Assembly (NCBI GenBank): GCA_965203805.1
Contig: OZ241917.1
Span: forward strand, 640,001 to 704,000
Source of the DNA: Candidatus Latescibacterota bacterium
GTDB taxonomy: Bacteria; Latescibacterota; UBA2968; GCA-2709665
DNA length: 64,000 nt
Direction: 5' to 3'
Under the pieces are notes generated by a model that worked only from the letters and a program-made list of their open reading frames with translations, did not search any database and had not been told where the DNA came from. The position numbers were made by a program, and so were the translations under genes. Positions 1 through 64,000 of this stretch are shown piece after piece (the first letter of the stretch is position 1; every line of letters begins with the position of its first letter).

Positions 1-939
1 CCGTTCACGGACCGAATGGATTACCTGGCGGCGATGAACAACAACCTGGGGTACGTGCTGGCGGTCGAGAAACTCCTGGGGCTCGATATTCCGGAGCGCG
101 TGGAGTACATCCGGGTCATCATGTGTGAGTTGAACCGGATTGCGAGCCATCTGGTTTCGTTCGGGACCTATGGAATGGATATCGGGGCGTTTACGCCCTT
201 TTTGTTTGCCTTCCGCGAACGGGAGGATATCTTCGACCTGTTTGAGATGACGTGCGGTGCCCGGATGTTGTACAACTACATCTGGGTGGGCGGGGTCTCT
301 CACGATCTGCCGCCGGGATTCGTGGAGCGCTGCCGGAACTTCCTGGCCGCATTCGAAGGGAAACTCAAAGAGTATAACGACCTGCTGACGTACAATAAGA
401 TCTTCATTGAACGCACGGCCAACGTCGGCGTGCTTTCGCTGGAGTCGGCGTACAGCCACAACATTACCGGCCCCAATCTTCGGGGGTGTGGAGTGAAGTG
501 GGACCTGCGCCGCGACGAACCTTATTCCATATACGACCGGTTTGAGTTCGACGTGCCCTGCGGCGGAGGGGAGATGGGGACCCTGGGGGATTGCTGGGAC
601 CGGTACATGGTGCGGATTCGCGAAATGGAACAAAGCGCGGGGATCGTATCCCAGGCGCTCGATCAGTTGCCCGAGGGCGGCGACGTACAGGCGGCGGTCC
701 CCAGGAACGTCCGCCCTCCCAAAAACGCCGAGTGTTACGTGCGCAGCGAGAACCCCCGGGGCGAACTGGGGGTTTACGTGATCAGCGACGGATCGAACGT
801 GCCGTACCGGGTACGGGTGAAGTCGCCCTGCTTTACGGTGATGAGTGTTTTTGATGAACTTGCCCGGGGCCATTATCTGGCGGACATTATCGCCATTATC
901 GGAAGCATCGATATCGTACTGGGTGAGATCGACCGTTAG
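1..939 (+). CDS. nuoD: NADH-quinone oxidoreductase subunit D (5'-truncated by window edge)
   Basis: Frame open from base 1 (PFTDRMDYLAAM); motifs ELNRIASHL, GDCWDRY, ENPRGELG and C-terminal DIVLGEIDR. Confidence 0.96.
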   Translation, partial: PFTDRMDYLAAMNNNLGYVLAVEKLLGLDIPERVEYIRVIMCELNRIASHLVSFGTYGMDIGAFTPFLFAFREREDIFDLFEMTCGARMLYNYIWVGGVSHDLPPGFVERCRNFLAAFEGKLKEYNDLLTYNKIFIERTANVGVLSLESAYSHNITGPNLRGCGVKWDLRRDEPYSIYDRFEFDVPCGGGEMGTLGDCWDRYMVRIREMEQSAGIVSQALDQLPEGGDVQAAVPRNVRPPKNAECYVRSENPRGELGVYVISDGSNVPYRVRVKSPCFTVMSVFDELARGHYLADIIAIIGSIDIVLGEIDR

Positions 940-948
940 GATTGCCTT

Positions 949-2121
949 ATGCTCGAATTAGCGGCGGCTCTCGTAGACGAGGTGGGATTCTTGAGCGCGG
1001 TGCCGATCGGCCTGCTGTCCGTTGCGCTGGGGCTGCTCGCCGGGATCGTCGTCGTAACGCTCGTCGCCGTTCTGGGCCTGATCATGGTTTATATGGAAAT
1101 GAAGATTTCCGCCCACATCCAGGACCGTCTTGGGCCGATGCGAACCGGGGGTTGGCACGGCTGGGCCCAGCCGATTGCCGATGGCGTCAAACTGCTGCTG
1201 AAGGAGGACATCATACCTGCAGCCGCGGACAAACCCCTGTTCATTCTGGCCCCCCTTCTCGTCTTTTCCGGAACCCTGGCGATCTTCGTGTGTATTCCTT
1301 TCGGCGGCAGCCTTATCGTGAGCGATCTCAACATCGGGATCTTCTATATTCTCGCCATTTCGTCGCTTGGCGTGCTCGGCATTCTCATGGCGGGATGGGC
1401 GTCCAACAACAAGTGGTCTCTGCTCGGCGCGATGCGCTCTGCGGCGCAGGTCGTCAGCTACGAAATTCCCGTGGCCATGGCGTTTCTGAGTGTGATCCCG
1501 CTTGTGGGCACTCTGAGCACGCAGGAACTGGTCGCGGCGCAGTCCGGATCGATATATCACTGGCTCGTTTTTCGCAATCCCTTTACGTTCCTCGCGTTCA
1601 TTCTTTACTTCATCGCCTCGCTTGCAGAGGTCAACCGGACGCCGTTCGATATCCCCGAAGCCGAATCCGAACTGGTTGCGGGGTACCACACCGAATACAG
1701 CGGTATGCGGTTCTCGTTCTTTTTCGTGGCGGAATACGCGGCGATGGTTGCCGTGGGCATGGTCGGGGCGGTCGTGTTTCTGGGCGGCTGGCAGGCGCCG
1801 TGGGGCGGCTCATTCCCGGCCGGTCCCATATGGATGATCGGAAAGGGACTGTTGCTGGTCGCGGTGCAGATGTGGATACGCTGGACCCTTCCGCGGCTGC
1901 GCGTCGACCAGTTGATGTTCGTGGGCTGGAAGGTGCTCACGCCGGCCGCGTTTCTGTGCTTTCTGGGGTCGGTCGCCTGGCACTTTGCCGCTCCGGAGTG
2001 GCTGCAGGAACTCGCCAAGGTAGGACTGATGGGCGTGATGGCGGTCGTTCTCGCTTTCCTCTTGCGTTCAGCCGCCCAGGGACTGATGCAGGGGCGGACG
2101 CAGCGCGCCCACACGGCATAA
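949..2121 (+). CDS. nuoH: NADH-quinone oxidoreductase subunit H
   Basis: QDRLGP, QPIADGVKLLLKED, NRTPFDIPEAESELVAGYHTEYSG; polytopic membrane protein. Confidence 0.97.
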   Translation: MLELAAALVDEVGFLSAVPIGLLSVALGLLAGIVVVTLVAVLGLIMVYMEMKISAHIQDRLGPMRTGGWHGWAQPIADGVKLLLKEDIIPAAADKPLFILAPLLVFSGTLAIFVCIPFGGSLIVSDLNIGIFYILAISSLGVLGILMAGWASNNKWSLLGAMRSAAQVVSYEIPVAMAFLSVIPLVGTLSTQELVAAQSGSIYHWLVFRNPFTFLAFILYFIASLAEVNRTPFDIPEAESELVAGYHTEYSGMRFSFFFVAEYAAMVAVGMVGAVVFLGGWQAPWGGSFPAGPIWMIGKGLLLVAVQMWIRWTLPRLRVDQLMFVGWKVLTPAAFLCFLGSVAWHFAAPEWLQELAKVGLMGVMAVVLAFLLRSAAQGLMQGRTQRAHTA

Positions 2122-2182
2122 GAAGTTCGGCGCGTTGGTCCACATTCAGGATCTTACGGACTCCTCCTTCATAGGTGACGCA

Positions 2183-2668
2183 ATGGCATCGTATTTCAGG
2201 AATCTCTATCAGTCGGCTGCTTCCATCTGGACAGGCTTGAATATCACGTTAAAGCATCTGTTCACGCCGTCGATAACGCTGGAGTACCCGGACGAGCGCT
2301 GGCAGATGCCGGAACGGTCGCGGAACCAGTTGTTCAACGATATCGACGATTGCATCGGCTGCGATCAGTGCGCAAGGGCATGTCCGGTGGACTGCATCTA
2401 CATCGAGTGTGAAAAAGCAGGTCCTGACGAGGATCTCGGCCTGACGTCCAAGGGGACCAAGAAGCGGCTGAAGGTTCTCCGTTTCGACATCGACATGGGG
2501 CTCTGCTGCTATTGCGGCCTCTGTACGTATCCCTGCCCCACTGAATGCCTGATTATGACCCCGAATTACGAGTCGTCCGTTTACGACCGGACGGACCTGG
2601 TCTACCGGTACGCCCGTCCCTGGGACTACGAAAAAGAGCCCGCCGACGCGGAGTCTTCGGATCGCTAG
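2183..2668 (+). CDS. nuoI: NADH-quinone oxidoreductase subunit I (2x[4Fe-4S])
   Basis: CIGCDQCARACP and CCYCGLCTYPCP ferredoxin motifs, TLEYPDE; ATG at 2183 chosen after an AGGTG RBS. Confidence 0.95.
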   Translation: MASYFRNLYQSAASIWTGLNITLKHLFTPSITLEYPDERWQMPERSRNQLFNDIDDCIGCDQCARACPVDCIYIECEKAGPDEDLGLTSKGTKKRLKVLRFDIDMGLCCYCGLCTYPCPTECLIMTPNYESSVYDRTDLVYRYARPWDYEKEPADAESSDR

Positions 2669-2758
2669 CGGAACGCGAAGCGCCGGGAATGCCGGAGCCG
2701 GTCACGGCGCAGTCGGGCAATCGGCAAAAGGCGCGGGACGTCCAGGATTGGTTGACAT

Positions 2759-3280
2759 ATGGAACTTTCGACAATCGTATTCTACCTGTTTGCCGCGGTG
2801 ACCGTCGGGTCGGCGGCCGCGGTCGTGTTCGTAAGCCGTCTGATCTACGCGGTGTTTGCCCTTCTGTTCACGTTTTTCGGTGTCGCCGGTCTGTACGTCT
2901 TTCTCGACGCCGACTTCCTGGCGGGCGCGCAGGTGCTGATTTACGTCGGTGGCATTCTGATTCTGCTGCTCTTCGGCGTGATGTTGACCAACCGGATCTA
3001 CGATCTGAATCTTCTGTCCGAACGGGTGCAGTTTCTGCCCAGCCTGGTTGTCGTCGGCGCTGGATTCGCACTCCTGGTCATGGTGATCATGAAGACGTCA
3101 TGGCCGCTGTCCGAGGGTCCGTCGCCGGCTTCCAGTACAGCGGAAATCGGGAGATCCCTCATGACAACCTACGTCCTTCCGTTCGAGGTGGCCGGCATGC
3201 TGCTGCTGGCGGCCCTGCTCGGCGCATCGATGCTGGCGGGAAGCGGGAAGGGGCAGGAGGAGGATGAGGGGGAGTTATGA
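2759..3280 (+). CDS. nuoJ: NADH-quinone oxidoreductase subunit J
   Basis: AQVLIYVGGILILLLFGVMLT, YVLPFE; operon position. Confidence 0.95.
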   Translation: MELSTIVFYLFAAVTVGSAAAVVFVSRLIYAVFALLFTFFGVAGLYVFLDADFLAGAQVLIYVGGILILLLFGVMLTNRIYDLNLLSERVQFLPSLVVVGAGFALLVMVIMKTSWPLSEGPSPASSTAEIGRSLMTTYVLPFEVAGMLLLAALLGASMLAGSGKGQEEDEGEL

Positions 3281-3582
3281 TTGCGCTGGAGCACTATCTG
3301 GTCGTTGCGGCCATTCTGTTTTGTCTGGGAATTCTGGCCGTTGCCACCCGTCGCAACGCAATCAGCATCCTGATGGGGGTGGAACTCATTCTGAATGCCG
3401 CCAACCTGAATCTCGTCGCGTTCGCGCGGTTCACCGATTCGGGATTCGGGGGTCAGGTATTCGCCGTTTTCGTAATCGTCCTCGCCGCGGCCGAAGCGGC
3501 GGTTGCGCTGGCGATCGTTCTGAATATCTACCGCAATTATCAGATGGTCAACATCGACAGACTGAACTCATTGAGCGGTTGA
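3277..3582 (+). CDS. nuoK: NADH-quinone oxidoreductase subunit K
   Basis: RRNAISILMGVELILNAANLN, AAAEAAVALA. Confidence 0.97.
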   Translation: MIALEHYLVVAAILFCLGILAVATRRNAISILMGVELILNAANLNLVAFARFTDSGFGGQVFAVFVIVLAAAEAAVALAIVLNIYRNYQMVNIDRLNSLSG

Positions 3583-3600
3583 CGTCTCCCGGGGGAGTGA

Positions 3601-5688
3601 ATGCCCTTGAATCTGCTCCTGATTCTGTTGATCCCCGTACTGCCCCTTGCGGCTTTTGCCGTACAGGCGTTCTGGGGGCGGCGCCTTCCCCGCGGGGGCG
3701 ATTGGGTGCCCCTCGCTGCGATTTCCATTTCATTTCTGCTTTCTCTCCGGTACTTCATCCTCGCACTTTCTGCCTACGATCCGGCCTGGCGCCTGGAGTT
3801 CGATTCGTGGGTCTGGCTGGACCTGAGCATCGCGAAGATCGCCGTTGGCCTGCTGGTCGACAATATCACCGCCGTCATGCTGATGGTTGTCACGGTCGTA
3901 AGTGGACTGGTGCACCTCTATTCGGTCGGCTATATGCACGGAGACCCGCGTTATTCTCGGTTTTTCGGGTTCCTGGCCATTTTTTCCTTCTCGATGCTGG
4001 GCCTGGTTCTGGTCGATAATTTCCTGCTGCTCTATGTGTTCTGGGAACTCGTGGGGCTATCATCCTATCTGCTGATCGGCTTCTGGTACGAAAAACCTTC
4101 GGCGGCTGCGGCATGCAAGAAAGCGTTTCTGGTAAACCGCATCGGGGACCTGGGCTTTTTCGTGGGCATCATGATCGTCTTCTGGAAGGTCGGCGCTTTC
4201 GACTATGCAAGTGTCTACGACGGGGTTGCCAGCGGGCGGCTTGGCGGGGGATTGCTTACGGCTGCCGGTCTGTGCCTGTTCTGCGGCGCGGTGGGTAAGT
4301 CGGCGCAGTTTCCACTACACGTCTGGCTGCCCGACGCCATGGAAGGCCCCACGCCCGTCAGCGCCCTGATCCATGCCGCGACCATGGTTGCCGCGGGTGT
4401 GTATATGGTAACGAGGATGTTCCCGATCCTTACGCCGGACGCGCTTTTGGTGATCGCCTACATCGGAGCGATCACGGCGATTCTGGGCGCGACCATCGCC
4501 GTGGCACAGTACGATATCAAACGCGTCCTGGCATATTCGACCATCAGTCAGTTGGGATACATGATCATGGGTCTTGGCGTCGGCGCGTATGTGGCGGGGT
4601 TTTTCCATCTGATGACGCACGCGGCCTTCAAGGCCTGTCTCTTCCTCGGATCGGGCAGCGTCATCCATGCGGTGGAACACGCGTTCCATAAGACACATAA
4701 CGATCTCGACCCGCAGGATATGCGGAACATGGGCGGGTTGCGGGCGAAGATGCCGCTGACTTTCTGGACCTTTCTGATTGCGACCGTGGCCCTGGCCGGT
4801 GTGCCGCTAACCTCCGGTTTTCTCAGCAAAGACGCAATACTGGCCGGAGCGCTGGGATTCGGCGGTTTCTCCCGGCCGGTCCATTTCCTGCTGCCGCTGA
4901 TCGGGTTTGCCGCGGCCGGATTAACGGCCTTTTACATGTTCCGGCTGATTTTCCTCACGTTTTACGGAAAGCCGCGGGAAAAGTCCCTTGTCGAGAACGC
5001 CCACGAATCCCCTGGCGTGATGACGGTTCCGCTGATTGTGCTCGCGGCACTGAGTTTCTGGATCTTCTATGCCTGGAACCCTCTGGGCGGAGAGGGCTGG
5101 TTTCACCACCTCGTCAGGGTGCCTGAAGCCGGGTTGCAAGCAGCCGGAGGCGCACCGTTGCCGGTTGGCGCGGGCGCGGAAGTCTATGCGGCCGGATCGG
5201 GCAACGACGCGGCCGACGCGGCGCACTACCCGGCGATGGTCCTCTCGTTGCTTGTTGCCGCGGCCGGCATCTATACGGCGTATCGCAAGTACTACAACCG
5301 GCGGGAAGAGATGATCGCACTGGAGGCGTCGTCGCTTCAGTCGGGTGGATTCTTCCGAACGCTGAACCGCAAGTGGTATTTCGACGAACTGTACGACGCC
5401 AGCTTTGTCCGGGCGGTCATGGTCGGCCGTACGGTATTGGACTGGTTCGACTCCCGTATTGTAGACGGGCTCGTGAATCTGTCCGCGACGTTTACCCGGG
5501 GCATTTCCTTTATCGATCGCCTGTTTGACGAATGGGTGGTCGACGGCCTCGTGAACGCCGTTGCCGGGGTGATCAGGTGGGCCGGCGGTGGGTTGAGACG
5601 CATTCAGACCGGACGCCTCCAGACCTACGTGGTCCTGGTGATGGGAGGTATTCTGGCGCTGATGGTCATCAGATTGATGGTGTCCTGA
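3601..5688 (+). CDS. nuoL: NADH-quinone oxidoreductase subunit L
   Basis: GKSAQFPLHVWLPDAMEGPTPVSALIHAATMV, HLMTHAAFKACLFL, QTGRLQTY. Confidence 0.97.
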   Translation: MPLNLLLILLIPVLPLAAFAVQAFWGRRLPRGGDWVPLAAISISFLLSLRYFILALSAYDPAWRLEFDSWVWLDLSIAKIAVGLLVDNITAVMLMVVTVVSGLVHLYSVGYMHGDPRYSRFFGFLAIFSFSMLGLVLVDNFLLLYVFWELVGLSSYLLIGFWYEKPSAAAACKKAFLVNRIGDLGFFVGIMIVFWKVGAFDYASVYDGVASGRLGGGLLTAAGLCLFCGAVGKSAQFPLHVWLPDAMEGPTPVSALIHAATMVAAGVYMVTRMFPILTPDALLVIAYIGAITAILGATIAVAQYDIKRVLAYSTISQLGYMIMGLGVGAYVAGFFHLMTHAAFKACLFLGSGSVIHAVEHAFHKTHNDLDPQDMRNMGGLRAKMPLTFWTFLIATVALAGVPLTSGFLSKDAILAGALGFGGFSRPVHFLLPLIGFAAAGLTAFYMFRLIFLTFYGKPREKSLVENAHESPGVMTVPLIVLAALSFWIFYAWNPLGGEGWFHHLVRVPEAGLQAAGGAPLPVGAGAEVYAAGSGNDAADAAHYPAMVLSLLVAAAGIYTAYRKYYNRREEMIALEASSLQSGGFFRTLNRKWYFDELYDASFVRAVMVGRTVLDWFDSRIVDGLVNLSATFTRGISFIDRLFDEWVVDGLVNAVAGVIRWAGGGLRRIQTGRLQTYVVLVMGGILALMVIRLMVS

Positions 5689-5694
5689 CCTGCC

Positions 5695-5834
5695 GTATGG
5701 TGTCCCGGAACAGGTTGCCTGACGTCGGCCGACGAGTCGCCCGACTGGCATTCTCCGTCCCGTCGACAAACTCAATGCAACCGGACTGGATCAACCGGCA
5801 ATCGAATGATGACGTTATTTCGGGGACACGACAC
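5695..5834 (+). mobile_element. MITE-like repeat family A, copy 1 (between nuoL and nuoM)
   Basis: Imperfect terminal inverted repeats GTATGGTGTCCCGGAA / TTCGGGGACACGACAC; left arm TGTCCCGGAACAGGTTGCCTGACGTCGGCCGACGAGTCGCC shared with other copies in the window. Confidence 0.75.
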
Positions 5835-5919
5835 TTGCTGCCTGCGGTACGCGCCACTGGCGGGCCTGCGAGCCGTCCGCCGTGTGCCGTGAGATTTCGA
5901 AGAGGGAGGTAGCCGACAG

Positions 5920-7497
5920 ATGGCTCAATGGATTCTGACACTGTTGACGTTTGTTCCCGTGCTCGGGGCCGTGGTGATTCTACTCCTGCCCGGAAAGTCG
6001 GTGGATGCGATTCGCCGGGTCGCGCTGGCTGCGACGGGGCTCTGTCTTCTGATGGCGGTCTGGCTGTACCAGGATTTCGATCGGTCCGTGCCCGATATGC
6101 AATACGAAGTGCGGCTGAACTGGATCGAGTCGTTCAATATCCAGTATTATATGGGCATCGACGGCCTGAGCGTCTCGATGGTGCTGTTGACGGCGCTGTT
6201 GGGCTTCCTTTGCGTACCCGCATCCTGGAACATCCAACGGGGGGTAAAGGGATATTTCGCACTGTTTCTGCTGCTCGAGACCGGCATGCAGGGTGTATTC
6301 GTGTCGCTCGATTTCTTTCTGTTCTACGTGTTCTGGGAAGTGATGCTGCTGCCGATGTATTTCCTGATCGGGATCTGGGGAGGCCCTCGGAAGGAATACG
6401 CGGCCATCAAGTTCTTCCTCTATACACTGGCGGGCAGCGTCCTGCTATTGCTGGTGATGCTCGCGTTCTACTTCAATGTCACAGATCCCGATACGGGGAA
6501 ACATACGTTCAATATGCTGGTGATGATGGACCAGGCGAACCACTCGGAGTGGCTGCGGGCCGGAATGATCTTCGGGTATTCGGCTCCGGTGATGATCTGG
6601 TTTGCCATGTTCATCGGCTTTGCCATAAAGGTGCCGCTGTTCCCGTTCCACACCTGGCTTCCCGACGCCCATGTCGAAGCGCCGACGGCCATCAGCGTGA
6701 TTCTGGCGGGCGTGCTCCTGAAAATGGGCACGTACGGCATTCTGAGGTTCAACTATCCGATGTTGCCGGACGTGACCCGTGACTTCAGCTATTTTCTGGC
6801 CGTGATCGGGGTCATCAACATCATCTACGGCGCGCTCGTCGCATTGGCGCAATCGGATCTGAAAAAGCTCGTGGCGTACTCGAGCATCAGTCATATGGGG
6901 TTCGTGATGCTCGGTATGTCCTCGTTTACGCCCCACGGAATCAACGGTGCGGTCTTCCAGATGTTCAACCACGGCACGATTACGGCAATGTTGTTTCTGC
7001 TGGTGGGCGTCATATACGACCGTGCGCACCACCGGTATATCGTGTATCCCAATGATTACGAAGATCCGGATTTACGCGGAAAACTGGGATTCGGCGGGCT
7101 GTGGTCGCATATGCCGGTATATGGCAGTCTGACGATGGTGGCGTACTTCGCCGCGCTGGGATTGCCGGGCCTTTCGGGATTTATCAGCGAAGCGCTCTGT
7201 TTCCTGGGTGCATTCCAGGTCCATCGCACCATGACCATCCTGGGCACGCTCGGGGTACTTCTGGGCGCGGCGTACATGCTCTGGGCCTTTCAAAGACTGT
7301 TCATGGGGCCGTTTAACGAACGGTGGAAGGACCTGCCAGAGATCAACGGCCGCGAGATTTTCAGCCTGGCGCCGCTGGCGGTCATTGTCATTGTGCTGGG
7401 CATCTATCCCGCACCGGTTCTCGACCTTCTCGCCCAGTCTCTGGGAGAGCTCGTAAAGGACCTGAACGGACCGGTGATGTCCGTGTTGCAGCAATAG
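5920..7497 (+). CDS. nuoM: NADH-quinone oxidoreductase subunit M
   Basis: FAIKVPLFPFHTWLPDAHVEAPT, LAGVLLKMGTYG, KKLVAYSSISHMG. Confidence 0.97.
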   Translation: MAQWILTLLTFVPVLGAVVILLLPGKSVDAIRRVALAATGLCLLMAVWLYQDFDRSVPDMQYEVRLNWIESFNIQYYMGIDGLSVSMVLLTALLGFLCVPASWNIQRGVKGYFALFLLLETGMQGVFVSLDFFLFYVFWEVMLLPMYFLIGIWGGPRKEYAAIKFFLYTLAGSVLLLLVMLAFYFNVTDPDTGKHTFNMLVMMDQANHSEWLRAGMIFGYSAPVMIWFAMFIGFAIKVPLFPFHTWLPDAHVEAPTAISVILAGVLLKMGTYGILRFNYPMLPDVTRDFSYFLAVIGVINIIYGALVALAQSDLKKLVAYSSISHMGFVMLGMSSFTPHGINGAVFQMFNHGTITAMLFLLVGVIYDRAHHRYIVYPNDYEDPDLRGKLGFGGLWSHMPVYGSLTMVAYFAALGLPGLSGFISEALCFLGAFQVHRTMTILGTLGVLLGAAYMLWAFQRLFMGPFNERWKDLPEINGREIFSLAPLAVIVIVLGIYPAPVLDLLAQSLGELVKDLNGPVMSVLQQ

Positions 7498-7570
7498 TCG
7501 ATTAAGAGGGATTCCGATTTTCTGAGCGTCAGCGCGGTACGGGCTCGACGCAGACCGGAGGTACGACCTT

Positions 7571-9100
7571 TTGGCCGAGGCCATCGAAAACGCGATTGCA
7601 GTGAATCTGGACGGCCTGCAATACATCTGGCCGGAGATCATCGTCACGTTCGCGATTATCGGCATTGTGACCGTCGATCTGGTCCTGACCGGAAAGAAGA
7701 AGGCAGTGTTGACGGGGCTTTCGCTCCTTGTGCTCGTGGTCTGCCTGTTTTCGATCGCGGGGTTGTACGACGAGGCGCCCAGGTCGCTGTTCATGGGCAT
7801 GATCGCACTGGATGGCTTCGCCCTGTTCTTCAAGCTGCTGATTGTGGTCACAACGATCGTGGTCACGCTGTTTGGACTGCAGTCGCGCGACATCGACGCC
7901 GATCGAATCGGTGAATTCTACGCGCTCTTTCTCTCTGTTGCGCTGGGCGGCTTTCTGATGGCCGGCGCCACAAATCTGCTGATGATGTATCTGGCGCTCG
8001 AACTGGTCAGTCTGCCGTCGTACGTGCTGGCCGGCTATCAGAAGCAGGTCCGGCGATCCAACGAGGCAGCGCTGAAATACGTGGTGTACGGCGGGGTGTC
8101 GTCCGGCATCATGCTATACGGATTCTCATTGATCTACGGATTGACGGGCACGCTGGACATCTATGGAATCGCGGCTCGACTGGGCACCACCGCGCCGTAT
8201 GAACTGACGCTGTTTCTCGGCGCGACGCTCGCGATGGCGGGGTTTGGGTACAAGGTGGCTTCGGTTCCATTTCATTTCTGGTGTCCGGACGTCTACGAGG
8301 GCGCGCCCACACCCGTGACGGCGTTTTTCTCGGTTGCGCCGAAGGCGGTCGGTTTCGCCATGCTGGCACGGTTCTTTTACGTGGGTCTGTCCGCTTACGA
8401 TGGCGCTTCCGGCACCGGCGCCGCGTTGGGCGTGGCCTGGCCGCAGTTGCTCGCCCTTATTTCCGCATTTACGATGACACTGGGCAATCTGACGGCCATC
8501 TGGCAGCGAAACCTGAAGAGACTGCTGGCGTACTCGAGTATCGCCCACGCGGGTTATATGATGATGGGCGTAGTGATGCTTTCGTCGGCAGGTCTGAAAG
8601 CCGTGATGTTTTACGCGGGCGCCTATCTGTTTATGAATCTCGGTGCGTTTCTGGTCGTTCTGCTGTTGGCCGAAAAAACCGGCAGCGAAGACATCGACGA
8701 TTACAGGGGGCTCGGCTGGCGGTCGCCCTGGATTGCGCTGACGATGTCCGCGTTTCTCTTTTCGCTCACGGGATTGCCGCCGACGGCGGGATTTGTTGGA
8801 AAGGTGTATCTGTTTGCCGCCGTGGTTGATGGCGGGCTCTATTGGTTGGCGGTGGTGGGGGCGCTGAACAGCGCCGTTTCCCTGTATTATTATGCAAGGG
8901 TCGTGCGCGCCATGTACCTGGAGAAGCCTCTTTCCGACACGCCGGTTGTGATATCTCCGTTCGCCACGGGGACCCTGGCGGTATTATTTGTCGGTACGCT
9001 TCTGTTCGGTGTGTACTGGGCGCCGCTGGCCGACTTGGCCGAAACGTCTACGGCGATCTTTCTGAACGGTAGTGACGCAGTGCAGGCGATGGTCCGGTAA
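7571..9100 (+). CDS. nuoN: NADH-quinone oxidoreductase subunit N
   Basis: EAALKY, FHFWCPDVYEGAPTPV, KRLLAYSSIAHAGY; TTG start after a GGAGG RBS. Confidence 0.96.
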   Translation: MAEAIENAIAVNLDGLQYIWPEIIVTFAIIGIVTVDLVLTGKKKAVLTGLSLLVLVVCLFSIAGLYDEAPRSLFMGMIALDGFALFFKLLIVVTTIVVTLFGLQSRDIDADRIGEFYALFLSVALGGFLMAGATNLLMMYLALELVSLPSYVLAGYQKQVRRSNEAALKYVVYGGVSSGIMLYGFSLIYGLTGTLDIYGIAARLGTTAPYELTLFLGATLAMAGFGYKVASVPFHFWCPDVYEGAPTPVTAFFSVAPKAVGFAMLARFFYVGLSAYDGASGTGAALGVAWPQLLALISAFTMTLGNLTAIWQRNLKRLLAYSSIAHAGYMMMGVVMLSSAGLKAVMFYAGAYLFMNLGAFLVVLLLAEKTGSEDIDDYRGLGWRSPWIALTMSAFLFSLTGLPPTAGFVGKVYLFAAVVDGGLYWLAVVGALNSAVSLYYYARVVRAMYLEKPLSDTPVVISPFATGTLAVLFVGTLLFGVYWAPLADLAETSTAIFLNGSDAVQAMVR

Positions 9101-9186
9101 GCGCGCGGCACTGGCGGTCCATACCACTGCGCGCAGCATCTCTTGAGACCCCGAAAGGCAGATGCCTTTACAGATCTGGCAAACTG

Positions 9187-9220
9187 AAGGCCCCGCGATA
9201 TTGTCTCGCGGGGCCTTTTT
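9187..9220 (+). terminator. Rho-independent terminator of the nuo operon
   Basis: AAGGCCCCGCGA-loop-TCGCGGGGCCTT hairpin followed by a T run. Confidence 0.85.
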
Positions 9221-9228
9221 CTGAACTG

Positions 9229-9542
9229 GTGTCATGTCCCAAAACACCTCACCATTCGGCCGCCTGCCTGCGCAGTGCCCTGCCTGCCTGTGCGTGTACG
9301 CACGCCTGCCTGCGCAGTGCCCTGCGCAGTGCCCTGCGCTGCAGGCAGGCAGACAGGCGCTGCAGGCAGGCCGATTCATCCCGTCGCTCGACGTTGCTTG
9401 TGCTGGGCTTGTCGCAGTGCCATCGCTCGCCGACCTTGCCCACGTCGCCTGTGCTCTGGCGCCGGGTCCGGAGCCTCTCGAAGGATGCGAGCCAGGCGAC
9501 TCGACGGCCGAATTCAGGCAACTAATTTCCGGGACAGAATAC
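9229..9542 (-). mobile_element. MITE-like repeat family A, copy 2, carrying nested palindromic insertions
   Basis: Ends GTGTCATGTCCCAAAA and TTTCCGGGACAGAATAC; reverse complement aligns with copies at 30244 and 37396. Confidence 0.8.
9263..9370. repeat. Three nested CCTGCCTG...CAG(G/A)CAGG palindromic mini-elements (33+30+45 nt)
   Basis: Parses as outer 9263-9282+9358-9370, middle 9283-9304+9350-9357, inner 9305-9349; removing them restores the sequence seen in the copy near 37526. Confidence 0.85.
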
Positions 9543-9555
9543 TGGGATACACTGT

Positions 9556-9981
9556 CTATCCCCAGGCTTTTCCGCTTGCGCTTCTCTTTTTCTTCTTCAG
9601 ATCGCTTTTCTCGACCAGAAAACCGAGCAGATTCTTGCGTCCGAGGGTTCTGAGATAGGTCAATAGTGAGATTTCGGCTTCCTTTGCGTTGAGCTTGTGG
9701 GTTTCGCACAATTGCTTAATCATCGAAGCCACCGACGTGCGTCCGTTGCACATTTTCCAGACCTGAGAGCCAATCTCATCCAGCACCAGCGTCCGTTTCT
9801 CAGGCACCCAGAAGATCTTGGAAAGGATCTTCACTTTCGTGGTATCCGCACGCTTTAACGTGATCGTGACTTCGTCGTCCTTGTTCGTCTTCCACTCCAG
9901 CCGGTCGTTCCGGGTGGGTTTGGAGTTGAACATCGCCTCCCGGCTGATCTTGGGCTGTTTTTTCGATGAGAACAGGGACAT
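9556..9981 (-). CDS. PqqD/RRE-like family protein
   Basis: LVLDEIGSQVWKMCNGRTSVASMIKQL ... YLRTLGRKNLL matches the PqqD winged-helix pattern. Confidence 0.7.
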   Translation of the reverse strand: MSLFSSKKQPKISREAMFNSKPTRNDRLEWKTNKDDEVTITLKRADTTKVKILSKIFWVPEKRTLVLDEIGSQVWKMCNGRTSVASMIKQLCETHKLNAKEAEISLLTYLRTLGRKNLLGFLVEKSDLKKKKRSASGKAWG

Positions 9982-10029
9982 TCGTATTCCTCTGGTCCGG
10001 AGATGCCAAAGGGACGCGCCCCGGGCGCT

Positions 10030-11055
10030 TCATTCCGAGGGGACGGACTCCCGGTGGCAGATAACGGCGCGCCGGGCATTCTCGATGTCCGGCACATCCT
10101 TGCGTTTCTTGTAGTAGGTGTGTACCGCATAAATCTTGTTGACCTGTCTGCAGGTCCAGACGCGGGCCTCCATGTTCAGGCGCGGTCGCACATTCCAGAA
10201 CGGCAGCGGCATCAGCAGACCCCGCCAGCGGCTTTTCGGTTTTCCACGTAGGCTCAGACCAAAATGGTCTCCAAAGTTGGTCTCACTCGCGTCCAGATTG
10301 ACGTGGCGCAGGTTCTTGCGGAAGAACTCCTGGTACCAGTCGAGAAGGGTCCGATTCTTCAGGAGCATTTCGGCAAGGCTGAGCCGGTCGAACTGAAGGA
10401 TACTCTGGCCTTTCTGGAAACAGAGGCGAAGGTGTCCGGACTTGAGGTCGTAGGTTTCCAGAGAGAACTGCGGAGGCGACGAACAGACGAGATCGTAAAG
10501 CGCCCACGTTCGGTCGCAGTCGGGTGCGGTATCCCGGACGGAGTTAAAAATTCGCCTGATATTGTCTACTGCGTCTTCTTCCAGCTTCGTCCTGATCTTA
10601 ATCAGGAAAAGCCGATCCGACAACATGCTGTAGAAAGCCAGCGCATGGATTCGGTACTCGGCCTGCCAGGCGAAAACAACTGGCGTAACCGCATCGGGCA
10701 ATTCCAGCCATCCCGCATCGGGAGTGCGTTCGACGTCGAGTTTCTTTTTCTCCTTGCGGGCACTCTGGGAGAGTCCATCCACAAAGCGGTCGACGAGTGA
10801 CGCGACCCTCTGGTCGCCGCGGGCGTCCTTCCACTCGATCTCCAGCCTCGCAAGCGTCGGATCGTCGAGGCGGACGCTGCCGGCCTTGAAATCGCCCGAT
10901 ATCTTGCCGGGATTCCACTCCAGCGGGACCTCGACTGTCAGCCCGTGCCATCCGAACAGAGACCAGTCTGAATAACGCAAAGACTTCAAGGGGCGCCACC
11001 CTCGGACGAAAGATTCCGGAATATCGGATGGATAAATATACGTTCCCCGGCACAC
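10030..11055 (-). CDS. Hypothetical protein (start uncertain), co-oriented with the PqqD-like gene
   Basis: 341-aa ORF with protein-like composition and apparent two-fold internal repeat (WSLFGWHGL / WALYDL). Confidence 0.65.
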   Translation of the reverse strand: MCRGTYIYPSDIPESFVRGWRPLKSLRYSDWSLFGWHGLTVEVPLEWNPGKISGDFKAGSVRLDDPTLARLEIEWKDARGDQRVASLVDRFVDGLSQSARKEKKKLDVERTPDAGWLELPDAVTPVVFAWQAEYRIHALAFYSMLSDRLFLIKIRTKLEEDAVDNIRRIFNSVRDTAPDCDRTWALYDLVCSSPPQFSLETYDLKSGHLRLCFQKGQSILQFDRLSLAEMLLKNRTLLDWYQEFFRKNLRHVNLDASETNFGDHFGLSLRGKPKSRWRGLLMPLPFWNVRPRLNMEARVWTCRQVNKIYAVHTYYKKRKDVPDIENARRAVICHRESVPSE

Positions 11056-11220
11056 CTGTCAAGAACTTTATGTTTTAACTAAGTATAGGTTTTGCAATGA
11101 CTTGTATTGAGTCTTCGAGCCGGGATAGCGTGGATTTCAGTTTTCGCGCCTGTTTGTATTCGATCATATATCGGGCAGTTCCCCGGATGCGGCAACCTGC
11201 CGTGCTTCGTAAAACAGTGG

Positions 11221-11249
11221 TTGACGAATGAACTAATGTTCACTATATT
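11221..11249 (+). promoter_or_regulatory. sigma70 promoter of lexA with an overlapping LexA (SOS) box
   Basis: TTGACG-17 nt-TATATT; perfect palindrome TGAAC-TAAT-GTTCA at 11229-11242 in the spacer (GAAC-N4-GTTC type). Confidence 0.8.
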
Positions 11250-11348
11250 CAAATGAGCAGTGCGCGCAATGGTGGTCACTTGCAGATCGGGCGGGACCGG
11301 TTCCTGGCGAACCCTCCCGTATGGCGTTGGTTATTGAGGAGATGTGTG

Positions 11349-11978
11349 ATGCGTCAGAAGCTAACGGACAGGCAGAGAGAGATTTACGAATTTATCGCCC
11401 GGACGATACGGGACGGCGGCGCTCCTCCGACAATTCGCGAGACCATGGATGCGTTCAACATCGCTTCCACCAACGGCGTAAGAACCACGCTGGCCGCACT
11501 CGAAAAAAAGGGCTACATCAGCAGGCGCCCTATGGTGTCCCGAGGTATCGAACTTAAGGACTACGTCGAACGCGAATACCTAGGGGAATCCACGTCGCGA
11601 GAGGTGCCGGTCATCGGGCGCGTGGCTGCCGGGGAGCCCATTCTGGCAACCGAAAATGTGGAGAGTACGGTGGCTGTGGATCGTTCCTTTCTGCCGTCTG
11701 CAGATGTTTTCGTCCTTCGGGTCAAGGGTGAGAGCATGCGGGATGCAGGGATTCTGGATGGAGACTACGTTGTGGCGCGTCATCAGGATACGGCGAATCC
11801 GGGTGAAATTGTCGTGGCGGTGATCGGGGAGGAGGCGACCGTGAAGCGGTACTTCCCCGAAGCCGGCCGGGTACGGCTCATCCCGGAAAACGAGGCGTTC
11901 GAAACCATTGAGGTGCGACCGGGCCGGGATGACTTCCGCATTGCGGGCAAGATTGTGGGCCTGATGCGTCGATTCTGA
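11349..11978 (+). CDS. lexA: SOS repressor LexA
   Basis: LTDRQREIYEFI, PPTIRE, VAAG cleavage site, catalytic Ser (GESM) and Lys (ATVKR). Confidence 0.96.
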   Translation: MRQKLTDRQREIYEFIARTIRDGGAPPTIRETMDAFNIASTNGVRTTLAALEKKGYISRRPMVSRGIELKDYVEREYLGESTSREVPVIGRVAAGEPILATENVESTVAVDRSFLPSADVFVLRVKGESMRDAGILDGDYVVARHQDTANPGEIVVAVIGEEATVKRYFPEAGRVRLIPENEAFETIEVRPGRDDFRIAGKIVGLMRRF

Positions 11979-12006
11979 GGCAACGCAGCGATGGCCCAGG
12001 CGGCAT

Positions 12007-12036
12007 GCCCCCTTGTTTTTCGAGGGGGTTATTTTT
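12007..12036 (+). terminator. Terminator between convergent lexA and dprA
   Basis: GCCCCCT...AGGGGGT stem followed by TATTTTT. Confidence 0.6.
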
Positions 12037-12063
12037 GCGTCTCCGCGGCCCGTGGATCCCGAT

Positions 12064-13176
12064 TCAAACCAGCTTCCGAACAAACCGTTTGCCCGGGAGC
12101 TGCTCCGCAAAGCCGGCCAGTTCCAGGGAGAGCAATGCCGTCAGCGTGTCTGAGGCCGGCATTTCCGTCCGGTCGGCAATGGCATCGATGTGGGCGGGCA
12201 CGTCGACCGAAAGGCACTCTAAAGCCAGACGTTCCGGCTTCGGAAGATTCGCGGGTTCGCCTGCAGGGGGTTCTCGGGTGTATCGCGGCCGGAGTCGTGT
12301 CAGGTGGGGACGGAGTTCATCCAGTATGTCCTCCACCGATTGTACGAGAACGGCGCCCTGCCTGATAAGCCGGTTTGTGCCGCGGCTTCGGCCTGAATGA
12401 ACGGGACCCGGAATGGCGAAGACCTCTCGATTCTGTTCCAGGGCCAGCCGGGCGGTAATCAACGCGCCACTGCGTTCACCCGCTTCGATAACCACGACGC
12501 CGAGGCTGAGTCCACTTATGATCCTGTTACGGCGAGGAAAGTTGTGGGCTTCTGCGGACGCGCCCATCGGGAATTCGGAAATTGCGGCGCCGTTTTCGCT
12601 CACGACCTGCAAAAGATCCTTGTTCTGCGGCGGATACGGCCTGTCCAGCCCGCTTCCCAATACGGCGACGGTGTATCCACGTGCGGCAAGTGCTCCCCTG
12701 TGCGCGTGTGTATCGATTCCGGTGGCCAGTCCGCTGACCACGGTAATCCCGTGGCGTACCAGTTCTCCGGAGATCTGAAAGGCAGTATCCCGTCCATAGG
12801 AAGTGAATGACCGGGAGCCGACGACCGCGACGGAAGGAAGCGCACAGACGTCGATGGTTCCAAGCACATAGAGAATGGGCGGCGGCGCATAGGCCTGACT
12901 AAGATAACCGGGATAGTCAGGGCTCTGTAGAGTCAGAAGGTGAACCCCTGTATCTTCGGCGCGTCGAAGCTGTTCTTCCGCCCAGGACGGGTCGCGTTCC
13001 GTGCGGATGGCCCCGGCGAGTTCGGGGCCGATGCCAGGCACGGAGCACAAGTGTGCGCAGGTAGCCCTCAAGACCTCTCGCGGTGTGCAAAACTGACGCA
13101 GCAACGCGGAGAATGCGACAGGCCCCAGTCCGGACACAGAGTGAAGCGTCAACCAGTCTAGGATATCTTTGGACAT
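12064..13176 (-). CDS. dprA: DNA-processing protein DprA
   Basis: VAVVGSR, VSGLATGIDTHAH, FPRRNRIISGLS, SGALITA, C-terminal winged helix. Confidence 0.95.
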   Translation of the reverse strand: MSKDILDWLTLHSVSGLGPVAFSALLRQFCTPREVLRATCAHLCSVPGIGPELAGAIRTERDPSWAEEQLRRAEDTGVHLLTLQSPDYPGYLSQAYAPPPILYVLGTIDVCALPSVAVVGSRSFTSYGRDTAFQISGELVRHGITVVSGLATGIDTHAHRGALAARGYTVAVLGSGLDRPYPPQNKDLLQVVSENGAAISEFPMGASAEAHNFPRRNRIISGLSLGVVVIEAGERSGALITARLALEQNREVFAIPGPVHSGRSRGTNRLIRQGAVLVQSVEDILDELRPHLTRLRPRYTREPPAGEPANLPKPERLALECLSVDVPAHIDAIADRTEMPASDTLTALLSLELAGFAEQLPGKRFVRKLV

Positions 13177-13419
13177 CTTCTCAGGGAATACCGGTTCGCT
13201 GCAACCAGCGGTGGCCACCCGGGCGAGGTGTATGACGGGTTCGATCTACCTGAAGGCAATAGGCGTGCCAAAAGAAAAACACGCTATTGCGGCGGAAAAC
13301 GCGTGGAAGGGTGAAAGTGGCTTTCAGAACCTGGTGCCGGCTTCGAAAGAATCGTGCAGGAAGGATATTACGGGGAAGGTGAGCGTCTGCGCTATCCGGC
13401 GGGGATTGCCAGCGAGTGA

Positions 13420-14478
<1,059 letters not shown>

Positions 14479-14555
14479 TTACGTCTCCGTCTCCGGGATG
14501 GATGTCGCATGCCGGCGCGGCTTTCCTGCAAACCGTCATGTGCTGAAAGGAGCGC

Positions 14556-15032
14556 TTACGCGAACTTCCCTTTCAGTCGGTCTTCGACCGCAGGCGGCAC
14601 AAATGCCGTCACGTCACCGTCAAATCGCGCGATTTCACGCACAAGCGTGGAATTCAGATACGCATAGTCCAGGCTGGGCATCAGAAAGAGGACCTCCAAT
14701 TGAGGTTCCATCCGGCGGTTGGCAACCGCCATCGCGATTTCCAGCTCATATTCGGTGGTCGTACGAAGACTGCGCACGACGGTGAAAACGCTACATTTCC
14801 TGGCAAAGTCTACGAGCAGTCCGCTGTATTTCATGACTTCCACATTGGGACAGTGGGATGAAACCTCCTGTATCATGCTTACCCGTTCGTCAGGCGAAAA
14901 CAGCGGTTGCTTCTCAGGATTAATGCCCACGGCGACGATCAGCCGGCTGCAGAGTTTCGCCGTTCGTTCGATCAGGTCCAGATGACCGTATGTTACCGGA
15001 TCGAAGGTGCCAGGATAGATCGCCGCGTTCAT
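14556..15032 (-). CDS. coaD: Phosphopantetheine adenylyltransferase
   Basis: AIYPGTFDPVTYGHLDLI, STLVREIA; ATG at 15032 overlaps the upstream stop. Confidence 0.95.
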   Translation of the reverse strand: MNAAIYPGTFDPVTYGHLDLIERTAKLCSRLIVAVGINPEKQPLFSPDERVSMIQEVSSHCPNVEVMKYSGLLVDFARKCSVFTVVRSLRTTTEYELEIAMAVANRRMEPQLEVLFLMPSLDYAYLNSTLVREIARFDGDVTAFVPPAVEDRLKGKFA

Positions 15033-15988
15033 GATTTCTCCTCTTCGAGTGCCATGTGAGCCAATCCGCCTGGAATGCTGAATGCAGATTGGCTCACCAG
15101 AAAATGGCGCTGCGGGTCTGGGAGCGTCTCTGTCGTGCATTTCGAAAAAGGCGCGAGGGTCTCGAGTTTCGGTACCTGCTTCGCCTCAAGATGACGCGAA
15201 AGGGTCGCGATCTGGGCATTCTCGCCACACAACAATACCCGACGATATCCGCCGGACCGGCGTCGGTGCGCCTGGGGGTCTCCACCGAGCCAACGACGTA
15301 TCGTGGCTTCGGTTTTTTCCGCGAACGTTTTATCGTGCGTATGCGTCCCTGCCAACCCGTTATCCTCGTCGGGACGCTCCATGAAGGCAGCCTCGGCTGC
15401 AATCAGGAAATTGGATTCCGCCGCCACAAAATAAATCCAGGGTTGTACAACCATAATACCTGCGATCCGGGACCCGATCCCGTTCTCCGCTAAACGACAG
15501 GCGTGATACAGACCCATGGGCTCGGCTTCCAGCCGAAACTGGTCCACACCAAGGGACACCAGTAATTCAGACCAGAATTCGAAGACCTCCTTGCGGACGG
15601 CAAACCAGTATGCTGTTCGTCCGGAGGCGACGTAATCCACGACGTACCGGTCGATGGGGTCGACCAGAGTCTGCGCTGCCTCCCAGGCGATGTGTTCCAG
15701 TCTGTCGCCGGCAGAAGCCTGTTCCAGCGGTGTTTTCTGCAAATGGAAGAAGCCCCCTCCGGGAGAAATCAGAACGGACCCCGTCGCGTCCTTGACCTCA
15801 TCGAATCCTCGCCGCAGACTCTCACCGATGCATTGCCGGACCTGGGCGGGAACAGGCCACCGGGGAAGCAGGGGCGACGTCAGCCTCGATTCGAAAAGGG
15901 TGCAGAGGCGGTATCCCGCGCGCGTCCGCTCCAGACTCGCCATCCGAAGCAAACCCCCCGAAATTTGAATTCCTGTTGCCCGGTTCAA
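15029..15988 (-). CDS. PilM-like (actin-fold) hypothetical protein
   Basis: N-terminal GIQIS..LRMA, IAWEAAQ..DY, FAVRKE and late LLCGE motifs resemble PilM. Confidence 0.5.
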   Translation of the reverse strand: MNRATGIQISGGLLRMASLERTRAGYRLCTLFESRLTSPLLPRWPVPAQVRQCIGESLRRGFDEVKDATGSVLISPGGGFFHLQKTPLEQASAGDRLEHIAWEAAQTLVDPIDRYVVDYVASGRTAYWFAVRKEVFEFWSELLVSLGVDQFRLEAEPMGLYHACRLAENGIGSRIAGIMVVQPWIYFVAAESNFLIAAEAAFMERPDEDNGLAGTHTHDKTFAEKTEATIRRWLGGDPQAHRRRSGGYRRVLLCGENAQIATLSRHLEAKQVPKLETLAPFSKCTTETLPDPQRHFLVSQSAFSIPGGLAHMALEEEKS

Positions 15989-16371
15989 GGGGTGCTCACC
16001 GTAATTTTCGAACCCAGTCTCTCCACGGTTTTTCTGCCAATCCCCTTTATCCGCGTCAGATCGTCCACGGATTTAAACGGCCCGCGCTGATTGCGGTCGT
16101 CCACAATTCGGCGCGCGGTTTTGGGACCGATCCCCCGCAGCCGGGTCAGTTGTCCGGCTGAAGCCCGATTCAGATCGATCGGGCCGCTGTCCTGCTTCAC
16201 AATCTCGGCCTTGTGCCGGCTTTCGGGAACGGGTACCGCACCCTTTTGGACGTGAAAGTCCGGAATGTCGCGGTCTCCATAGCGCTCTACCAGATTGACT
16301 GCCCCGCCGATCAGCAACGCGGCCGCCAGACCCAGCAACACAACCCGTTCTTTCCGATTGAAGGAAAACAT
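15985..16371 (-). CDS. comEA: ComEA-family helix-hairpin-helix DNA-binding protein
   Basis: N-terminal TM segment; IDLNRAS..LTRLRGIGPKTARRIV..GPFKSVDDLTRIKGIG. Confidence 0.88.
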   Translation of the reverse strand: MFSFNRKERVVLLGLAAALLIGGAVNLVERYGDRDIPDFHVQKGAVPVPESRHKAEIVKQDSGPIDLNRASAGQLTRLRGIGPKTARRIVDDRNQRGPFKSVDDLTRIKGIGRKTVERLGSKITVSTP

Positions 16372-16422
16372 AGAGACTCCGGTATCCATCTTGGGATGAA
16401 ATTGAACTGATGGCGGATGACC

Positions 16423-19400
16423 TCAATTGAAACGAATTTCTCCCCAAACCCGGAATTCCCAGACCCTGTTGTTCAGGTCGCGCAGCTTGTCCTTCCGGTT
16501 CTCGTGGCGAAGACGGGTGCCGCCGGTGAATTTGCTGCTGAACTGGTATTGACCCGCCAGGCTGGCGTGCCAGCGGTCATCGCTCTGGCGCACAACGGCC
16601 TGTTCGGTCTCGGTGGCTTCCGCGTTCCGGGGAATTTCCCTCTTGAGGCTGGTGTTCGTGCCGTATTCGAGCGTCAGGTCCAGGTTGCTTTGCAGTTTAC
16701 TGAAGAACTTGGAACTCAACGAATATCTGAGGGATGCCGTGAACTGGGAGGTCTCGGTGATGGTCGTTCCAATAAGACGCTCCTCCAGCGTTGGCTGTGC
16801 CACGGTGGTGTCCGCAGCCACGTTGCGCTGGTACCGGAGGTCGTTCTGCCGGCTCCGGTTCGTACTGAAATTCGTGTGCATCTTGTTCTTCCACCGGGCC
16901 TGCCATCTGATGAGAGGCCTGAAGTCCGTTCTCCGGGTATCGCTGGTCAGAACGTCGTCTTCGAGACCGCCGTCCCCGCGGAAGATACGGTTTGACTTGT
17001 AATTGAAGTTCACGTTCGAACTGGCGAATAACCACCTCAGGACCGGTAGTTCGCCGAGACCCCGCCACTGCGCGGAAAAACTGGGGAATTCGAGCTTCTG
17101 TTCTTCCGTATTGGCATTGCCGAAACTCCTCACATGATTAAACGTCAGATGGGTATCGCCGCGAAAACCGGCAGGCAGGCGGACACCGCCTTTGAACGTC
17201 GCATTGTCGGTGATGTTTCTGGTATTTACGCGTGAAACGCCCCCGGATCCGTAACGGGGCGATGTCGTGGTGTCGGCCAGGCCGAGTTGAAATCGGATGT
17301 CAGGGCGCCGCCTGAGACCGAAGAGATTGAACGTGCGATTTCGAGTGACATTGGCCTGCACGGCTTCCAGCGAACCGCCGAGCCTTCCGATAAGCCGGAC
17401 GACCGAAAACCCTGTCTGGCCTTTTGACGGACGCGCCAGGGGGCGAAAGAGCCCGGGCAGGTTCAGGCTCAACCGGCCGCCGACGCGGCCGGAGGTGCCC
17501 ACGGTAAGACCTCTGCGTTCGTTGCCGATGGACGTCCGCTGGCCGCCGGTTTCAAGCCGCTCGCGAAATCGGGAGGAATAGACGGTGTTTATGTTGAGCC
17601 ACTTGGATAACCGAGGCGTGAAGTTGAATCCCACCTCCTGATTTCGCGTGGTTTCGCGGCCGAACTGCAGTCTGGTAACATCAAAGGCGTTCCGGAGGTC
17701 CCGGTTCACCGCAATGGAGTAGTTGGCGGTCAGGCTTCTGAAGGGCGTCAGTTTTATAACGAAACTCTCGTTGAGATTGAACGTCTGGTTCAACACGGCA
17801 ATGACGTCGGACGTGTCGCCTTCAACCGCGGAAAAGGAGCGTCTGTTGATGTTCTTCCGATCAAAACGCATGTTGTATCGGAGCGTTGAGGGAAGGTAGA
17901 AGAGCTGGACGCCCTCAAACCTGGAACCCATAATCGGGACCCAGCTCAGGATTCTCACCCCCCTCTGATTGGGCCAGTTGACGTCATAGCTGAAGCTGCC
18001 GTTGAAATTCTGTTCGTTGTTGGACCGGCGACGTGTGATCGCCCCGCTGACCGCGTTGTTGGTCAGAAAGTTCAGAGACGCATTGATCCGGTCGAACAGG
18101 AGCCGGGCGATCCAGCGAGGGTCTCTGTTGGCCCGGCGTTTTCGCATGGATACGTTGAATCGGGACGACGCGCGGACCGCGCTCTCTCTGGACTTCTGCT
18201 GGTCGGTCAGTACGATGTCGGAACCCTGTCGAATACGTGGAACGGACCCGTTACGGAGGTAGTTGAAGCGTACAGGAATGGTGGTGTTCCACCGATCCGG
18301 CAGAAACTTGTTCAGATTGAACGAACTGTTCATGCTGACCTGTGTTGTCGTGTTTCCGGAGGATCGCCCCTGAAGATCCTGAAAGTCGCCGCTCCTGCGT
18401 TCCAGGTTGAGGCTCACGTTGCCCAGATCGGCCAACGTGGTCTGTACGTTTAACAGCATGGAGACGGCATTCTTCTTTCGGATCCGATCGACACGCAGTT
18501 CGTCCAGCCAGATCTCGTTTTCACCCTCCAGGGGAAAGGCTCCGTTATTGGTGACGCCAATCACGAACGACTTGATCTTTGAAAGCGCCGGGTTGCCTCG
18601 AACAGTATACGTGCCGCCGTGCAGGTGCGCGCGTATCTGATCGGCTTCGCTGTCATAGTCGGCAAGGACTTCCACCGTAGGCAGGGAGAGACGCAGGGTG
18701 TCGGACGCCTGCCCGGTGGCCTTCAGGTCCGTGAGTCTACCCTTGATTTGAGAAAGTACATCGAGCTCGATTTTGAATGTATTGTCTTCCGGCGACCAGC
18801 CGCGATAAACGGGCTTTCTGAACTCGTAGAAGTTGAGCGAATCCTCACCGATGGGTGAAAACCTCACGAAGAGCTCGATCGGACTGAAGCTGCCGGTTGT
18901 CGAATCGGGACCGACCGGGAAATTGTCTTCATAGGTGGTGGATGTGGGATTGCCTCCGTGTACGAACATGGTCATCAGACCGTATCGCGTGTAGTTCTGA
19001 CCCTCCGTGAAGGTTCGCGATGCCGACACGCTTTCGCCCGGGTAGAGGTCTTCAAAGCGGAGAACCAGGGACCGTTCCAGGAGTTGCCTTCCGGTTTGCG
19101 GGTCGGTTTCACGTTCGAGGCCCGGCGGCAGTTCATAGACCTGGTTGTCGGTACCGATGGTGGCCACTCTGAAGTCGCCCGATCGTTGGTGTTCGGGAGA
19201 TTCATCCTCGAGCCAGTCGCTGCCCACGGCTGCAAGTGTGTAAATATCCAGCGACGTCGTATCGTCGTGTTCGATCCAGATTCGCGCAAAGTCGAATACG
19301 CCGGCGAAGGTGGTGTCCGGATTGCCTTCGACGCTGCGCGGCGCATTGCTGCCGCGCAACGGGATACGCAACAGCCTCCAGGGACGGTCTGAAGGATCCG

Positions 19401-22400
19401 ACTGGCTGCCTATGACGAGCACCGAGGGCCCGTCGTAAATGCCCGTTGCCGGATTCCAGCCCCGATCGGATGCCAGATTGACGCTATAGTGCAGATAGTT
19501 GTTCCGGGTGTCCAGGATGCCGTTCTGGTTCAGGTCTTCGGAATCCGGCCTCTGTTCCCGTTCCGGATTGTTATTCTGAGTGCCGTTTACACCGGGCGGA
19601 TACCGGAAACGAAGGTCGCCCTGGTCGAAGTCCACGTCCTTGAAGTTGTCATCCGACGGGTCGTCGGGTACGGTGACGCCGGGGAAGATCAGCCTGAAGA
19701 CCGAGTCTTCCTGCGCGTCGGTCAGGCCGTCCAGGCCGATATCCTCTTCAGGAATCGCCACGTCATCTCCCGTAGGAAAACCCGGGAGGGGTTGGTCTTC
19801 GGTACGAAATTGCCCGGGAGGCGGCGGATTAAACGTCGCGTGATCGAGCAGCAGATCGGCCCGTTCAGAGATTTCACCGAGGTCGATGTGCAGCCGGCCC
19901 GAATTACCCCTTATCCAGAGTTCGACAAACTTGGATCGCGAGAAATCCATGCCAAACAGGTACGTCGAAATGCCCGCCCAGGAGTTTTCAGGGAGGCCGC
20001 CGGCAGGATTCCGTGAGGTCACAGGAAAGCCGTTGGTCCGACGCGGCTCGAACCGGATACTGAGAACATCGTCCACAATGCTGTTTTCCACCGGAATATC
20101 GTCTCGCCCCGGCTGTATTTCGTAGATGGAATACCGGTCGCGGTCCACCCGATTATACCAGGTGAGGCGTCCCTTCGGCTCGGAAAGCGGGAGTCCGTTC
20201 CGCGTTGGGCTGCTGCCCTCGGACCAGACGTATTTGAAGGTGGAAACCGTCTTCCTGCTCTCGGCGCCTTCAAAATCGTCGATGTACGCCACGTTTTTGA
20301 CGTTCGGGTTGGGCAGGCTCTGTGCGACTTCCATGTCCACGTTGAATGCCGAGGGCGCCTGGGTGGAAATAAACGGCAGCCTGTTGACGAAGTCGGTGAG
20401 GATCTGCGGTTTGAAACGGAACCTTCCGTTCAAGTCCCAGATCAACGTCCGGGCCGGCTCCTCGCCCACGCGAACCCGCTGAGTCCTGGCACTTTCGCTA
20501 CCGTAGAGCAGGCTCATTCCCACCATGGAAACGTTGTCTCTGAACGGGTGTTCCGCCCGGATGCCGACGAGGCTCTTCTGCCCGCCCCCCAATCCAAATT
20601 GGCCCTTGGACCCGTAATTGATCACCAGGTTGGCGGAGGGATCGGCCGCCAGGTCCGCTGCTTCGCCGACCAACTCGACCTCGCCGTTTTCGTATTCGAT
20701 GAGGTAGTCCCGCCCGCGTGTCAGCCGGCGATTGTTCAGCAGGACCTCCTCGCTGTCTTTGATCAGGCCAAAACCCAGGTAGAACGTCGTGGATCTGTTC
20801 TTCGAACGGATGCGAAGGAAGTACTGTCCCTTTTGCGCTCGCGTGGTGTTATTGGTCGTGTTGTAGATTTCGGGCACCCTCGCGTCGTCCGCCAGCGCCT
20901 CCGCGCCGACTCCGCGTTCGCCAAATGGTTCCAGGTCGGGAAAAACAAGGTGGCCGGTCAGCAGATTGAGTCCGGGCAGGTTCGTGCCGCCGTCGATGTC
21001 GATGAGATTGTCCGGAGGGGAGGACTCCGAGGCGCCGTTGGTGTGTTTGTCCAGGCCGAAGATCTGGAGGAAGGGCGTACCACGCTGGTTGTCAACCGCC
21101 TCCTGACCTGCCACGTCTCTCAGGATCTCCAGTTCAAAACCTTCCGGTTCGATGTCGCGGTCACCCAGGAAGTACACATTTCGCCACGCCAGATCCCAGG
21201 AGGGGAATTCTGGCCGCTGCTGTCGGGCGTGAATGAGTTTCAGTCTGATCTTCGCGTCCGGATTCGAGGGGTCCTGAATGAAATTCAGGTCGCCGAAGAC
21301 GCGCCCGTCGGACGTCCGGTATGCGACCGCAAGCGTATGACCCCGCAGGACTCTCTGGCGGGTCATGATCAGATAGCCCCTGGCGTCCACCAGAAACTCG
21401 GACCGGTCCAGTTCGTGGAAGAACCCCTCTTCGACGCCCCCGCTTTGCGCGCCATTAGCGCCGGCATCGGGCTCCGGAGCAGGTCCGGTCGACCAGAACG
21501 CGTAAGCGATCCCGCGCCCGGCGCGCTGCTCGATGTCGTTGCGGTCGTTGAAGTCGTTCACGAAAACACGTACGGAACCGATGTCCACCAGGTCCTGACG
21601 GGCGGGTTCGTCCGGAAAACTCTGGCGATGCGCGAGGTCGAGAAAGAAGTAACGGTTTTCTTCGTATTCGTAGTCACGTACTCTGTGCGCGACTTCCTCC
21701 GCCTGACCCTGGTAGGATTTCCGGTTGCTTGCGCCCCGGTCGTGGCTTGTAACCACCGTCACGTCCAATCCGCCCAGACGTCCGCGGCCCTTAAGGCCGA
21801 ACAGACCGCTTCGATTGGACGAACTGAAGCCGACCAGACGGGTGCCGGGCAGGCTGAGCGACGTCCGGCCCGCCTCGATCTCCTGGATAATGTCGTCTTC
21901 GTCTCCGTCGTACCGGAATTGGAGCGATTCACTGATATCGGATTGACCGCGGCTGTCCTGCTGGAGGTTCAGCGTAATGCGGTCGCCGATGGTGCCCTGG
22001 ACATTCAGTTGGGATTCCTGCTCGAAATTGACGGTGAAGCCCTCGGCCGCCCTTGCGCGTACGGTCTGCGCCTGTCCGCCCACCGTGGTGTTCAGGCCGG
22101 ACAGATCGATGCGCCGCGATCCGGTAATCTTGATATTGGTGTCGCCTTCACCGGTAATGACACTCAGCGCCTTGGGTACCTTGACGGGAATCTTGATATC
22201 CACCAGCGCGCCGCCGGCGCCCCGCCGTGCCCTCACGGGCAGGCTCAGCGTTGCAGCGGCCACGCGACCGAAATCCGCGTCGAATTTGTACGCGGACAGG
22301 CCCTTCAAGGTGATGACGGCCGGTATGCCGTGGACGACGTCGCCGCTGGCGCGATAGACCATCAGCGTGCCGGTCCCTGTACTGAGCAGCCGGGTCACCG

Positions 22401-22647
22401 TCTGGGTGAACTTCCGGCGCTGTCGAAAGAGCGGCTGAAAGGCGGTGGAACGGGAATAGGTCAGCTTTCCGGGGGAACGATGGAAAACGTGCGCAGGTGT
22501 CTTTCCGAAGGAGAGCCTGATGCCGGGTTCGGCCCGGAGCGCGTCCGAATCGGCAAGAAGACATGTGCAAAATGCCCATGCGAGGACCGCACGGAACGAA
22601 TGGGACGATCCCCCCTGTGAATCTCTAAAGATGTTTGGGATCTGCAT
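16423..22647 (-). CDS. sprA: SprA-like outer-membrane translocon (type IX secretion)
   Basis: >2000 aa; YDGDEDDIIQEIEAG, GLFGLKG, AYIDDFEGAE, LHIDLGEISE, SEDLNQNGILD, EIWLDELRV; beta-barrel C-terminus ending in F-N; start uncertain. Confidence 0.85.
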   Translation of the reverse strand: MQIPNIFRDSQGGSSHSFRAVLAWAFCTCLLADSDALRAEPGIRLSFGKTPAHVFHRSPGKLTYSRSTAFQPLFRQRRKFTQTVTRLLSTGTGTLMVYRASGDVVHGIPAVITLKGLSAYKFDADFGRVAAATLSLPVRARRGAGGALVDIKIPVKVPKALSVITGEGDTNIKITGSRRIDLSGLNTTVGGQAQTVRARAAEGFTVNFEQESQLNVQGTIGDRITLNLQQDSRGQSDISESLQFRYDGDEDDIIQEIEAGRTSLSLPGTRLVGFSSSNRSGLFGLKGRGRLGGLDVTVVTSHDRGASNRKSYQGQAEEVAHRVRDYEYEENRYFFLDLAHRQSFPDEPARQDLVDIGSVRVFVNDFNDRNDIEQRAGRGIAYAFWSTGPAPEPDAGANGAQSGGVEEGFFHELDRSEFLVDARGYLIMTRQRVLRGHTLAVAYRTSDGRVFGDLNFIQDPSNPDAKIRLKLIHARQQRPEFPSWDLAWRNVYFLGDRDIEPEGFELEILRDVAGQEAVDNQRGTPFLQIFGLDKHTNGASESSPPDNLIDIDGGTNLPGLNLLTGHLVFPDLEPFGERGVGAEALADDARVPEIYNTTNNTTRAQKGQYFLRIRSKNRSTTFYLGFGLIKDSEEVLLNNRRLTRGRDYLIEYENGEVELVGEAADLAADPSANLVINYGSKGQFGLGGGQKSLVGIRAEHPFRDNVSMVGMSLLYGSESARTQRVRVGEEPARTLIWDLNGRFRFKPQILTDFVNRLPFISTQAPSAFNVDMEVAQSLPNPNVKNVAYIDDFEGAESRKTVSTFKYVWSEGSSPTRNGLPLSEPKGRLTWYNRVDRDRYSIYEIQPGRDDIPVENSIVDDVLSIRFEPRRTNGFPVTSRNPAGGLPENSWAGISTYLFGMDFSRSKFVELWIRGNSGRLHIDLGEISERADLLLDHATFNPPPPGQFRTEDQPLPGFPTGDDVAIPEEDIGLDGLTDAQEDSVFRLIFPGVTVPDDPSDDNFKDVDFDQGDLRFRYPPGVNGTQNNNPEREQRPDSEDLNQNGILDTRNNYLHYSVNLASDRGWNPATGIYDGPSVLVIGSQSDPSDRPWRLLRIPLRGSNAPRSVEGNPDTTFAGVFDFARIWIEHDDTTSLDIYTLAAVGSDWLEDESPEHQRSGDFRVATIGTDNQVYELPPGLERETDPQTGRQLLERSLVLRFEDLYPGESVSASRTFTEGQNYTRYGLMTMFVHGGNPTSTTYEDNFPVGPDSTTGSFSPIELFVRFSPIGEDSLNFYEFRKPVYRGWSPEDNTFKIELDVLSQIKGRLTDLKATGQASDTLRLSLPTVEVLADYDSEADQIRAHLHGGTYTVRGNPALSKIKSFVIGVTNNGAFPLEGENEIWLDELRVDRIRKKNAVSMLLNVQTTLADLGNVSLNLERRSGDFQDLQGRSSGNTTTQVSMNSSFNLNKFLPDRWNTTIPVRFNYLRNGSVPRIRQGSDIVLTDQQKSRESAVRASSRFNVSMRKRRANRDPRWIARLLFDRINASLNFLTNNAVSGAITRRRSNNEQNFNGSFSYDVNWPNQRGVRILSWVPIMGSRFEGVQLFYLPSTLRYNMRFDRKNINRRSFSAVEGDTSDVIAVLNQTFNLNESFVIKLTPFRSLTANYSIAVNRDLRNAFDVTRLQFGRETTRNQEVGFNFTPRLSKWLNINTVYSSRFRERLETGGQRTSIGNERRGLTVGTSGRVGGRLSLNLPGLFRPLARPSKGQTGFSVVRLIGRLGGSLEAVQANVTRNRTFNLFGLRRRPDIRFQLGLADTTTSPRYGSGGVSRVNTRNITDNATFKGGVRLPAGFRGDTHLTFNHVRSFGNANTEEQKLEFPSFSAQWRGLGELPVLRWLFASSNVNFNYKSNRIFRGDGGLEDDVLTSDTRRTDFRPLIRWQARWKNKMHTNFSTNRSRQNDLRYQRNVAADTTVAQPTLEERLIGTTITETSQFTASLRYSLSSKFFSKLQSNLDLTLEYGTNTSLKREIPRNAEATETEQAVVRQSDDRWHASLAGQYQFSSKFTGGTRLRHENRKDKLRDLNNRVWEFRVWGEIRFN

Positions 22648-22704
22648 GCGTGAATCGGACTGTCTTGAAAGGGGAAGGGTCCAGGCTAATTGGAAGAGAG
22701 TCTG

Positions 22705-22858
22705 CAGTCCGTTGAAAAAGTCGCTCTGCAGGCGAGGCATTGTGGCCGAAGACAAGGCGCGCGACAGACTCGAATCTCTGGATTCGGGGAGGGAGCGAAA
22801 CGCAGTAATTCGGTCACAATGGCCGGACGCAGCTCGGATGGACGTTATCAACGGGTTG
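22705..22858. mobile_element. MITE-like element (family B) with IS5/IS1182-like ends
   Basis: TIRs CAGTCCGTTGAAAAAGTC / GACGTTATCAACGGGTTG; internal inverted repeat CATTGTGGCCGAA / TTCGGTCACAATG; no transposase. Confidence 0.65.
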
Positions 22859-23088
22859 TCAGGTTAAAAATACCGAACACCGCGTTAAAGATCAAGGGAA
22901 AACCCTGGCCGGACAAATGGCAAATAAGAATAATAAAAACAAATAGTTATACAGTGAAATCTTCATCCGGGCTGCGTGAGGGGTTGAGAAAGGGCTACCG
23001 TCGATGGAAAATTCCCGTATATTCTTGCGGCTTCTTGCGCCAATATCTTTAACTCTTTTGAAAACAAACGGTTCCCCGGAGAAGTGAC

Positions 23089-24387
23089 ATGTTGCTGTAC
23101 CGGTATGTGCTTAAAGAGCATGTCGCACCGTTTGTTTTCGCATTCTCGGTTATCATGTTTCTCCTGGTCGTCGACCTGATTCTCCAGAAGATGGATCTGA
23201 TGCTGGGAAAGGGCATAGCGCCGGGTGTGGTTCTGGAACTGTTCCTGCTGAATACCGCATGGATGATCGCCCTGGCGGTGCCAATGGCGGTCCTTGTCGC
23301 CACCCTGATGGCTTTCGGCCGATTGGCCGTCGACGGTGAAGTCTCCGCCATGCAAGCGCTTGGCATCGGGGTCTTCCGGGTGATGTGGCCCGTACTGATG
23401 GCAGGAGTCGCGCTTTCGCTCGGACTGGTAATCTTCAATGACCGGGTACTGCCGGAATTCAACTATCGGGCGCGGCTGCTCATGGGCGATATTCAGCGCA
23501 AGCGTCCGGCAGTCGCCCTGGAGGACCGCAGCGGTGTCTTTATCCAGGATTTCGCCAACTACAGGATTCTGATTGGCGATATCGACAGGCGGACTTCGGT
23601 ACTCAAGGATGTCCTGATATATAAGTACGAAGCGGGGGGATATCCGGTATCCATTGCCGCCGAAACCGGCCGGATTCGAATTGACGGCGAAAATGACGAG
23701 GCGCTGGTGACACTGGAGAACGGGGAGTGGCATCGGGTGGATGCGTCAGATCCGGATGTCTACTTCCGGTCACGTTTCAAGAAGAAGAATCTGCGCCTTG
23801 GCGAAGCCGGCCGGCAACTCATACGCACCATGTCACACTATCGGACGGACAGAGAGATGGGACTTGGGGCAATGATGGACAGGGTGCATGCCTATCAGCG
23901 GGAGGCGTCAACCCTGAAGGCCGAATCCGCGGACAGCGCGGCTTCCGCTTTGAGGCGCCTGCTTTTCGCGCCGGGAGCCGAACGCAGGGCTTTCGGGATC
24001 GTGGCGGACCTGGCCACGCGTTTACGCACCGACACCGCGATTCGACATCACAAACTCCGCCAGGCGGATCGGTACCGGGTTGAGATCCACAAAAAGCTCT
24101 CGATTCCCGTTGCATGTATTGTCTTTATTTTGGTGGGCGCTCCGCTCGGCATCCGGGTGCGCGGGAGCAGCCCCGCTGTCGGCGCAGGAATCAGCATTGG
24201 GTTTTTTCTCCTGTGGTGGCTCTGTCTGATCAGCGGAGAAACGCTCGCTGACCGCGGATACATTCCGCCCTGGGTTGCCATGTGGAGCCCCAACTTCATC
24301 GTTCTCTCGTGTGGTTCCTGGCTCGTGTGGGGCACCTTGTTCGAGTGGCGATTCGAGGTGTTGAGAGGCAGGCCGTGCGCATCCTGA
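23089..24387 (+). CDS. lptF: LPS export permease LptF family
   Basis: LYRYVLKE, ALAVPMAVLVATLMAFGRL..DGE, EIHKKLSIP, AMWSPN. Confidence 0.85.
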   Translation: MLLYRYVLKEHVAPFVFAFSVIMFLLVVDLILQKMDLMLGKGIAPGVVLELFLLNTAWMIALAVPMAVLVATLMAFGRLAVDGEVSAMQALGIGVFRVMWPVLMAGVALSLGLVIFNDRVLPEFNYRARLLMGDIQRKRPAVALEDRSGVFIQDFANYRILIGDIDRRTSVLKDVLIYKYEAGGYPVSIAAETGRIRIDGENDEALVTLENGEWHRVDASDPDVYFRSRFKKKNLRLGEAGRQLIRTMSHYRTDREMGLGAMMDRVHAYQREASTLKAESADSAASALRRLLFAPGAERRAFGIVADLATRLRTDTAIRHHKLRQADRYRVEIHKKLSIPVACIVFILVGAPLGIRVRGSSPAVGAGISIGFFLLWWLCLISGETLADRGYIPPWVAMWSPNFIVLSCGSWLVWGTLFEWRFEVLRGRPCAS

Positions 24388-25445
24388 GTCGATACGTAAA
24401 CAGACAGTTCCTCGTATACCTGGCGCTTTGCTTCTCCGGATTCCTGGCCGTATTCGTTGTTGTGGACCTGGCAGGCCGGCTCAGTGGCTTCATTGACAGA
24501 AGTGCGGGCGGTGGAACGATCCTTTTGTATTATATACTATCCATCCCATATATGGGAATTCTGACGTTACCCATGGCGATGTTGCTGGCGAGTCTCTTTT
24601 GCTTTGGCAGCTTGTCTCGCTTCGGTGAGCTTGCCGCAATGAAGTCCGCCGGTATATCCCTTGACCGCGTTGCCGCGCCGGTTCTGGCGGCTGCCCTTCT
24701 GGTGTGTGCCGTATCGTTTTTCCTGACCGACCGGGTGATGCCCGGCGCAAACCGCAAACGTGCGTCAATTACCCAGGTCAGGCGTCAGGACGTCTCAAAT
24801 CCAGTGGTCTCGCAGGTCATCCTTCAGGACGTGGACGGACAGATCCTCTCGGTCGGCACCTACTTCCGCAATGAAGCGCGAGGAACGGAAGTGATGCTGG
24901 ACAGGTACGACGGAACACGTCTGGTAGAAAAATTGCGTGCCGGGGAGATGGCGTGGCAGAACGAAAGGTGGACGTTTCTCAGGGGTGAAGTGAGACGGTT
25001 TCCAGCGGAAGGCGCCGAACAGGTGATCCGGTTCCAGGCGATGCCTGCGCGGCGCGTCACGCTAAGACCCGAAGATCTGGCGCGGGAAGTTCGATCCGTG
25101 GATGAGCTTAGCTTTTCCGAGCTTACGGAGTTTATTCTGCGCAAACGACGCATGGGCGACGACTCGGTACGGGTGGAGGTCGCGCGCCATATGCGCCTGT
25201 CATTCCCGTTCACAGGATTCGTAATGGTGTTATTCGGCATCTCACTTTCGTCCCGGACCCAGCGTGCGGGGAAGCCTCTCCTGGTGGGTATTTGTCTGCT
25301 GATTTCGTTTGTCTATTATGGGTGCATTCAGGCCGGCCGGGTAATGGGCTGGAACGGCATTCTCCCGCCGCTGTGGAGCTCCTGGGCCGCCAATTTCCTG
25401 TTTTTGTGTCTGGGCGTTGGCTTGCTGGCCAGGACCAGACGGTAG
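24375..25445 (+). CDS. lptG: LPS export permease LptG family
   Basis: GTG start; ILSRY, LPMAMLLA..GELAAMKSAGIS, RLSFP; paired with lptF. Confidence 0.85.
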   Translation: MRILSRYVNRQFLVYLALCFSGFLAVFVVVDLAGRLSGFIDRSAGGGTILLYYILSIPYMGILTLPMAMLLASLFCFGSLSRFGELAAMKSAGISLDRVAAPVLAAALLVCAVSFFLTDRVMPGANRKRASITQVRRQDVSNPVVSQVILQDVDGQILSVGTYFRNEARGTEVMLDRYDGTRLVEKLRAGEMAWQNERWTFLRGEVRRFPAEGAEQVIRFQAMPARRVTLRPEDLAREVRSVDELSFSELTEFILRKRRMGDDSVRVEVARHMRLSFPFTGFVMVLFGISLSSRTQRAGKPLLVGICLLISFVYYGCIQAGRVMGWNGILPPLWSSWAANFLFLCLGVGLLARTRR

Positions 25446-25462
25446 CGGATTCGTCGCCGTAC

Positions 25463-25499
25463 AAAGAAAGAAGACGCATCGTTGATGCGCCTTCTTTTT
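25463..25499. terminator. Bidirectional terminator between lptG and the M23 gene
   Basis: A-rich flank, AGAAGACGCATC-GTT-GATGCGCCTTCT hairpin, T run. Confidence 0.7.
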
Positions 25500-25523
25500 C
25501 GGGCTTACTGCATGGAAAGTCCA

Positions 25524-26498
25524 TCAAAAACGGGACAGGCGACTTCTCCGGGTGTTCTTGTTCCGGATGTATTTGCGAGGATTTTCCACGATTTCTTCCT
25601 CGCCGACTTTCCTGGTTACGCCATAGTGCAGATGAGGCGCCGTTGCACGTCCGGACCTTCCCATTCTGCCGATCACCTGGCCGCGTGTGACGAGTTGACC
25701 CACTCCCAGCGATGGTTTTTTCAGCAGATGGGCGTACAGCGTCCTGTAAAACGGGTCGTGATCGAGAGAAATGTACCAGCCCAGATATTTGTCTCTGCCC
25801 ACTGATTCCACCCGGCCGTTGGCGGTAGCGAGAATCTTAGTGCCGGAGCGACCGGCGATGTCGATGCCTTTATGAAACTGCCTGGCGCCGGAAAAAGGAT
25901 TCCTGCGGTAGCCGAAACCCGACGAAATCCAGCAACCTGACTCGGGTGGAACAGGAAGAATGGATGGGGTATGCAGCCGGGCGATTTCGTTCCGATTGAG
26001 GATGGAGGCAATATGCACGAAACTGTCTTCGAGGAAACGGGCTTCCCGCAAGAGCTGGTCCACGTCGGTGTATGCCTCTGTAAGCCGGTTGCCAATTTCC
26101 TGAGGCACCCGGCCTTCCCACTCCGGCTCACTCGTGGAATACCCGCCCACGCCCATTTTCCGCACCTCGTCACCCGGTTCCGCCAAATTGACCCAGGACC
26201 GGAACATGCGATCCATCTCGGTGAGATCGTTGACGTTTTCCCGTAGTCCTTCCACCTTCTGCTGCAACCGGTTGACCTGCTGTTTGAGCACGGAGTTTTC
26301 AGACGTCAATGCGAGCAGTCTCTTCTCCTGCTGGTGGTTCACAAAATACCCAAGCGCATAGAAGACGACAGCGAGGGTAAGACACCCGAACAGCAATACG
26401 GCCCCGATACCCCAGACGGTGGGGCGCGAGGCCCTGACTTGACGCATCTGATCTCTATTGTGTGGTATGACCATCAGCGTCAGGTTTCTTTTCCACAT
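25524..26498 (-). CDS. M23 family metallopeptidase
   Basis: TM plus coiled coil; SSGFGYRRNP, HKGID, YAHL, PHLHY. Confidence 0.92.
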   Translation of the reverse strand: MWKRNLTLMVIPHNRDQMRQVRASRPTVWGIGAVLLFGCLTLAVVFYALGYFVNHQQEKRLLALTSENSVLKQQVNRLQQKVEGLRENVNDLTEMDRMFRSWVNLAEPGDEVRKMGVGGYSTSEPEWEGRVPQEIGNRLTEAYTDVDQLLREARFLEDSFVHIASILNRNEIARLHTPSILPVPPESGCWISSGFGYRRNPFSGARQFHKGIDIAGRSGTKILATANGRVESVGRDKYLGWYISLDHDPFYRTLYAHLLKKPSLGVGQLVTRGQVIGRMGRSGRATAPHLHYGVTRKVGEEEIVENPRKYIRNKNTRRSRLSRF

Positions 26499-26704
26499 TG
26501 AACGTGCCTTTCGTCTGTTGATTGCTGCTGAAGTTTACCTGCGGCCGACCGTCAGCCTGGTAGTCTGGAAGTTAAGAACTTTACCGGGTTTCTGTCAAGG
26601 CAAAACTGGACCGATCTTGTGAATCTGGGGATCCGGAACCCGCGAGTGTACGGGCCAGTCAAGCACCACGCTGCGGGTCCTGGATCGGGTATACGTATGC
26701 TTCC

Positions 26705-28054
26705 TCAGGCTGCCTTGATGTGGTCGATCACCTCGGCCTTGAGCGCCTCTCTCAGCAACGGGTTATCGACACAGAAGATACGTACGACCTTGGCCTGCGT
26801 CTCAAAATTGCCGATCAGATACTCCTTGAGCATGGAAACTTCCGGGTCGTCGAAATGGAGGGGATCGGCCTTGTCGACAGGGATGTGGGATCCGAAGTAG
26901 ACATTCAGGTTTACTTCGGGGCTCTTGCCAAGCCGGGGAATATCGATGAGAATTTCGTCACCGTTGAGTGGGAGCCCGGTCTTCGTGCCGAACGCCCTGC
27001 ACAGTCCAATTTCGAGCATGCGCCGGTCCGTTGGATGGTAATACAACCTCTCGAGTCTGGCGGCCAGTCCCTTTTCTCGCTCGTGAGGAAAGAAGACTCT
27101 CGCGACCTTATGGAGTTTTCGGCGTTTCAGGCGCCCGATCATGCTGTTTCGTCGATCGACGCCCAGTCGGTCCATTTCCAGTTCCAGGCGATGAATCAGG
27201 TCGGCTTCGGTCGCCCGGTTGAAGTCTCCTTCGCCCAGGCTGGACGCATGATGGTGCAACAGGTCCTGGACGCCACGTTTGAACATTGCGTTGGCAGACC
27301 GCACCGCGTGATGCCAGTAGACGTTTCGATACATCAGATAGCTGGTGAATACAAGGGCTTCCACCGCCGAGACACCCTTGTAGGTGATTGCGGGGCGCTG
27401 TCCCTTCGGATCGTACGTTATCGAGCCCAACAGGCGGTCGCGGTTGACGGATTCGCCGAACGGCACACCGCAGTAACGCGCGTCTCTCAGCAGGTAGTCG
27501 ATTTTGTCCGGATCGAGTGTACCGCTCAGAATGTGCGCCAGGCGCAGGTCCTCATCGGGGATGGACACGTTTCGGTTGCGATAGTCAATCACGTTCGCCA
27601 CCCGAAGGGGGTCCGTCTCCGCCTGTATCAGCGCGCGGTTGACTTCGGTAGAGGCGTCGAGTATGATCTGCCGCCCGCGCTCCTCGTGATCGGAGAAAAA
27701 CATCTGCATTTCTTCGAGTACGTGGCAAAATGGATAGTGCCCGATGTCGTGCAGGAGGCTGGCTGCCAGCAGGACGCGTGCGTCTTCGATCGTGACGTCC
27801 AGGGGCGGGTCCGCCAGGACAAGCCGGCGCAGAAACTGCCCTGTTATGTGAAAGACGCCCAGAGAATGTTCGAACCGGGAATGGCGCGCGCCGGGATACA
27901 CGAGAAGTACGTGGCCAAGTTGCGAGATGTCGCGCAGGCGCTGGAATTCTTCGGCGTCAACGAGCGGAACCAGATAGTGGGGAATGTGGATGTGTCCCCA
28001 AATGGGGTCCCGGATGGCCTTGCCCGTATCCAGAAACCGGAGGTCGATGCGCAT
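26705..28054 (-). CDS. HD-domain phosphohydrolase (dNTP triphosphohydrolase-like)
   Basis: RDPIWGHI, FQRLRDISQLG, HSRFEHSLG, LLHDIGH, DPDKIDYLLRD, VYWHH. Confidence 0.9.
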   Translation of the reverse strand: MRIDLRFLDTGKAIRDPIWGHIHIPHYLVPLVDAEEFQRLRDISQLGHVLLVYPGARHSRFEHSLGVFHITGQFLRRLVLADPPLDVTIEDARVLLAASLLHDIGHYPFCHVLEEMQMFFSDHEERGRQIILDASTEVNRALIQAETDPLRVANVIDYRNRNVSIPDEDLRLAHILSGTLDPDKIDYLLRDARYCGVPFGESVNRDRLLGSITYDPKGQRPAITYKGVSAVEALVFTSYLMYRNVYWHHAVRSANAMFKRGVQDLLHHHASSLGEGDFNRATEADLIHRLELEMDRLGVDRRNSMIGRLKRRKLHKVARVFFPHEREKGLAARLERLYYHPTDRRMLEIGLCRAFGTKTGLPLNGDEILIDIPRLGKSPEVNLNVYFGSHIPVDKADPLHFDDPEVSMLKEYLIGNFETQAKVVRIFCVDNPLLREALKAEVIDHIKAA

Positions 28055-28372
28055 AGTCGGATGCCCGGTGCGTGGCCGTTGCGGGAAGGAGAAACGACGT
28101 ACACGATCGGTCGGAAAATCACTGGCGTGACGCCCGTCATCGGCGATTTTCCCGTGTTCGGCTATTCGAAATATCGGCATCGAAGGGTCGCGTGTCAAGT
28201 CTCGCGGCCTGAAAGGGACTTCCCCTGCGCGCAGGCTGTTGAAATTGAAATTCGCATTACGTTTCGGTATTCCGCGGCAGAAGAGGCGTGAACGGACGTT
28301 GACGCCGGCCCGGCGCCGTCAACGCCTGGATATCGGCTGCCGGAGGCCGACCGCATTTCGAAGAGGTCGCCG

Positions 28373-29095
28373 ATGATTGCCCTTGAGGCGTGGTGGGAAG
28401 GCCCGCCGCGTCAGGCGCGTGTGGCGGTGATTGCGGAAATGTGCAGGGTGCTCGACGAGACTCTCGGCGGCTCATCCCGGGACCTCAAACGCGTGCGTCC
28501 GGACGGCCTCGATGCGCTGATGCGGACCATCCTGTCCCAAAACACGAACGACGAAAACCGGGACAGGGCGTACGACAGGATGCGTGCGCGGTTTCCGGAT
28601 TGGCGTGACGTGATGGCAGCAGACACGGCGGCCTTGAAGGACGCCGTCCGCGTGGCGGGACTGGCGAATTCGAAGGCCCCGAACATGCAGGCGTTTCTAA
28701 ATTGGTTGGAGCATGAACGGGGGAGCTTGAATCTGGACTTTCTCAGGCACCTATCGAACCAGGCCGCGGTCACCCTGTTGACGAAACATCGAGGCATCGG
28801 GATCAAGACAGCCTATATTGTGTTGGCTTTTGCCTTCGACCGCGACCTGTGCGCGGTGGATACGCACGTGTATCGCGTTCTGCGTCGGGTTGGGGTTGTC
28901 TCGGCGCGATGCGGTCGCGAGAAGGCACACACCGAACTCGCGCCTCTGGTCCCGAAGGGTCAGGCCAGGCCGTTTCACATGAACATGGTTGATTTCGGCA
29001 AGACGGTGTGTACCGCCAGAAAGCCTTCCTGCGGCGTCTGTCCTGTTTCCCGTCTGTGCAGATACTATCGCGAAATACAGGGCGGACGCATCTGA
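28373..29095 (+). CDS. nth: Endonuclease III family HhH-GPD glycosylase
   Basis: ILSQNT, GIGIKTA, AVDTHVYRV, Fe-S motif C-X6-C-X2-C-X5-C. Confidence 0.85.
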   Translation: MIALEAWWEGPPRQARVAVIAEMCRVLDETLGGSSRDLKRVRPDGLDALMRTILSQNTNDENRDRAYDRMRARFPDWRDVMAADTAALKDAVRVAGLANSKAPNMQAFLNWLEHERGSLNLDFLRHLSNQAAVTLLTKHRGIGIKTAYIVLAFAFDRDLCAVDTHVYRVLRRVGVVSARCGREKAHTELAPLVPKGQARPFHMNMVDFGKTVCTARKPSCGVCPVSRLCRYYREIQGGRI

Positions 29096-29153
29096 CTGGG
29101 AACCGTTCTGAATACGGCCGCAACAACGGGTTGCCCCCGCGGGGGCGTGTGCG

Positions 29154-30407
29154 TCAATCGATTCTGATTCGCTGAAGATCGAACGAGTCGACATTGTAGG
29201 GCTCGAAAGTATCGTCGTCGCCGGGTGTGTAGACCGCGACATAGAGATTCCGATCGTCGTTATCGATGACGATGCCGCGTTCTTTGAGATTTCCGGCCGC
29301 GAGAAGATAGTTCGTCTCCAGTTTTGTCCGCGTATCGAATTCAACGATAAATACACCCGCTTCATCGGCGTCTGTGGGCGCGACGAACAGACGTCGGCCG
29401 TCGCGGCTCAACGCAAGCCCCAGAGCGGGAGACTTGATTTCGTATTTGCCCGTCAGCGTCAGGTCGCGTGCGCTGAATACCCACAGATCCTCGACGTTGC
29501 CGCGGTCATCCGGGTCTGCCAACCCCAGAAAGAGATGGTCGTTGGAAGGTCCCATGACAAAATCGTTGATCCTGGCGGAGAAACTGAAGCGGGTTGACGT
29601 GGTCTCTGTCGTTGGGAAATGCCCTGAGGCGTCGTATTTCAAGACATTGTTCCTGGCGGCAACGAAGAGCTTACGGTCGCCGTGGTTCATCAGCAATGCG
29701 CCCGAACGCACATTCCCGCTGGTTTCCAGATTGTCTGCAATGGATACCGCAATCAGCAGCGGTTCATCCAGCGAGGACACATAGACAATCGAATCGGTCC
29801 CGCAGACGATGTGGGATATGTCATTCAGCGAAAACGGAACGGTCTTAAGTATGGTGAACGCATTCAGATCGATTATTTTCAGGTTCGATTCGCCGTTCAG
29901 TCCCACCACCAGACGGCGCTGGTCCGGAGTGACGTCGATGTCGATGGGGTGGGATCCTACCTGAAGGCTCCCTTCGACCACCATCTGTTTGCCAGTGTGA
30001 ATGCGGAGTATCCGGTTGTTTCCGTAGTCGGCAAGGTACAGATACGGCTGGACCGGATCCATGACCATATCAGAAATATTCACGCCAAGTTTCAGGATAT
30101 CGAAATCTCTGATTTCGTAAAACCGCTCCGGCTCTTCGTCGTCGAAATAGAGCGAACAACCCGACACGACAAGAGACATGGACAGGGCAAAAAAAAGGAA
30201 CCGGCCACTTGTTTTTCCAATGAGGCGAATGCCGGATCGCCAGGTGTTCAGTCCCGGAAACAGGTTGCCTGAACTCGGCCGTCGAGTCGCCAGGCTCGCA
30301 TCCTTCGACAGGCTCCGGACCCAGCGCCTGAGCGCAGGCGACCCGGGCAGGGTCGGCGAGCGAATGGTGAGGTATTTTTGGGACGGGACACTAGAGCGAG
30401 AAGACAT
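29154..30407 (-). CDS. YncE-like beta-propeller lipoprotein (true start probably near 30220; 5' part overlaps a MITE)
   Basis: Lipobox-like LVVSGC after a hydrophobic stretch; repeats VGSHPIDIDVTPD and LALSRDGRRLFV. Confidence 0.7.
   Translation of the reverse strand: MSSRSSVPSQKYLTIRSPTLPGSPALRRWVRSLSKDASLATRRPSSGNLFPGLNTWRSGIRLIGKTSGRFLFFALSMSLVVSGCSLYFDDEEPERFYEIRDFDILKLGVNISDMVMDPVQPYLYLADYGNNRILRIHTGKQMVVEGSLQVGSHPIDIDVTPDQRRLVVGLNGESNLKIIDLNAFTILKTVPFSLNDISHIVCGTDSIVYVSSLDEPLLIAVSIADNLETSGNVRSGALLMNHGDRKLFVAARNNVLKYDASGHFPTTETTSTRFSFSARINDFVMGPSNDHLFLGLADPDDRGNVEDLWVFSARDLTLTGKYEIKSPALGLALSRDGRRLFVAPTDADEAGVFIVEFDTRTKLETNYLLAAGNLKERGIVIDNDDRNLYVAVYTPGDDDTFEPYNVDSFDLQRIRID
30244..30391 (+). 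mobile_element. MITE-like repeat family A, copy 3
   Basis: GTGTTCAGTCCCGGAAA ... TTTTGGGACGGGACAC; abuts the TAG stop of the upstream gene. Confidence 0.78.
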
Positions 30408-31356
30408 AGGACGTGCTCAGTTCGATCAGATAGTCGGACGTCAGCTGGCTTTCGTTCACGTTTTGAAATACGACGATGGGCAGGTGAAATTCAACACTCA
30501 GATTGTCCAGGACATTAAGCCCCAGTTCCGGCGAAAGATACGTCCACTTCCCGCCGCGTTCTCTTGTAATCTTGCCGAACTGGTATCGATCCCTTGACGT
30601 GATCAGGTTTTTCAGACTCAAGCCGCCGAAGAACCAGCCGTCGCCGGCGTATTCCAGAGACAGGCTTGCGTGCAGTTCGTTTCCGTATTTGTAGCCGTAT
30701 ATGTTCTGCCGTGTGGTGATGCGGGTAAAGACGCCTCCGGAGACCGTCAGATCTTCAAGTCGTTGAACTACATTGAACGCGAGAATCGGATCCACGCTAC
30801 CCGATCCGATCTGAAGATTGTCGGAGAAACGTTCGCCGTATTGATCTAATGCATTAACGGATCCGTTTGCCAGCTTCAATCCAACCCCGACATTCATACC
30901 GGGAAAGCCCGCCTTTAGAGGTGCGGCGTAATTCAACATGACCACAATATCGCCCAGCCCGGAAGCATGCCGGACATACTTCCCTCCCTCATATTGATTG
31001 TGGTTCTGGCCGCGCAGCAGCACTTTTTCATTGGTCACGGAACGAAACGGGACGGCAAGCGCAAGACCGATGCGTCGGGTCACACCGTACGAGGCAAAGA
31101 TGGTGGTCGTGGCATTATCGGTACGCTCGCGATTGACGTTCGGGATCGCACGAGACCCGTAGTGGGGGTCGGACAGGAACTCGTAGCCGTAGTGAACGCT
31201 GAGCTTCAGGTGGTCCTGGACGCCCAGGCTGTTCTGCATCAGGCTTCCGCCCGGAAGCACGGGACGGCGTCAGCTGACGCCGCCTTGAGCGTTGGCGGCC
31301 GGGGCCGTGAAGGATTGCGTGATGATGAACAGACAGAACGCTGAGTACAAACGCAT
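30391..31356 (-). CDS. Outer-membrane beta-barrel 'transporter'-type protein with in-frame UGA (candidate selenoprotein)
   Basis: ATG 31356 with a GAGG RBS; signal peptide MRLYSAFCLFIITQSFTAPAANA-QGGVS, then TGA (31272-31270) in frame with the 289-aa ORF (GLGDI, QIGSGSVD, C-terminal YVFSL). Confidence 0.7.
31243..31258 (-). promoter_or_regulatory. Putative bacterial SECIS hairpin
   Basis: mRNA reads UGA + 11 nt + GCUUCC-GGGC-GGAAGC. Confidence 0.65.
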
Positions 31357-31525
31357 ACCGGGTTTCCTCAATCTCTGGATTTTGAACGCGAGGCTGGCGT
31401 CCGGGTTTCACGGGTTGAAATATACCTTACATGAGTCTGGATGGCAAGGCGGATTTTGATTCGTGACACGACATAGAGCCCAAATTTACATATCTTTACA
31501 TAGCCCGCCGTCGCGCTGTTTTTGC

Positions 31526-31554
31526 TTGACACCGTGGGACGATTGGGCTATCTT
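31526..31554 (+). promoter_or_regulatory. sigma70 promoter for the tRNA pair
   Basis: TTGACA-17 nt-TATCTT about 45 nt upstream of tRNA-Arg. Confidence 0.7.
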
Positions 31555-31598
31555 TAACCACCGCTTTTCAGCGGACGGCTTCGTGCGCCGGACTTGTG

Positions 31599-31672
31599 GC
31601 TCCCGTAGCTCAGCTGGATAGAGCAACTGCCTTCTAAGCAGTAGGTCGCAGGTTCGAGTCCTGCCGGGAGTG
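31599..31672 (+). tRNA. tRNA-Arg(TCT)
   Basis: Acceptor GCTCCCG/CGGGAGT, anticodon arm ACTGC-CT-TCT-AA-GCAGT, T-loop GGTTCGAGTCC; CCA not encoded. Confidence 0.96.
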
Positions 31673-31686
31673 TATTGTGGCAGTTC

Positions 31687-31837
31687 GCGTTCTGTCCCGG
31701 AAACAGGTTGGCTGATTTCGGCCGACGAGTCGCCCGACTCACAAAGCCCCTGAGTGAGTTGACCTGGGCAAGGTCGGCGAGCGAAGGGAACGCTGCGAGA
31801 CGGGATGAATGGTAAGATATTTCCGGGTCGGGAAGAT
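31687..31837 (+). mobile_element. MITE-like repeat family A, copy 4 (between the two tRNAs)
   Basis: TTCTGTCCCGGAAACAGGTTGG...GGCAAGGTCGGCGAGCGAA...GACGGGATGAAT...TTTCCGGG. Confidence 0.72.
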
Positions 31838-31841
31838 TAGT

Positions 31842-31919
31842 GGTGGGTGTAGCTCAGCTGGTTAGAGCGCCTGGTTGTGGCCCAGGAGGTCGGGGGTTCA
31901 AGTCCCCTCACTCACCCCA
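31842..31919 (+). tRNA. tRNA-His(GTG)
   Basis: G-1, acceptor GTGGGTG/CACTCAC, anticodon loop TT-GTG-GC, encoded CCA. Confidence 0.96.
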
Positions 31920-32027
31920 TTTTTTTCGCTATCTCTCGCCTTTGGTTCCCTCATTGGGTGTGAACCAGAGGTTTTTTCACGTCCGCCATTTTCCATGATT
32001 TCGGCCGATCACCCTCGAAGCGCGCCC

Positions 32028-33356
32028 ATGCGGGCGATGATTATCGGTCTGGATGGTACGCCATGCAGTCTGATCCACCGGCTGGTCTCCGACGGTCTGA
32101 TGCCGAATTTCGCGGACCTGCTGCAGGCCGGAACCCTGGCGGATATGGAGTCCGTATTGCCTACGGTTTCGTCGGTGGCCTGGGCGTCGCTGGTCACCGG
32201 ATGCAATCCGGGCAAGCACAATATCTATGGCTTCATCGACCGTGTGCCGCAGACCCATGAAATGTACATCCCGACGTCCGGAACGATGCGAGCGAGGCCC
32301 TGGACGGAAATTTTCAGCGGGATGGGCAGGCGTGTCTTTTCCATGGGCGTGCCGACGACCTACCCCCCAAAGCCGGTGAACGGCATTCAGATTTCAGGTT
32401 TTCTGGCGCCGGATCTGAACCGGGCGACCTATCCCCCCGAAGTGGCGCGCCGGCTGTCCGAAATGGGATACCGGATCGACATCGACGCGTGGCTTGCCCG
32501 CCGTGACACGGAGAAATTTCTGGATGATGTCTTCCAGGCTATGGAACGGCGGTTCGACGCGATGTTCGAGTTTCTGGACCAGGAGCCATGGGACCTGTTT
32601 GTCGCGCATGTTCTGGAAACGGACAGATTGCACCATTTTTTATGGGGCCTTGTTGAAGACGGCAGCGAGGCCTATCTGCCCTGGTTCAACCGGTTTTATG
32701 CCAGGGTTGACCGTGCCATCGGTGAAGTCGCGAACCGCTTTGACGACGACGTGCTGATGATGATTGTTTCCGACCATGGATTCTGCAAATTGAAGTATGA
32801 AGTGCATCTGAATTACTGGTTGCGCCAGGCCGGTTATCTGCGTTTCCCCGGAAAGACGGCAAATGGACTGCGCGACCTTGGACCTGACACGCGATGTTAT
32901 TCGCTATTGCCCGGGCGCATCTACCTGTCTTTGCGGGGCCGCGAACGCGGGGGATGCGTTGCGCCCGGTGCGGAGTACGAGTCGTTGAGACAGGACATCG
33001 CCGACGGACTCATGGAACTCCGTAACCCGGTAACGGGTGAACGTGTGATCCGGAGGATCTTCCGGCGTGAGGAACTCTACACCGGCGATGCCTCTGACCT
33101 GGCGCCGGATCTGGTGGCCATGCCGGTGGAGGGCTACGATTTGAAGGGCGGTTTCGATAAGGAGGAATTGATGGCGCGCGGTCCGGTCAACGGCACCCAT
33201 ACCTTCTCGGACGCGATGTTCTTCCTTAATCGCAAGGTGGATGTATTGCAGGACGTTCGCGTGATCGATGTGTTGCCCACACTCTTCGATGCAATTGGAC
33301 TGGAAATCCCCCGCGGTGTCGACGGGCGGTCCGTCGTTGCCGGCCCAGTGAACTGA
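32028..33356 (+). CDS. Alkaline phosphatase superfamily (nucleotide pyrophosphatase/phosphodiesterase)
   Basis: IIGLDG, PTVSSVAWASLVTG.NPGKHNIYGF, DRLHH, VSDHGF, GTH. Confidence 0.9.
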   Translation: MRAMIIGLDGTPCSLIHRLVSDGLMPNFADLLQAGTLADMESVLPTVSSVAWASLVTGCNPGKHNIYGFIDRVPQTHEMYIPTSGTMRARPWTEIFSGMGRRVFSMGVPTTYPPKPVNGIQISGFLAPDLNRATYPPEVARRLSEMGYRIDIDAWLARRDTEKFLDDVFQAMERRFDAMFEFLDQEPWDLFVAHVLETDRLHHFLWGLVEDGSEAYLPWFNRFYARVDRAIGEVANRFDDDVLMMIVSDHGFCKLKYEVHLNYWLRQAGYLRFPGKTANGLRDLGPDTRCYSLLPGRIYLSLRGRERGGCVAPGAEYESLRQDIADGLMELRNPVTGERVIRRIFRREELYTGDASDLAPDLVAMPVEGYDLKGGFDKEELMARGPVNGTHTFSDAMFFLNRKVDVLQDVRVIDVLPTLFDAIGLEIPRGVDGRSVVAGPVN

Positions 33357-33395
33357 ACCTCAAGCGAAAATCCGGAAGATACATAGGGAGGACAT

Positions 33396-33995
33396 GTGAC
33401 GAAACTGGTCCTGCTCGCGATTGCAATGGGTGTTTCGGCGGCTGTCGGCCACGCCGACAGGGAACACGTGCTGGATACCAGCGAGGAGAACATGGAGCGG
33501 ATCGCCAGGTCACTCGGGGTGCGATGCACGCATTGCCACACCGCACGGAGACCGGATGGAAGACCTGACTTCACGGCGCCTTCCCTGTTCAAGCGGACAA
33601 CTGTCCATATGAAGGTTCACTTTGTGGACGGCCTGCAAACCGCGGATGGGAAGTCGCTGGATTGCATGTCCTGCCACCAGGGCAACGCCCGGTTTGTTCC
33701 TCGGGACCTCAAAGACGCCAAACCGTCCAACATGTCCGAGCGATTACCCCGGCGGGAGATCTTTCGGAAGATGAAGGCCATTGAGAAGGCGCTGGGGGTA
33801 AACTGCGAATACTGCCACGTCAGGCGCGAAGACGGGCGCCTCGCTCCGGAGCAGCCGACGAAACGCAAGCTGGTGGCCAAGTATATGATGGACCATTTCG
33901 AGGGCGCGTTGATCACGTCAGGCGGAAAGCCGGCCACCTGCGGAACCTGCCATGCGGGTACGGCGGCATTCTTGCCGCGCTCGACCGGTGAGTGA
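33396..33995 (+). CDS. Secreted tetraheme c-type cytochrome (PufC-like repeats)
   Basis: Signal peptide; CTHCH, CMSCH, CEYCH, CGTCH; duplicated M..I..(S/A)LGV.C..CH unit. Confidence 0.85.
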   Translation: MTKLVLLAIAMGVSAAVGHADREHVLDTSEENMERIARSLGVRCTHCHTARRPDGRPDFTAPSLFKRTTVHMKVHFVDGLQTADGKSLDCMSCHQGNARFVPRDLKDAKPSNMSERLPRREIFRKMKAIEKALGVNCEYCHVRREDGRLAPEQPTKRKLVAKYMMDHFEGALITSGGKPATCGTCHAGTAAFLPRSTGE

Positions 33996-34008
33996 GAGTT
34001 TGAGGCCG

Positions 34009-34048
34009 AAAAAAGAAGGGCCGAACAGAAAACTGTCCGGCCCTTTTT
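34009..34048. terminator. Bidirectional terminator between the cytochrome gene and nrdJ
   Basis: A run, AAGGGCCG.ACAG-AAAA-CTGT.CGGCCCTT hairpin, T run. Confidence 0.8.
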
Positions 34049-34065
34049 CCTTTATTTGGCTCGTG

Positions 34066-37000
34066 TTACGAACAGCCAACCGAATTCCCGCAATTCAGGC
34101 ATCGATAACAGGATCCGTTACGTACTGTGATGTGTCCGCACGTGTCGCAAAAAGGCGCATCCCCCATCATCCGCGAGAGTTGATCGTCGAGGACCACTGA
34201 TTGAGGATGTAGGTGCGCTTCCGCGTAGGATGACGACCCGTTGGAAGGGGCGTGCGTTGAACCTGCGCCCGTGGCGCCATTGGTGGCGGGGTCGGCTTTC
34301 GGTGTGGGCGCCGCCGGCGGTGAAATGTCGGGCGCTTCGGCCCGCTCATCGGGAGACACGGGACTCTGCGCTGAGAGTGAAATCATCTCGGTTTCCAGAT
34401 CGTTGTGGTCGTTGATGTCCGGAGCGATATCTTCGGGCTTGACTTGCAGAAAGTCCGTCCGGCCAAGGTATTCATAGCCGAGGACACGGAAGATATAATC
34501 GATGACGGAGGTTGCGAATTTTATGTTGGGGTGATCGACGGATCCCCAGGGTTCGAAACGCGTAAAAGTGAGGCGGTCCACGAACTCTTCGAGGGGTACG
34601 CCGTGTTGCAGACCCTTGGAAATGGCGATCGCGAAGCAGTCCAGCATGGCGCGGAACGGCGCACCCTCTTTGCTCATGTCGATGAAGATTTCGCCGAGAG
34701 TACCGTCTTCGTATTCACCCGTGCGCAAGAAGACCTTTTGATTGGCCACACGCGCTTCCTGGGTGAATCCATGCCGTTTTTGGGGGAGGCGTCTTCTTGT
34801 GGGCCGCGTCGCCGACGGAACAGGCGCCGGCGTTGTCTTTCCGGATGCGCCAGCCACGGACTCATCGCGCGACGCTTCCGCGGTTTCCTCTTCAGCGTCG
34901 GATTTGGTAGCCGTACTCAACGGCTGCGAGAGTTTGGAGCCGTCTCGATAGATGGCGACGGCCTTCAGGCCCAGATTCCAACCCTTGATGTAAAGGTCTT
35001 CAATCTCTGTGGCGGTGGTTTCGCCGGGGACGTTTACGGTCTTGGAAATGGCGCCGCAAATAAACTCCTGGGCGGCGGACATCATGCCCAGGTGCGCCAT
35101 CGGTGCGATAAAGCGTTTGCCATGCCTGCCGCACTTGTTAGCGCAGTCGAATATGGGCAGGTGCTCGTCTTTGAGGTGAGGCGCACCCTCAACCGTCATT
35201 CGGCCGCAGACGTATTCGCCGGCTTCGTTGATTTGTGTTTCGTTGAATCCGAGTTCAGCGAGCAGATTGAACCCGGGAGCGTTGTACTGTTCCGGGGCGT
35301 AGCCCAGGCGTTGCATCAGTGCTTCGCCGAGAATCCAGGGTGTGAAGGCGAATTCCAGTTCAAGCACACCGGGCAGCGCGCCTTCCGCCTTTTTCAGATC
35401 TCCTGGACCGAAGCCCTTCGCCATTAACGATTCGACGTTCACATGCGGCGCGTCTTTCAGTGAGAGCCTGCCGCAGAGGTAGGCCAGAATGTCGGCGATT
35501 TCTCCCTCGGAATAACCGAGGTGCTCCAGGGCCTTCGGCACAGCGTGGTTGACAATTTTAAAATAGCCGCCGCCCGCGAGTTTTTTGAATTTGACCAGAG
35601 CGAAATCGGGCTCGATTCCGGTCGTGTCACAATCCATCAGCAGACCGATGGTTCCGGTCGGTGCGATGACTGTGGCCTGAGCGTTGCGATAGCCGTATTT
35701 TTCACCAAGTTCAACCGCAAGGTCCCAATCCTCCCTCGCGGCGCGCAGCAGATCGTGCGGACACGCGTGGGCGTCGATATTGTAAGCGGCATCGCGGTGC
35801 ATGTTCATGACATTGAGCATCGGACCGCGGTTCTTCTCGAAGCCAGGAAACGGACCCTTGTCGGCTGCCATGCGGGCCGAGGTCGCGTAGGCCTGACCGC
35901 ACATAATTGCGGTGATGGCAGCGCAGATGGCCCGTGCGCCGTCGCTGTCGTAGGGCAATCCCTGTACCATCAGAAGCGTTCCCAGGTTGGCATAGCCGAG
36001 GCCAAGGGGGCGGTAATCGTGGCTGTTCTGCGCGATTTTCCCCGTGGGATAGGATGCGAAGTCAACCAGAATTTCCTGGGCAATGAAAAAGATCCGGCAG
36101 GCATGACGAAAACCGTCGATGTCGAATGTGCCATCGTTGTTGAGGAACTTCATGAGATTGATCGAAGCGAGATTGCACGCCGTATCGTCGAGGAACATAA
36201 ATTCCGAACACGGGTTGGATCCGTAAATGCGGTCCGTGTTGGCGCATGTGTGCCAGTGGTTGATGGTGGTGTCGTACTGCATGCCGGGATCTGCGCATGA
36301 CCAGGCGGCCTCGCCGATCTGACGCATGAGATCGCGGGCCTTGTGCGTTTCGTAGACTTCGCCGGTCGTGCGAAGCCGGGTGTGCCACTCGCCGTCGTCT
36401 TTGCAGGCCTGCATAAATGCATCGGTGACGCGGACCGAGTTGTTAGAGTTCTGGCCGGAGACCGTCTGGTAGGCCTCGCCGTTGAAGTCGGAACTGTAGC
36501 CGGCGGCCATAAGCGCCGCGACCTTCTTTTCTTCTTTCACCTTCCAATTGATGAAATCGAGAATTTCAGGGTGATCCATGTCCAGGCAGACCATTTTGGC
36601 GGCACGCCGCGTCGTCCCGCCGGATTTGATGGCGCCGGCGCCTTTGTCGAGGACCTCCAGAAAGGACATCAGGCCGGATGAGACGCCTCCTCCGGAGAGC
36701 TTTTCCATTTTTCCGCGAATTCTGGAGAAGTTGGTACCCGTGCCGGATCCGTATTTAAAGAGCCGAACTTCGCTCTTCAACAATTCGAAAATATCCATCG
36801 TGTCGTCCCGGACGGACTGAATGTAACAGGCGGAGCATTGCGGATGAGAATACGAGTCTTCGGTTTCCGATACGGAATCCCGGTCCGGGTTCCAGTGCCA
36901 GTTGCCGCCGCTGCCATGAATCCCGTATTCGTGGTACAGTCCACAGTTGAACCAGACCGGCGAGTTGAAAGCGCCCTTTTGATGTACCAGATGGTACGCA

Positions 37001-37326
37001 AGTTCCGCCTCGAAGGTATCCGCATCTTCGGTTGAGTCAAAGTATCCGCCCTGATCCTCGCCGGCCCTGCGAATGGTATGCGCCACGCGGTGCATCACCT
37101 GGCGGACGGACGTTTCGTGTCCGGTTTCCGGCACGCCCCGTTTTCTGAAATATTTCGATACGACGATGTCCGTTGCCAACTGCGACCACTCAGCCGGAAC
37201 TTCCGCGTGGTCCATTCGAAAGACTTCGGACCCGTCGGGGTTGGTGATAACGGACGTTTTCTGTACATAGTCGACCTGGTCCAATGGATCCTGGCCCGGT
37301 ATCGTATGCCTGCGTTCAAGCTTCAT
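34066..37326 (-). CDS. nrdJ: Vitamin B12-dependent (class II) ribonucleotide reductase
   Basis: FNSPVWFN, PQCSAC, SNPCSEF, IAPTGTI, GAISKTVN, C-terminal CxxC...CYRCLNCG. Confidence 0.96.
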   Translation of the reverse strand: MKLERRHTIPGQDPLDQVDYVQKTSVITNPDGSEVFRMDHAEVPAEWSQLATDIVVSKYFRKRGVPETGHETSVRQVMHRVAHTIRRAGEDQGGYFDSTEDADTFEAELAYHLVHQKGAFNSPVWFNCGLYHEYGIHGSGGNWHWNPDRDSVSETEDSYSHPQCSACYIQSVRDDTMDIFELLKSEVRLFKYGSGTGTNFSRIRGKMEKLSGGGVSSGLMSFLEVLDKGAGAIKSGGTTRRAAKMVCLDMDHPEILDFINWKVKEEKKVAALMAAGYSSDFNGEAYQTVSGQNSNNSVRVTDAFMQACKDDGEWHTRLRTTGEVYETHKARDLMRQIGEAAWSCADPGMQYDTTINHWHTCANTDRIYGSNPCSEFMFLDDTACNLASINLMKFLNNDGTFDIDGFRHACRIFFIAQEILVDFASYPTGKIAQNSHDYRPLGLGYANLGTLLMVQGLPYDSDGARAICAAITAIMCGQAYATSARMAADKGPFPGFEKNRGPMLNVMNMHRDAAYNIDAHACPHDLLRAAREDWDLAVELGEKYGYRNAQATVIAPTGTIGLLMDCDTTGIEPDFALVKFKKLAGGGYFKIVNHAVPKALEHLGYSEGEIADILAYLCGRLSLKDAPHVNVESLMAKGFGPGDLKKAEGALPGVLELEFAFTPWILGEALMQRLGYAPEQYNAPGFNLLAELGFNETQINEAGEYVCGRMTVEGAPHLKDEHLPIFDCANKCGRHGKRFIAPMAHLGMMSAAQEFICGAISKTVNVPGETTATEIEDLYIKGWNLGLKAVAIYRDGSKLSQPLSTATKSDAEEETAEASRDESVAGASGKTTPAPVPSATRPTRRRLPQKRHGFTQEARVANQKVFLRTGEYEDGTLGEIFIDMSKEGAPFRAMLDCFAIAISKGLQHGVPLEEFVDRLTFTRFEPWGSVDHPNIKFATSVIDYIFRVLGYEYLGRTDFLQVKPEDIAPDINDHNDLETEMISLSAQSPVSPDERAEAPDISPPAAPTPKADPATNGATGAGSTHAPSNGSSSYAEAHLHPQSVVLDDQLSRMMGDAPFCDTCGHITVRNGSCYRCLNCGNSVGCS

Positions 37327-37395
37327 AGGGGTACTTCCTCCGAGTATCTGGGATCGTTTTGAAACGGCGAAACAATAAAGAAACCCGCCTGGGCA

Positions 37396-37575
37396 GTGTC
37401 CTGTCCCGGAAACAGATCGCCACAGTTCGGCGGCCGGGCCGCTCGGTCGGCAACGTCAGTGAACGAAGGCACGTCGACAGGCCACTTCGGCAAGCGTGGT
37501 GCAAGCAGCGCAAGCGACACAGCAAGACGGGATGAATCGGCGGACGAGTGGTAACCTCTTTGGGGGACCGGACAC
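37396..37575 (+). mobile_element. MITE-like repeat family A, copy 5 (between nrdR and nrdJ)
   Basis: GTGTCCTGTCCCGGAAA ... GACGGGATGAATCGGCGG ... TTTGGGGGACCGGACAC. Confidence 0.72.
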
Positions 37576-37717
37576 TGGATCTACGTTGCGTTTACAGCCG
37601 TATTTTTCCTTCCCGGCCGTTACATTGATGCCGCAGGCAAATAAAACGAATATTGAAGACGCATCTGAAGGGGAATGGCGCGTCCGCGTTACGTGGGACA
37701 AGGGGAGGAAATCTGCT

Positions 37718-38182
37718 TCAGTCGCCTGCTTGAGGGGAAGCGAGTTGCCGGAGTTCCTTTTCGAAGTCGCTCAGGTCTTTGAACTGTCTGTAGACCGATG
37801 CAAAACGGACATAGGCGACCTGGTCCAGTTCTTTGAGTTCGTTAATGACCAGCTCGCCGATATCGTTGGCCGCCACCTCCCGTTCGCCGGTGCCGCTCAG
37901 CCTGGCTTCGATCCGGTCTGCGATCTCTTCGAGCCGGTCCGTAGAGATGGGCCGTTTGTTGCAGGCGAGATGCAACTTGGAAAAGAGCTTTTCTTTATTG
38001 AAAGTTTCGCGTCGACCGTCGGATTTGACAACCATTAGCGGCGTGTCTTCGATGGATTCGTAGGTTGTAAACCGTCGGCCGCAACTCAGACACTCCCTGC
38101 GTCTGCGGATGGCCGTTGCCTCCTTGCTGGACCTGGAGTCCACGACCTTGTCCTCCACCGTTCCACAGTAGGGACACCTCAT
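37718..38182 (-). CDS. nrdR: Transcriptional repressor NrdR
   Basis: MRCPYCG, IRRRRECLSCGRRFTTYE, ATP cone, VAYVRFASVY. Confidence 0.97.
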   Translation of the reverse strand: MRCPYCGTVEDKVVDSRSSKEATAIRRRRECLSCGRRFTTYESIEDTPLMVVKSDGRRETFNKEKLFSKLHLACNKRPISTDRLEEIADRIEARLSGTGEREVAANDIGELVINELKELDQVAYVRFASVYRQFKDLSDFEKELRQLASPQAGD

Positions 38183-38248
38183 GGGAAATCTCCCGATACT
38201 TCACCGAGAGTGGAGATAGGGACAGACATAGGGTCCTCGGGTTGAAGG

Positions 38249-38299
38249 ACCCTATATTGTGGGGTGTTGTTATTATAATACAAAATATTGAGTTGTCAA
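38249..38299 (-). promoter_or_regulatory. nrdR-nrdJ promoter with tandem NrdR boxes
   Basis: Minus strand TTGACA(38299-38294)-16 nt-TATAAT(38277-38272); NrdR-box-like ACCCTATATTGTGGGG (38249) and ACTCAATATTTTGTA (38293-38279), about 30 bp apart. Confidence 0.72.
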
Positions 38300-38668
38300 G
38301 GGAAAACATGCAGGTCTCCATCGATGGTTTACCGAGTTGCCGCGTGCTGACTCTCGCAGCATGGATGGTCAATATCGGCTGTATCCGGGACCGGTTCAGT
38401 ACGGTCCGGCGCAGATACCGTCAACCGGTTCAGCACCAACGAATTCTATCCATTGGCGAGGTCCATTCGGCCCGATCCGGGGCGCATCCGGGACCCTGCG
38501 GCCCGAGGCGGATCGCAGGGTCCCGGGGTTCGGACAAAAGCACGACATCCTGATCCGAAACCGGGTGTCACGTTAAGAAAATACCGGCCTGTACGCGAGT
38601 CGGCACTCCAGAAGGCGACGTTCCTCGACTGTTGTTCGAACACGGGCCGCCTCACGGCGAGTTGCGGC

Positions 38669-41070
38669 TCAAGGCGACAACATCTCGAGGCTTCGATCCC
38701 TGAAATTCAACCTCGTGCCGGAAACGGCCGCGTGTGAGAGGTAGGCGCCGTCCGAGCCGGTCCTGATGACAGCGCAAATCGCATCCGTGCCAACGTCGCC
38801 CGCGCCGAACGTGCGGTAGGACCCGTCGGAAATGATGATGTGGTCCACAACGCCACCGTGTTCCACGACCAGGTACGCGGTTCCCCCCGGCCCGTCGTTC
38901 TCACCGCGACGGACATTCACCCTGGGCAGCGGCATGCTATCGAAGGGATAGAGAACCACGGCAAGGTCGTCCACCCGGCCGCTGCCGGTGGTCTTCAGGT
39001 CCAGCGATGCCCACCGGATGGGCTGCCGGGCGGGCCGAAGGTCCGTGATGCCGCCGAGATGCGCCATGCCGGTACCCTGGCGCACGGCCGGGGTGTCGGG
39101 CGTAACCACAAGCAGGCCGGGCGCCGAGGCGGAAAACACGGCGGATCCGCCTCGCTGCAGCGGGGTGGGGGAGTGCAGCATGAACGAGGCCGTCCGGGAC
39201 TGCCCGTCGGACGAGAACGCGTCAAACACCAGGAAGTAGGGATTCACGTTCAGATCGGGACCGGTTGGTTTCAGAAATACGAAGTGCCGGCGGTGTACCA
39301 CCCCAAGCTGGCGGTAGCCCTGGTGTTCGGCGGCAAAGTAATCCATACCTTCCTGGCTGCTCCACACCGGCTGCTCTCCCACGGCGACACGACGATCCAG
39401 GTTCCTGTCGTCGATCACGAGCATGTTGTGGGCTTTGGAGGTTATATACCAGGGCCGGTGGAGCGGGTCGTCGTAACTGACGCCAAGCCCGGCGTCGACG
39501 GCCAGCGCCTTGCCGTATGCGAATAGCTCGAAGCTGAGGATGTCATAGTGATAATGCCCCCCCGCCCAGGGACCGTAATTGATGACCATGTACGGACTGG
39601 TCCGCGCCCAGTCCATGCGCATCACGGCGAAACCCGAGGGTCGGAAGTCAACCGACTTGAAGGTTGGCGGCTCGACGGGGTCGTCGATGTCGGCGCCGAG
39701 CAGGTTTCTGGCCACCCAGAGCAGGTCGGGCCGATTGAAAACACGTCCGCCGTCGACAAAGACATCGCGGTCGAACCGAGCCCGACCACCGTCGTTCACA
39801 GCAGGCTGGGTGCCCAATGGGCTGATCAGGTACATCCAGTGGTTCAAGGTACGTTCCAGAGGCGGACGCAGGGCTGACGCCTGGGTGTCGTAACCTCCGA
39901 ACCGGTCCAGCAGGTGGGCGAGATTTCTCGGGTCGCGGTAGGCGACATTGGAATAGCTGGAGGGGCAACGTTCGGAATGGCAGCCGTCCTCGTAGAAATC
40001 TCTTTCGAGATGCTCCTCCATTCGATAGACGCCGAGGGAGACCCAGCGGTCGGCGTCTCTGAACTCGGGGAAGTTCAGGCCCAGTTCGGCCAGGGCGTAG
40101 GTCCCCATCACCTGCCAGTTGCCCGATCGGTATCCCTGCTTTTGCAGCTCGTACAGCCAGCGCGCCGATCCCAGGAAGTTTTTCAGGATCCGTTCGTGTG
40201 TCGTTTGTGAGAGCCTCCCGCGATTAAGACGGTAGAACTCCAGAAACACGCGGTTCCTGCGCGCGCCCAGGCCGAGTTCGTACCAGATCGGATCCTTGTC
40301 CTCGTATGCCCCCACGACGTCGTCACGCTGCTCGTACCACTGATTGAAGAGTTCGTCGAAGGCATCCAGGTACTTTGTTTGCCTCGTTCCCAGATACGCC
40401 CAAAGAAGGGGCTGGGACCATTCCCAGTAGTGAAACCCGTATTTTCCGCCCCTGCCGTAATCCGCGTTGAAATCCACGACAGGACCGTGCTGGATGTTGA
40501 CACCACCCCATCCCGTGATATTATGGGCGGCCACGCGGTCCGCCGCCGCCGTATAGTTCTCGTGCTGAAGTAATGGAACGCCTCTTCAATCGTGTAGTAA
40601 GGGACGCCGATGTTGATATAGGCGAACCCGGGACGAGCGTCCCAGTAAGACCCCCACGCCTTATAGGCGGCGGCGAAATCTCCCTGTTCAACCGCGTGTT
40701 TCACATCCTCGAGTCCGGCCCGGCTCAGGTCCATCGCGGCGAAGAGATCGGGATCGCTGATGTGCTTGATCTGCTGATCAAGATAGACCGGATCTTCGCG
40801 GAGATCGGCTCTGGCCGCACCAAAGGCCTCTGCAAAGAGAATGAAGTCACGGAAGCCGACCTGCCCGTCGAGGTCCAAATCGAAACGGTCGTCGAAGGTG
40901 TCGTCGGACCGGGACGTACCATAGTTCCGGGCAAAGGCGACGAAGTCCGCAAAGCCCACGAGACCGTCGCCGTCGAAGTCTCCGGACAAACCGGACCAGG
41001 CTGCAACGTGCATCAGCAGGACAGCCGCGAGCGAGGTCAGGCGGTTCCAACGCGAGATTCTGCTGGTCAT
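38669..41070 (-). pseudogene. Heparinase II/III-like lyase paralog B, frameshifted near 40557 (or sequencing error)
   Basis: Split into ORFs 40183..41070 and 38669..40534; has GTATAGTTCTC where paralog A has GTATAGTTTCTC. Confidence 0.8.
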
Positions 41071-41222
41071 TCAGTATTCCGCTGTTCGCGGCCTTTTGGC
41101 GTGGACGGCCGTGCGAACGGATGGATCGGATGACTCGGTCCGAGGCGCTCCCAAGACCCATGCCGGACCGATTGACCGTCGTGGTCTCAATTTCGTACGG
41201 TGGAAACTGGCGGATTACGCCT

Positions 41223-43625
41223 TCAGGGCGACGACACGTCGAGACTTACATCCCTGAACGTCAGCCTCGTGCCGGAAACGGCCGCGTGAGAGAGGTAAGC
41301 GCCGTCCGAGCCGGTCCTGATGACAGCGCAAATCGCATCCGTGCCAACGTCGCCCGCGCCGAACGTGCGGTAGGACCCGTCGGAAATGATGATGTGGTCC
41401 ACAACGCCACCGTGTTCCACGATCAGGTACGCGGTTCCCCCCGGCCCCTCGTTCTCGCCGCGGCGAACGCCCACTTTGGGCAGCGGCATTTGCCGGAAGG
41501 GATAGAGGACCACCACGAGGCCGTCCACATGGCCGTCGCCGGAGGTCGTCACGTCGAGTGCGGCCCACCGGATGGGCCGCCGGGCGGGGCGCTGGTTCGG
41601 AATGCCGCCCAGATGCGCCATTCCGGTGCCAAGTCGAATGGCAGGGGCATCGGGCGTGGCCACGTACAGACCGGGCGCTCCGGTCGAATACACGGCGGTT
41701 CCGCCTCGCTGCAGCGAGGTGGGGGAGTGCAGCACGAAAGATGCCTTTCGACGTTGGGGGTCTGAGGAGAACGCATCGAATATCAGGAAGTACGGATCCG
41801 CCTCCCGCGCGGGCGCCCCGGGTTTCACGAACAGGAAATGCCGTCGATGGCGGACACCCAGTGATCGGTAACCCTGGTGTTCAGCGGCAAAGTAGTCGAT
41901 ACCTTCCTGGTGGCTCCAGACGGGTTTCTCGCCGACGGCAATCCTGCGATCCAGGTTCGCGTCGTCAATCACGAGCATATTGTGCGCCATGGACGTCTTG
42001 TACCAGGGGCGGTGGAGCGGGTCGTCGTAGCTGACACCGATCCCGGCGTCGACGGCCAGCGCGCTGCCGTACGCGAAGAGTTCGAAACTGAGGACGTCCG
42101 GATGGGAATGGCCGCCGCCATACTCCCCGTAGTTGATGACCAGATAAGGACTCTCCGGCGTCCAATCCTTGCGCATCACGGCGAAGCCCGACGGCCTGAA
42201 ATCCATCGACGTTTCGGCGGGCGGCTCGACGGGGTCGTCGATGTCGGCGCCGAGAAGATTCCTGGCCACCCACAGCATGTCAGGCCGATCGAAGGCGCGT
42301 CCGCCATCGATAAGGATGTTCCGGTCGAACCGGCCCCTGCCGCCGTCGTTGACGGCAGGCTGAGTGCCGAGGGGGCTGATCAGGTACATCCAGTGGTTCA
42401 GCGTGCGTTCCAGCGGCGGACGCAGGGCGGCCGCGCGGTCTTCATGGCCGCCGAACTGCTCAAGGAGGTAGGCCAGGTTTCGCGGGTCTCGGTAGACGAT
42501 TGTGGAATAGCTGGACGGGCAACGCTCGGAATGGCAACCGTCTTCATAGAAGTCTTTCTGAAGGTGCTCTTCGATCCGGTACACGCCCTGCGAGGTCCAC
42601 CGTTGCGACTCCCTGAACTCCGGCAGGTTGAGGCCCAGCTCCGCCAGGGCGTACGAGCCCATTACCTGCCAGTTGCCCGAACGATACCCCTGCTTTTCCA
42701 GTTCGTACAGCCAGCGTGCGGACCCGAGGAAGTTTTTCAGAATCCGCTCGTGAGTCCGTACCGAAAGCCGTCCGCGGTTAAGGCGGTAGAATTCCAGGAA
42801 TACGCGGTTCCGCCGTGACCCGAGGCCGAGTTCATACCAGATGGGGTCCAGGTGCGTGTATGCGCCCTCAACGTCGTCCCGCTGCTCGTACCACTGATTG
42901 AAGAGTTTGTCGAAGGCATCCAGGTACTTCGTGTCCCGCGTGCCCAAGTACGCCCACAGGAGCGGACCCGACCAACCCCAATAGTGAAATCCGTATTTTC
43001 CGCTTCTGCCGTAATCCGCGTTGAAATCCACGACAGGGCCATGCTGGATCGTGACGCCGCCCCAACCCGTGATGTTGTGCGCGGCCACGCGGTCCGCCGC
43101 CGCCGTATAGTTTCTCGTGCTGAAGTACTGGAACGCCTCTTCAATCGTGTAGTAAGGGACGCCGATGTTGATATAGGCGAACCCGGGTCGGGTGTCCCAA
43201 TAGGTTCCCCAAGCCTTGTAGGCGGCGGCGTAGTCCCCCCGGTCGACGGCGCGTCTCACGTCCTCGAGTCCGGCGCGCGTCAGATCCATCGCGGCGAAGA
43301 GATCGGGATCGCTGATGTGCTTGATCTGCTGATCAAGATAGACCGGATCTTCGCGGAGATCGGCTCTGGCCGCACCAAAGGCCTCTGCAAAGAGAATGAA
43401 GTCACGGAAGCCGACCTGCCCGTCGAGGTTCAAATCGAAACGGTCGTCGAAGGTGTCGTCGGACCGGGACGTACCATAATTCCGGGCAAAGGCGACGAAA
43501 TCCGCGAAGCCCACGAGACCGTCGCCGTCGAAGTCTCCGGACAAACCGGGCCAGGCGGTGGAGAACACCAGTGCGACGACAAGAAATGGTACAAAACACT
43601 TCTTGATCAGGTTTCCAGGGATCAT
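41223..43625 (-). CDS. Heparinase II/III-like polysaccharide lyase with N-terminal dockerin/EF-hand-like domain (paralog A)
   Basis: Signal peptide; GDFDGDGLVGFADF...FDLNLDGQVGFRDF; GNWQVM, DGCHSE, GGHSHPD, AHNML. Confidence 0.85.
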   Translation of the reverse strand: MIPGNLIKKCFVPFLVVALVFSTAWPGLSGDFDGDGLVGFADFVAFARNYGTSRSDDTFDDRFDLNLDGQVGFRDFILFAEAFGAARADLREDPVYLDQQIKHISDPDLFAAMDLTRAGLEDVRRAVDRGDYAAAYKAWGTYWDTRPGFAYINIGVPYYTIEEAFQYFSTRNYTAAADRVAAHNITGWGGVTIQHGPVVDFNADYGRSGKYGFHYWGWSGPLLWAYLGTRDTKYLDAFDKLFNQWYEQRDDVEGAYTHLDPIWYELGLGSRRNRVFLEFYRLNRGRLSVRTHERILKNFLGSARWLYELEKQGYRSGNWQVMGSYALAELGLNLPEFRESQRWTSQGVYRIEEHLQKDFYEDGCHSERCPSSYSTIVYRDPRNLAYLLEQFGGHEDRAAALRPPLERTLNHWMYLISPLGTQPAVNDGGRGRFDRNILIDGGRAFDRPDMLWVARNLLGADIDDPVEPPAETSMDFRPSGFAVMRKDWTPESPYLVINYGEYGGGHSHPDVLSFELFAYGSALAVDAGIGVSYDDPLHRPWYKTSMAHNMLVIDDANLDRRIAVGEKPVWSHQEGIDYFAAEHQGYRSLGVRHRRHFLFVKPGAPAREADPYFLIFDAFSSDPQRRKASFVLHSPTSLQRGGTAVYSTGAPGLYVATPDAPAIRLGTGMAHLGGIPNQRPARRPIRWAALDVTTSGDGHVDGLVVVLYPFRQMPLPKVGVRRGENEGPGGTAYLIVEHGGVVDHIIISDGSYRTFGAGDVGTDAICAVIRTGSDGAYLSHAAVSGTRLTFRDVSLDVSSP

Positions 43626-43919
43626 CGCGTACTCGATATGATTGGCTGTCCGGTTCAAAACCACGGAGGCAGTCGTCGCAAGGTAGGGAAAGTGCGATGT
43701 GCTCATGCAAAGCGACCCGCAAAATCGAATTAAGGTTTGCCAGCGAGACATTCTCCAGACGCAGTCGGTTTGCAAAGCGCTCCAAGACTTAGCTCGATAC
43801 GAGAAATCGCTGGCGTATCGCTGTTAAGGGTTGATTGGACGATAATTAGCGTCTATGACCGCGGAGTTCAGTCCCACCAGTCGTGCAGGGATATTGGTGC
43901 AATAGTACCCGATTATTTC

Positions 43920-45212
43920 TCAATTATCCTCCTCTGCCTGATGGTTGTGGTATGAACACAATGACCCAGAGCCCCACCCACCAGTCTCGACACCAGAGGA
44001 CTCAATGGCAGCTTCGATTCGCTCGTGGGCGTCGTCAATTTCGGCCTCTGAGACGTCATAGTGTTGCACTGCGTTCTCTGCGAATGAGTAAGAGTCAACT
44101 ATGGTGTCACCACATATTGCGCAATAATTCACTGCGCCAAGGGCGAATGCCCATTCTTCAATGTGGTTGATGCCAGATGAGGACTCTATCCGCTCGATGA
44201 GATCTTCAATTCCGGACGGAAGTGACGAAAGCATTTCTCGCTTAGCGAATTGCTCAATCTTCTCAAGCGAGCGATGCGCCTCCTTTCTTACCCACATGAT
44301 TGCCTTTTCATCGCCTCTTGCGACGGCGTAAAGTGATGCTAGAAACACATCCTCGTTATCAATGCCAATTCCCAATACAGATCCATGGGCTTCTTCCGCT
44401 CTTTCACGAAAACTCTGACGATCAAGAACATCCCGAAGCTTCTCAAGCGTGGTAATATTGAGGTTCCTGCAGAGATTGAGAGCCATCCTAACCGTGTAGT
44501 CCGATGGGCTTCTTCCAAAGACCTCCCGGAATACAAACGCCAATCCTTGTAGCGAAACACGTCCCAAGTCCCGCGTGGTTTCGCTGTACCCGGTTTTCCG
44601 TTTCACCCGAATACGGATGGCGCTAGCAATCTTATCGGCAGCAGCCAATAACTCAGCAAGGTCGGTGACACGTGCACGTAGGTCTTCGGGTAGATTCGGC
44701 TGTTTATAGATGTCATTGTGAGAGAGGTGTGCCCAAGCGTGCTGCAGACACGATTGAATTTGTACTTCACACGGTACGAATGTACGAATGTGCGTGCCAA
44801 GGGCTAACCGAAAGTTCACGTGAAGTGCCCTATAGCCCGTGGCTTGGGGCTCCGTGACGTAATCTTGGACACTATAACCAACACCTTGAAATAGGTCCAT
44901 AGGAATACACTCCTTAAGCAGTTCCGAGAAACGGTAGACGTCTTCTATATTGTTGCAGACTACTCTGCCGCCTATGATGTCACCGCAGCACGTGAGCGCT
45001 TGATCCGAGTCCCATCCCATTTTCACAGCTTTCTGCTTTAGGCTAGCGAGTTCTTTTATTCGGATTGGGCGAACTTCCGCACGGACGAGGGTCTTGTCTT
45101 CAATCATTTTGACAGCCGACTCAAGAATATTCTGCATGCGCTTTGCCGCGGAACTAAAGAGTCGAGCCCTTGCCGTATATTTTTCGTGCAGATCGTGCAG
45201 GCACTTTGACAT
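43920..45212 (-). CDS. RelA/SpoT synthetase-domain protein with C-terminal extension (start 45212 or 45305)
   Basis: RIKELASL..K, DIIGGRVVC, GYRALH, EVQIQSCLQHAWA..SH..YK; no hydrolase/TGS/ACT domains seen. Confidence 0.85.
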   Translation of the reverse strand: MSKCLHDLHEKYTARARLFSSAAKRMQNILESAVKMIEDKTLVRAEVRPIRIKELASLKQKAVKMGWDSDQALTCCGDIIGGRVVCNNIEDVYRFSELLKECIPMDLFQGVGYSVQDYVTEPQATGYRALHVNFRLALGTHIRTFVPCEVQIQSCLQHAWAHLSHNDIYKQPNLPEDLRARVTDLAELLAAADKIASAIRIRVKRKTGYSETTRDLGRVSLQGLAFVFREVFGRSPSDYTVRMALNLCRNLNITTLEKLRDVLDRQSFRERAEEAHGSVLGIGIDNEDVFLASLYAVARGDEKAIMWVRKEAHRSLEKIEQFAKREMLSSLPSGIEDLIERIESSSGINHIEEWAFALGAVNYCAICGDTIVDSYSFAENAVQHYDVSEAEIDDAHERIEAAIESSGVETGGWGSGSLCSYHNHQAEEDN

Positions 45213-45420
45213 TGGCAAATCCCCGGAAATCTTGGTCGTATATAACTCAACGTTACATAACTTCCGTTTCTCAACTTCTGGTGTAAATCTGGGTATGTCC
45301 CACATCGACTCCCGTTATCGATATATCGGTCGGTCGCACCCTGAGGAGCCGATGCCTAACGAGTATCAGGCTTGTTCTATTCGGTTATCCTTGAGGTTCC
45401 TTCATACGACGCTTGTTCGG

Positions 45421-45756
45421 TTATTCAAAGACCGGCTTCGAGACGTAGGCGACCCGCTTTCGGCCAGCGTAGTACTTCGTCCAGTCCGGTACATGAACCG
45501 TCATCAATGCCTTGAACAGTTTCCCGTGATTTGGGACGCGCAGATGTAACAACTCGTGTGCAATGACGAAGTCCTGGAATCCCTGTTCCTGATCTGCCAG
45601 ATCCACCGCTAGAGTCACGATGCCCGACGTCGAACAGGAACCCCATTTCCTTGTCATTCGCTGTACGCGGACAATTCTTGGCCGGACACCCAGTTTGTGG
45701 ACCCAGCAATCCACCCGACTGCGAATGGAACGACGACTTTCCTCAATAGAGCTCAT
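45421..45756 (-). CDS. YgjP/SprT-like zinc metallopeptidase (short)
   Basis: [18 protein letters not shown]; overlaps the hsdR stop. Confidence 0.85.
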
Positions 45757-48688
45757 CTGTGCCAAGTAGAATCCCAATTGCCGTTTCTACAATCCGGGTA
45801 CGTTCATCTCCATCTACTCCGAGTAGCGGACGATAGAGGGCAGCCCGAAATCTTCGTTGCTCGTCGACATTGATTGCGGCATTCGGAAAACGTTCGAGCA
45901 GGGTCTCTGCCTCACGAGCCAGGTTTTCGGCGGTTATTCCAGCAGCCGCTAGAGATTCGTCCTTCCTGAGCGTCCAGAACAACCCGAATGCACGAGTCGA
46001 AAAACCACTGTCTTTCGCGGCTCTTTCCGCCTCTTCTTTTTCTCTTGCCATCGCTGCCAGCTGCTCCATCGCCGCAAAGCTGGACGCATTCCGGTTCTGA
46101 AGATCCTCAAGGATGTGTTCGGCACGATCCTTGAGTGGTCGAAGAATCGGCGCCTTTTCAGGATCACCGTTGATTTCGTCTTGCAGGCCCCGCACCAGGT
46201 TGAACACCTTGGCCTCATCGGCGCCCGACTCATGTCGAAGCGCCTCGACGGTCGATGCATCAAAAGTTACCTCTTTAATCACATCTTCTAAACCTCCCTG
46301 GGTAACGCTGTCCTGCACCAGGCTTACGGTCTTCAGGCCGAGAGGCGCGTCATAGGTGACGTTTGTCTTATAGGCATTCACGAGTACCGTATACAATTGT
46401 GCAAGCTGCTTATAGGTACCAATGTGGTCGCGAAGTTCACGGGATGGGGACAAGATCTCCCACAACGCTTCGATCTCCTTGTAAACTTGAAAGTACGCCT
46501 TGCGCGACTCGGGATCCAGGAAACGACCGTAGACGACTTCCTCAAGCCGCTCATCCGCGCTCCCACTGTCTGGCTCACGAAGATATTCGGTTTTCGCCCA
46601 CTCGATCTTGTTTAGACAGTCCTCGATAAGGAGATCGAGATCCTCAATTACTCCGCTGACGTCGGTCGAGTCGAACCGGAGTGCTTTCTTCAGTTCCCGC
46701 AATACGCCCACGAAGTCAACGACGAGGCCAATTCCCTTGCCGACACCGATTGCGTCAACGTGTGGGCGATTGACGCGCGCGATTGCTTGCAGAAGTACAT
46801 GGTCTCGCATTGGTTTGTCGAGGTACATGCAATAGAGAAGGGACGCATCGTAGCCTGTGAGTAGCTTGTCGGTTACAATCAGGATCTTTGGATTCTCATC
46901 CGCCTTCTTGAATAAGAGGCGTACGTTCTCCTCGTGTTCCGTCGATAGCTGCAACTGTGCGACGAGCGGACGTTCTATGGCGTCGGCCGGGTTTTCGGTG
47001 TACACCGCCTCCGACCACTCGGACGGCAGGTGCTTGTCCAGTGCGCGCTTATATTTCGCGCAAGCCTCGCGGTTTACGCCCACAAGAAACGCCTTGTAAC
47101 CAAGCGGTAACACGTTTTCCTTAAAGTGCTTGGCGACGAACGCAGCAACCTTCTCGATTCTGACGTCAGCCGTGAGGAAAGTACGCAGGCCGACAGCTCG
47201 ATCAAGAACCTTGTTTAGTTCCACGACATCGGTAACGCCTTCCGACTCTGCCAATTCGAAGAATTCCTTGTCAAGTCGGTCGACCGGTACGGTCATTTCA
47301 CTCGGCGCCATCGTATGGCGGAGTGGAAGCGTGGTTTCATCTTCAATCGACTCGGCGATGGAGTACTTGTCGAGATAACCCAACTCGTCGTCGACACCGA
47401 AGATCTTGAAGGTGCCTTCGCCCTGGTCAGTCTTCGCGATCGGTGTGCCGGTGAATCCGATGATGGTTGCATTCGGAATTGCTGCCATCATGTACGTGCC
47501 GAGATCCCTGGCGACCGACCGATGGGCTTCGTCGATGAACACGTAGATGTTGTCGCGTGTGTTCGTGTTTTTGTCGATCCCCTCGAATTTGTGGATCATC
47601 GATATGATCAGGCCCCGTTTGTCGGCTTCCAGTAATTCCTGTACTTGCTTCTTCGAACTTGACCGCCAGACGGCAATGTCCTGCTTCTGCATCTCGCCCA
47701 ACAACCGATCGACCCAGCCCTTGAGCTGTCCTTCGATTTCCGTTCGGTCGACAACCGCGACCACTGTCGGTGTGCGAAACCGGTCCTTGCGTTCCAAAAT
47801 CAATCTCGCTGCGGTGAGCAGCGTAAAGGTTTTGCCCGAACCCTGGGTATGCCAGATAAGCCCGCGGCGTTTCACAGACTCGGAACAGCGCTCGACAATG
47901 CGATCGATCGCACGCCGTTGATGCTGGCGCAGCACCGATTTGCGTGTTTCACCGTCTTCTACGTAAAAAAGGATCCAATCCCGTAGCGTGCGGAGGAAAT
48001 CCGTCGGTTCAAAGAACGACTGGACTGCGAATCGGTAGCTCTCCTCTGGCCGTTCCTTCCAGCGCGCCATGAAACGCCTGTTGGCGTTCCAGGTCACGCC
48101 ATACCAGTAATCCAGGAGATGCGTCACGTTGAAGAGTTGCGCCGCGCCGATCAGTTCGGGCGTCTCCGCCTCGTAACGTTTGAGTTGGGTGATCCCGCGC
48201 TCAATAGCGTTGCTGTCTTTCGGATTCTTGTGTTCAACGATGGCAACCGGAACGCCATTGACGACGAACATCACATCTGCCCGGTTGCTCTTTCGGGCAG
48301 GCGGTTTAAGCCGCCATTCCCATGTGACGTGGCGGACGTTTTCGCCGGGTTGATCGAAGTCGATGATTTGTACGCGACGGTTCCGACGCTCAACCTCGTC
48401 GTAAAACTGACGCTCCCCGCGTAGCCAGGAAAGCATCTCGCGGTTGCCCTCAATCGTCGACGGTACCGCCTCAAACCGCTCGACCACGGAGCGAATGGCC
48501 TCGTCCGTCATCCAGGGGTTGAACCGCCGCAGTGCGCCCTCCAAGTCGTCCTTGAACAACACCCCGGTCTCGCCGCTCCGCTTGCGCAGAGCCTCCTTGG
48601 GGGAGATGGGTTTCCACCCGACCTCGGACGCGTGACGGACCATCGGGAACTGGACGGCATCTGCTTCAGTTACGTTGAACTCGGTCAT
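45743..48688 (-). CDS. hsdR: Type I restriction endonuclease subunit R
   Basis: [58 protein letters not shown]. Confidence 0.95.
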
Positions 48689-48939
48689 AGTCGTAAGACA
48701 CCTATAAGAACAATAACGCCCGTATCGCGCCTCCATCGCGTCAGCGGTCCGCGATTCGAGGGGAAAACCAGTCCTTTGTCTCTCAACTCTTCCAGCGCCC
48801 TTCGCACTTGACGCTCACTGACTCCGGAACCCAGACGAGCGTGAATCTCACGGTGCGGGCGCGTCTCAGTCGTGGTCCTGCACTCCAGTGTCTCAGATTC
48901 GCCGGAGGCGACAATGGCTGCGATCTCATCGGGCGTCAT
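48685..48939 (-). pseudogene. Internally deleted AlbA_2/Schlafen-wHTH gene remnant
   Basis: MTPDEIAAIVASGESETLE (AlbA_2-like start) joined directly to a wHTH-like end ([19 protein letters not shown]). Confidence 0.55.
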
Positions 48940-48946
48940 GATGTAA

Positions 48947-49216
48947 CTAAACCCGCTTGAGGAGCCTGTCGTATTCGTCGTGCGAACCGATCCAGAACCA
49001 TACAATATCTCCCTGGTCCATGACCCCAACGGCACGGTAGTCGATGCTTACTCGAACTGAGTAGACAGGACGCCGCCTGCTCACCCGCTTGAAGTCCAGG
49101 CTGGGGTGATTGGGATTCGATGCAAAGAAGCGGTGGGACTCCCGGGCCTGCCGCTGCACGTGATCTGGAAGGCGTCGATAGGCTTCCCAGAAAGTGTTGT
49201 GCGTAAACGAACGCAC
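48947..49216 (-). CDS. RelE/ParE-superfamily toxin
   Basis: 89 aa basic; NPNHPSLDFKRV, YSVRVSIDYRA, WFWIGSHDEYD. Confidence 0.85.
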   Translation of the reverse strand: MRSFTHNTFWEAYRRLPDHVQRQARESHRFFASNPNHPSLDFKRVSRRRPVYSVRVSIDYRAVGVMDQGDIVWFWIGSHDEYDRLLKRV

Positions 49217-49218
49217 GC

Positions 49219-49443
49219 CTACAGCTCTTCCATAGAGAGAGGTCGAGTCCGCCCTGCATGGTGTTCCGACAAGGCCTCATCGGCCAAGCGTTCCAGTAGG
49301 TTCTCCGACTCAGGCCGGGCAAACAGTTCAATCCATTGCCGCTCTGATTCCAGTTCAGCCAAGACGAAGCGAGCGAATTTATCCTGTTCCGTCTCCGGGA
49401 GTTCGGAAGCTCTCTCAAAGGCTTGCTGAAGAAGCTTGGTCAT
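49219..49443 (-). CDS. Cognate antitoxin
   Basis: 74 aa acidic (MTKLLQQAF..LPETEQD..W...F..LADEAL) directly upstream of the toxin. Confidence 0.8.
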   Translation of the reverse strand: MTKLLQQAFERASELPETEQDKFARFVLAELESERQWIELFARPESENLLERLADEALSEHHAGRTRPLSMEEL

Positions 49444-49605
49444 TTCGTTTTCTCCCTTCTCATCGAACTCGCTTGCCGTCCAATCAAAACACCGTACAAT
49501 GTTACTCCAAACCGCATCGACACCGCAAGAAGCAGCACCCCGCCACGCGCAAACGACACGGCCTCGCGCGCCGATTCAATCAGGTGGTGTAAGCGGATTT
49601 CGTCA
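49440..49605 (-). pseudogene. HEPN/DUF86 (HepT-like) toxin remnant, interrupted by the intron and truncated
   Basis: Joining the intron flanks gives ATG ATC AAT AA|T GAC GAA = MINNDEIRLHHLIESAREAVSFARG; follows the MNT gene. Confidence 0.7.
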
Positions 49606-49670
49606 GTGCGCCGTGAAAAGGCGCGGATCTTCAGTGGGTGAAAGTCCCAACCCGACAAGGGTTGCTTCAG

Positions 49671-49700
49671 CCTGCCTGCGCCGGATGCTCGGCAGGCAGG
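49671..49700. repeat. CCTGCCTG...CAGGCAGG palindromic mini-element (30 nt)
   Basis: CCTGCCTGCGCCGGATGCTCGGCAGGCAGG inside the intron. Confidence 0.8.
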
Positions 49701-49855
49701 TCGGTAGCAATCGGAGCAGGGACGTAGGCAACGAAATCTCTGAAGCCTCCGGTGTAGAGGGTCGCAAGGCGACTCGGCGAGTATGCGGGCCGAAACGTGA
49801 GTGAACGCTGAGCAGGCCTGGAAAGAGACAGCAACGCGAGCATCCAGCGGTCCCG

Positions 49856-49882
49856 CCTGCCTGTCCGAGGGACGCAGGCAGG
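49856..49882. repeat. CCTGCCTG...CAGGCAGG palindromic mini-element (27 nt)
   Basis: CCTGCCTGTCCGAGGGACGCAGGCAGG inside the intron. Confidence 0.8.
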
Positions 49883-49928
49883 CCGGGGAAATGGCGGAGG
49901 CACGTATACAAGGAGATCCGACGCAACA

Positions 49929-49961
49929 CCTGCCTGCGCCGAGTCCTGCTCGGCAGGCAGG
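49929..49961. repeat. CCTGCCTG...CAGGCAGG palindromic mini-element (33 nt)
   Basis: CCTGCCTGCGCCGAGTCCTGCTCGGCAGGCAGG inside the intron. Confidence 0.8.
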
Positions 49962-50396
49962 CGGGAAGCCCCAGCGGTGGTGCAGGGACACCAACCGGAC
50001 GCCCGTGAGGGACAGGCCGGGCCGCATGGGGTGGCGGACAGGCTCGTAGTACCCGTGAAGCCGGGTAACGCCGGTGGAGGGAAGGGGCCTGACTTCGGAT
50101 GTGCTTGTGAAGGGGACAACGGTCGGGAGAGTGGCGCAAGCCTATAACCTCCTCCAAAAGTAGACGAGGCGACTCCAGAACAAGCTTGGGCTTCAGGTGA
50201 AGCTGTCCGGGCAGCGCGGTCAGCGTGTGTCTGAAGGCGACGTCCGTCGGAGAGCCGGATGCGGGAAAACCGCACGTCCGGTTCGACGAGCGGGATGTGG
50301 AAACGGGGCACGGAGGGGCTATTGAGGCACCGCCAGACGAAAGGGGCGGAAACGGATAGGCCACTCCTAAACTACCGCGCCACATCCCGACTCTAC

Positions 50397-50699
50397 TTAT
50401 TGATCATATTGCACTTCTTCTGTGGCCAGAACGTCTTGCCGAAAATAGGGGCTCAGATCCTCGGGTGCTCGCAGATCCACTTTGCGTCCTGTGAATAATT
50501 CGGATAATTCCAATTCCATGCCGGCAATACCTGGCAGTCCAGGAATGCGATCCGGTTCAAACTACACGAGCACATCTATGGCGCTCTCCGGTCCGAAATT
50601 CTCCCGCAGTACAGAACGAATGACAGAGAGCCGTTTGATGCCGTGCTCCTAGCAGAACAACGTCAGCGCAGTCTCTGATACAGATACCTGTAGGTTCAT
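50397..50699 (-). pseudogene. MNT nucleotidyltransferase antitoxin pseudogene (two in-frame TAG)
   Basis: Manual translation MNLQVSVSETALTLFC*EHGIKRLSVIRSVLRENFGPESAIDVLV*FEP...[20 protein letters not shown]; GS/DxD motif also degraded. Confidence 0.8.
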
Positions 50700-50824
50700 T
50701 GCTTTTGCTCTATCATTCCTCCGGCGTTTTCCTTAATGAGGCACTTTCATCATTCGGTCACCCGACGGTTCTAATCGGTCTTTTTGTGTTTATCTTCAGA
50801 CTCCTACGCTGGGGTTGGATCCCA

Positions 50825-53800
50825 TCAATTTTTCATACGGCGACGGTCCCGTTTTCGGCTCAGGGCCTTTCTAACTGGCGGGTCGGCCACTCCATCTGGA
50901 ATGATGGGATCGTCATCCTCACGCAAGATGACAAGGTCGGGATCGTTTTCACCTATCTGCCATGCCTCACGGATCTCCAATTGGCGTTTGGCAATTGCAA
51001 ATTGGCGCGACGGCAAATTGGAGATTTCGTTTCTTGGGTTTAACTGAACCGGTGCAAGGAAGAATCGCCCTGCATTATTGTATGCCTCGACGAATTTCTC
51101 GAGATTCTTCAAAGAGTTTGGCGACATTCGCTGCATTCTCGATACGAAAAGAATGAACTTCCCTTGGCCCCCTGAGAATTGCTGAAAACTCGGTCCAAGA
51201 ATGACGCCATATTCAGCGGGGTTTTGTTTCGAAACGCCTTTGATTATTGCCAGCCTCAATGCATCGTCCGCATCGCCGTTTCCCCATCGATCCTTCCAGG
51301 CACGAAAAATCGCATTGCCCGCCTTTCCATCTTTAAATGCTATCGACAGAATCGGTGGCTCGTCGGCGAAAATGATAAATGCGGTTCCTTGCCACTTGGC
51401 CTTATCCCACAATGGAATATCGATAGGTGAAAGAACCCGGCGGTCCGAATGGCGTATCTTCTGTCTATCATTTGGGGCGTCAGGCGGCGGGCCGGTACCA
51501 AACTCAGGTGGTCCGGTCTCAATCGACGAGGCAGAACTCTTCGATGTGCGCCAAGAATTGTTGCGAATTGCTTGATATTTATGGTCATCTTTGTCGATCC
51601 AGTCTAGCAGCCGAATCCTAGGCGTCTTGCCAAAGACGTTTCTATTCAGTGTAAGCGAATCATTGTGATTCAAGGCTCGTGACAATCCGTGTTCCTCCCC
51701 TATTACCCGATTCAACCATGCCTTCACGTCACGTATCATCAGGAACCTACACGAAATCTTCAACAGGCATTCTTGAAGCCAATCCGAATGTTCTTGTCCG
51801 GTGGCGATACTTGCGACTCCATAGTCGACGGGGTGGGTTATCTTAACTTTGGTACTATCGTCTTCGATGAAGTGGACCTGTGGAGTTCCCTCTTTCTGAT
51901 CTGATGTCTTGACGTTGAAAGATACGTGTTCGCGATACGGGAATACGTGCCGCTCGTCACTAGTTGAGAGGAATGCCTCCAAAGCACCTAAAAGCGATTC
52001 CACGACGCCAAACGACGCCGAGTTATTGGGCGTCTCGACGGCAAGTTCTATTCCCAGAATCGTCGACCTCAAGACGCTAGTTTCCCCAACGACCAAAACT
52101 GGTCGCGAGGAAATGTCTTCTGCGGCAGGTTGGTCTTGCCATTGTTCAAAGAAAGTCTGCACTCTTTCAGCATCTTCGTCGGCAGGGATGCAACCTTCTT
52201 CACGCAAGACCTGCTCATGTCCGAAAGCGAACAGCAAAGCCATTCGAGCAGAGTCGAGTCCTAAGCGCTTTAGTGAGCTTGGCAGGGATGCAACCTCTGG
52301 CAGTGCTTCCAGCGGTAGGTTCAATAGATGAATGCCAAGGACCCACTCCTGCATCTGCAGTTCTTCGGTATAGGCTATTCGATGATCCTCGGATAAATCT
52401 AGATGTGCGGCGATCGAATTCGCAAGTGTGATCGCATCCAAGATGTGAGGAATGCGTCCCAGTCTAAGTTCGATCCACACAATCCGATTGAGGGCAATTA
52501 ACGCTTCAGAGATTACCTGTCCTTCTTCAATAAACGTGGCCAATGAACGTTCGACGGCCGCCAATGCCTTATTTCTGGCCGCCCAGGGAAGTCCGGCGCA
52601 CTCATATGCGTAGCTTGCGCCGATTAGAGTCGTTACCAGTTGTTCTCTATACTCTTCCTTCATCAATAACTCCTCAGCGCGGCCGAACCATTGGATTGCT
52701 TCATATTGCCTGTTGTGTTTCATCTTCTGTTGCGCTCGTTTTACGTAGGCGATGCCTGCTGCGCCATCGCTACGCCGTTTCCTCATTACGTCTGCTAATT
52801 TATCGTACAGGGCATCAAATGCAGGACTATCGAAATATTCGCCGAGTTCCCCAACAAGATCGAATAGATGTTCGACTGAATACGCGCCCAAATTGTCTGA
52901 CTTTTCAACGACTTCTGTTAATTCCTGCCACGCCTTGTTTTCTTCATTGGAATTCCGATCGTGTAAAGCACGGGTTGTTCGCATCAAGATTAAGCTTGTG
53001 CGTGCCTGAAGTGCATTGTTAGGCCGTGTAGAGTCCGCAGCTAAAGTCTCCAGCACATTGGCCAAGCTCCGCGAACGACAACTGATCTTGGACACTCGGC
53101 CGTCGATTAGTTCTGCATTTACCGATGTGAGCAGAAGCATCCAGAGATTCACAAGTAGACCGACATCTTGGGACTGAACGGAAGTCAGCGCGTATTGTTC
53201 GGCTTTTTCGTAGTAATGGTTGAATTCGGTATAGTCCTCGTACCACCAATAGGCTGTCCAAGCGCGATTATACGCAATGCGCAATCGTTGTTGGAAGTAG
53301 TCCACTTCTTGGGCTATTCGATCTGCAATTGCGAAGCGACGATCCACCTCGTTGCGCGGTCGCTCAAGACTCCTGGCCAAGATTGCACTACGTAGACAGT
53401 CCTCGACCAGCTGATATCGAGCATTTTGGTAATTTGACGGATCGGAGACCTGCTTATCCAGTTTATCGAGTTCCTCGAGTCTTGCGGTGTCACGAGGACC
53501 CCTTCGGGCCGTCTTTTCTCTCCGTACATCTTCAACGCCCAAAGCTGCAAAGTAAGCCTCAATATGCCGATTGTCGGATTCGTAGACTTTCTCCACTATC
53601 CAAGCACGATCGATGATGTGTACGGGAATCTCCACTTCTTTACTAAGTATGTCTTCATTTGTCGACCGCTCTTTGTCGCTGACGAATTGATTGGTAAAAA
53701 AGTAGATTAGCTTGTAGTCACGACCCGTGGATAGGATATTCTTCACGTCGGCCTTAACCTTGGGCTTCCAATCCTTCTTGGCGCTGAACGCAAACGCCCA

Positions 53801-54211
53801 ACGCTCTGCCCCGGCAGAAGGTGAACCGATCCACCATCGTTCCGTGATTCTTCCCGCGACCGGATAGGTCTCAGTGTCAACCTTGCTGTCTCCGCCACCT
53901 GTGGGGCCGGTCTGAACACGTAGATTCGGGCAGATTTCCCTTTCTGCTAATTTCCGGCAAAAGTGTTCGAACTGGTACTCCTGCTTTCGACTGGTTAACG
54001 TTTCCAAATGGTATTCGAACATTTGCTTTGGCAGCCAATGCGTGCTATCTACTAGCGTATCAAAGAAGAGGTCTGGATGTCGATACCGCATCAGATCTCT
54101 AGGATTATATGCGTTTCGGCGGGATGCAACCTGATCGCAATTCTCTGGTTTACGACCACGATTGTCACGTTTCGGCTTTTTATCCTTGTCATCGTTCATA
54201 TTACATACCAT
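50825..54211 (-). CDS. Large putative defence protein: N-terminal PD-(D/E)xK-like nuclease domain plus TPR-like helical region
   Basis: FEHFCRKL...GPTGGGDSKVD...AFSAKKDW resembles Mrr/REase N-termini; long helical region; no Walker A seen. Confidence 0.6.
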   Translation of the reverse strand: MVCNMNDDKDKKPKRDNRGRKPENCDQVASRRNAYNPRDLMRYRHPDLFFDTLVDSTHWLPKQMFEYHLETLTSRKQEYQFEHFCRKLAEREICPNLRVQTGPTGGGDSKVDTETYPVAGRITERWWIGSPSAGAERWAFAFSAKKDWKPKVKADVKNILSTGRDYKLIYFFTNQFVSDKERSTNEDILSKEVEIPVHIIDRAWIVEKVYESDNRHIEAYFAALGVEDVRREKTARRGPRDTARLEELDKLDKQVSDPSNYQNARYQLVEDCLRSAILARSLERPRNEVDRRFAIADRIAQEVDYFQQRLRIAYNRAWTAYWWYEDYTEFNHYYEKAEQYALTSVQSQDVGLLVNLWMLLLTSVNAELIDGRVSKISCRSRSLANVLETLAADSTRPNNALQARTSLILMRTTRALHDRNSNEENKAWQELTEVVEKSDNLGAYSVEHLFDLVGELGEYFDSPAFDALYDKLADVMRKRRSDGAAGIAYVKRAQQKMKHNRQYEAIQWFGRAEELLMKEEYREQLVTTLIGASYAYECAGLPWAARNKALAAVERSLATFIEEGQVISEALIALNRIVWIELRLGRIPHILDAITLANSIAAHLDLSEDHRIAYTEELQMQEWVLGIHLLNLPLEALPEVASLPSSLKRLGLDSARMALLFAFGHEQVLREEGCIPADEDAERVQTFFEQWQDQPAAEDISSRPVLVVGETSVLRSTILGIELAVETPNNSASFGVVESLLGALEAFLSTSDERHVFPYREHVSFNVKTSDQKEGTPQVHFIEDDSTKVKITHPVDYGVASIATGQEHSDWLQECLLKISCRFLMIRDVKAWLNRVIGEEHGLSRALNHNDSLTLNRNVFGKTPRIRLLDWIDKDDHKYQAIRNNSWRTSKSSASSIETGPPEFGTGPPPDAPNDRQKIRHSDRRVLSPIDIPLWDKAKWQGTAFIIFADEPPILSIAFKDGKAGNAIFRAWKDRWGNGDADDALRLAIIKGVSKQNPAEYGVILGPSFQQFSGGQGKFILFVSRMQRMSPNSLKNLEKFVEAYNNAGRFFLAPVQLNPRNEISNLPSRQFAIAKRQLEIREAWQIGENDPDLVILREDDDPIIPDGVADPPVRKALSRKRDRRRMKN

Positions 54212-54314
54212 GACAACATATCGTGTGTAAGTGTATCTAATGGGCCATCATCAAGGATAGTTGATAGACACATATCCTAGAGGGTAGCGAGCGGTTAGTA
54301 ACTACCAAGCGAGA

Positions 54315-54920
54315 TCATGAGTTGTACCGTCTCATTCGTCGGCTTAAGTCATATTCACAACGACCGCGATCGTCGAATGTCGCGTCAACCAAGAATCGGA
54401 GCTTTGCGACGTCATTTTCGATTCTATTCCACGGCGTCACGGAGATTTTGGCCTCAGGTTTGAGAAGATTATCAATGATCCGATCTGGCATATATGGATA
54501 CCGACGTTCATATTCACGTCTCGTGTCGACCGTTATCCATGATGTGACTTCTGGATATACGCGGCTCTTCTCTCCATCTCCGTGTGAAGCAGTGAAATTA
54601 TCAGATGTTCCAGGTAAATTAACGACCAGAACGCCCGATTTCTTATTGACGGTTCCATCAAACATGCTTGAGTAAATCTCCCAGTCAACGTGCTTTCTAC
54701 GTTCCGTCTCTACTCCGACCAGAACAATCGTCACCGTCGAATCTCTCAAGTATTCGTCTCGGATAATCTCACGTATCCTCTCGTCGCTAAGGTTTTCGGA
54801 AACATCCCCGGTATCCACGGACTTATCTATAAAAATCGAATGTTGCCATCCCAATTCCACCAGACGTTCCTTGTACCATTGGTCGTTCTCGTGGTGGTAA
54901 CTAATAAAGACCTTATGCAT
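54315..54920 (-). CDS. TIR-domain protein (ThsB/MTH538-like)
   Basis: HKVFISYHH, STVTIVLVG, HVDWEIYSS with catalytic-type Glu. Confidence 0.88.
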   Translation of the reverse strand: MHKVFISYHHENDQWYKERLVELGWQHSIFIDKSVDTGDVSENLSDERIREIIRDEYLRDSTVTIVLVGVETERRKHVDWEIYSSMFDGTVNKKSGVLVVNLPGTSDNFTASHGDGEKSRVYPEVTSWITVDTRREYERRYPYMPDRIIDNLLKPEAKISVTPWNRIENDVAKLRFLVDATFDDRGRCEYDLSRRMRRYNS

Positions 54921-55758
54921 CGTTTCCTCCCGCGCATTCTAGGTTCAATTCATCGCGTATCCGTCTAAGACCCCGCGATACGAGCGTTACCGCCTGATGT
55001 ATATGCGGCGTCCGGGCAAGAATAGCGTTGTCTTCGTCAGAGAGTCCGTTTTGCAGATCACCCGGTGAGTAACTCTCAAAGCACGAGCGACCCTCCCAGT
55101 TCGAACGTAAATTTGCCCAAGGCTCTACCAGCCCAATAGTCTCCGCAATGTCGCGGGTACAGCCGCCGAAGCCGCCGAGCAGAAATATTGGCTGATGCGA
55201 CTGAAGAGACAGAAGCGTTTCCTCGGCGATGCCCGGCATGCATCCCCTGTATCCATCTACTCTTCCACCGAGCACAATACGCGCCTGAGTTTCTTCTCGC
55301 ATGACAACCCGCATCGTCGTCAGCCCTTCGGCCCACTCGTCGTCACCCGGCTCATATTCTGGAAGTTCCAGCCGTTGTTCCCACTCCAGGCGACTGCCAT
55401 CCCGTGCAAGAAAGATGACGTGCGCGGACTCCTCGTGCCCGGCGGTGAAGGCAGCCAAATCGTCCACCGTCATCCGAATGTGCACGGGCCACGCCAGGTA
55501 GTCGGTAACAGTGATCTTTCCGATATGGCGCGGATGATCCCGGTACCGCACAATCAGTTCGAACAACAACTCGGTAAAGCCGTGAACGCGTAGATCGCCA
55601 CCGTACGCCAGACTCGTTCCCGAAGCGAGTAGATGCAACGCAATCTCGGCCATTGCATCCTGCAGGTGCCCCTCACTCAGTCCGAGCAGGGCCATGTCAG
55701 GGCTTTCTGATGTCGAAATCGCCACAGTCGGTGTCGGCCTGGTCTTCTGAAGTGTCAT
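54913..55758 (-). CDS. Standalone SLOG-superfamily protein
   Basis: VAISTSES, LAYGGD, ARIVLGG, PGIAEE, PIFLLGGFGG; overlaps both flanking TIR genes. Confidence 0.8.
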   Translation of the reverse strand: MTLQKTRPTPTVAISTSESPDMALLGLSEGHLQDAMAEIALHLLASGTSLAYGGDLRVHGFTELLFELIVRYRDHPRHIGKITVTDYLAWPVHIRMTVDDLAAFTAGHEESAHVIFLARDGSRLEWEQRLELPEYEPGDDEWAEGLTTMRVVMREETQARIVLGGRVDGYRGCMPGIAEETLLSLQSHQPIFLLGGFGGCTRDIAETIGLVEPWANLRSNWEGRSCFESYSPGDLQNGLSDEDNAILARTPHIHQAVTLVSRGLRRIRDELNLECAGGNDA

Positions 55759-56921
55759 GAGGTTTCCTCCATCCACTCTGTAAGCGTCAATGTTCGCACA
55801 TTCGGTGCGATCTCTGAGAATAACCGGGCCTCATCAGTACCCAATCGTGGTTCAGGATACACGATCGCAGAACCAGCCTCACTTTCGTTAGCCGGTAGCG
55901 TCGCCAATGAGATTAACTCAGGTGGCCGTGCCGTGAACAGCACGTTGGAGTATGCCTCTCGAAACGGCTCAACGCGGCAACGCCATAGGTAGGTTCGGAA
56001 GACTTCGTCGAGCAGGCGTCCAATCGTCGAAGGAATCCTATCCTGTTCGCCCACGCCCATCCGCACGATTGGCACATTGCCCATGTATGGTATACTCCGC
56101 TGATCAAAATCGCGCAGACAATCGACGACAACCATCGGTACATGGCGTCGCTTGGCCTCAATTACCTCTCGCCGGCACCACTCGCGGGATGAATAGGAGT
56201 CCGTGTGCAACGCCACGACAGCACTGGTTTCGATCTGATGCAACAGAACCTCCCGGAAAGACAATCCGGCCGGGATGTCGTGGACATCAAAGAAACTCGA
56301 CAAAGCACTGTTTTCGTGTAACCAGTCACGGATGCTTCGCGCGACGGGTTCACCGTCATCGTCGTGCTTCGAGTGGCTGATAAATACCTGGATTTTCTCC
56401 AGGTAATCCCCAAGAGACGCCTCCGTTGATGCCGGACTGCGAAGCCGATGCCTAAGCATTCGAATGAATTCACCGGTGAGATCGCTGATGAGGCGCTCCT
56501 CGCGGACCGCTTTCGATCCTTCCCAACGATCCCACCGCAGTGCGTGCTCGTCAAGTTGAAGTTCACGATCTCCAGATTCCATTACTACAGGAAAGAGGCG
56601 AGCGGACAGTCCTCTTGTCTGTGTGTTCCGGGAAAGCTCGCGAACAAAATTCGACCATGCCGTGTCGTCGGCCAGTGCCGAGTCCATCAAAACGACGACG
56701 GCCGTCGCATCTGCTTCGTCCCAGTCGACTGATAGCGGCACAAGTTCACCCGGTGCTATCTCATGACGATAGAGAACGCTCAACCCAGGATCTCCGGCGA
56801 TGTTTCGATGGCGGTCTCGGCTAAAATGCATGCGAAGCACATCTGCTACCTCGACACCGTTCTCATTCGAGGGATGCCAGACGACATAAAGAGCGAAAAG
56901 TGGGCGAGTCGTGTTTACCAT
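55755..56921 (-). CDS. TIR-domain protein (degenerate TIR-like N-terminus plus TIR)
   Basis: VFISHSKHD, FFDVHDIPAG, YSSREWCRREV. Confidence 0.88.
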   Translation of the reverse strand: MVNTTRPLFALYVVWHPSNENGVEVADVLRMHFSRDRHRNIAGDPGLSVLYRHEIAPGELVPLSVDWDEADATAVVVLMDSALADDTAWSNFVRELSRNTQTRGLSARLFPVVMESGDRELQLDEHALRWDRWEGSKAVREERLISDLTGEFIRMLRHRLRSPASTEASLGDYLEKIQVFISHSKHDDDGEPVARSIRDWLHENSALSSFFDVHDIPAGLSFREVLLHQIETSAVVALHTDSYSSREWCRREVIEAKRRHVPMVVVDCLRDFDQRSIPYMGNVPIVRMGVGEQDRIPSTIGRLLDEVFRTYLWRCRVEPFREAYSNVLFTARPPELISLATLPANESEAGSAIVYPEPRLGTDEARLFSEIAPNVRTLTLTEWMEETS

Positions 56922-57084
56922 TTCACGATCCGTCGTAACCTTTGTAGGTATGGTGCGTAGGATTGACCATGGTCCGTGATTGGGCATTCTAAGCTATCGA
57001 TTCGACAAATCGACGATTCTACGGACAATTCGATTTCTTTTTTCTCGATGTCGTACCCCTCACCACTGCGCTGCACGCCGGCAA

Positions 57085-58056
57085 TCAGGCTTTATCTTCA
57101 TTTAATTCCTTCGATGCAGTTGCGCTAGCTAGTTGCGAAAAATCAAGTCGTTCGAGAAATTCCGCGCCATGCTCTTCGCAGTAGTCCTCTGTTGCCCCTA
57201 GAATCATTTCGTTGGCAACCAGCAGTGCAGGGAACAGCCCTTCGTCACTAAGATCAAACCAATTTAGATAAAAAAGGTAACAATCTCCCAATCTCTCGTG
57301 TGACTCGCACGCTTCGTCCTCGGTACTTCTGCGTATGGAACATTCGAATCCCAAAGATCTGACGTCACCCAGAAGGCGCTTCAGCCTAGCCAACGACTTG
57401 CCAGTGCATCTACGCAATAGATCTGCGTCGATGTGGATGTTTTCGGGTAAATCCGCTGGACAACCAAATCGAATGAGGCTGATGACCGCGTCCCTTTCAT
57501 CGCAGTTCATCCGCTTAAGCACATGGAAGAATGACCATGCCTGCGAGTAAACATGGGGCTGGATCTCATAGTCATCGTCAATGCCAAGTCGTTCGAACAA
57601 ACGATCCAAGGTCGGCGGCAGGTAGTTCCGCCGTACATCTTTTCCAAGCTTTTTCACTATCAGGTCACAAAAACCAGACGGCGATGTTTGTCTCAAATCG
57701 ACGTAATGCACGGTGTTGAGTAACCCCGGAACTCGTGTATCATCAAATCTAGCAGGCAGGATATACTCTTGGTTCTGCTCCATCGCACGGGCTTGTGCAC
57801 TTTGCCTCTCCCTGGTAGGCCAGACTTTGGCTGCATAGTCTTTAGAAACAAAGATTACGCAAAACCTGCACAAATGCTCATAAATCTCGCTCAAGTGGGC
57901 GTAAAGGTCCTTTCCCCACATAGTTTCCTGTGCGTAATCGTCAAAAAACACGCGGATGCCGCGGGATGTGAGTGTATCGGCAACTCTCCTCACGTACTCC
58001 CGCTGTTCGCCAGCGAACGACAATCCGATATCATATTCAAAGATTTTTTCACCCAC
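57085..58056 (-). CDS. TIR_2-domain protein with uncharacterised Cys-rich C-terminal domain
   Basis: YDIGLSFAGEQR, VFFDD, FVSKDY..KVWPTRE, ILPARFDD. Confidence 0.88.
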   Translation of the reverse strand: MGEKIFEYDIGLSFAGEQREYVRRVADTLTSRGIRVFFDDYAQETMWGKDLYAHLSEIYEHLCRFCVIFVSKDYAAKVWPTRERQSAQARAMEQNQEYILPARFDDTRVPGLLNTVHYVDLRQTSPSGFCDLIVKKLGKDVRRNYLPPTLDRLFERLGIDDDYEIQPHVYSQAWSFFHVLKRMNCDERDAVISLIRFGCPADLPENIHIDADLLRRCTGKSLARLKRLLGDVRSLGFECSIRRSTEDEACESHERLGDCYLFYLNWFDLSDEGLFPALLVANEMILGATEDYCEEHGAEFLERLDFSQLASATASKELNEDKA

Positions 58057-58129
58057 ATGTCACTCCTTCGCATTTCCCGTCTTTGTGGTTGCAGATGACT
58101 CCTGTCAAGCTAGACAATTCAGAAGCCAA

Positions 58130-59329
58130 CTATTCCGCACGTATACCACCTGTCATCAGTTCTTTTAAAAGCGTCTTGAATAACTCACACAGCACCCTGC
58201 CTTTTCTGCGGTGAAGGTCAATTTTGCGGCCAATGGCGTCGAGTATGGCCACGATCTCGTGCTGCTCTTCCAAATTAGCCGGATGCGCTACTGGAAGATT
58301 GCGTACGGTATCCAAATTCAGATTCTGTTGTTGGCCACCATGTGCCATGCGACGAATAGCGCGATAGCGAAAGGAAAGAAAGTGATATAGGTATCTGGTG
58401 CCGACCAAACCATCGTCACGAGGTCTAATTGCCGCACACGCTTGATTACATGCCGCCTCGGTCCCCAGAATTGCAACCCTGCCTCGCGTCACGCCCTGCC
58501 CATACATCGCCAGCAGCAGTGTTTCCGGTGGGAGCAGCTGTGCGGCTGACTGATCAAGGCCATCTTGTGTGATGTGTTCTTCGGTCTCGCAAATAACGCG
58601 ATAGTCAATTTCCGTGGTTTTAACCCATGGGATCGTTCCACCTGTCCAAAACGCTGGTGTTCTTCGAGACGGAGTTCCACCGGATACGACCGAGAAGTGA
58701 TCGTTGATTGGTTCAATAACCCAATTTTCCGGCACATGCCCGATTTCGGTTTCTTTCTGCGCCTTGCCACGAAGGCCGCGAGTAAACAGCGATTGCATCG
58801 CGGCCCGTTTCAGGTCTTGACCCTCTTCAATTAACTTCCCTGATATTTCGATTGCCTCATGCACAAGCCAAAGGAAATCGGCAATCCGCTTCTGTTCATC
58901 GAATGTGAACGCAGGCACCTCAAATCCGCCTATATGCGCCCATGATGTCCTTGGATGCTGGACGCCTGTCGTTCCCGCAACCGCATACTCGAGGAATCCA
59001 CGAGAATGAAGAACTACAGCGAGGAATCGGGGGTCTACGTTGGCCTTAGCCCGGAGTACGAGCAATTCCGTCGTGCAGACACCCGTCTCGTCAGCCAAAA
59101 TTGCCTTGTCGAGATACGGACGGAGTTTTCCGTACAGCACGTCATCGGCTTGAAACGCGGATGTGGTGCTTCGCATCTCTGACGCCCGACCACCGCCAAT
59201 TCGAACAAGCCGCCCCGAAGCCAGATGCTCGAGACCAAGATAGAGCGCGGCCGGCCGGGCGCCGGGTCTCACAGGCTCTCCCATCAGGTCGCACAGGTCC
59301 GCAAGGCGGGTTGTGTTCCTTTTCATCAC
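58130..59329 (-). CDS. hsdS: Type I RM specificity subunit S
   Basis: Two TRDs (DVLYGKLRPYL; SGGTPSR), conserved EQKRIA / EQHEIV, ending ELMTG. Confidence 0.92.
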   Translation of the reverse strand: MMKRNTTRLADLCDLMGEPVRPGARPAALYLGLEHLASGRLVRIGGGRASEMRSTTSAFQADDVLYGKLRPYLDKAILADETGVCTTELLVLRAKANVDPRFLAVVLHSRGFLEYAVAGTTGVQHPRTSWAHIGGFEVPAFTFDEQKRIADFLWLVHEAIEISGKLIEEGQDLKRAAMQSLFTRGLRGKAQKETEIGHVPENWVIEPINDHFSVVSGGTPSRRTPAFWTGGTIPWVKTTEIDYRVICETEEHITQDGLDQSAAQLLPPETLLLAMYGQGVTRGRVAILGTEAACNQACAAIRPRDDGLVGTRYLYHFLSFRYRAIRRMAHGGQQQNLNLDTVRNLPVAHPANLEEQHEIVAILDAIGRKIDLHRRKGRVLCELFKTLLKELMTGGIRAE

Positions 59330-59697
59330 CCCAACCCCTTAAGCCGCACGGCCGGCAGCCGCTTCAGCCGTTGGTTCGCCGGATCTACTTCAATGCCAAC
59401 GGACTCCAACGCTGTCAGGCCCAGCAACGGCTCCGTGTCAGCCTCGCCGAATATGACCGTCCCACCGACGATCTCTCCCATGAATTCAATCTCTGCAACG
59501 GTAACATCGACAACCAGTTCGCTCCCATCGGCGAGTTCGTATACCCTTCGCCCCTTAGGCTCCAGACCAATCGCCTCCAGATGCGGCCGGGGTACCAGAG
59601 AATCAGTCGCACCTGTATCAACCAGAAACAGACCTTCCCAGAACCTGTCGGGATCGGCGGGGTTCGTAATCCTGACCGTTACGTGCGTCGCTCCCAT
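59326..59697 (-). CDS. Clan AA (retropepsin-like) aspartic protease
   Basis: LVDTGAT, ELADG, PLLGLTALE. Confidence 0.88.
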   Translation of the reverse strand: MGATHVTVRITNPADPDRFWEGLFLVDTGATDSLVPRPHLEAIGLEPKGRRVYELADGSELVVDVTVAEIEFMGEIVGGTVIFGEADTEPLLGLTALESVGIEVDPANQRLKRLPAVRLKGLG

Positions 59698-59730
59698 TTC
59701 TCTACCTCCTTCGCCTCTCAGTATCCACGC

Positions 59731-61575
<1,845 letters not shown>

Positions 61576-61581
61576 ATATAG

Positions 61582-61609
61582 AATATAATAAACTTGGGCG
61601 TCTTGTCAA
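61582..61609 (-). promoter_or_regulatory. Promoter for HTH-hsdM, probably leaderless
   Basis: Minus strand TTGACA(61609-61604)-16 nt-TATATT(61587-61582); ATG 6 nt later with no RBS. Confidence 0.6.
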
Positions 61610-61776
61610 ATACGAATCAGTCTCGCCTCATTTTGGGCAGAATGAGGTGTTTACATTGAGAGATTCAAGGTCAGGATACGGCCAGGGGATGGAATTGCCA
61701 AGCGTGAAGGAGGGGATAATCGCCTGAATCGTATACACGGACAAAACGCGGGGCAGGGGAGTGTATAGGATCGCCG

Positions 61777-63009
61777 TCAGGACGGCAGAGCGGTCTTCTT
61801 TTGGAATACCGCGTTCCAGTCAATGCGGCCGGTGAACTGCATGGCCGCGAACAGGGTGGCGACGCACAGAATGGTAATGGCGAGGCCGGTATAGCCGGAG
61901 AAGAAAAACGAGTAGGAGAAGAGCACGAGATAGATGAACTGGCCCGCGGCGGTCTCGACGAACGCGAGGCGCGTGCCCACAACGAGGCGCATGTACGACG
62001 TCACGAGCAAAATCGAAACCGCGGAGGCCAGGACGAAGGCATAGTGAATCAGCATGTGGTCGACCAGGTAGGCCAGCAACAGATGGAAGCTGAAGAAGGC
62101 GGCACCGATGAAAAAGTAGTGCATAGGGTGCAGGTCGACGCCCCGCACCGTGGCGAAGATAAAGAGCAGAAAGAAGAACAGAAAGAGGGATACGGGCGCC
62201 GCGAAGACGACCTGCTGAACCCAGGGCCCGGGGTTGAGGCGGGCGGGGAAGATCAGGCCCAGATCGACGCCGGTGAGTAGATGTTCGTAGCGCCAGGTCA
62301 GGCGCCATCCCTCGTCTGCCCGGGTTTTCGACACGGGCGACACGCTGTCTTCCGGAAAGTCGATCTCGTCGAAGTCGGTCCGCATCACCAGATTGAAGTC
62401 CGACACCTGGTTGACGTCATCGCCGAAACTGTACCGCCATTGGTCCATGCCCTGCGAACGGTAGGATACGTGGACAGGAAGTTCCTGACCTGGCGCGAGA
62501 TGGAGGCGCTGGACCAGATGGCCGGATCGGACGGGCACCTCGGCGATGGCTCGACCGTCGACACTCAGGATAATATCGTCGTACACGGCGCGGCGCGCGG
62601 GCAAAGGCAGGTCGAAGTAAAGATTCAGGATCCGGTTTGTGGGGTTGGCCAGCGTGTACGTGGCGGCGAATCTGACCCGATACGTGGAATACCATAACAG
62701 GCCCTTTCGCCGGTGCTTGAGGGAAAGGTCGACTTCAATGCGGCTGGCGTTGAGGCTCAGAAAGTACTTTTCGTCCACCGTGCGCGTGACGGACTCGCCC
62801 TCCGGGCCGGGTTCGACCCGGGTGACGCGGTCCAGCCAGTACACCTGCGGGGCCTGCTGTGTCTGGGCCGTGCCCCAGAGTTGGCCCACAGAGTCTTTGA
62901 GTTTGTTGTCCTGTCGCAACGTGCGCTGGTGAATGGTCTGGCCCAGGATGAGCCACGCGACCGAAATGCATAAAAAAATGAAACCGATGGCGGCGATGCG
63001 CTGGATCAT
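61777..63009 (-). CDS. CreD-like inner membrane protein
   Basis: N-terminal TM, periplasmic domain, C-terminal TM bundle with LHPMHY...FHLLLAYL.DH. Confidence 0.7.
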   Translation of the reverse strand: MIQRIAAIGFIFLCISVAWLILGQTIHQRTLRQDNKLKDSVGQLWGTAQTQQAPQVYWLDRVTRVEPGPEGESVTRTVDEKYFLSLNASRIEVDLSLKHRRKGLLWYSTYRVRFAATYTLANPTNRILNLYFDLPLPARRAVYDDIILSVDGRAIAEVPVRSGHLVQRLHLAPGQELPVHVSYRSQGMDQWRYSFGDDVNQVSDFNLVMRTDFDEIDFPEDSVSPVSKTRADEGWRLTWRYEHLLTGVDLGLIFPARLNPGPWVQQVVFAAPVSLFLFFFLLFIFATVRGVDLHPMHYFFIGAAFFSFHLLLAYLVDHMLIHYAFVLASAVSILLVTSYMRLVVGTRLAFVETAAGQFIYLVLFSYSFFFSGYTGLAITILCVATLFAAMQFTGRIDWNAVFQKKTALPS

Positions 63010-63158
63010 TAGAACTCCCGGGCTTCGAGACGAGAAGTGGTTTTAGTTTGAACGCGTCGTCTGAAACGGAGTTCCATCGATGCCCGACAGGAGCATTCCG
63101 CGCACGTTGCAACGTATCCGGGAAACTGACCCGAAGCTCACGGAGCGATGCACGAAGT

Positions 63159-64000
63159 CTAAAGATAATGCGATAGACGTACGTAAAGATATCTGCCCAT
63201 GAAGTCGTAGGTGCTGGAATCCGATGTGCCAAGGAAACCGTTGAATATTACCGCCGGCCGCTGATCGAAGATATTGTTGATGCCGACCGTTAAAACGGAT
63301 GCGCCCATCCGGGTCCCGAGTCTGTAGGTTCCGTACAGGCCGAAGGTGCTATTCGCGCTGACGTCGCGACTTACAGGCGTTTCCGACACGTCCTCGCGAT
63401 ACAGGCCCTTGCAGTCGTCGTCCTCGCACTCCAGGAACCCACCGACGTACTTCCAGTTCAGGCCGACAGAGACGCGCGGCTGACTCAGACCCGACGTAAG
63501 CGCATGCCGCCACCTGGGAAATACACCCAGATCGTAATAACCCCTTCCCTTCACCAGTTCCAGGCCGTCTGGCGCAGGCACAAGCTGTTCGTATTTGAAA
63601 AGCAGATTGCTCTCCGTGCGGGTCGTTAGAATTCCCAGCGGCGTGTCGACCGTGTAATCCAGTTCGACGTCCAGTCCGCTGGTCTCGGTTTCGCCTACGT
63701 TGGCGCCCTGGGAAAAGATGGTCGTAATCAGCTTCGTATTCGGGTCCCGTACGATCTGATCGCAGTAGGACGGCGTTTCCTGCGAATAGCAGTTGCTCAG
63801 AATAAGCCCTGCGGGAAGCGCCCCGATCACATCCTCTATCTTATTCGTATAGTAGCTGATAGCAATATCCAGGTTTTCGGCGTATTCAGGTTGGTAAACC
63901 AGCCCGGCCGTTATCATGGCAGCGGTTTCCGGATCCAGGTCGGTTGACCCGCCGACTTTTGCCCGCAACTGCGCGCGTGAGTCCTCAAAGTCGGGCGGGA
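63159..64000 (-). CDS. TonB-dependent receptor, C-terminal part (truncated by window edge)
   Basis: DLDPETA, ETSGLD, GINNIFDQRP, YDFMGRYLYVRL. Confidence 0.85.
   Translation of the reverse strand, partial: PPDFEDSRAQLRAKVGGSTDLDPETAAMITAGLVYQPEYAENLDIAISYYTNKIEDVIGALPAGLILSNCYSQETPSYCDQIVRDPNTKLITTIFSQGANVGETETSGLDVELDYTVDTPLGILTTRTESNLLFKYEQLVPAPDGLELVKGRGYYDLGVFPRWRHALTSGLSQPRVSVGLNWKYVGGFLECEDDDCKGLYREDVSETPVSRDVSANSTFGLYGTYRLGTRMGASVLTVGINNIFDQRPAVIFNGFLGTSDSSTYDFMGRYLYVRLSHYL

Follow-up and report, generated by a model that had tools for sequence, protein, structure and literature searches.

A predicted selenocysteine at the mature N-terminus of an outer-membrane barrel family in Latescibacterota and other FCB-group phyla

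The barrel gene and its neighbours

The locus lies in a 64,000-nucleotide stretch of a Candidatus Latescibacterota genome (the window, whose coordinates are used here unless genome positions are named). It comprises a gene for a predicted outer-membrane beta-barrel with an in-frame TGA and, downstream on the same strand, a gene for a beta-propeller lipoprotein, with a copy of a dispersed repeat in the spacer between them (Table 1). The 289-aa open reading frame listed for the barrel, from GTG 31260, lacks a signal peptide. Upstream of it, an ATG at 31354–31356 with GAGGA ahead opens a single frame that runs through MRLYSAFCLFIITQSFTAPAANA, QGGVS, the TGA and RRPVLPGG, exactly where a preliminary description of the window had placed these elements. 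After cleavage of the signal peptide, the mature protein would begin QGGVSURRPVLPGG, with the predicted selenocysteine (Sec, U) at residue 6 as its sole chalcogen side chain; throughout this subfamily the mature protein has the single Sec and no second Cys or Sec. The same description had recommended confirming the TGA in raw reads, and no letter other than those of TGA was found at 31270–31272 in any of four runs (two DNA runs from other studies and two RNA-library runs). Contigs from the RNA libraries bridge the codon (X18, 31244–31394, with no differences; X19, 31110–31369), which does not in itself prove transcription.

Table 1. Coordinates of the features at the locus, in window numbering
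Feature	Position	Strand	Remarks
Predicted full selenoprotein gene	30391..31356	-	Signal peptide, Sec and predicted 12-stranded COG4313/PF13557-type outer-membrane barrel; 321 codons and TAG stop
Signal peptide, residues 1–23, MRLYSAFCLFIITQSFTAPAANA	31288..31356	-	A-x-A cleavage motif before Q24; read from the sequence
In-frame TGA, predicted Sec codon; residue 29, mature residue 6	31270..31272	-	Conserved in relatives
Spacer of 11 nt from UGA to hairpin, Arg-Arg-Pro-Val codons	31259..31269	-	No gaps in 45 aligned segments
Predicted SECIS hairpin, stem G31258–C31253 / G31248–C31243, loop GGGC 31249–31252	31243..31258	-	Leu-Pro-Gly-Gly-Ser codons; inner 5 bp form the conserved core
Downstream gene for 7-bladed beta-propeller lipoprotein	29154..30230	-	Lipobox LVVSGC, Cys codon 30156–30158, then SLYFDDEEP
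Copy of dispersed repeat of ~120 nt, in spacer between barrel and propeller genes	30244..30365	.	38 further blastn matches in the genome

At every homologous locus a Met, a basic residue and a hydrophobic stretch of varying sequence lie in frame upstream of the TGA. A strict regular expression for signal peptides is passed by 46 of 74 rows, and the remaining 28 show the same layout by eye, with P/Q/H/N interruptions. Since an outer-membrane barrel needs a signal peptide and one is supplied here only through the UGA, this arrangement supports read-through. That automatic annotation would miss such a gene had been anticipated, and most of the 72 database relatives are indeed 276–289-aa proteins that begin just past the TGA; the family is systematically mis-annotated as a 'transporter' of 282–289 aa with no signal.

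The true start of the propeller gene is uncertain: the listed 417-aa reading frame from ATG 30407 crosses the repeat element, and an ATT at 30228–30230 aligns with the ATG of propeller orthologues. The lipid-anchor Cys is invariant in 14/14 sequences, and the propeller holds no other conserved Cys. Foldseek matches of its AF2 model (pLDDT 84.4, pTM 0.85) are generic 7-bladed propellers only, including YVTN 1l0q and YncE 3vgz, and no NCBIfam model reaches its curated cut-off for this protein. A functional assignment by way of the 'YncE family' (Atlas 0.92) was discarded, as the recognition falls below benchmark and no function follows from it. The repeat of ~120 nt is not part of the selenoprotein system; contig depth at the repeat is ~20-fold higher in metagenome runs.

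The propeller gene lies directly downstream of the barrel gene in 32 of 47 loci, and in 24 of the 47 the gene immediately upstream encodes a TlpA-like redoxin. The redoxin also adjoins the paralogue of the present genome, a second barrel copy at genome positions 61344–62285 that is arranged as thioredoxin, barrel and methyltransferase, with the thioredoxin gene at genome positions 60901–61296; the barrel copy in the window has no adjoining thioredoxin gene. We conclude that the thioredoxin–barrel–propeller module is ancestral and is split over two paralogous loci in this genus, with barrel and propeller retained in the window copy. The co-oriented lipoprotein had earlier been taken as a sign of an uptake module; the adjacency recurs among the 47 loci as just given, and uptake is a role that we still infer. 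No metal genes were found among the annotated neighbours of the Sec barrel.

Conservation of the TGA and of the hairpin that follows it

Matches covering residue 29 were found 33 times in 17 genomes of two genera, in an orthologue set (80–94% identity) and a paralogue set (50–54% identity), and each of the 33 contains exactly one TGA and no other stop or frameshift. Among GTDB species representatives from five FCB-group phyla, a TGA stands at the aligned position in 47/47 loci, down to 34% identity; these loci carry the labels Latescibacterota/'Gemmatimonadota', KSB1, Calditrichaceae, Fidelibacterota and Marinimicrobia, and Sec barrel loci occur in sponge, coral and marine metagenomes. The residues flanking the TGA hardly vary (Q[GP]G[VI]S ahead of it, RRPxLPGG behind it), while the signal peptide drifts. 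A single in-frame stop is what a pseudogene usually shows, and a decaying barrel gene hit by a nonsense mutation, or an assembly error, could be supposed here; pipelines do call a truncated gene. The probability of this reading is practically nil, given that the same TGA recurs in 49 distinct coding sequences spanning five phyla and, within the genus, in the two paralogues of each genome, that other stops and frameshifts are absent, that mean column identity of the protein is 50–58% and that independent runs confirm the codon. A contaminating contig shared between assemblies is excluded as the source of this conservation by the divergence of the sequences (34–94% identity).

The preliminary description had expected homologues to carry Cys or TGA at the aligned position and had named Trp there as evidence against Sec. 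The TGA part of this expectation held in both sets of loci; the Cys part did not, as no Cys was found in the exact column (12 of 72 database matches read; 24 proteins aligned). Several database proteins do show W at the site (P0037, P0038, P0059, P0079 and P0168). Because the DNA of locus L085, which matches P0038, has TGA, we take these residues as TGA translated with another genetic code, and not as real Trp.

A perfect hairpin, GCUUCC/GGGC/GGAAGC, starts 11 nt past the TGA, as had been claimed, with a folding energy of -8.8 kcal/mol on its own. The single-sequence fold of 76 nt is not significant (z = -1.68; 13 of 200 shuffles fold as well), and a scan of the whole GC-rich genome (5.87 Mb) for a TGA followed by 10–13 nt, a 6-bp stem and an NG[GT]N loop returned 130 sites with a similar hairpin, 49 of them open on both sides in frame. 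Taken alone, the window hairpin is thus no better than chance, and its significance rests on conservation and covariation. A palindrome around the TGA, on its upstream side (GGCGGCGUCAGCUGACGCCGUC), dominates the single-sequence minimum free energy (MFE); this candidate was rejected, being unconserved in other phyla and dropped by RNAalifold.

The 5-bp core of the hairpin is paired in 225/225 cells of the 45 aligned segments. Its third bases in the Leu and second Gly codons form the pairs CG (32), UA (11), AU (1) and UG (1), with no mismatch, and the covariation score of 0.226, against 0.113 in shuffled alignments, is reached by 0 of 500 shuffles. The covariation is located at these two synonymous third-codon positions. 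Differences in GC content between phyla could explain part of it, yet the two pair types are found together in a single genus and also among low-GC genomes. The hairpin, whose conservation had been put forward as a check, is therefore kept with compensatory changes. Codon choice is restricted as well: in the 49 distinct coding sequences the hairpin Leu codon is only CTT, CTC or CTA (13/35/1), the Ser codon is only AGY, whereas six codons occur at another invariant Leu. Over the seven codons after the UGA, normalised synonymous entropy is 0.62, versus 0.86 over 86 other conserved codons.

Could the hairpin be a mere by-product of a conserved LPGGS peptide, with no RNA element? Any CTN-CCN-GGN-GGN-AGY string pairs with itself, and RRPxLPGG is conserved as amino acids. 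However, the Leu codon is never TTR or CTG and the Ser codon never TCN, although such codons do occur at other conserved Leu and Ser positions of the gene, and in 45 sequences the two third positions that are free to vary change together with no mismatch. The nearest non-Sec relatives bear on the same point. In the Sec column they have Ser in three cases (P0017, P0019, P0090) and Glu in one (P0099), and among the Ser variants the LPGG motif has decayed, to LLGG in P0017 and RHP in P0019, as would be expected if the RNA element had held the peptide in place. We consider a purely peptide-driven hairpin extremely unlikely.

The element agrees with the bSECIS consensus model of Zhang and Gladyshev, in the form in which the available text of PMC13188914 summarises it: the loop is 4 nt long and its second base is G in 45/45 segments, the stem has 5–6 bp and the distance from UGA to loop is 17 nt. 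Folded alone, 39 of the 45 hairpins attain an MFE of -7.5 kcal/mol or lower; when 42 nt of context are included, the number is 43. The consensus can be written CUNCC-NGGN-GGNAG, 11–12 nt after the UGA. The SelD gene of the same genome has an in-frame TGA, 11 nt and then CAGUCC-GGUC-GGACUG, a geometry identical to that of the barrel hairpin. The SECIS of E. coli fdhF likewise has an 11-nt spacing and a GGUC loop. Like fdhF-type elements, the barrel element is an in-frame stem-loop 3' of the UGA with a small loop, a G at position 2 and an MFE of about -8 kcal/mol; unlike them, it is very short, and RNAalifold detects no conserved lower stem. No bacterial SECIS family of Rfam was matched, either at gathering thresholds or in a permissive scan of 31150–31400, which returned noise only.

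Decoding of the UGA and a possible role for the selenocysteine

All four of the Sec genes that the preliminary description had listed for a search (selA, selB, selC and selD) are present: selA, selB and tRNA(Sec) form a cluster at genome positions 1837979–1841270, and SelD is itself a selenoprotein. SelA was found in 5/5 tested carrier genomes of other phyla and in 16/17 carriers within the phylum, where its co-occurrence is non-discriminating, 131 of 168 genomes having SelA. TGA is the commonest stop of the genome: of 2494 frames with 400 codons or more, 1407 close with it. No internal TGA occurs in SelA, SelB or further conserved genes.

If the TGA were a true stop, it would end a 28-aa leader peptide, the barrel would be made from GTG 31260 or ATG 31239–31241, and the hairpin would act in attenuation or coupling. 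Gene callers give exactly such products, including the 276–289-aa proteins that make up most of the 72 relatives, and the frequency of TGA as a stop would agree with this arrangement. It is nonetheless highly unlikely. The truncated barrel would have no signal peptide and hence no route to the outer membrane, and the upstream frame, its signal character and QGGVS remain in frame with the barrel in 47/47 loci even though the signal drifts. The internal starts are not conserved, 17 of 74 rows having a codon for Ile, Leu, Ala or Ser in place of the Val codon (GTG, GTA or GTT), and the geometry of the hairpin is that of the SelD SECIS. Read-through that inserts no Sec, by near-cognate suppression (Trp, Cys or Arg) or by reassignment under genetic codes 4 or 25, could appeal to the W residues of the five database proteins and to the missing Cys homologues in the exact column. 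We judge it very unlikely, since the loci called with W have TGA and the standard layout (L085 for P0038), TGA terminates the majority of long frames and is missing from the interior of SelA, SelB and conserved genes, the genome holds the full Sec machinery, and a covarying element at SelB-type spacing has no role in plain suppression. The proposal that the UGA is read as selenocysteine by way of an fdhF-type SECIS is borne out by the conservation of the TGA, the covarying hairpin and the Sec machinery, and we regard decoding of UGA 31270–31272 as Sec as highly likely.

The rest of the protein matches a 12-stranded outer-membrane channel of the COG4313/PF13557 type in a predicted model. Pfam PF13557 is matched at residues 78–291 (25.5 bits against a cut-off of 22, E 1.6e-5), and the AF2 model (pLDDT 81.9, pTM 0.78) aligns with 4rl8_C over 251 of 268 residues (Z 25.4, rmsd 2.3; Foldseek E 1.1e-11). 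The earlier picture of a mature beta-barrel with Sec at about residue 6 agrees with this predicted fold. Model residues 36–48 align with the N-terminus of 4rl8, with pLDDT of 47–74 there; pLDDT is 47–64 over the N-terminal 20 residues.

We propose the following model for the synthesis and function of the Sec barrel. The ribosome would start at ATG 31356 and translate a cleavable signal peptide. SelB–Sec-tRNA(Sec), with SelB recruited by the in-frame SECIS that the Leu-Pro-Gly-Gly-Ser codons encode, would then decode the UGA, and translation would proceed into the 12-stranded outer-membrane barrel, with cleavage of the signal peptide to follow. By analogy with the solved COG4313 channel, Sec may be carried on a flexible 12-residue plug extension at the periplasmic mouth or in the lumen of the channel. 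In this position it could act as a redox-active or thiophilic capture residue, making the N-terminal plug a capture arm, and could take the functional part that Q-x-C-C or C-x-C pairs have at the corresponding site in sister families. The preliminary description had suggested a metal-binding or redox site at this residue. The TlpA-like thioredoxin encoded alongside, a membrane-anchored protein with the motif WATWCxxC, may keep Sec reduced or recycle it, and the barrel may work with the downstream lipoprotein beta-propeller. As a joint explanation, one gene for an exported selenoprotein, combining SelB/SECIS decoding, a barrel and a putative N-terminal capture role, is in our view very probable.

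A more specific version would be an outer-membrane chalcogen gate, in which Sec captures a thiophilic substrate as an Se–X adduct, the TlpA-like thioredoxin releases it and the propeller forms a receptor cap. This version is speculative, and we think it rather unlikely to be correct. Candidate substrates for such a gate are selenium, as selenite or in elemental form, as well as polysulfide or a soft metal. The SAM methyltransferase downstream of the paralogue, which has a weak TehB-like match, would fit chalcogen handling. According to the available text of a 2026 review, no specific high-affinity selenium transporter is known in prokaryotes. With selenium as the substrate, the barrel would be the first system specific for selenium acquisition at the bacterial outer membrane.

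Relation to known selenoproteins and channels

No NCBIfam model matches the Sec barrel (P0001) at E <= 0.01, and Table 1 of PMC13188914 (2026), which covers 119 selenoprotein families, has no PF13557/COG4313 entry. Nor did the literature yield a description of a PF13557/COG4313 selenoprotein, with the reservation that candidates could be listed in supplements such as Table S2 of PMC12013277. The Sec barrel is almost certainly a widespread selenoprotein family (Latescibacterota, KSB1, Calditrichota, Fidelibacterota and Marinimicrobia) that has gone uncatalogued and is mis-annotated as truncated. The available text of PMC12013277 states that exact Cys forms exist for most known selenoproteins; a Cys form in the exact column is a usual feature of selenoproteins, not an obligatory one. 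By its authors' own account, in the same available text, homology-based pipelines need exact Sec/Cys pairs and miss families without them (PMC12013277). The Sec barrel family, for which no such pair was found, exposes this blind spot in discovery, and its LPGGS-encoded SECIS offers a simple signature for re-annotation.

The predicted Sec would be in an unusual place, in the cell envelope and, on the predicted fold, on the plug arm of a COG4313 channel. Two other exported outer-membrane barrels have predicted Sec, the GSU2204/MtrB-PioB family barrel (NF041027) and the FCYXU-type TonB-dependent receptor (NF049945), both listed in Table 1 of PMC13188914. These belong to families unrelated to the Sec barrel, whose lone Sec sits at the mature N-terminus.

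With respect to fold, two characterised channels are closest. In the COG4313 channel Pput2725 of Pseudomonas putida (PDB 4RL8), an N-terminal segment occludes the lumen, according to the available text of PMC4493636, and a segment before strand 1 of the Sec barrel model aligns with this terminus (model residue 36 onwards, chain residue 1 onwards). The two proteins differ in that identity is 12%, that the mature N-terminus of the Sec barrel is 12 residues longer and bears the predicted Sec, and that the available text of PMC4493636 describes no Cys or Sec motif for Pput2725. Their gene contexts also differ, with thioredoxin and propeller lipoprotein genes in the Sec barrel family and aromatic catabolism genes around Pput2725. 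The best Foldseek match of the barrel is the amyloid secretion channel FapF (PDB 5O65; E 5e-14, VIA Z 23.5), at 14–16% identity; FapF has no Sec, and no fap genes were seen among the annotated neighbours of the Sec barrel.

The sister families are homologous to the Sec barrel family (hhalign probability 100, E 1.8e-47). The Q-x-C-C barrels share with it a signal peptide, a Q, a chalcogen motif within five residues, a conserved Pro at Q+8 and a 340–380-aa lipoprotein gene directly downstream. They differ in the motif, two vicinal Cys at Q+2 and Q+3 as opposed to one Sec at Q+5, in both cases before the Pro, and in the partner, a DUF3179 lipoprotein in place of a propeller and a TlpA-like thioredoxin. 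In 67 of 80 loci of CC-type barrels a gene for a DUF3179 lipoprotein, in which CPLT is conserved, comes after the barrel gene, and the neighbour sets of Sec-type and CC-type barrels gave 0 cross-hits. The DUF3179 family also appears among the catalogued selenoprotein families, as a UxxC/T type (Table 1 of PMC13188914). Taken together, the Sec barrel and the pairing of Q-x-C-C barrels with DUF3179 suggest that an N-terminal chalcogen motif with a dedicated lipoprotein or thioredoxin partner may be a general working principle of this channel superfamily.

The reading frame and its in-frame TGA

The barrel gene, encoding a predicted outer-membrane channel, reads on the minus strand from its ATG through MRLYSAFCLFIITQSFTAPAANA-QGGVS, the TGA and RRPVLPGGSLMQ to the terminal TAG; the preliminary description had given the frame, TGA and hairpin exactly. 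The ORF list contains only a 289-aa piece, starting from GTG 31260. The TGA is the same in two DNA runs from other studies, and contigs of two RNA libraries span it unaltered, although such contigs alone do not prove transcription. The second of two upstream tRNA genes overlaps the start of a listed ORF (31875-33356) of the type I phosphodiesterase family.

Features of the barrel locus in the window, and of the paralogous locus and selenocysteine genes in the source genome
Feature	Position	Strand	Remarks
Barrel gene start, ATG	31354-31356	-	GAGGA just before
In-frame TGA	31270-31272	-	precedes RRPVLPGGSLMQ
Hairpin GCUUCC-GGGC-GGAAGC	31243-31258	-	perfect; eleven nt 3' of TGA
Barrel gene stop, TAG	30391-30393	-	sole stop after TGA
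Dispersed ~120-nt repeat	30244-30365		between barrel and propeller genes
Two tRNA genes	31599-31672, 31843-31916	+	divergent, upstream of selenoprotein gene
Paralogous locus, thioredoxin	G000:C1 60901-61296
Paralogous locus, Sec barrel	G000:C1 61344-62285
Paralogous locus, SAM methyltransferase	G000:C1 62330-63067
selA, selB, tRNA-Sec cluster	genome 1837979-1841270		selA E 4.6e-143; selB 370.7 bits, over cut-off

A six-frame search of 61 related genomes recovered the barrel gene throughout the genus, in 15 of 15 genomes (the source genome counted), and also in a second genus. Each genome of the genus carries two copies, with 80-94% identity between orthologues and 50-54% between paralogues. 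All 33 matches that reach residue 29, the site of the TGA, have exactly one in-frame stop, a TGA; four further matches end short of this residue and lie outside that count. A wider scan, using one genome per GTDB species, yielded 47 loci with identities down to 34%, labelled Latescibacterota (some 'Gemmatimonadota'), KSB1, Calditrichaceae, Fidelibacterota and Marinimicrobia/Neomarinimicrobiota. In each of them the TGA occupies the same position, after a signal peptide of varying sequence and Q[GP]G[VI]S and before RRPxLPGG, so that the expectation of TGA in homologues was borne out in both searches. Within the phylum Latescibacterota the distribution is uneven: 17 of 168 genomes carry the gene, and they belong to two genera.

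Database relatives are nearly all shortened calls of 276-289 aa, and a few full-length ones carry W at the Sec site. One of these W-bearing calls has nearly the same N-terminus as locus L085, where the DNA reads TGA, which indicates that the W is an artefact of gene calling.

The probable recoding element and the selenocysteine machinery

The hairpin of the window copy, on its own, would not be compelling: its local fold has a z of -1.68, and a scan of the 5.87-Mb genome shows that TGA is combined with a hairpin of this geometry at 130 sites, 49 of which lie within open frames. Across homologues the proposed hairpin proved to be conserved. Forty-five distinct 60-nt segments align without gaps from TGA to hairpin, and for the five core pairs all 225 cells are paired. 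The middle pair, between the third bases of a Leu codon and of the second Gly codon, is C-G in 32 segments, U-A in 11, A-U in 1 and U-G in 1, with no mismatches. The covariation score, 0.226 against 0.113 for shuffled alignments, is reached by none of 500 shuffles and exceeds all six slid registers. Among 49 distinct coding sequences, the stem Leu uses CTT, CTC and CTA only (13, 35 and 1), mirrored by GGA, GGG and GGT for the stem Gly (12, 36 and 1), and the Ser that follows uses only AGC or AGT; by comparison, another invariant Leu of the gene takes six codons. Normalised synonymous entropy is 0.62 in the seven conserved codons after the UGA versus 0.86 in 86 others. These sequence patterns indicate that the hairpin is under selection at the RNA level. 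Given the core pairing, covariation and codon restriction, the conserved LPGGS peptide is largely the protein shadow of the RNA element; the hairpin-encoded motif decays in the two Ser-containing variants.

The element fits the published bacterial SECIS constraints as summarised in PMC13188914. The stem has 5-6 bp, the UGA-to-loop distance is 17 nt, and the 4-nt loop has G at position 2 in 45 of 45 hairpins; the MFE is <= -7.5 kcal/mol for 39 of the 45 when each hairpin is folded by itself, a count that rises to 43 once context is included.

Besides the selA, selB and tRNA-Sec cluster, the genome also encodes selD, completing the anticipated machinery. This selD has its own in-frame TGA within the expected TCG-U-AAK motif, followed by 11 nt and CAGUCC-GGUC-GGACUG, a SECIS like that of the barrel gene in spacing, stem length and loop type. 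Judged by its gene content, the organism uses selenocysteine, and we consider it very probable that the UGA of the barrel gene is decoded as Sec. Otherwise, TGA serves as the main stop codon and closes 1407 of the 2494 frames that have >= 400 codons. SelA was found in all five other-phylum carrier genomes tested and in 16 of 17 carriers within the phylum, the exception being an 80%-complete assembly; since 131 of 168 genomes of the phylum have SelA, this co-occurrence is consistent but non-discriminating.

The genome scan also returned in-frame TGA-plus-hairpin candidates at G000:C1:4220262 and 4815597, which may be further selenoprotein genes; one lies in a peroxiredoxin-like context (…FFRGTW-TGA-…) and the other reads …GDYVYP-TGA-PADQ…. 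At G000:C1:503963-504048, ARAGORN calls a tRNA-like gene to which it assigns no identity and an anticodon of two letters, '(ca)'.

Conserved partners of the barrel

The adjacency of barrel and lipoprotein beta-propeller described for the window recurs: the propeller gene lies directly downstream in 32 of 47 loci, in all phyla. Its lipobox Cys, invariant in 14 of 14 sequences, is followed by an acidic SLYxDDEEP stretch, and no second conserved Cys was found among these 14. The propeller model is 7-bladed, with generic structural matches only. In the window a standard start is seemingly missing, ATT standing at 30228-30230 where orthologues have ATG, and the sole in-frame ATG ahead of the lipobox would give a 7-residue signal peptide. 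The ~120-nt repeat enlarges the listed 417-aa propeller ORF, whose N-terminus is spurious; blastn finds it 38 more times in the genome (window ~9423-9542, ~5702-5757 and ~31689-31743 among them), and its contig depth is about 20-fold up in metagenome runs. Elsewhere in the window, Rfam detects group II intron domains (RF02003, 88.5 bits; RF00029, 45.8 bits) at 49632-49800 and 50250-50396 (+).

A membrane-anchored TlpA-like thioredoxin (Redoxin/AhpC-TSA, WATWCxxC) is encoded directly upstream of the barrel in 24 of 47 loci, including loci of KSB1, Calditrichaceae and Fidelibacterota and all paralogue loci of the genus. The module is split in the source genome, which holds only a single thioredoxin and a single propeller of this kind: the window locus comprises barrel and propeller, and the paralogous locus comprises thioredoxin, Sec barrel and a SAM methyltransferase weakly similar to TehB. 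In relatives of the paralogous locus a Glu_synthase-domain protein comes next, and 13 of 47 loci keep this order. Sixteen of the 47 loci have an FG-GAP/ASPIC-UnbV protein close to the Sec barrel; it is large, bears a type IX secretion sorting tail and is found in KSB1, Fidelibacterota and Marinimicrobia (L063:1325-3157, L084:1670-3421).

Barrel fold, Cys-containing relatives and known families

The barrel falls, barely over the cut-off, into PF13557 (Phenol_MetA_deg, COG4313 channels). Its AlphaFold model (pLDDT 81.9, pTM 0.78) superposes on the COG4313 channel Pput2725 (4rl8_C; Z 25.4, rmsd 2.3, 251 residues) and on FapF (Z 23.5). In Pput2725, as described in PMC4493636, the N-terminal ~14 residues are folded into the lumen from the periplasmic end and leave the channel almost closed. 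Residue 1 of the 4rl8 chain falls opposite residue 36 of the model, so that the mature Sec barrel would have 12 more residues (Q24-P35) in front of the plug-equivalent part, Sec being the sixth. Model confidence is low there (47-64), and we therefore infer the position of Sec. The mature barrel contains no Cys, making Sec its sole thiol or selenol.

What occupies this position in relatives without Sec? An exhaustive profile-free search returned 417 representatives, five at E <= 1e-30. Among the 150 listed, CC occurs in 47 and CxC in 12 in the first residues past the signal peptide, typically as AQ-T/S/G-CC-S/T-GG-x-P and Q-T-C-S-C-GG, and many others have C-G-x-x-x-C. In a profile-profile comparison the CC and Sec families are homologous over 293 columns (probability 100, E 1.8e-47), aligning Q on Q and the Pro at Q+8 on Pro, with CC at Q+2/Q+3 and Sec at Q+5. 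The anticipated Cys homologue did not materialise: none of the relatives inspected has Cys in the exact Sec column, which holds Ser (P0017, P0019, P0090) or Glu (P0099) in near relatives with the RRP motif and no TGA; P0017 and P0019 are singletons, each from a single contig. What these alignments do show is a looser correspondence, a chalcogen motif within the same eight-residue arm. Sec/Cys-pair pipelines, whose limitation is stated in PMC12013277, probably overlooked the family for want of a same-column Cys form.

CC-type barrels (80 loci on metagenome contigs, L096-L175), with Q-[TSG]-C-C at the mature N-terminus, have an analogous but different lipoprotein partner: in 67 of the 80 loci the next gene downstream encodes, in place of the propeller, a DUF3179 lipoprotein with conserved YCPLT, and just 3 of the 65 loci with enough flank lack it. 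DUF3179 is itself listed as a UxxC/T selenoprotein family (Table 1, PMC13188914), and the two-gene module appears to be undescribed.

The analysis shows the recoding signals and their conservation, the selenocysteine machinery, the fold of the barrel, and a thioredoxin and a lipoprotein as its conserved partners. Building on these, we propose that the Sec arm would be located at the periplasmic mouth or lumen of the channel and act as a redox-active or thiophilic capture site, with the thioredoxin as its servicing partner, a picture to which we give an even chance.

No NCBIfam model matches the barrel protein (P0001), no PF13557/COG4313 entry appears among the 119 selenoprotein families of Table 1 in PMC13188914, and full-text literature searches gave no description of such a family, although supplementary tables might hold candidates. 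The outer-membrane barrels in Table 1, the GSU2204/MtrB-PioB family and a TonB-dependent receptor, are unrelated to the PF13557 Sec barrel. A single Sec and a partner gene for a propeller characterise the present subfamily.
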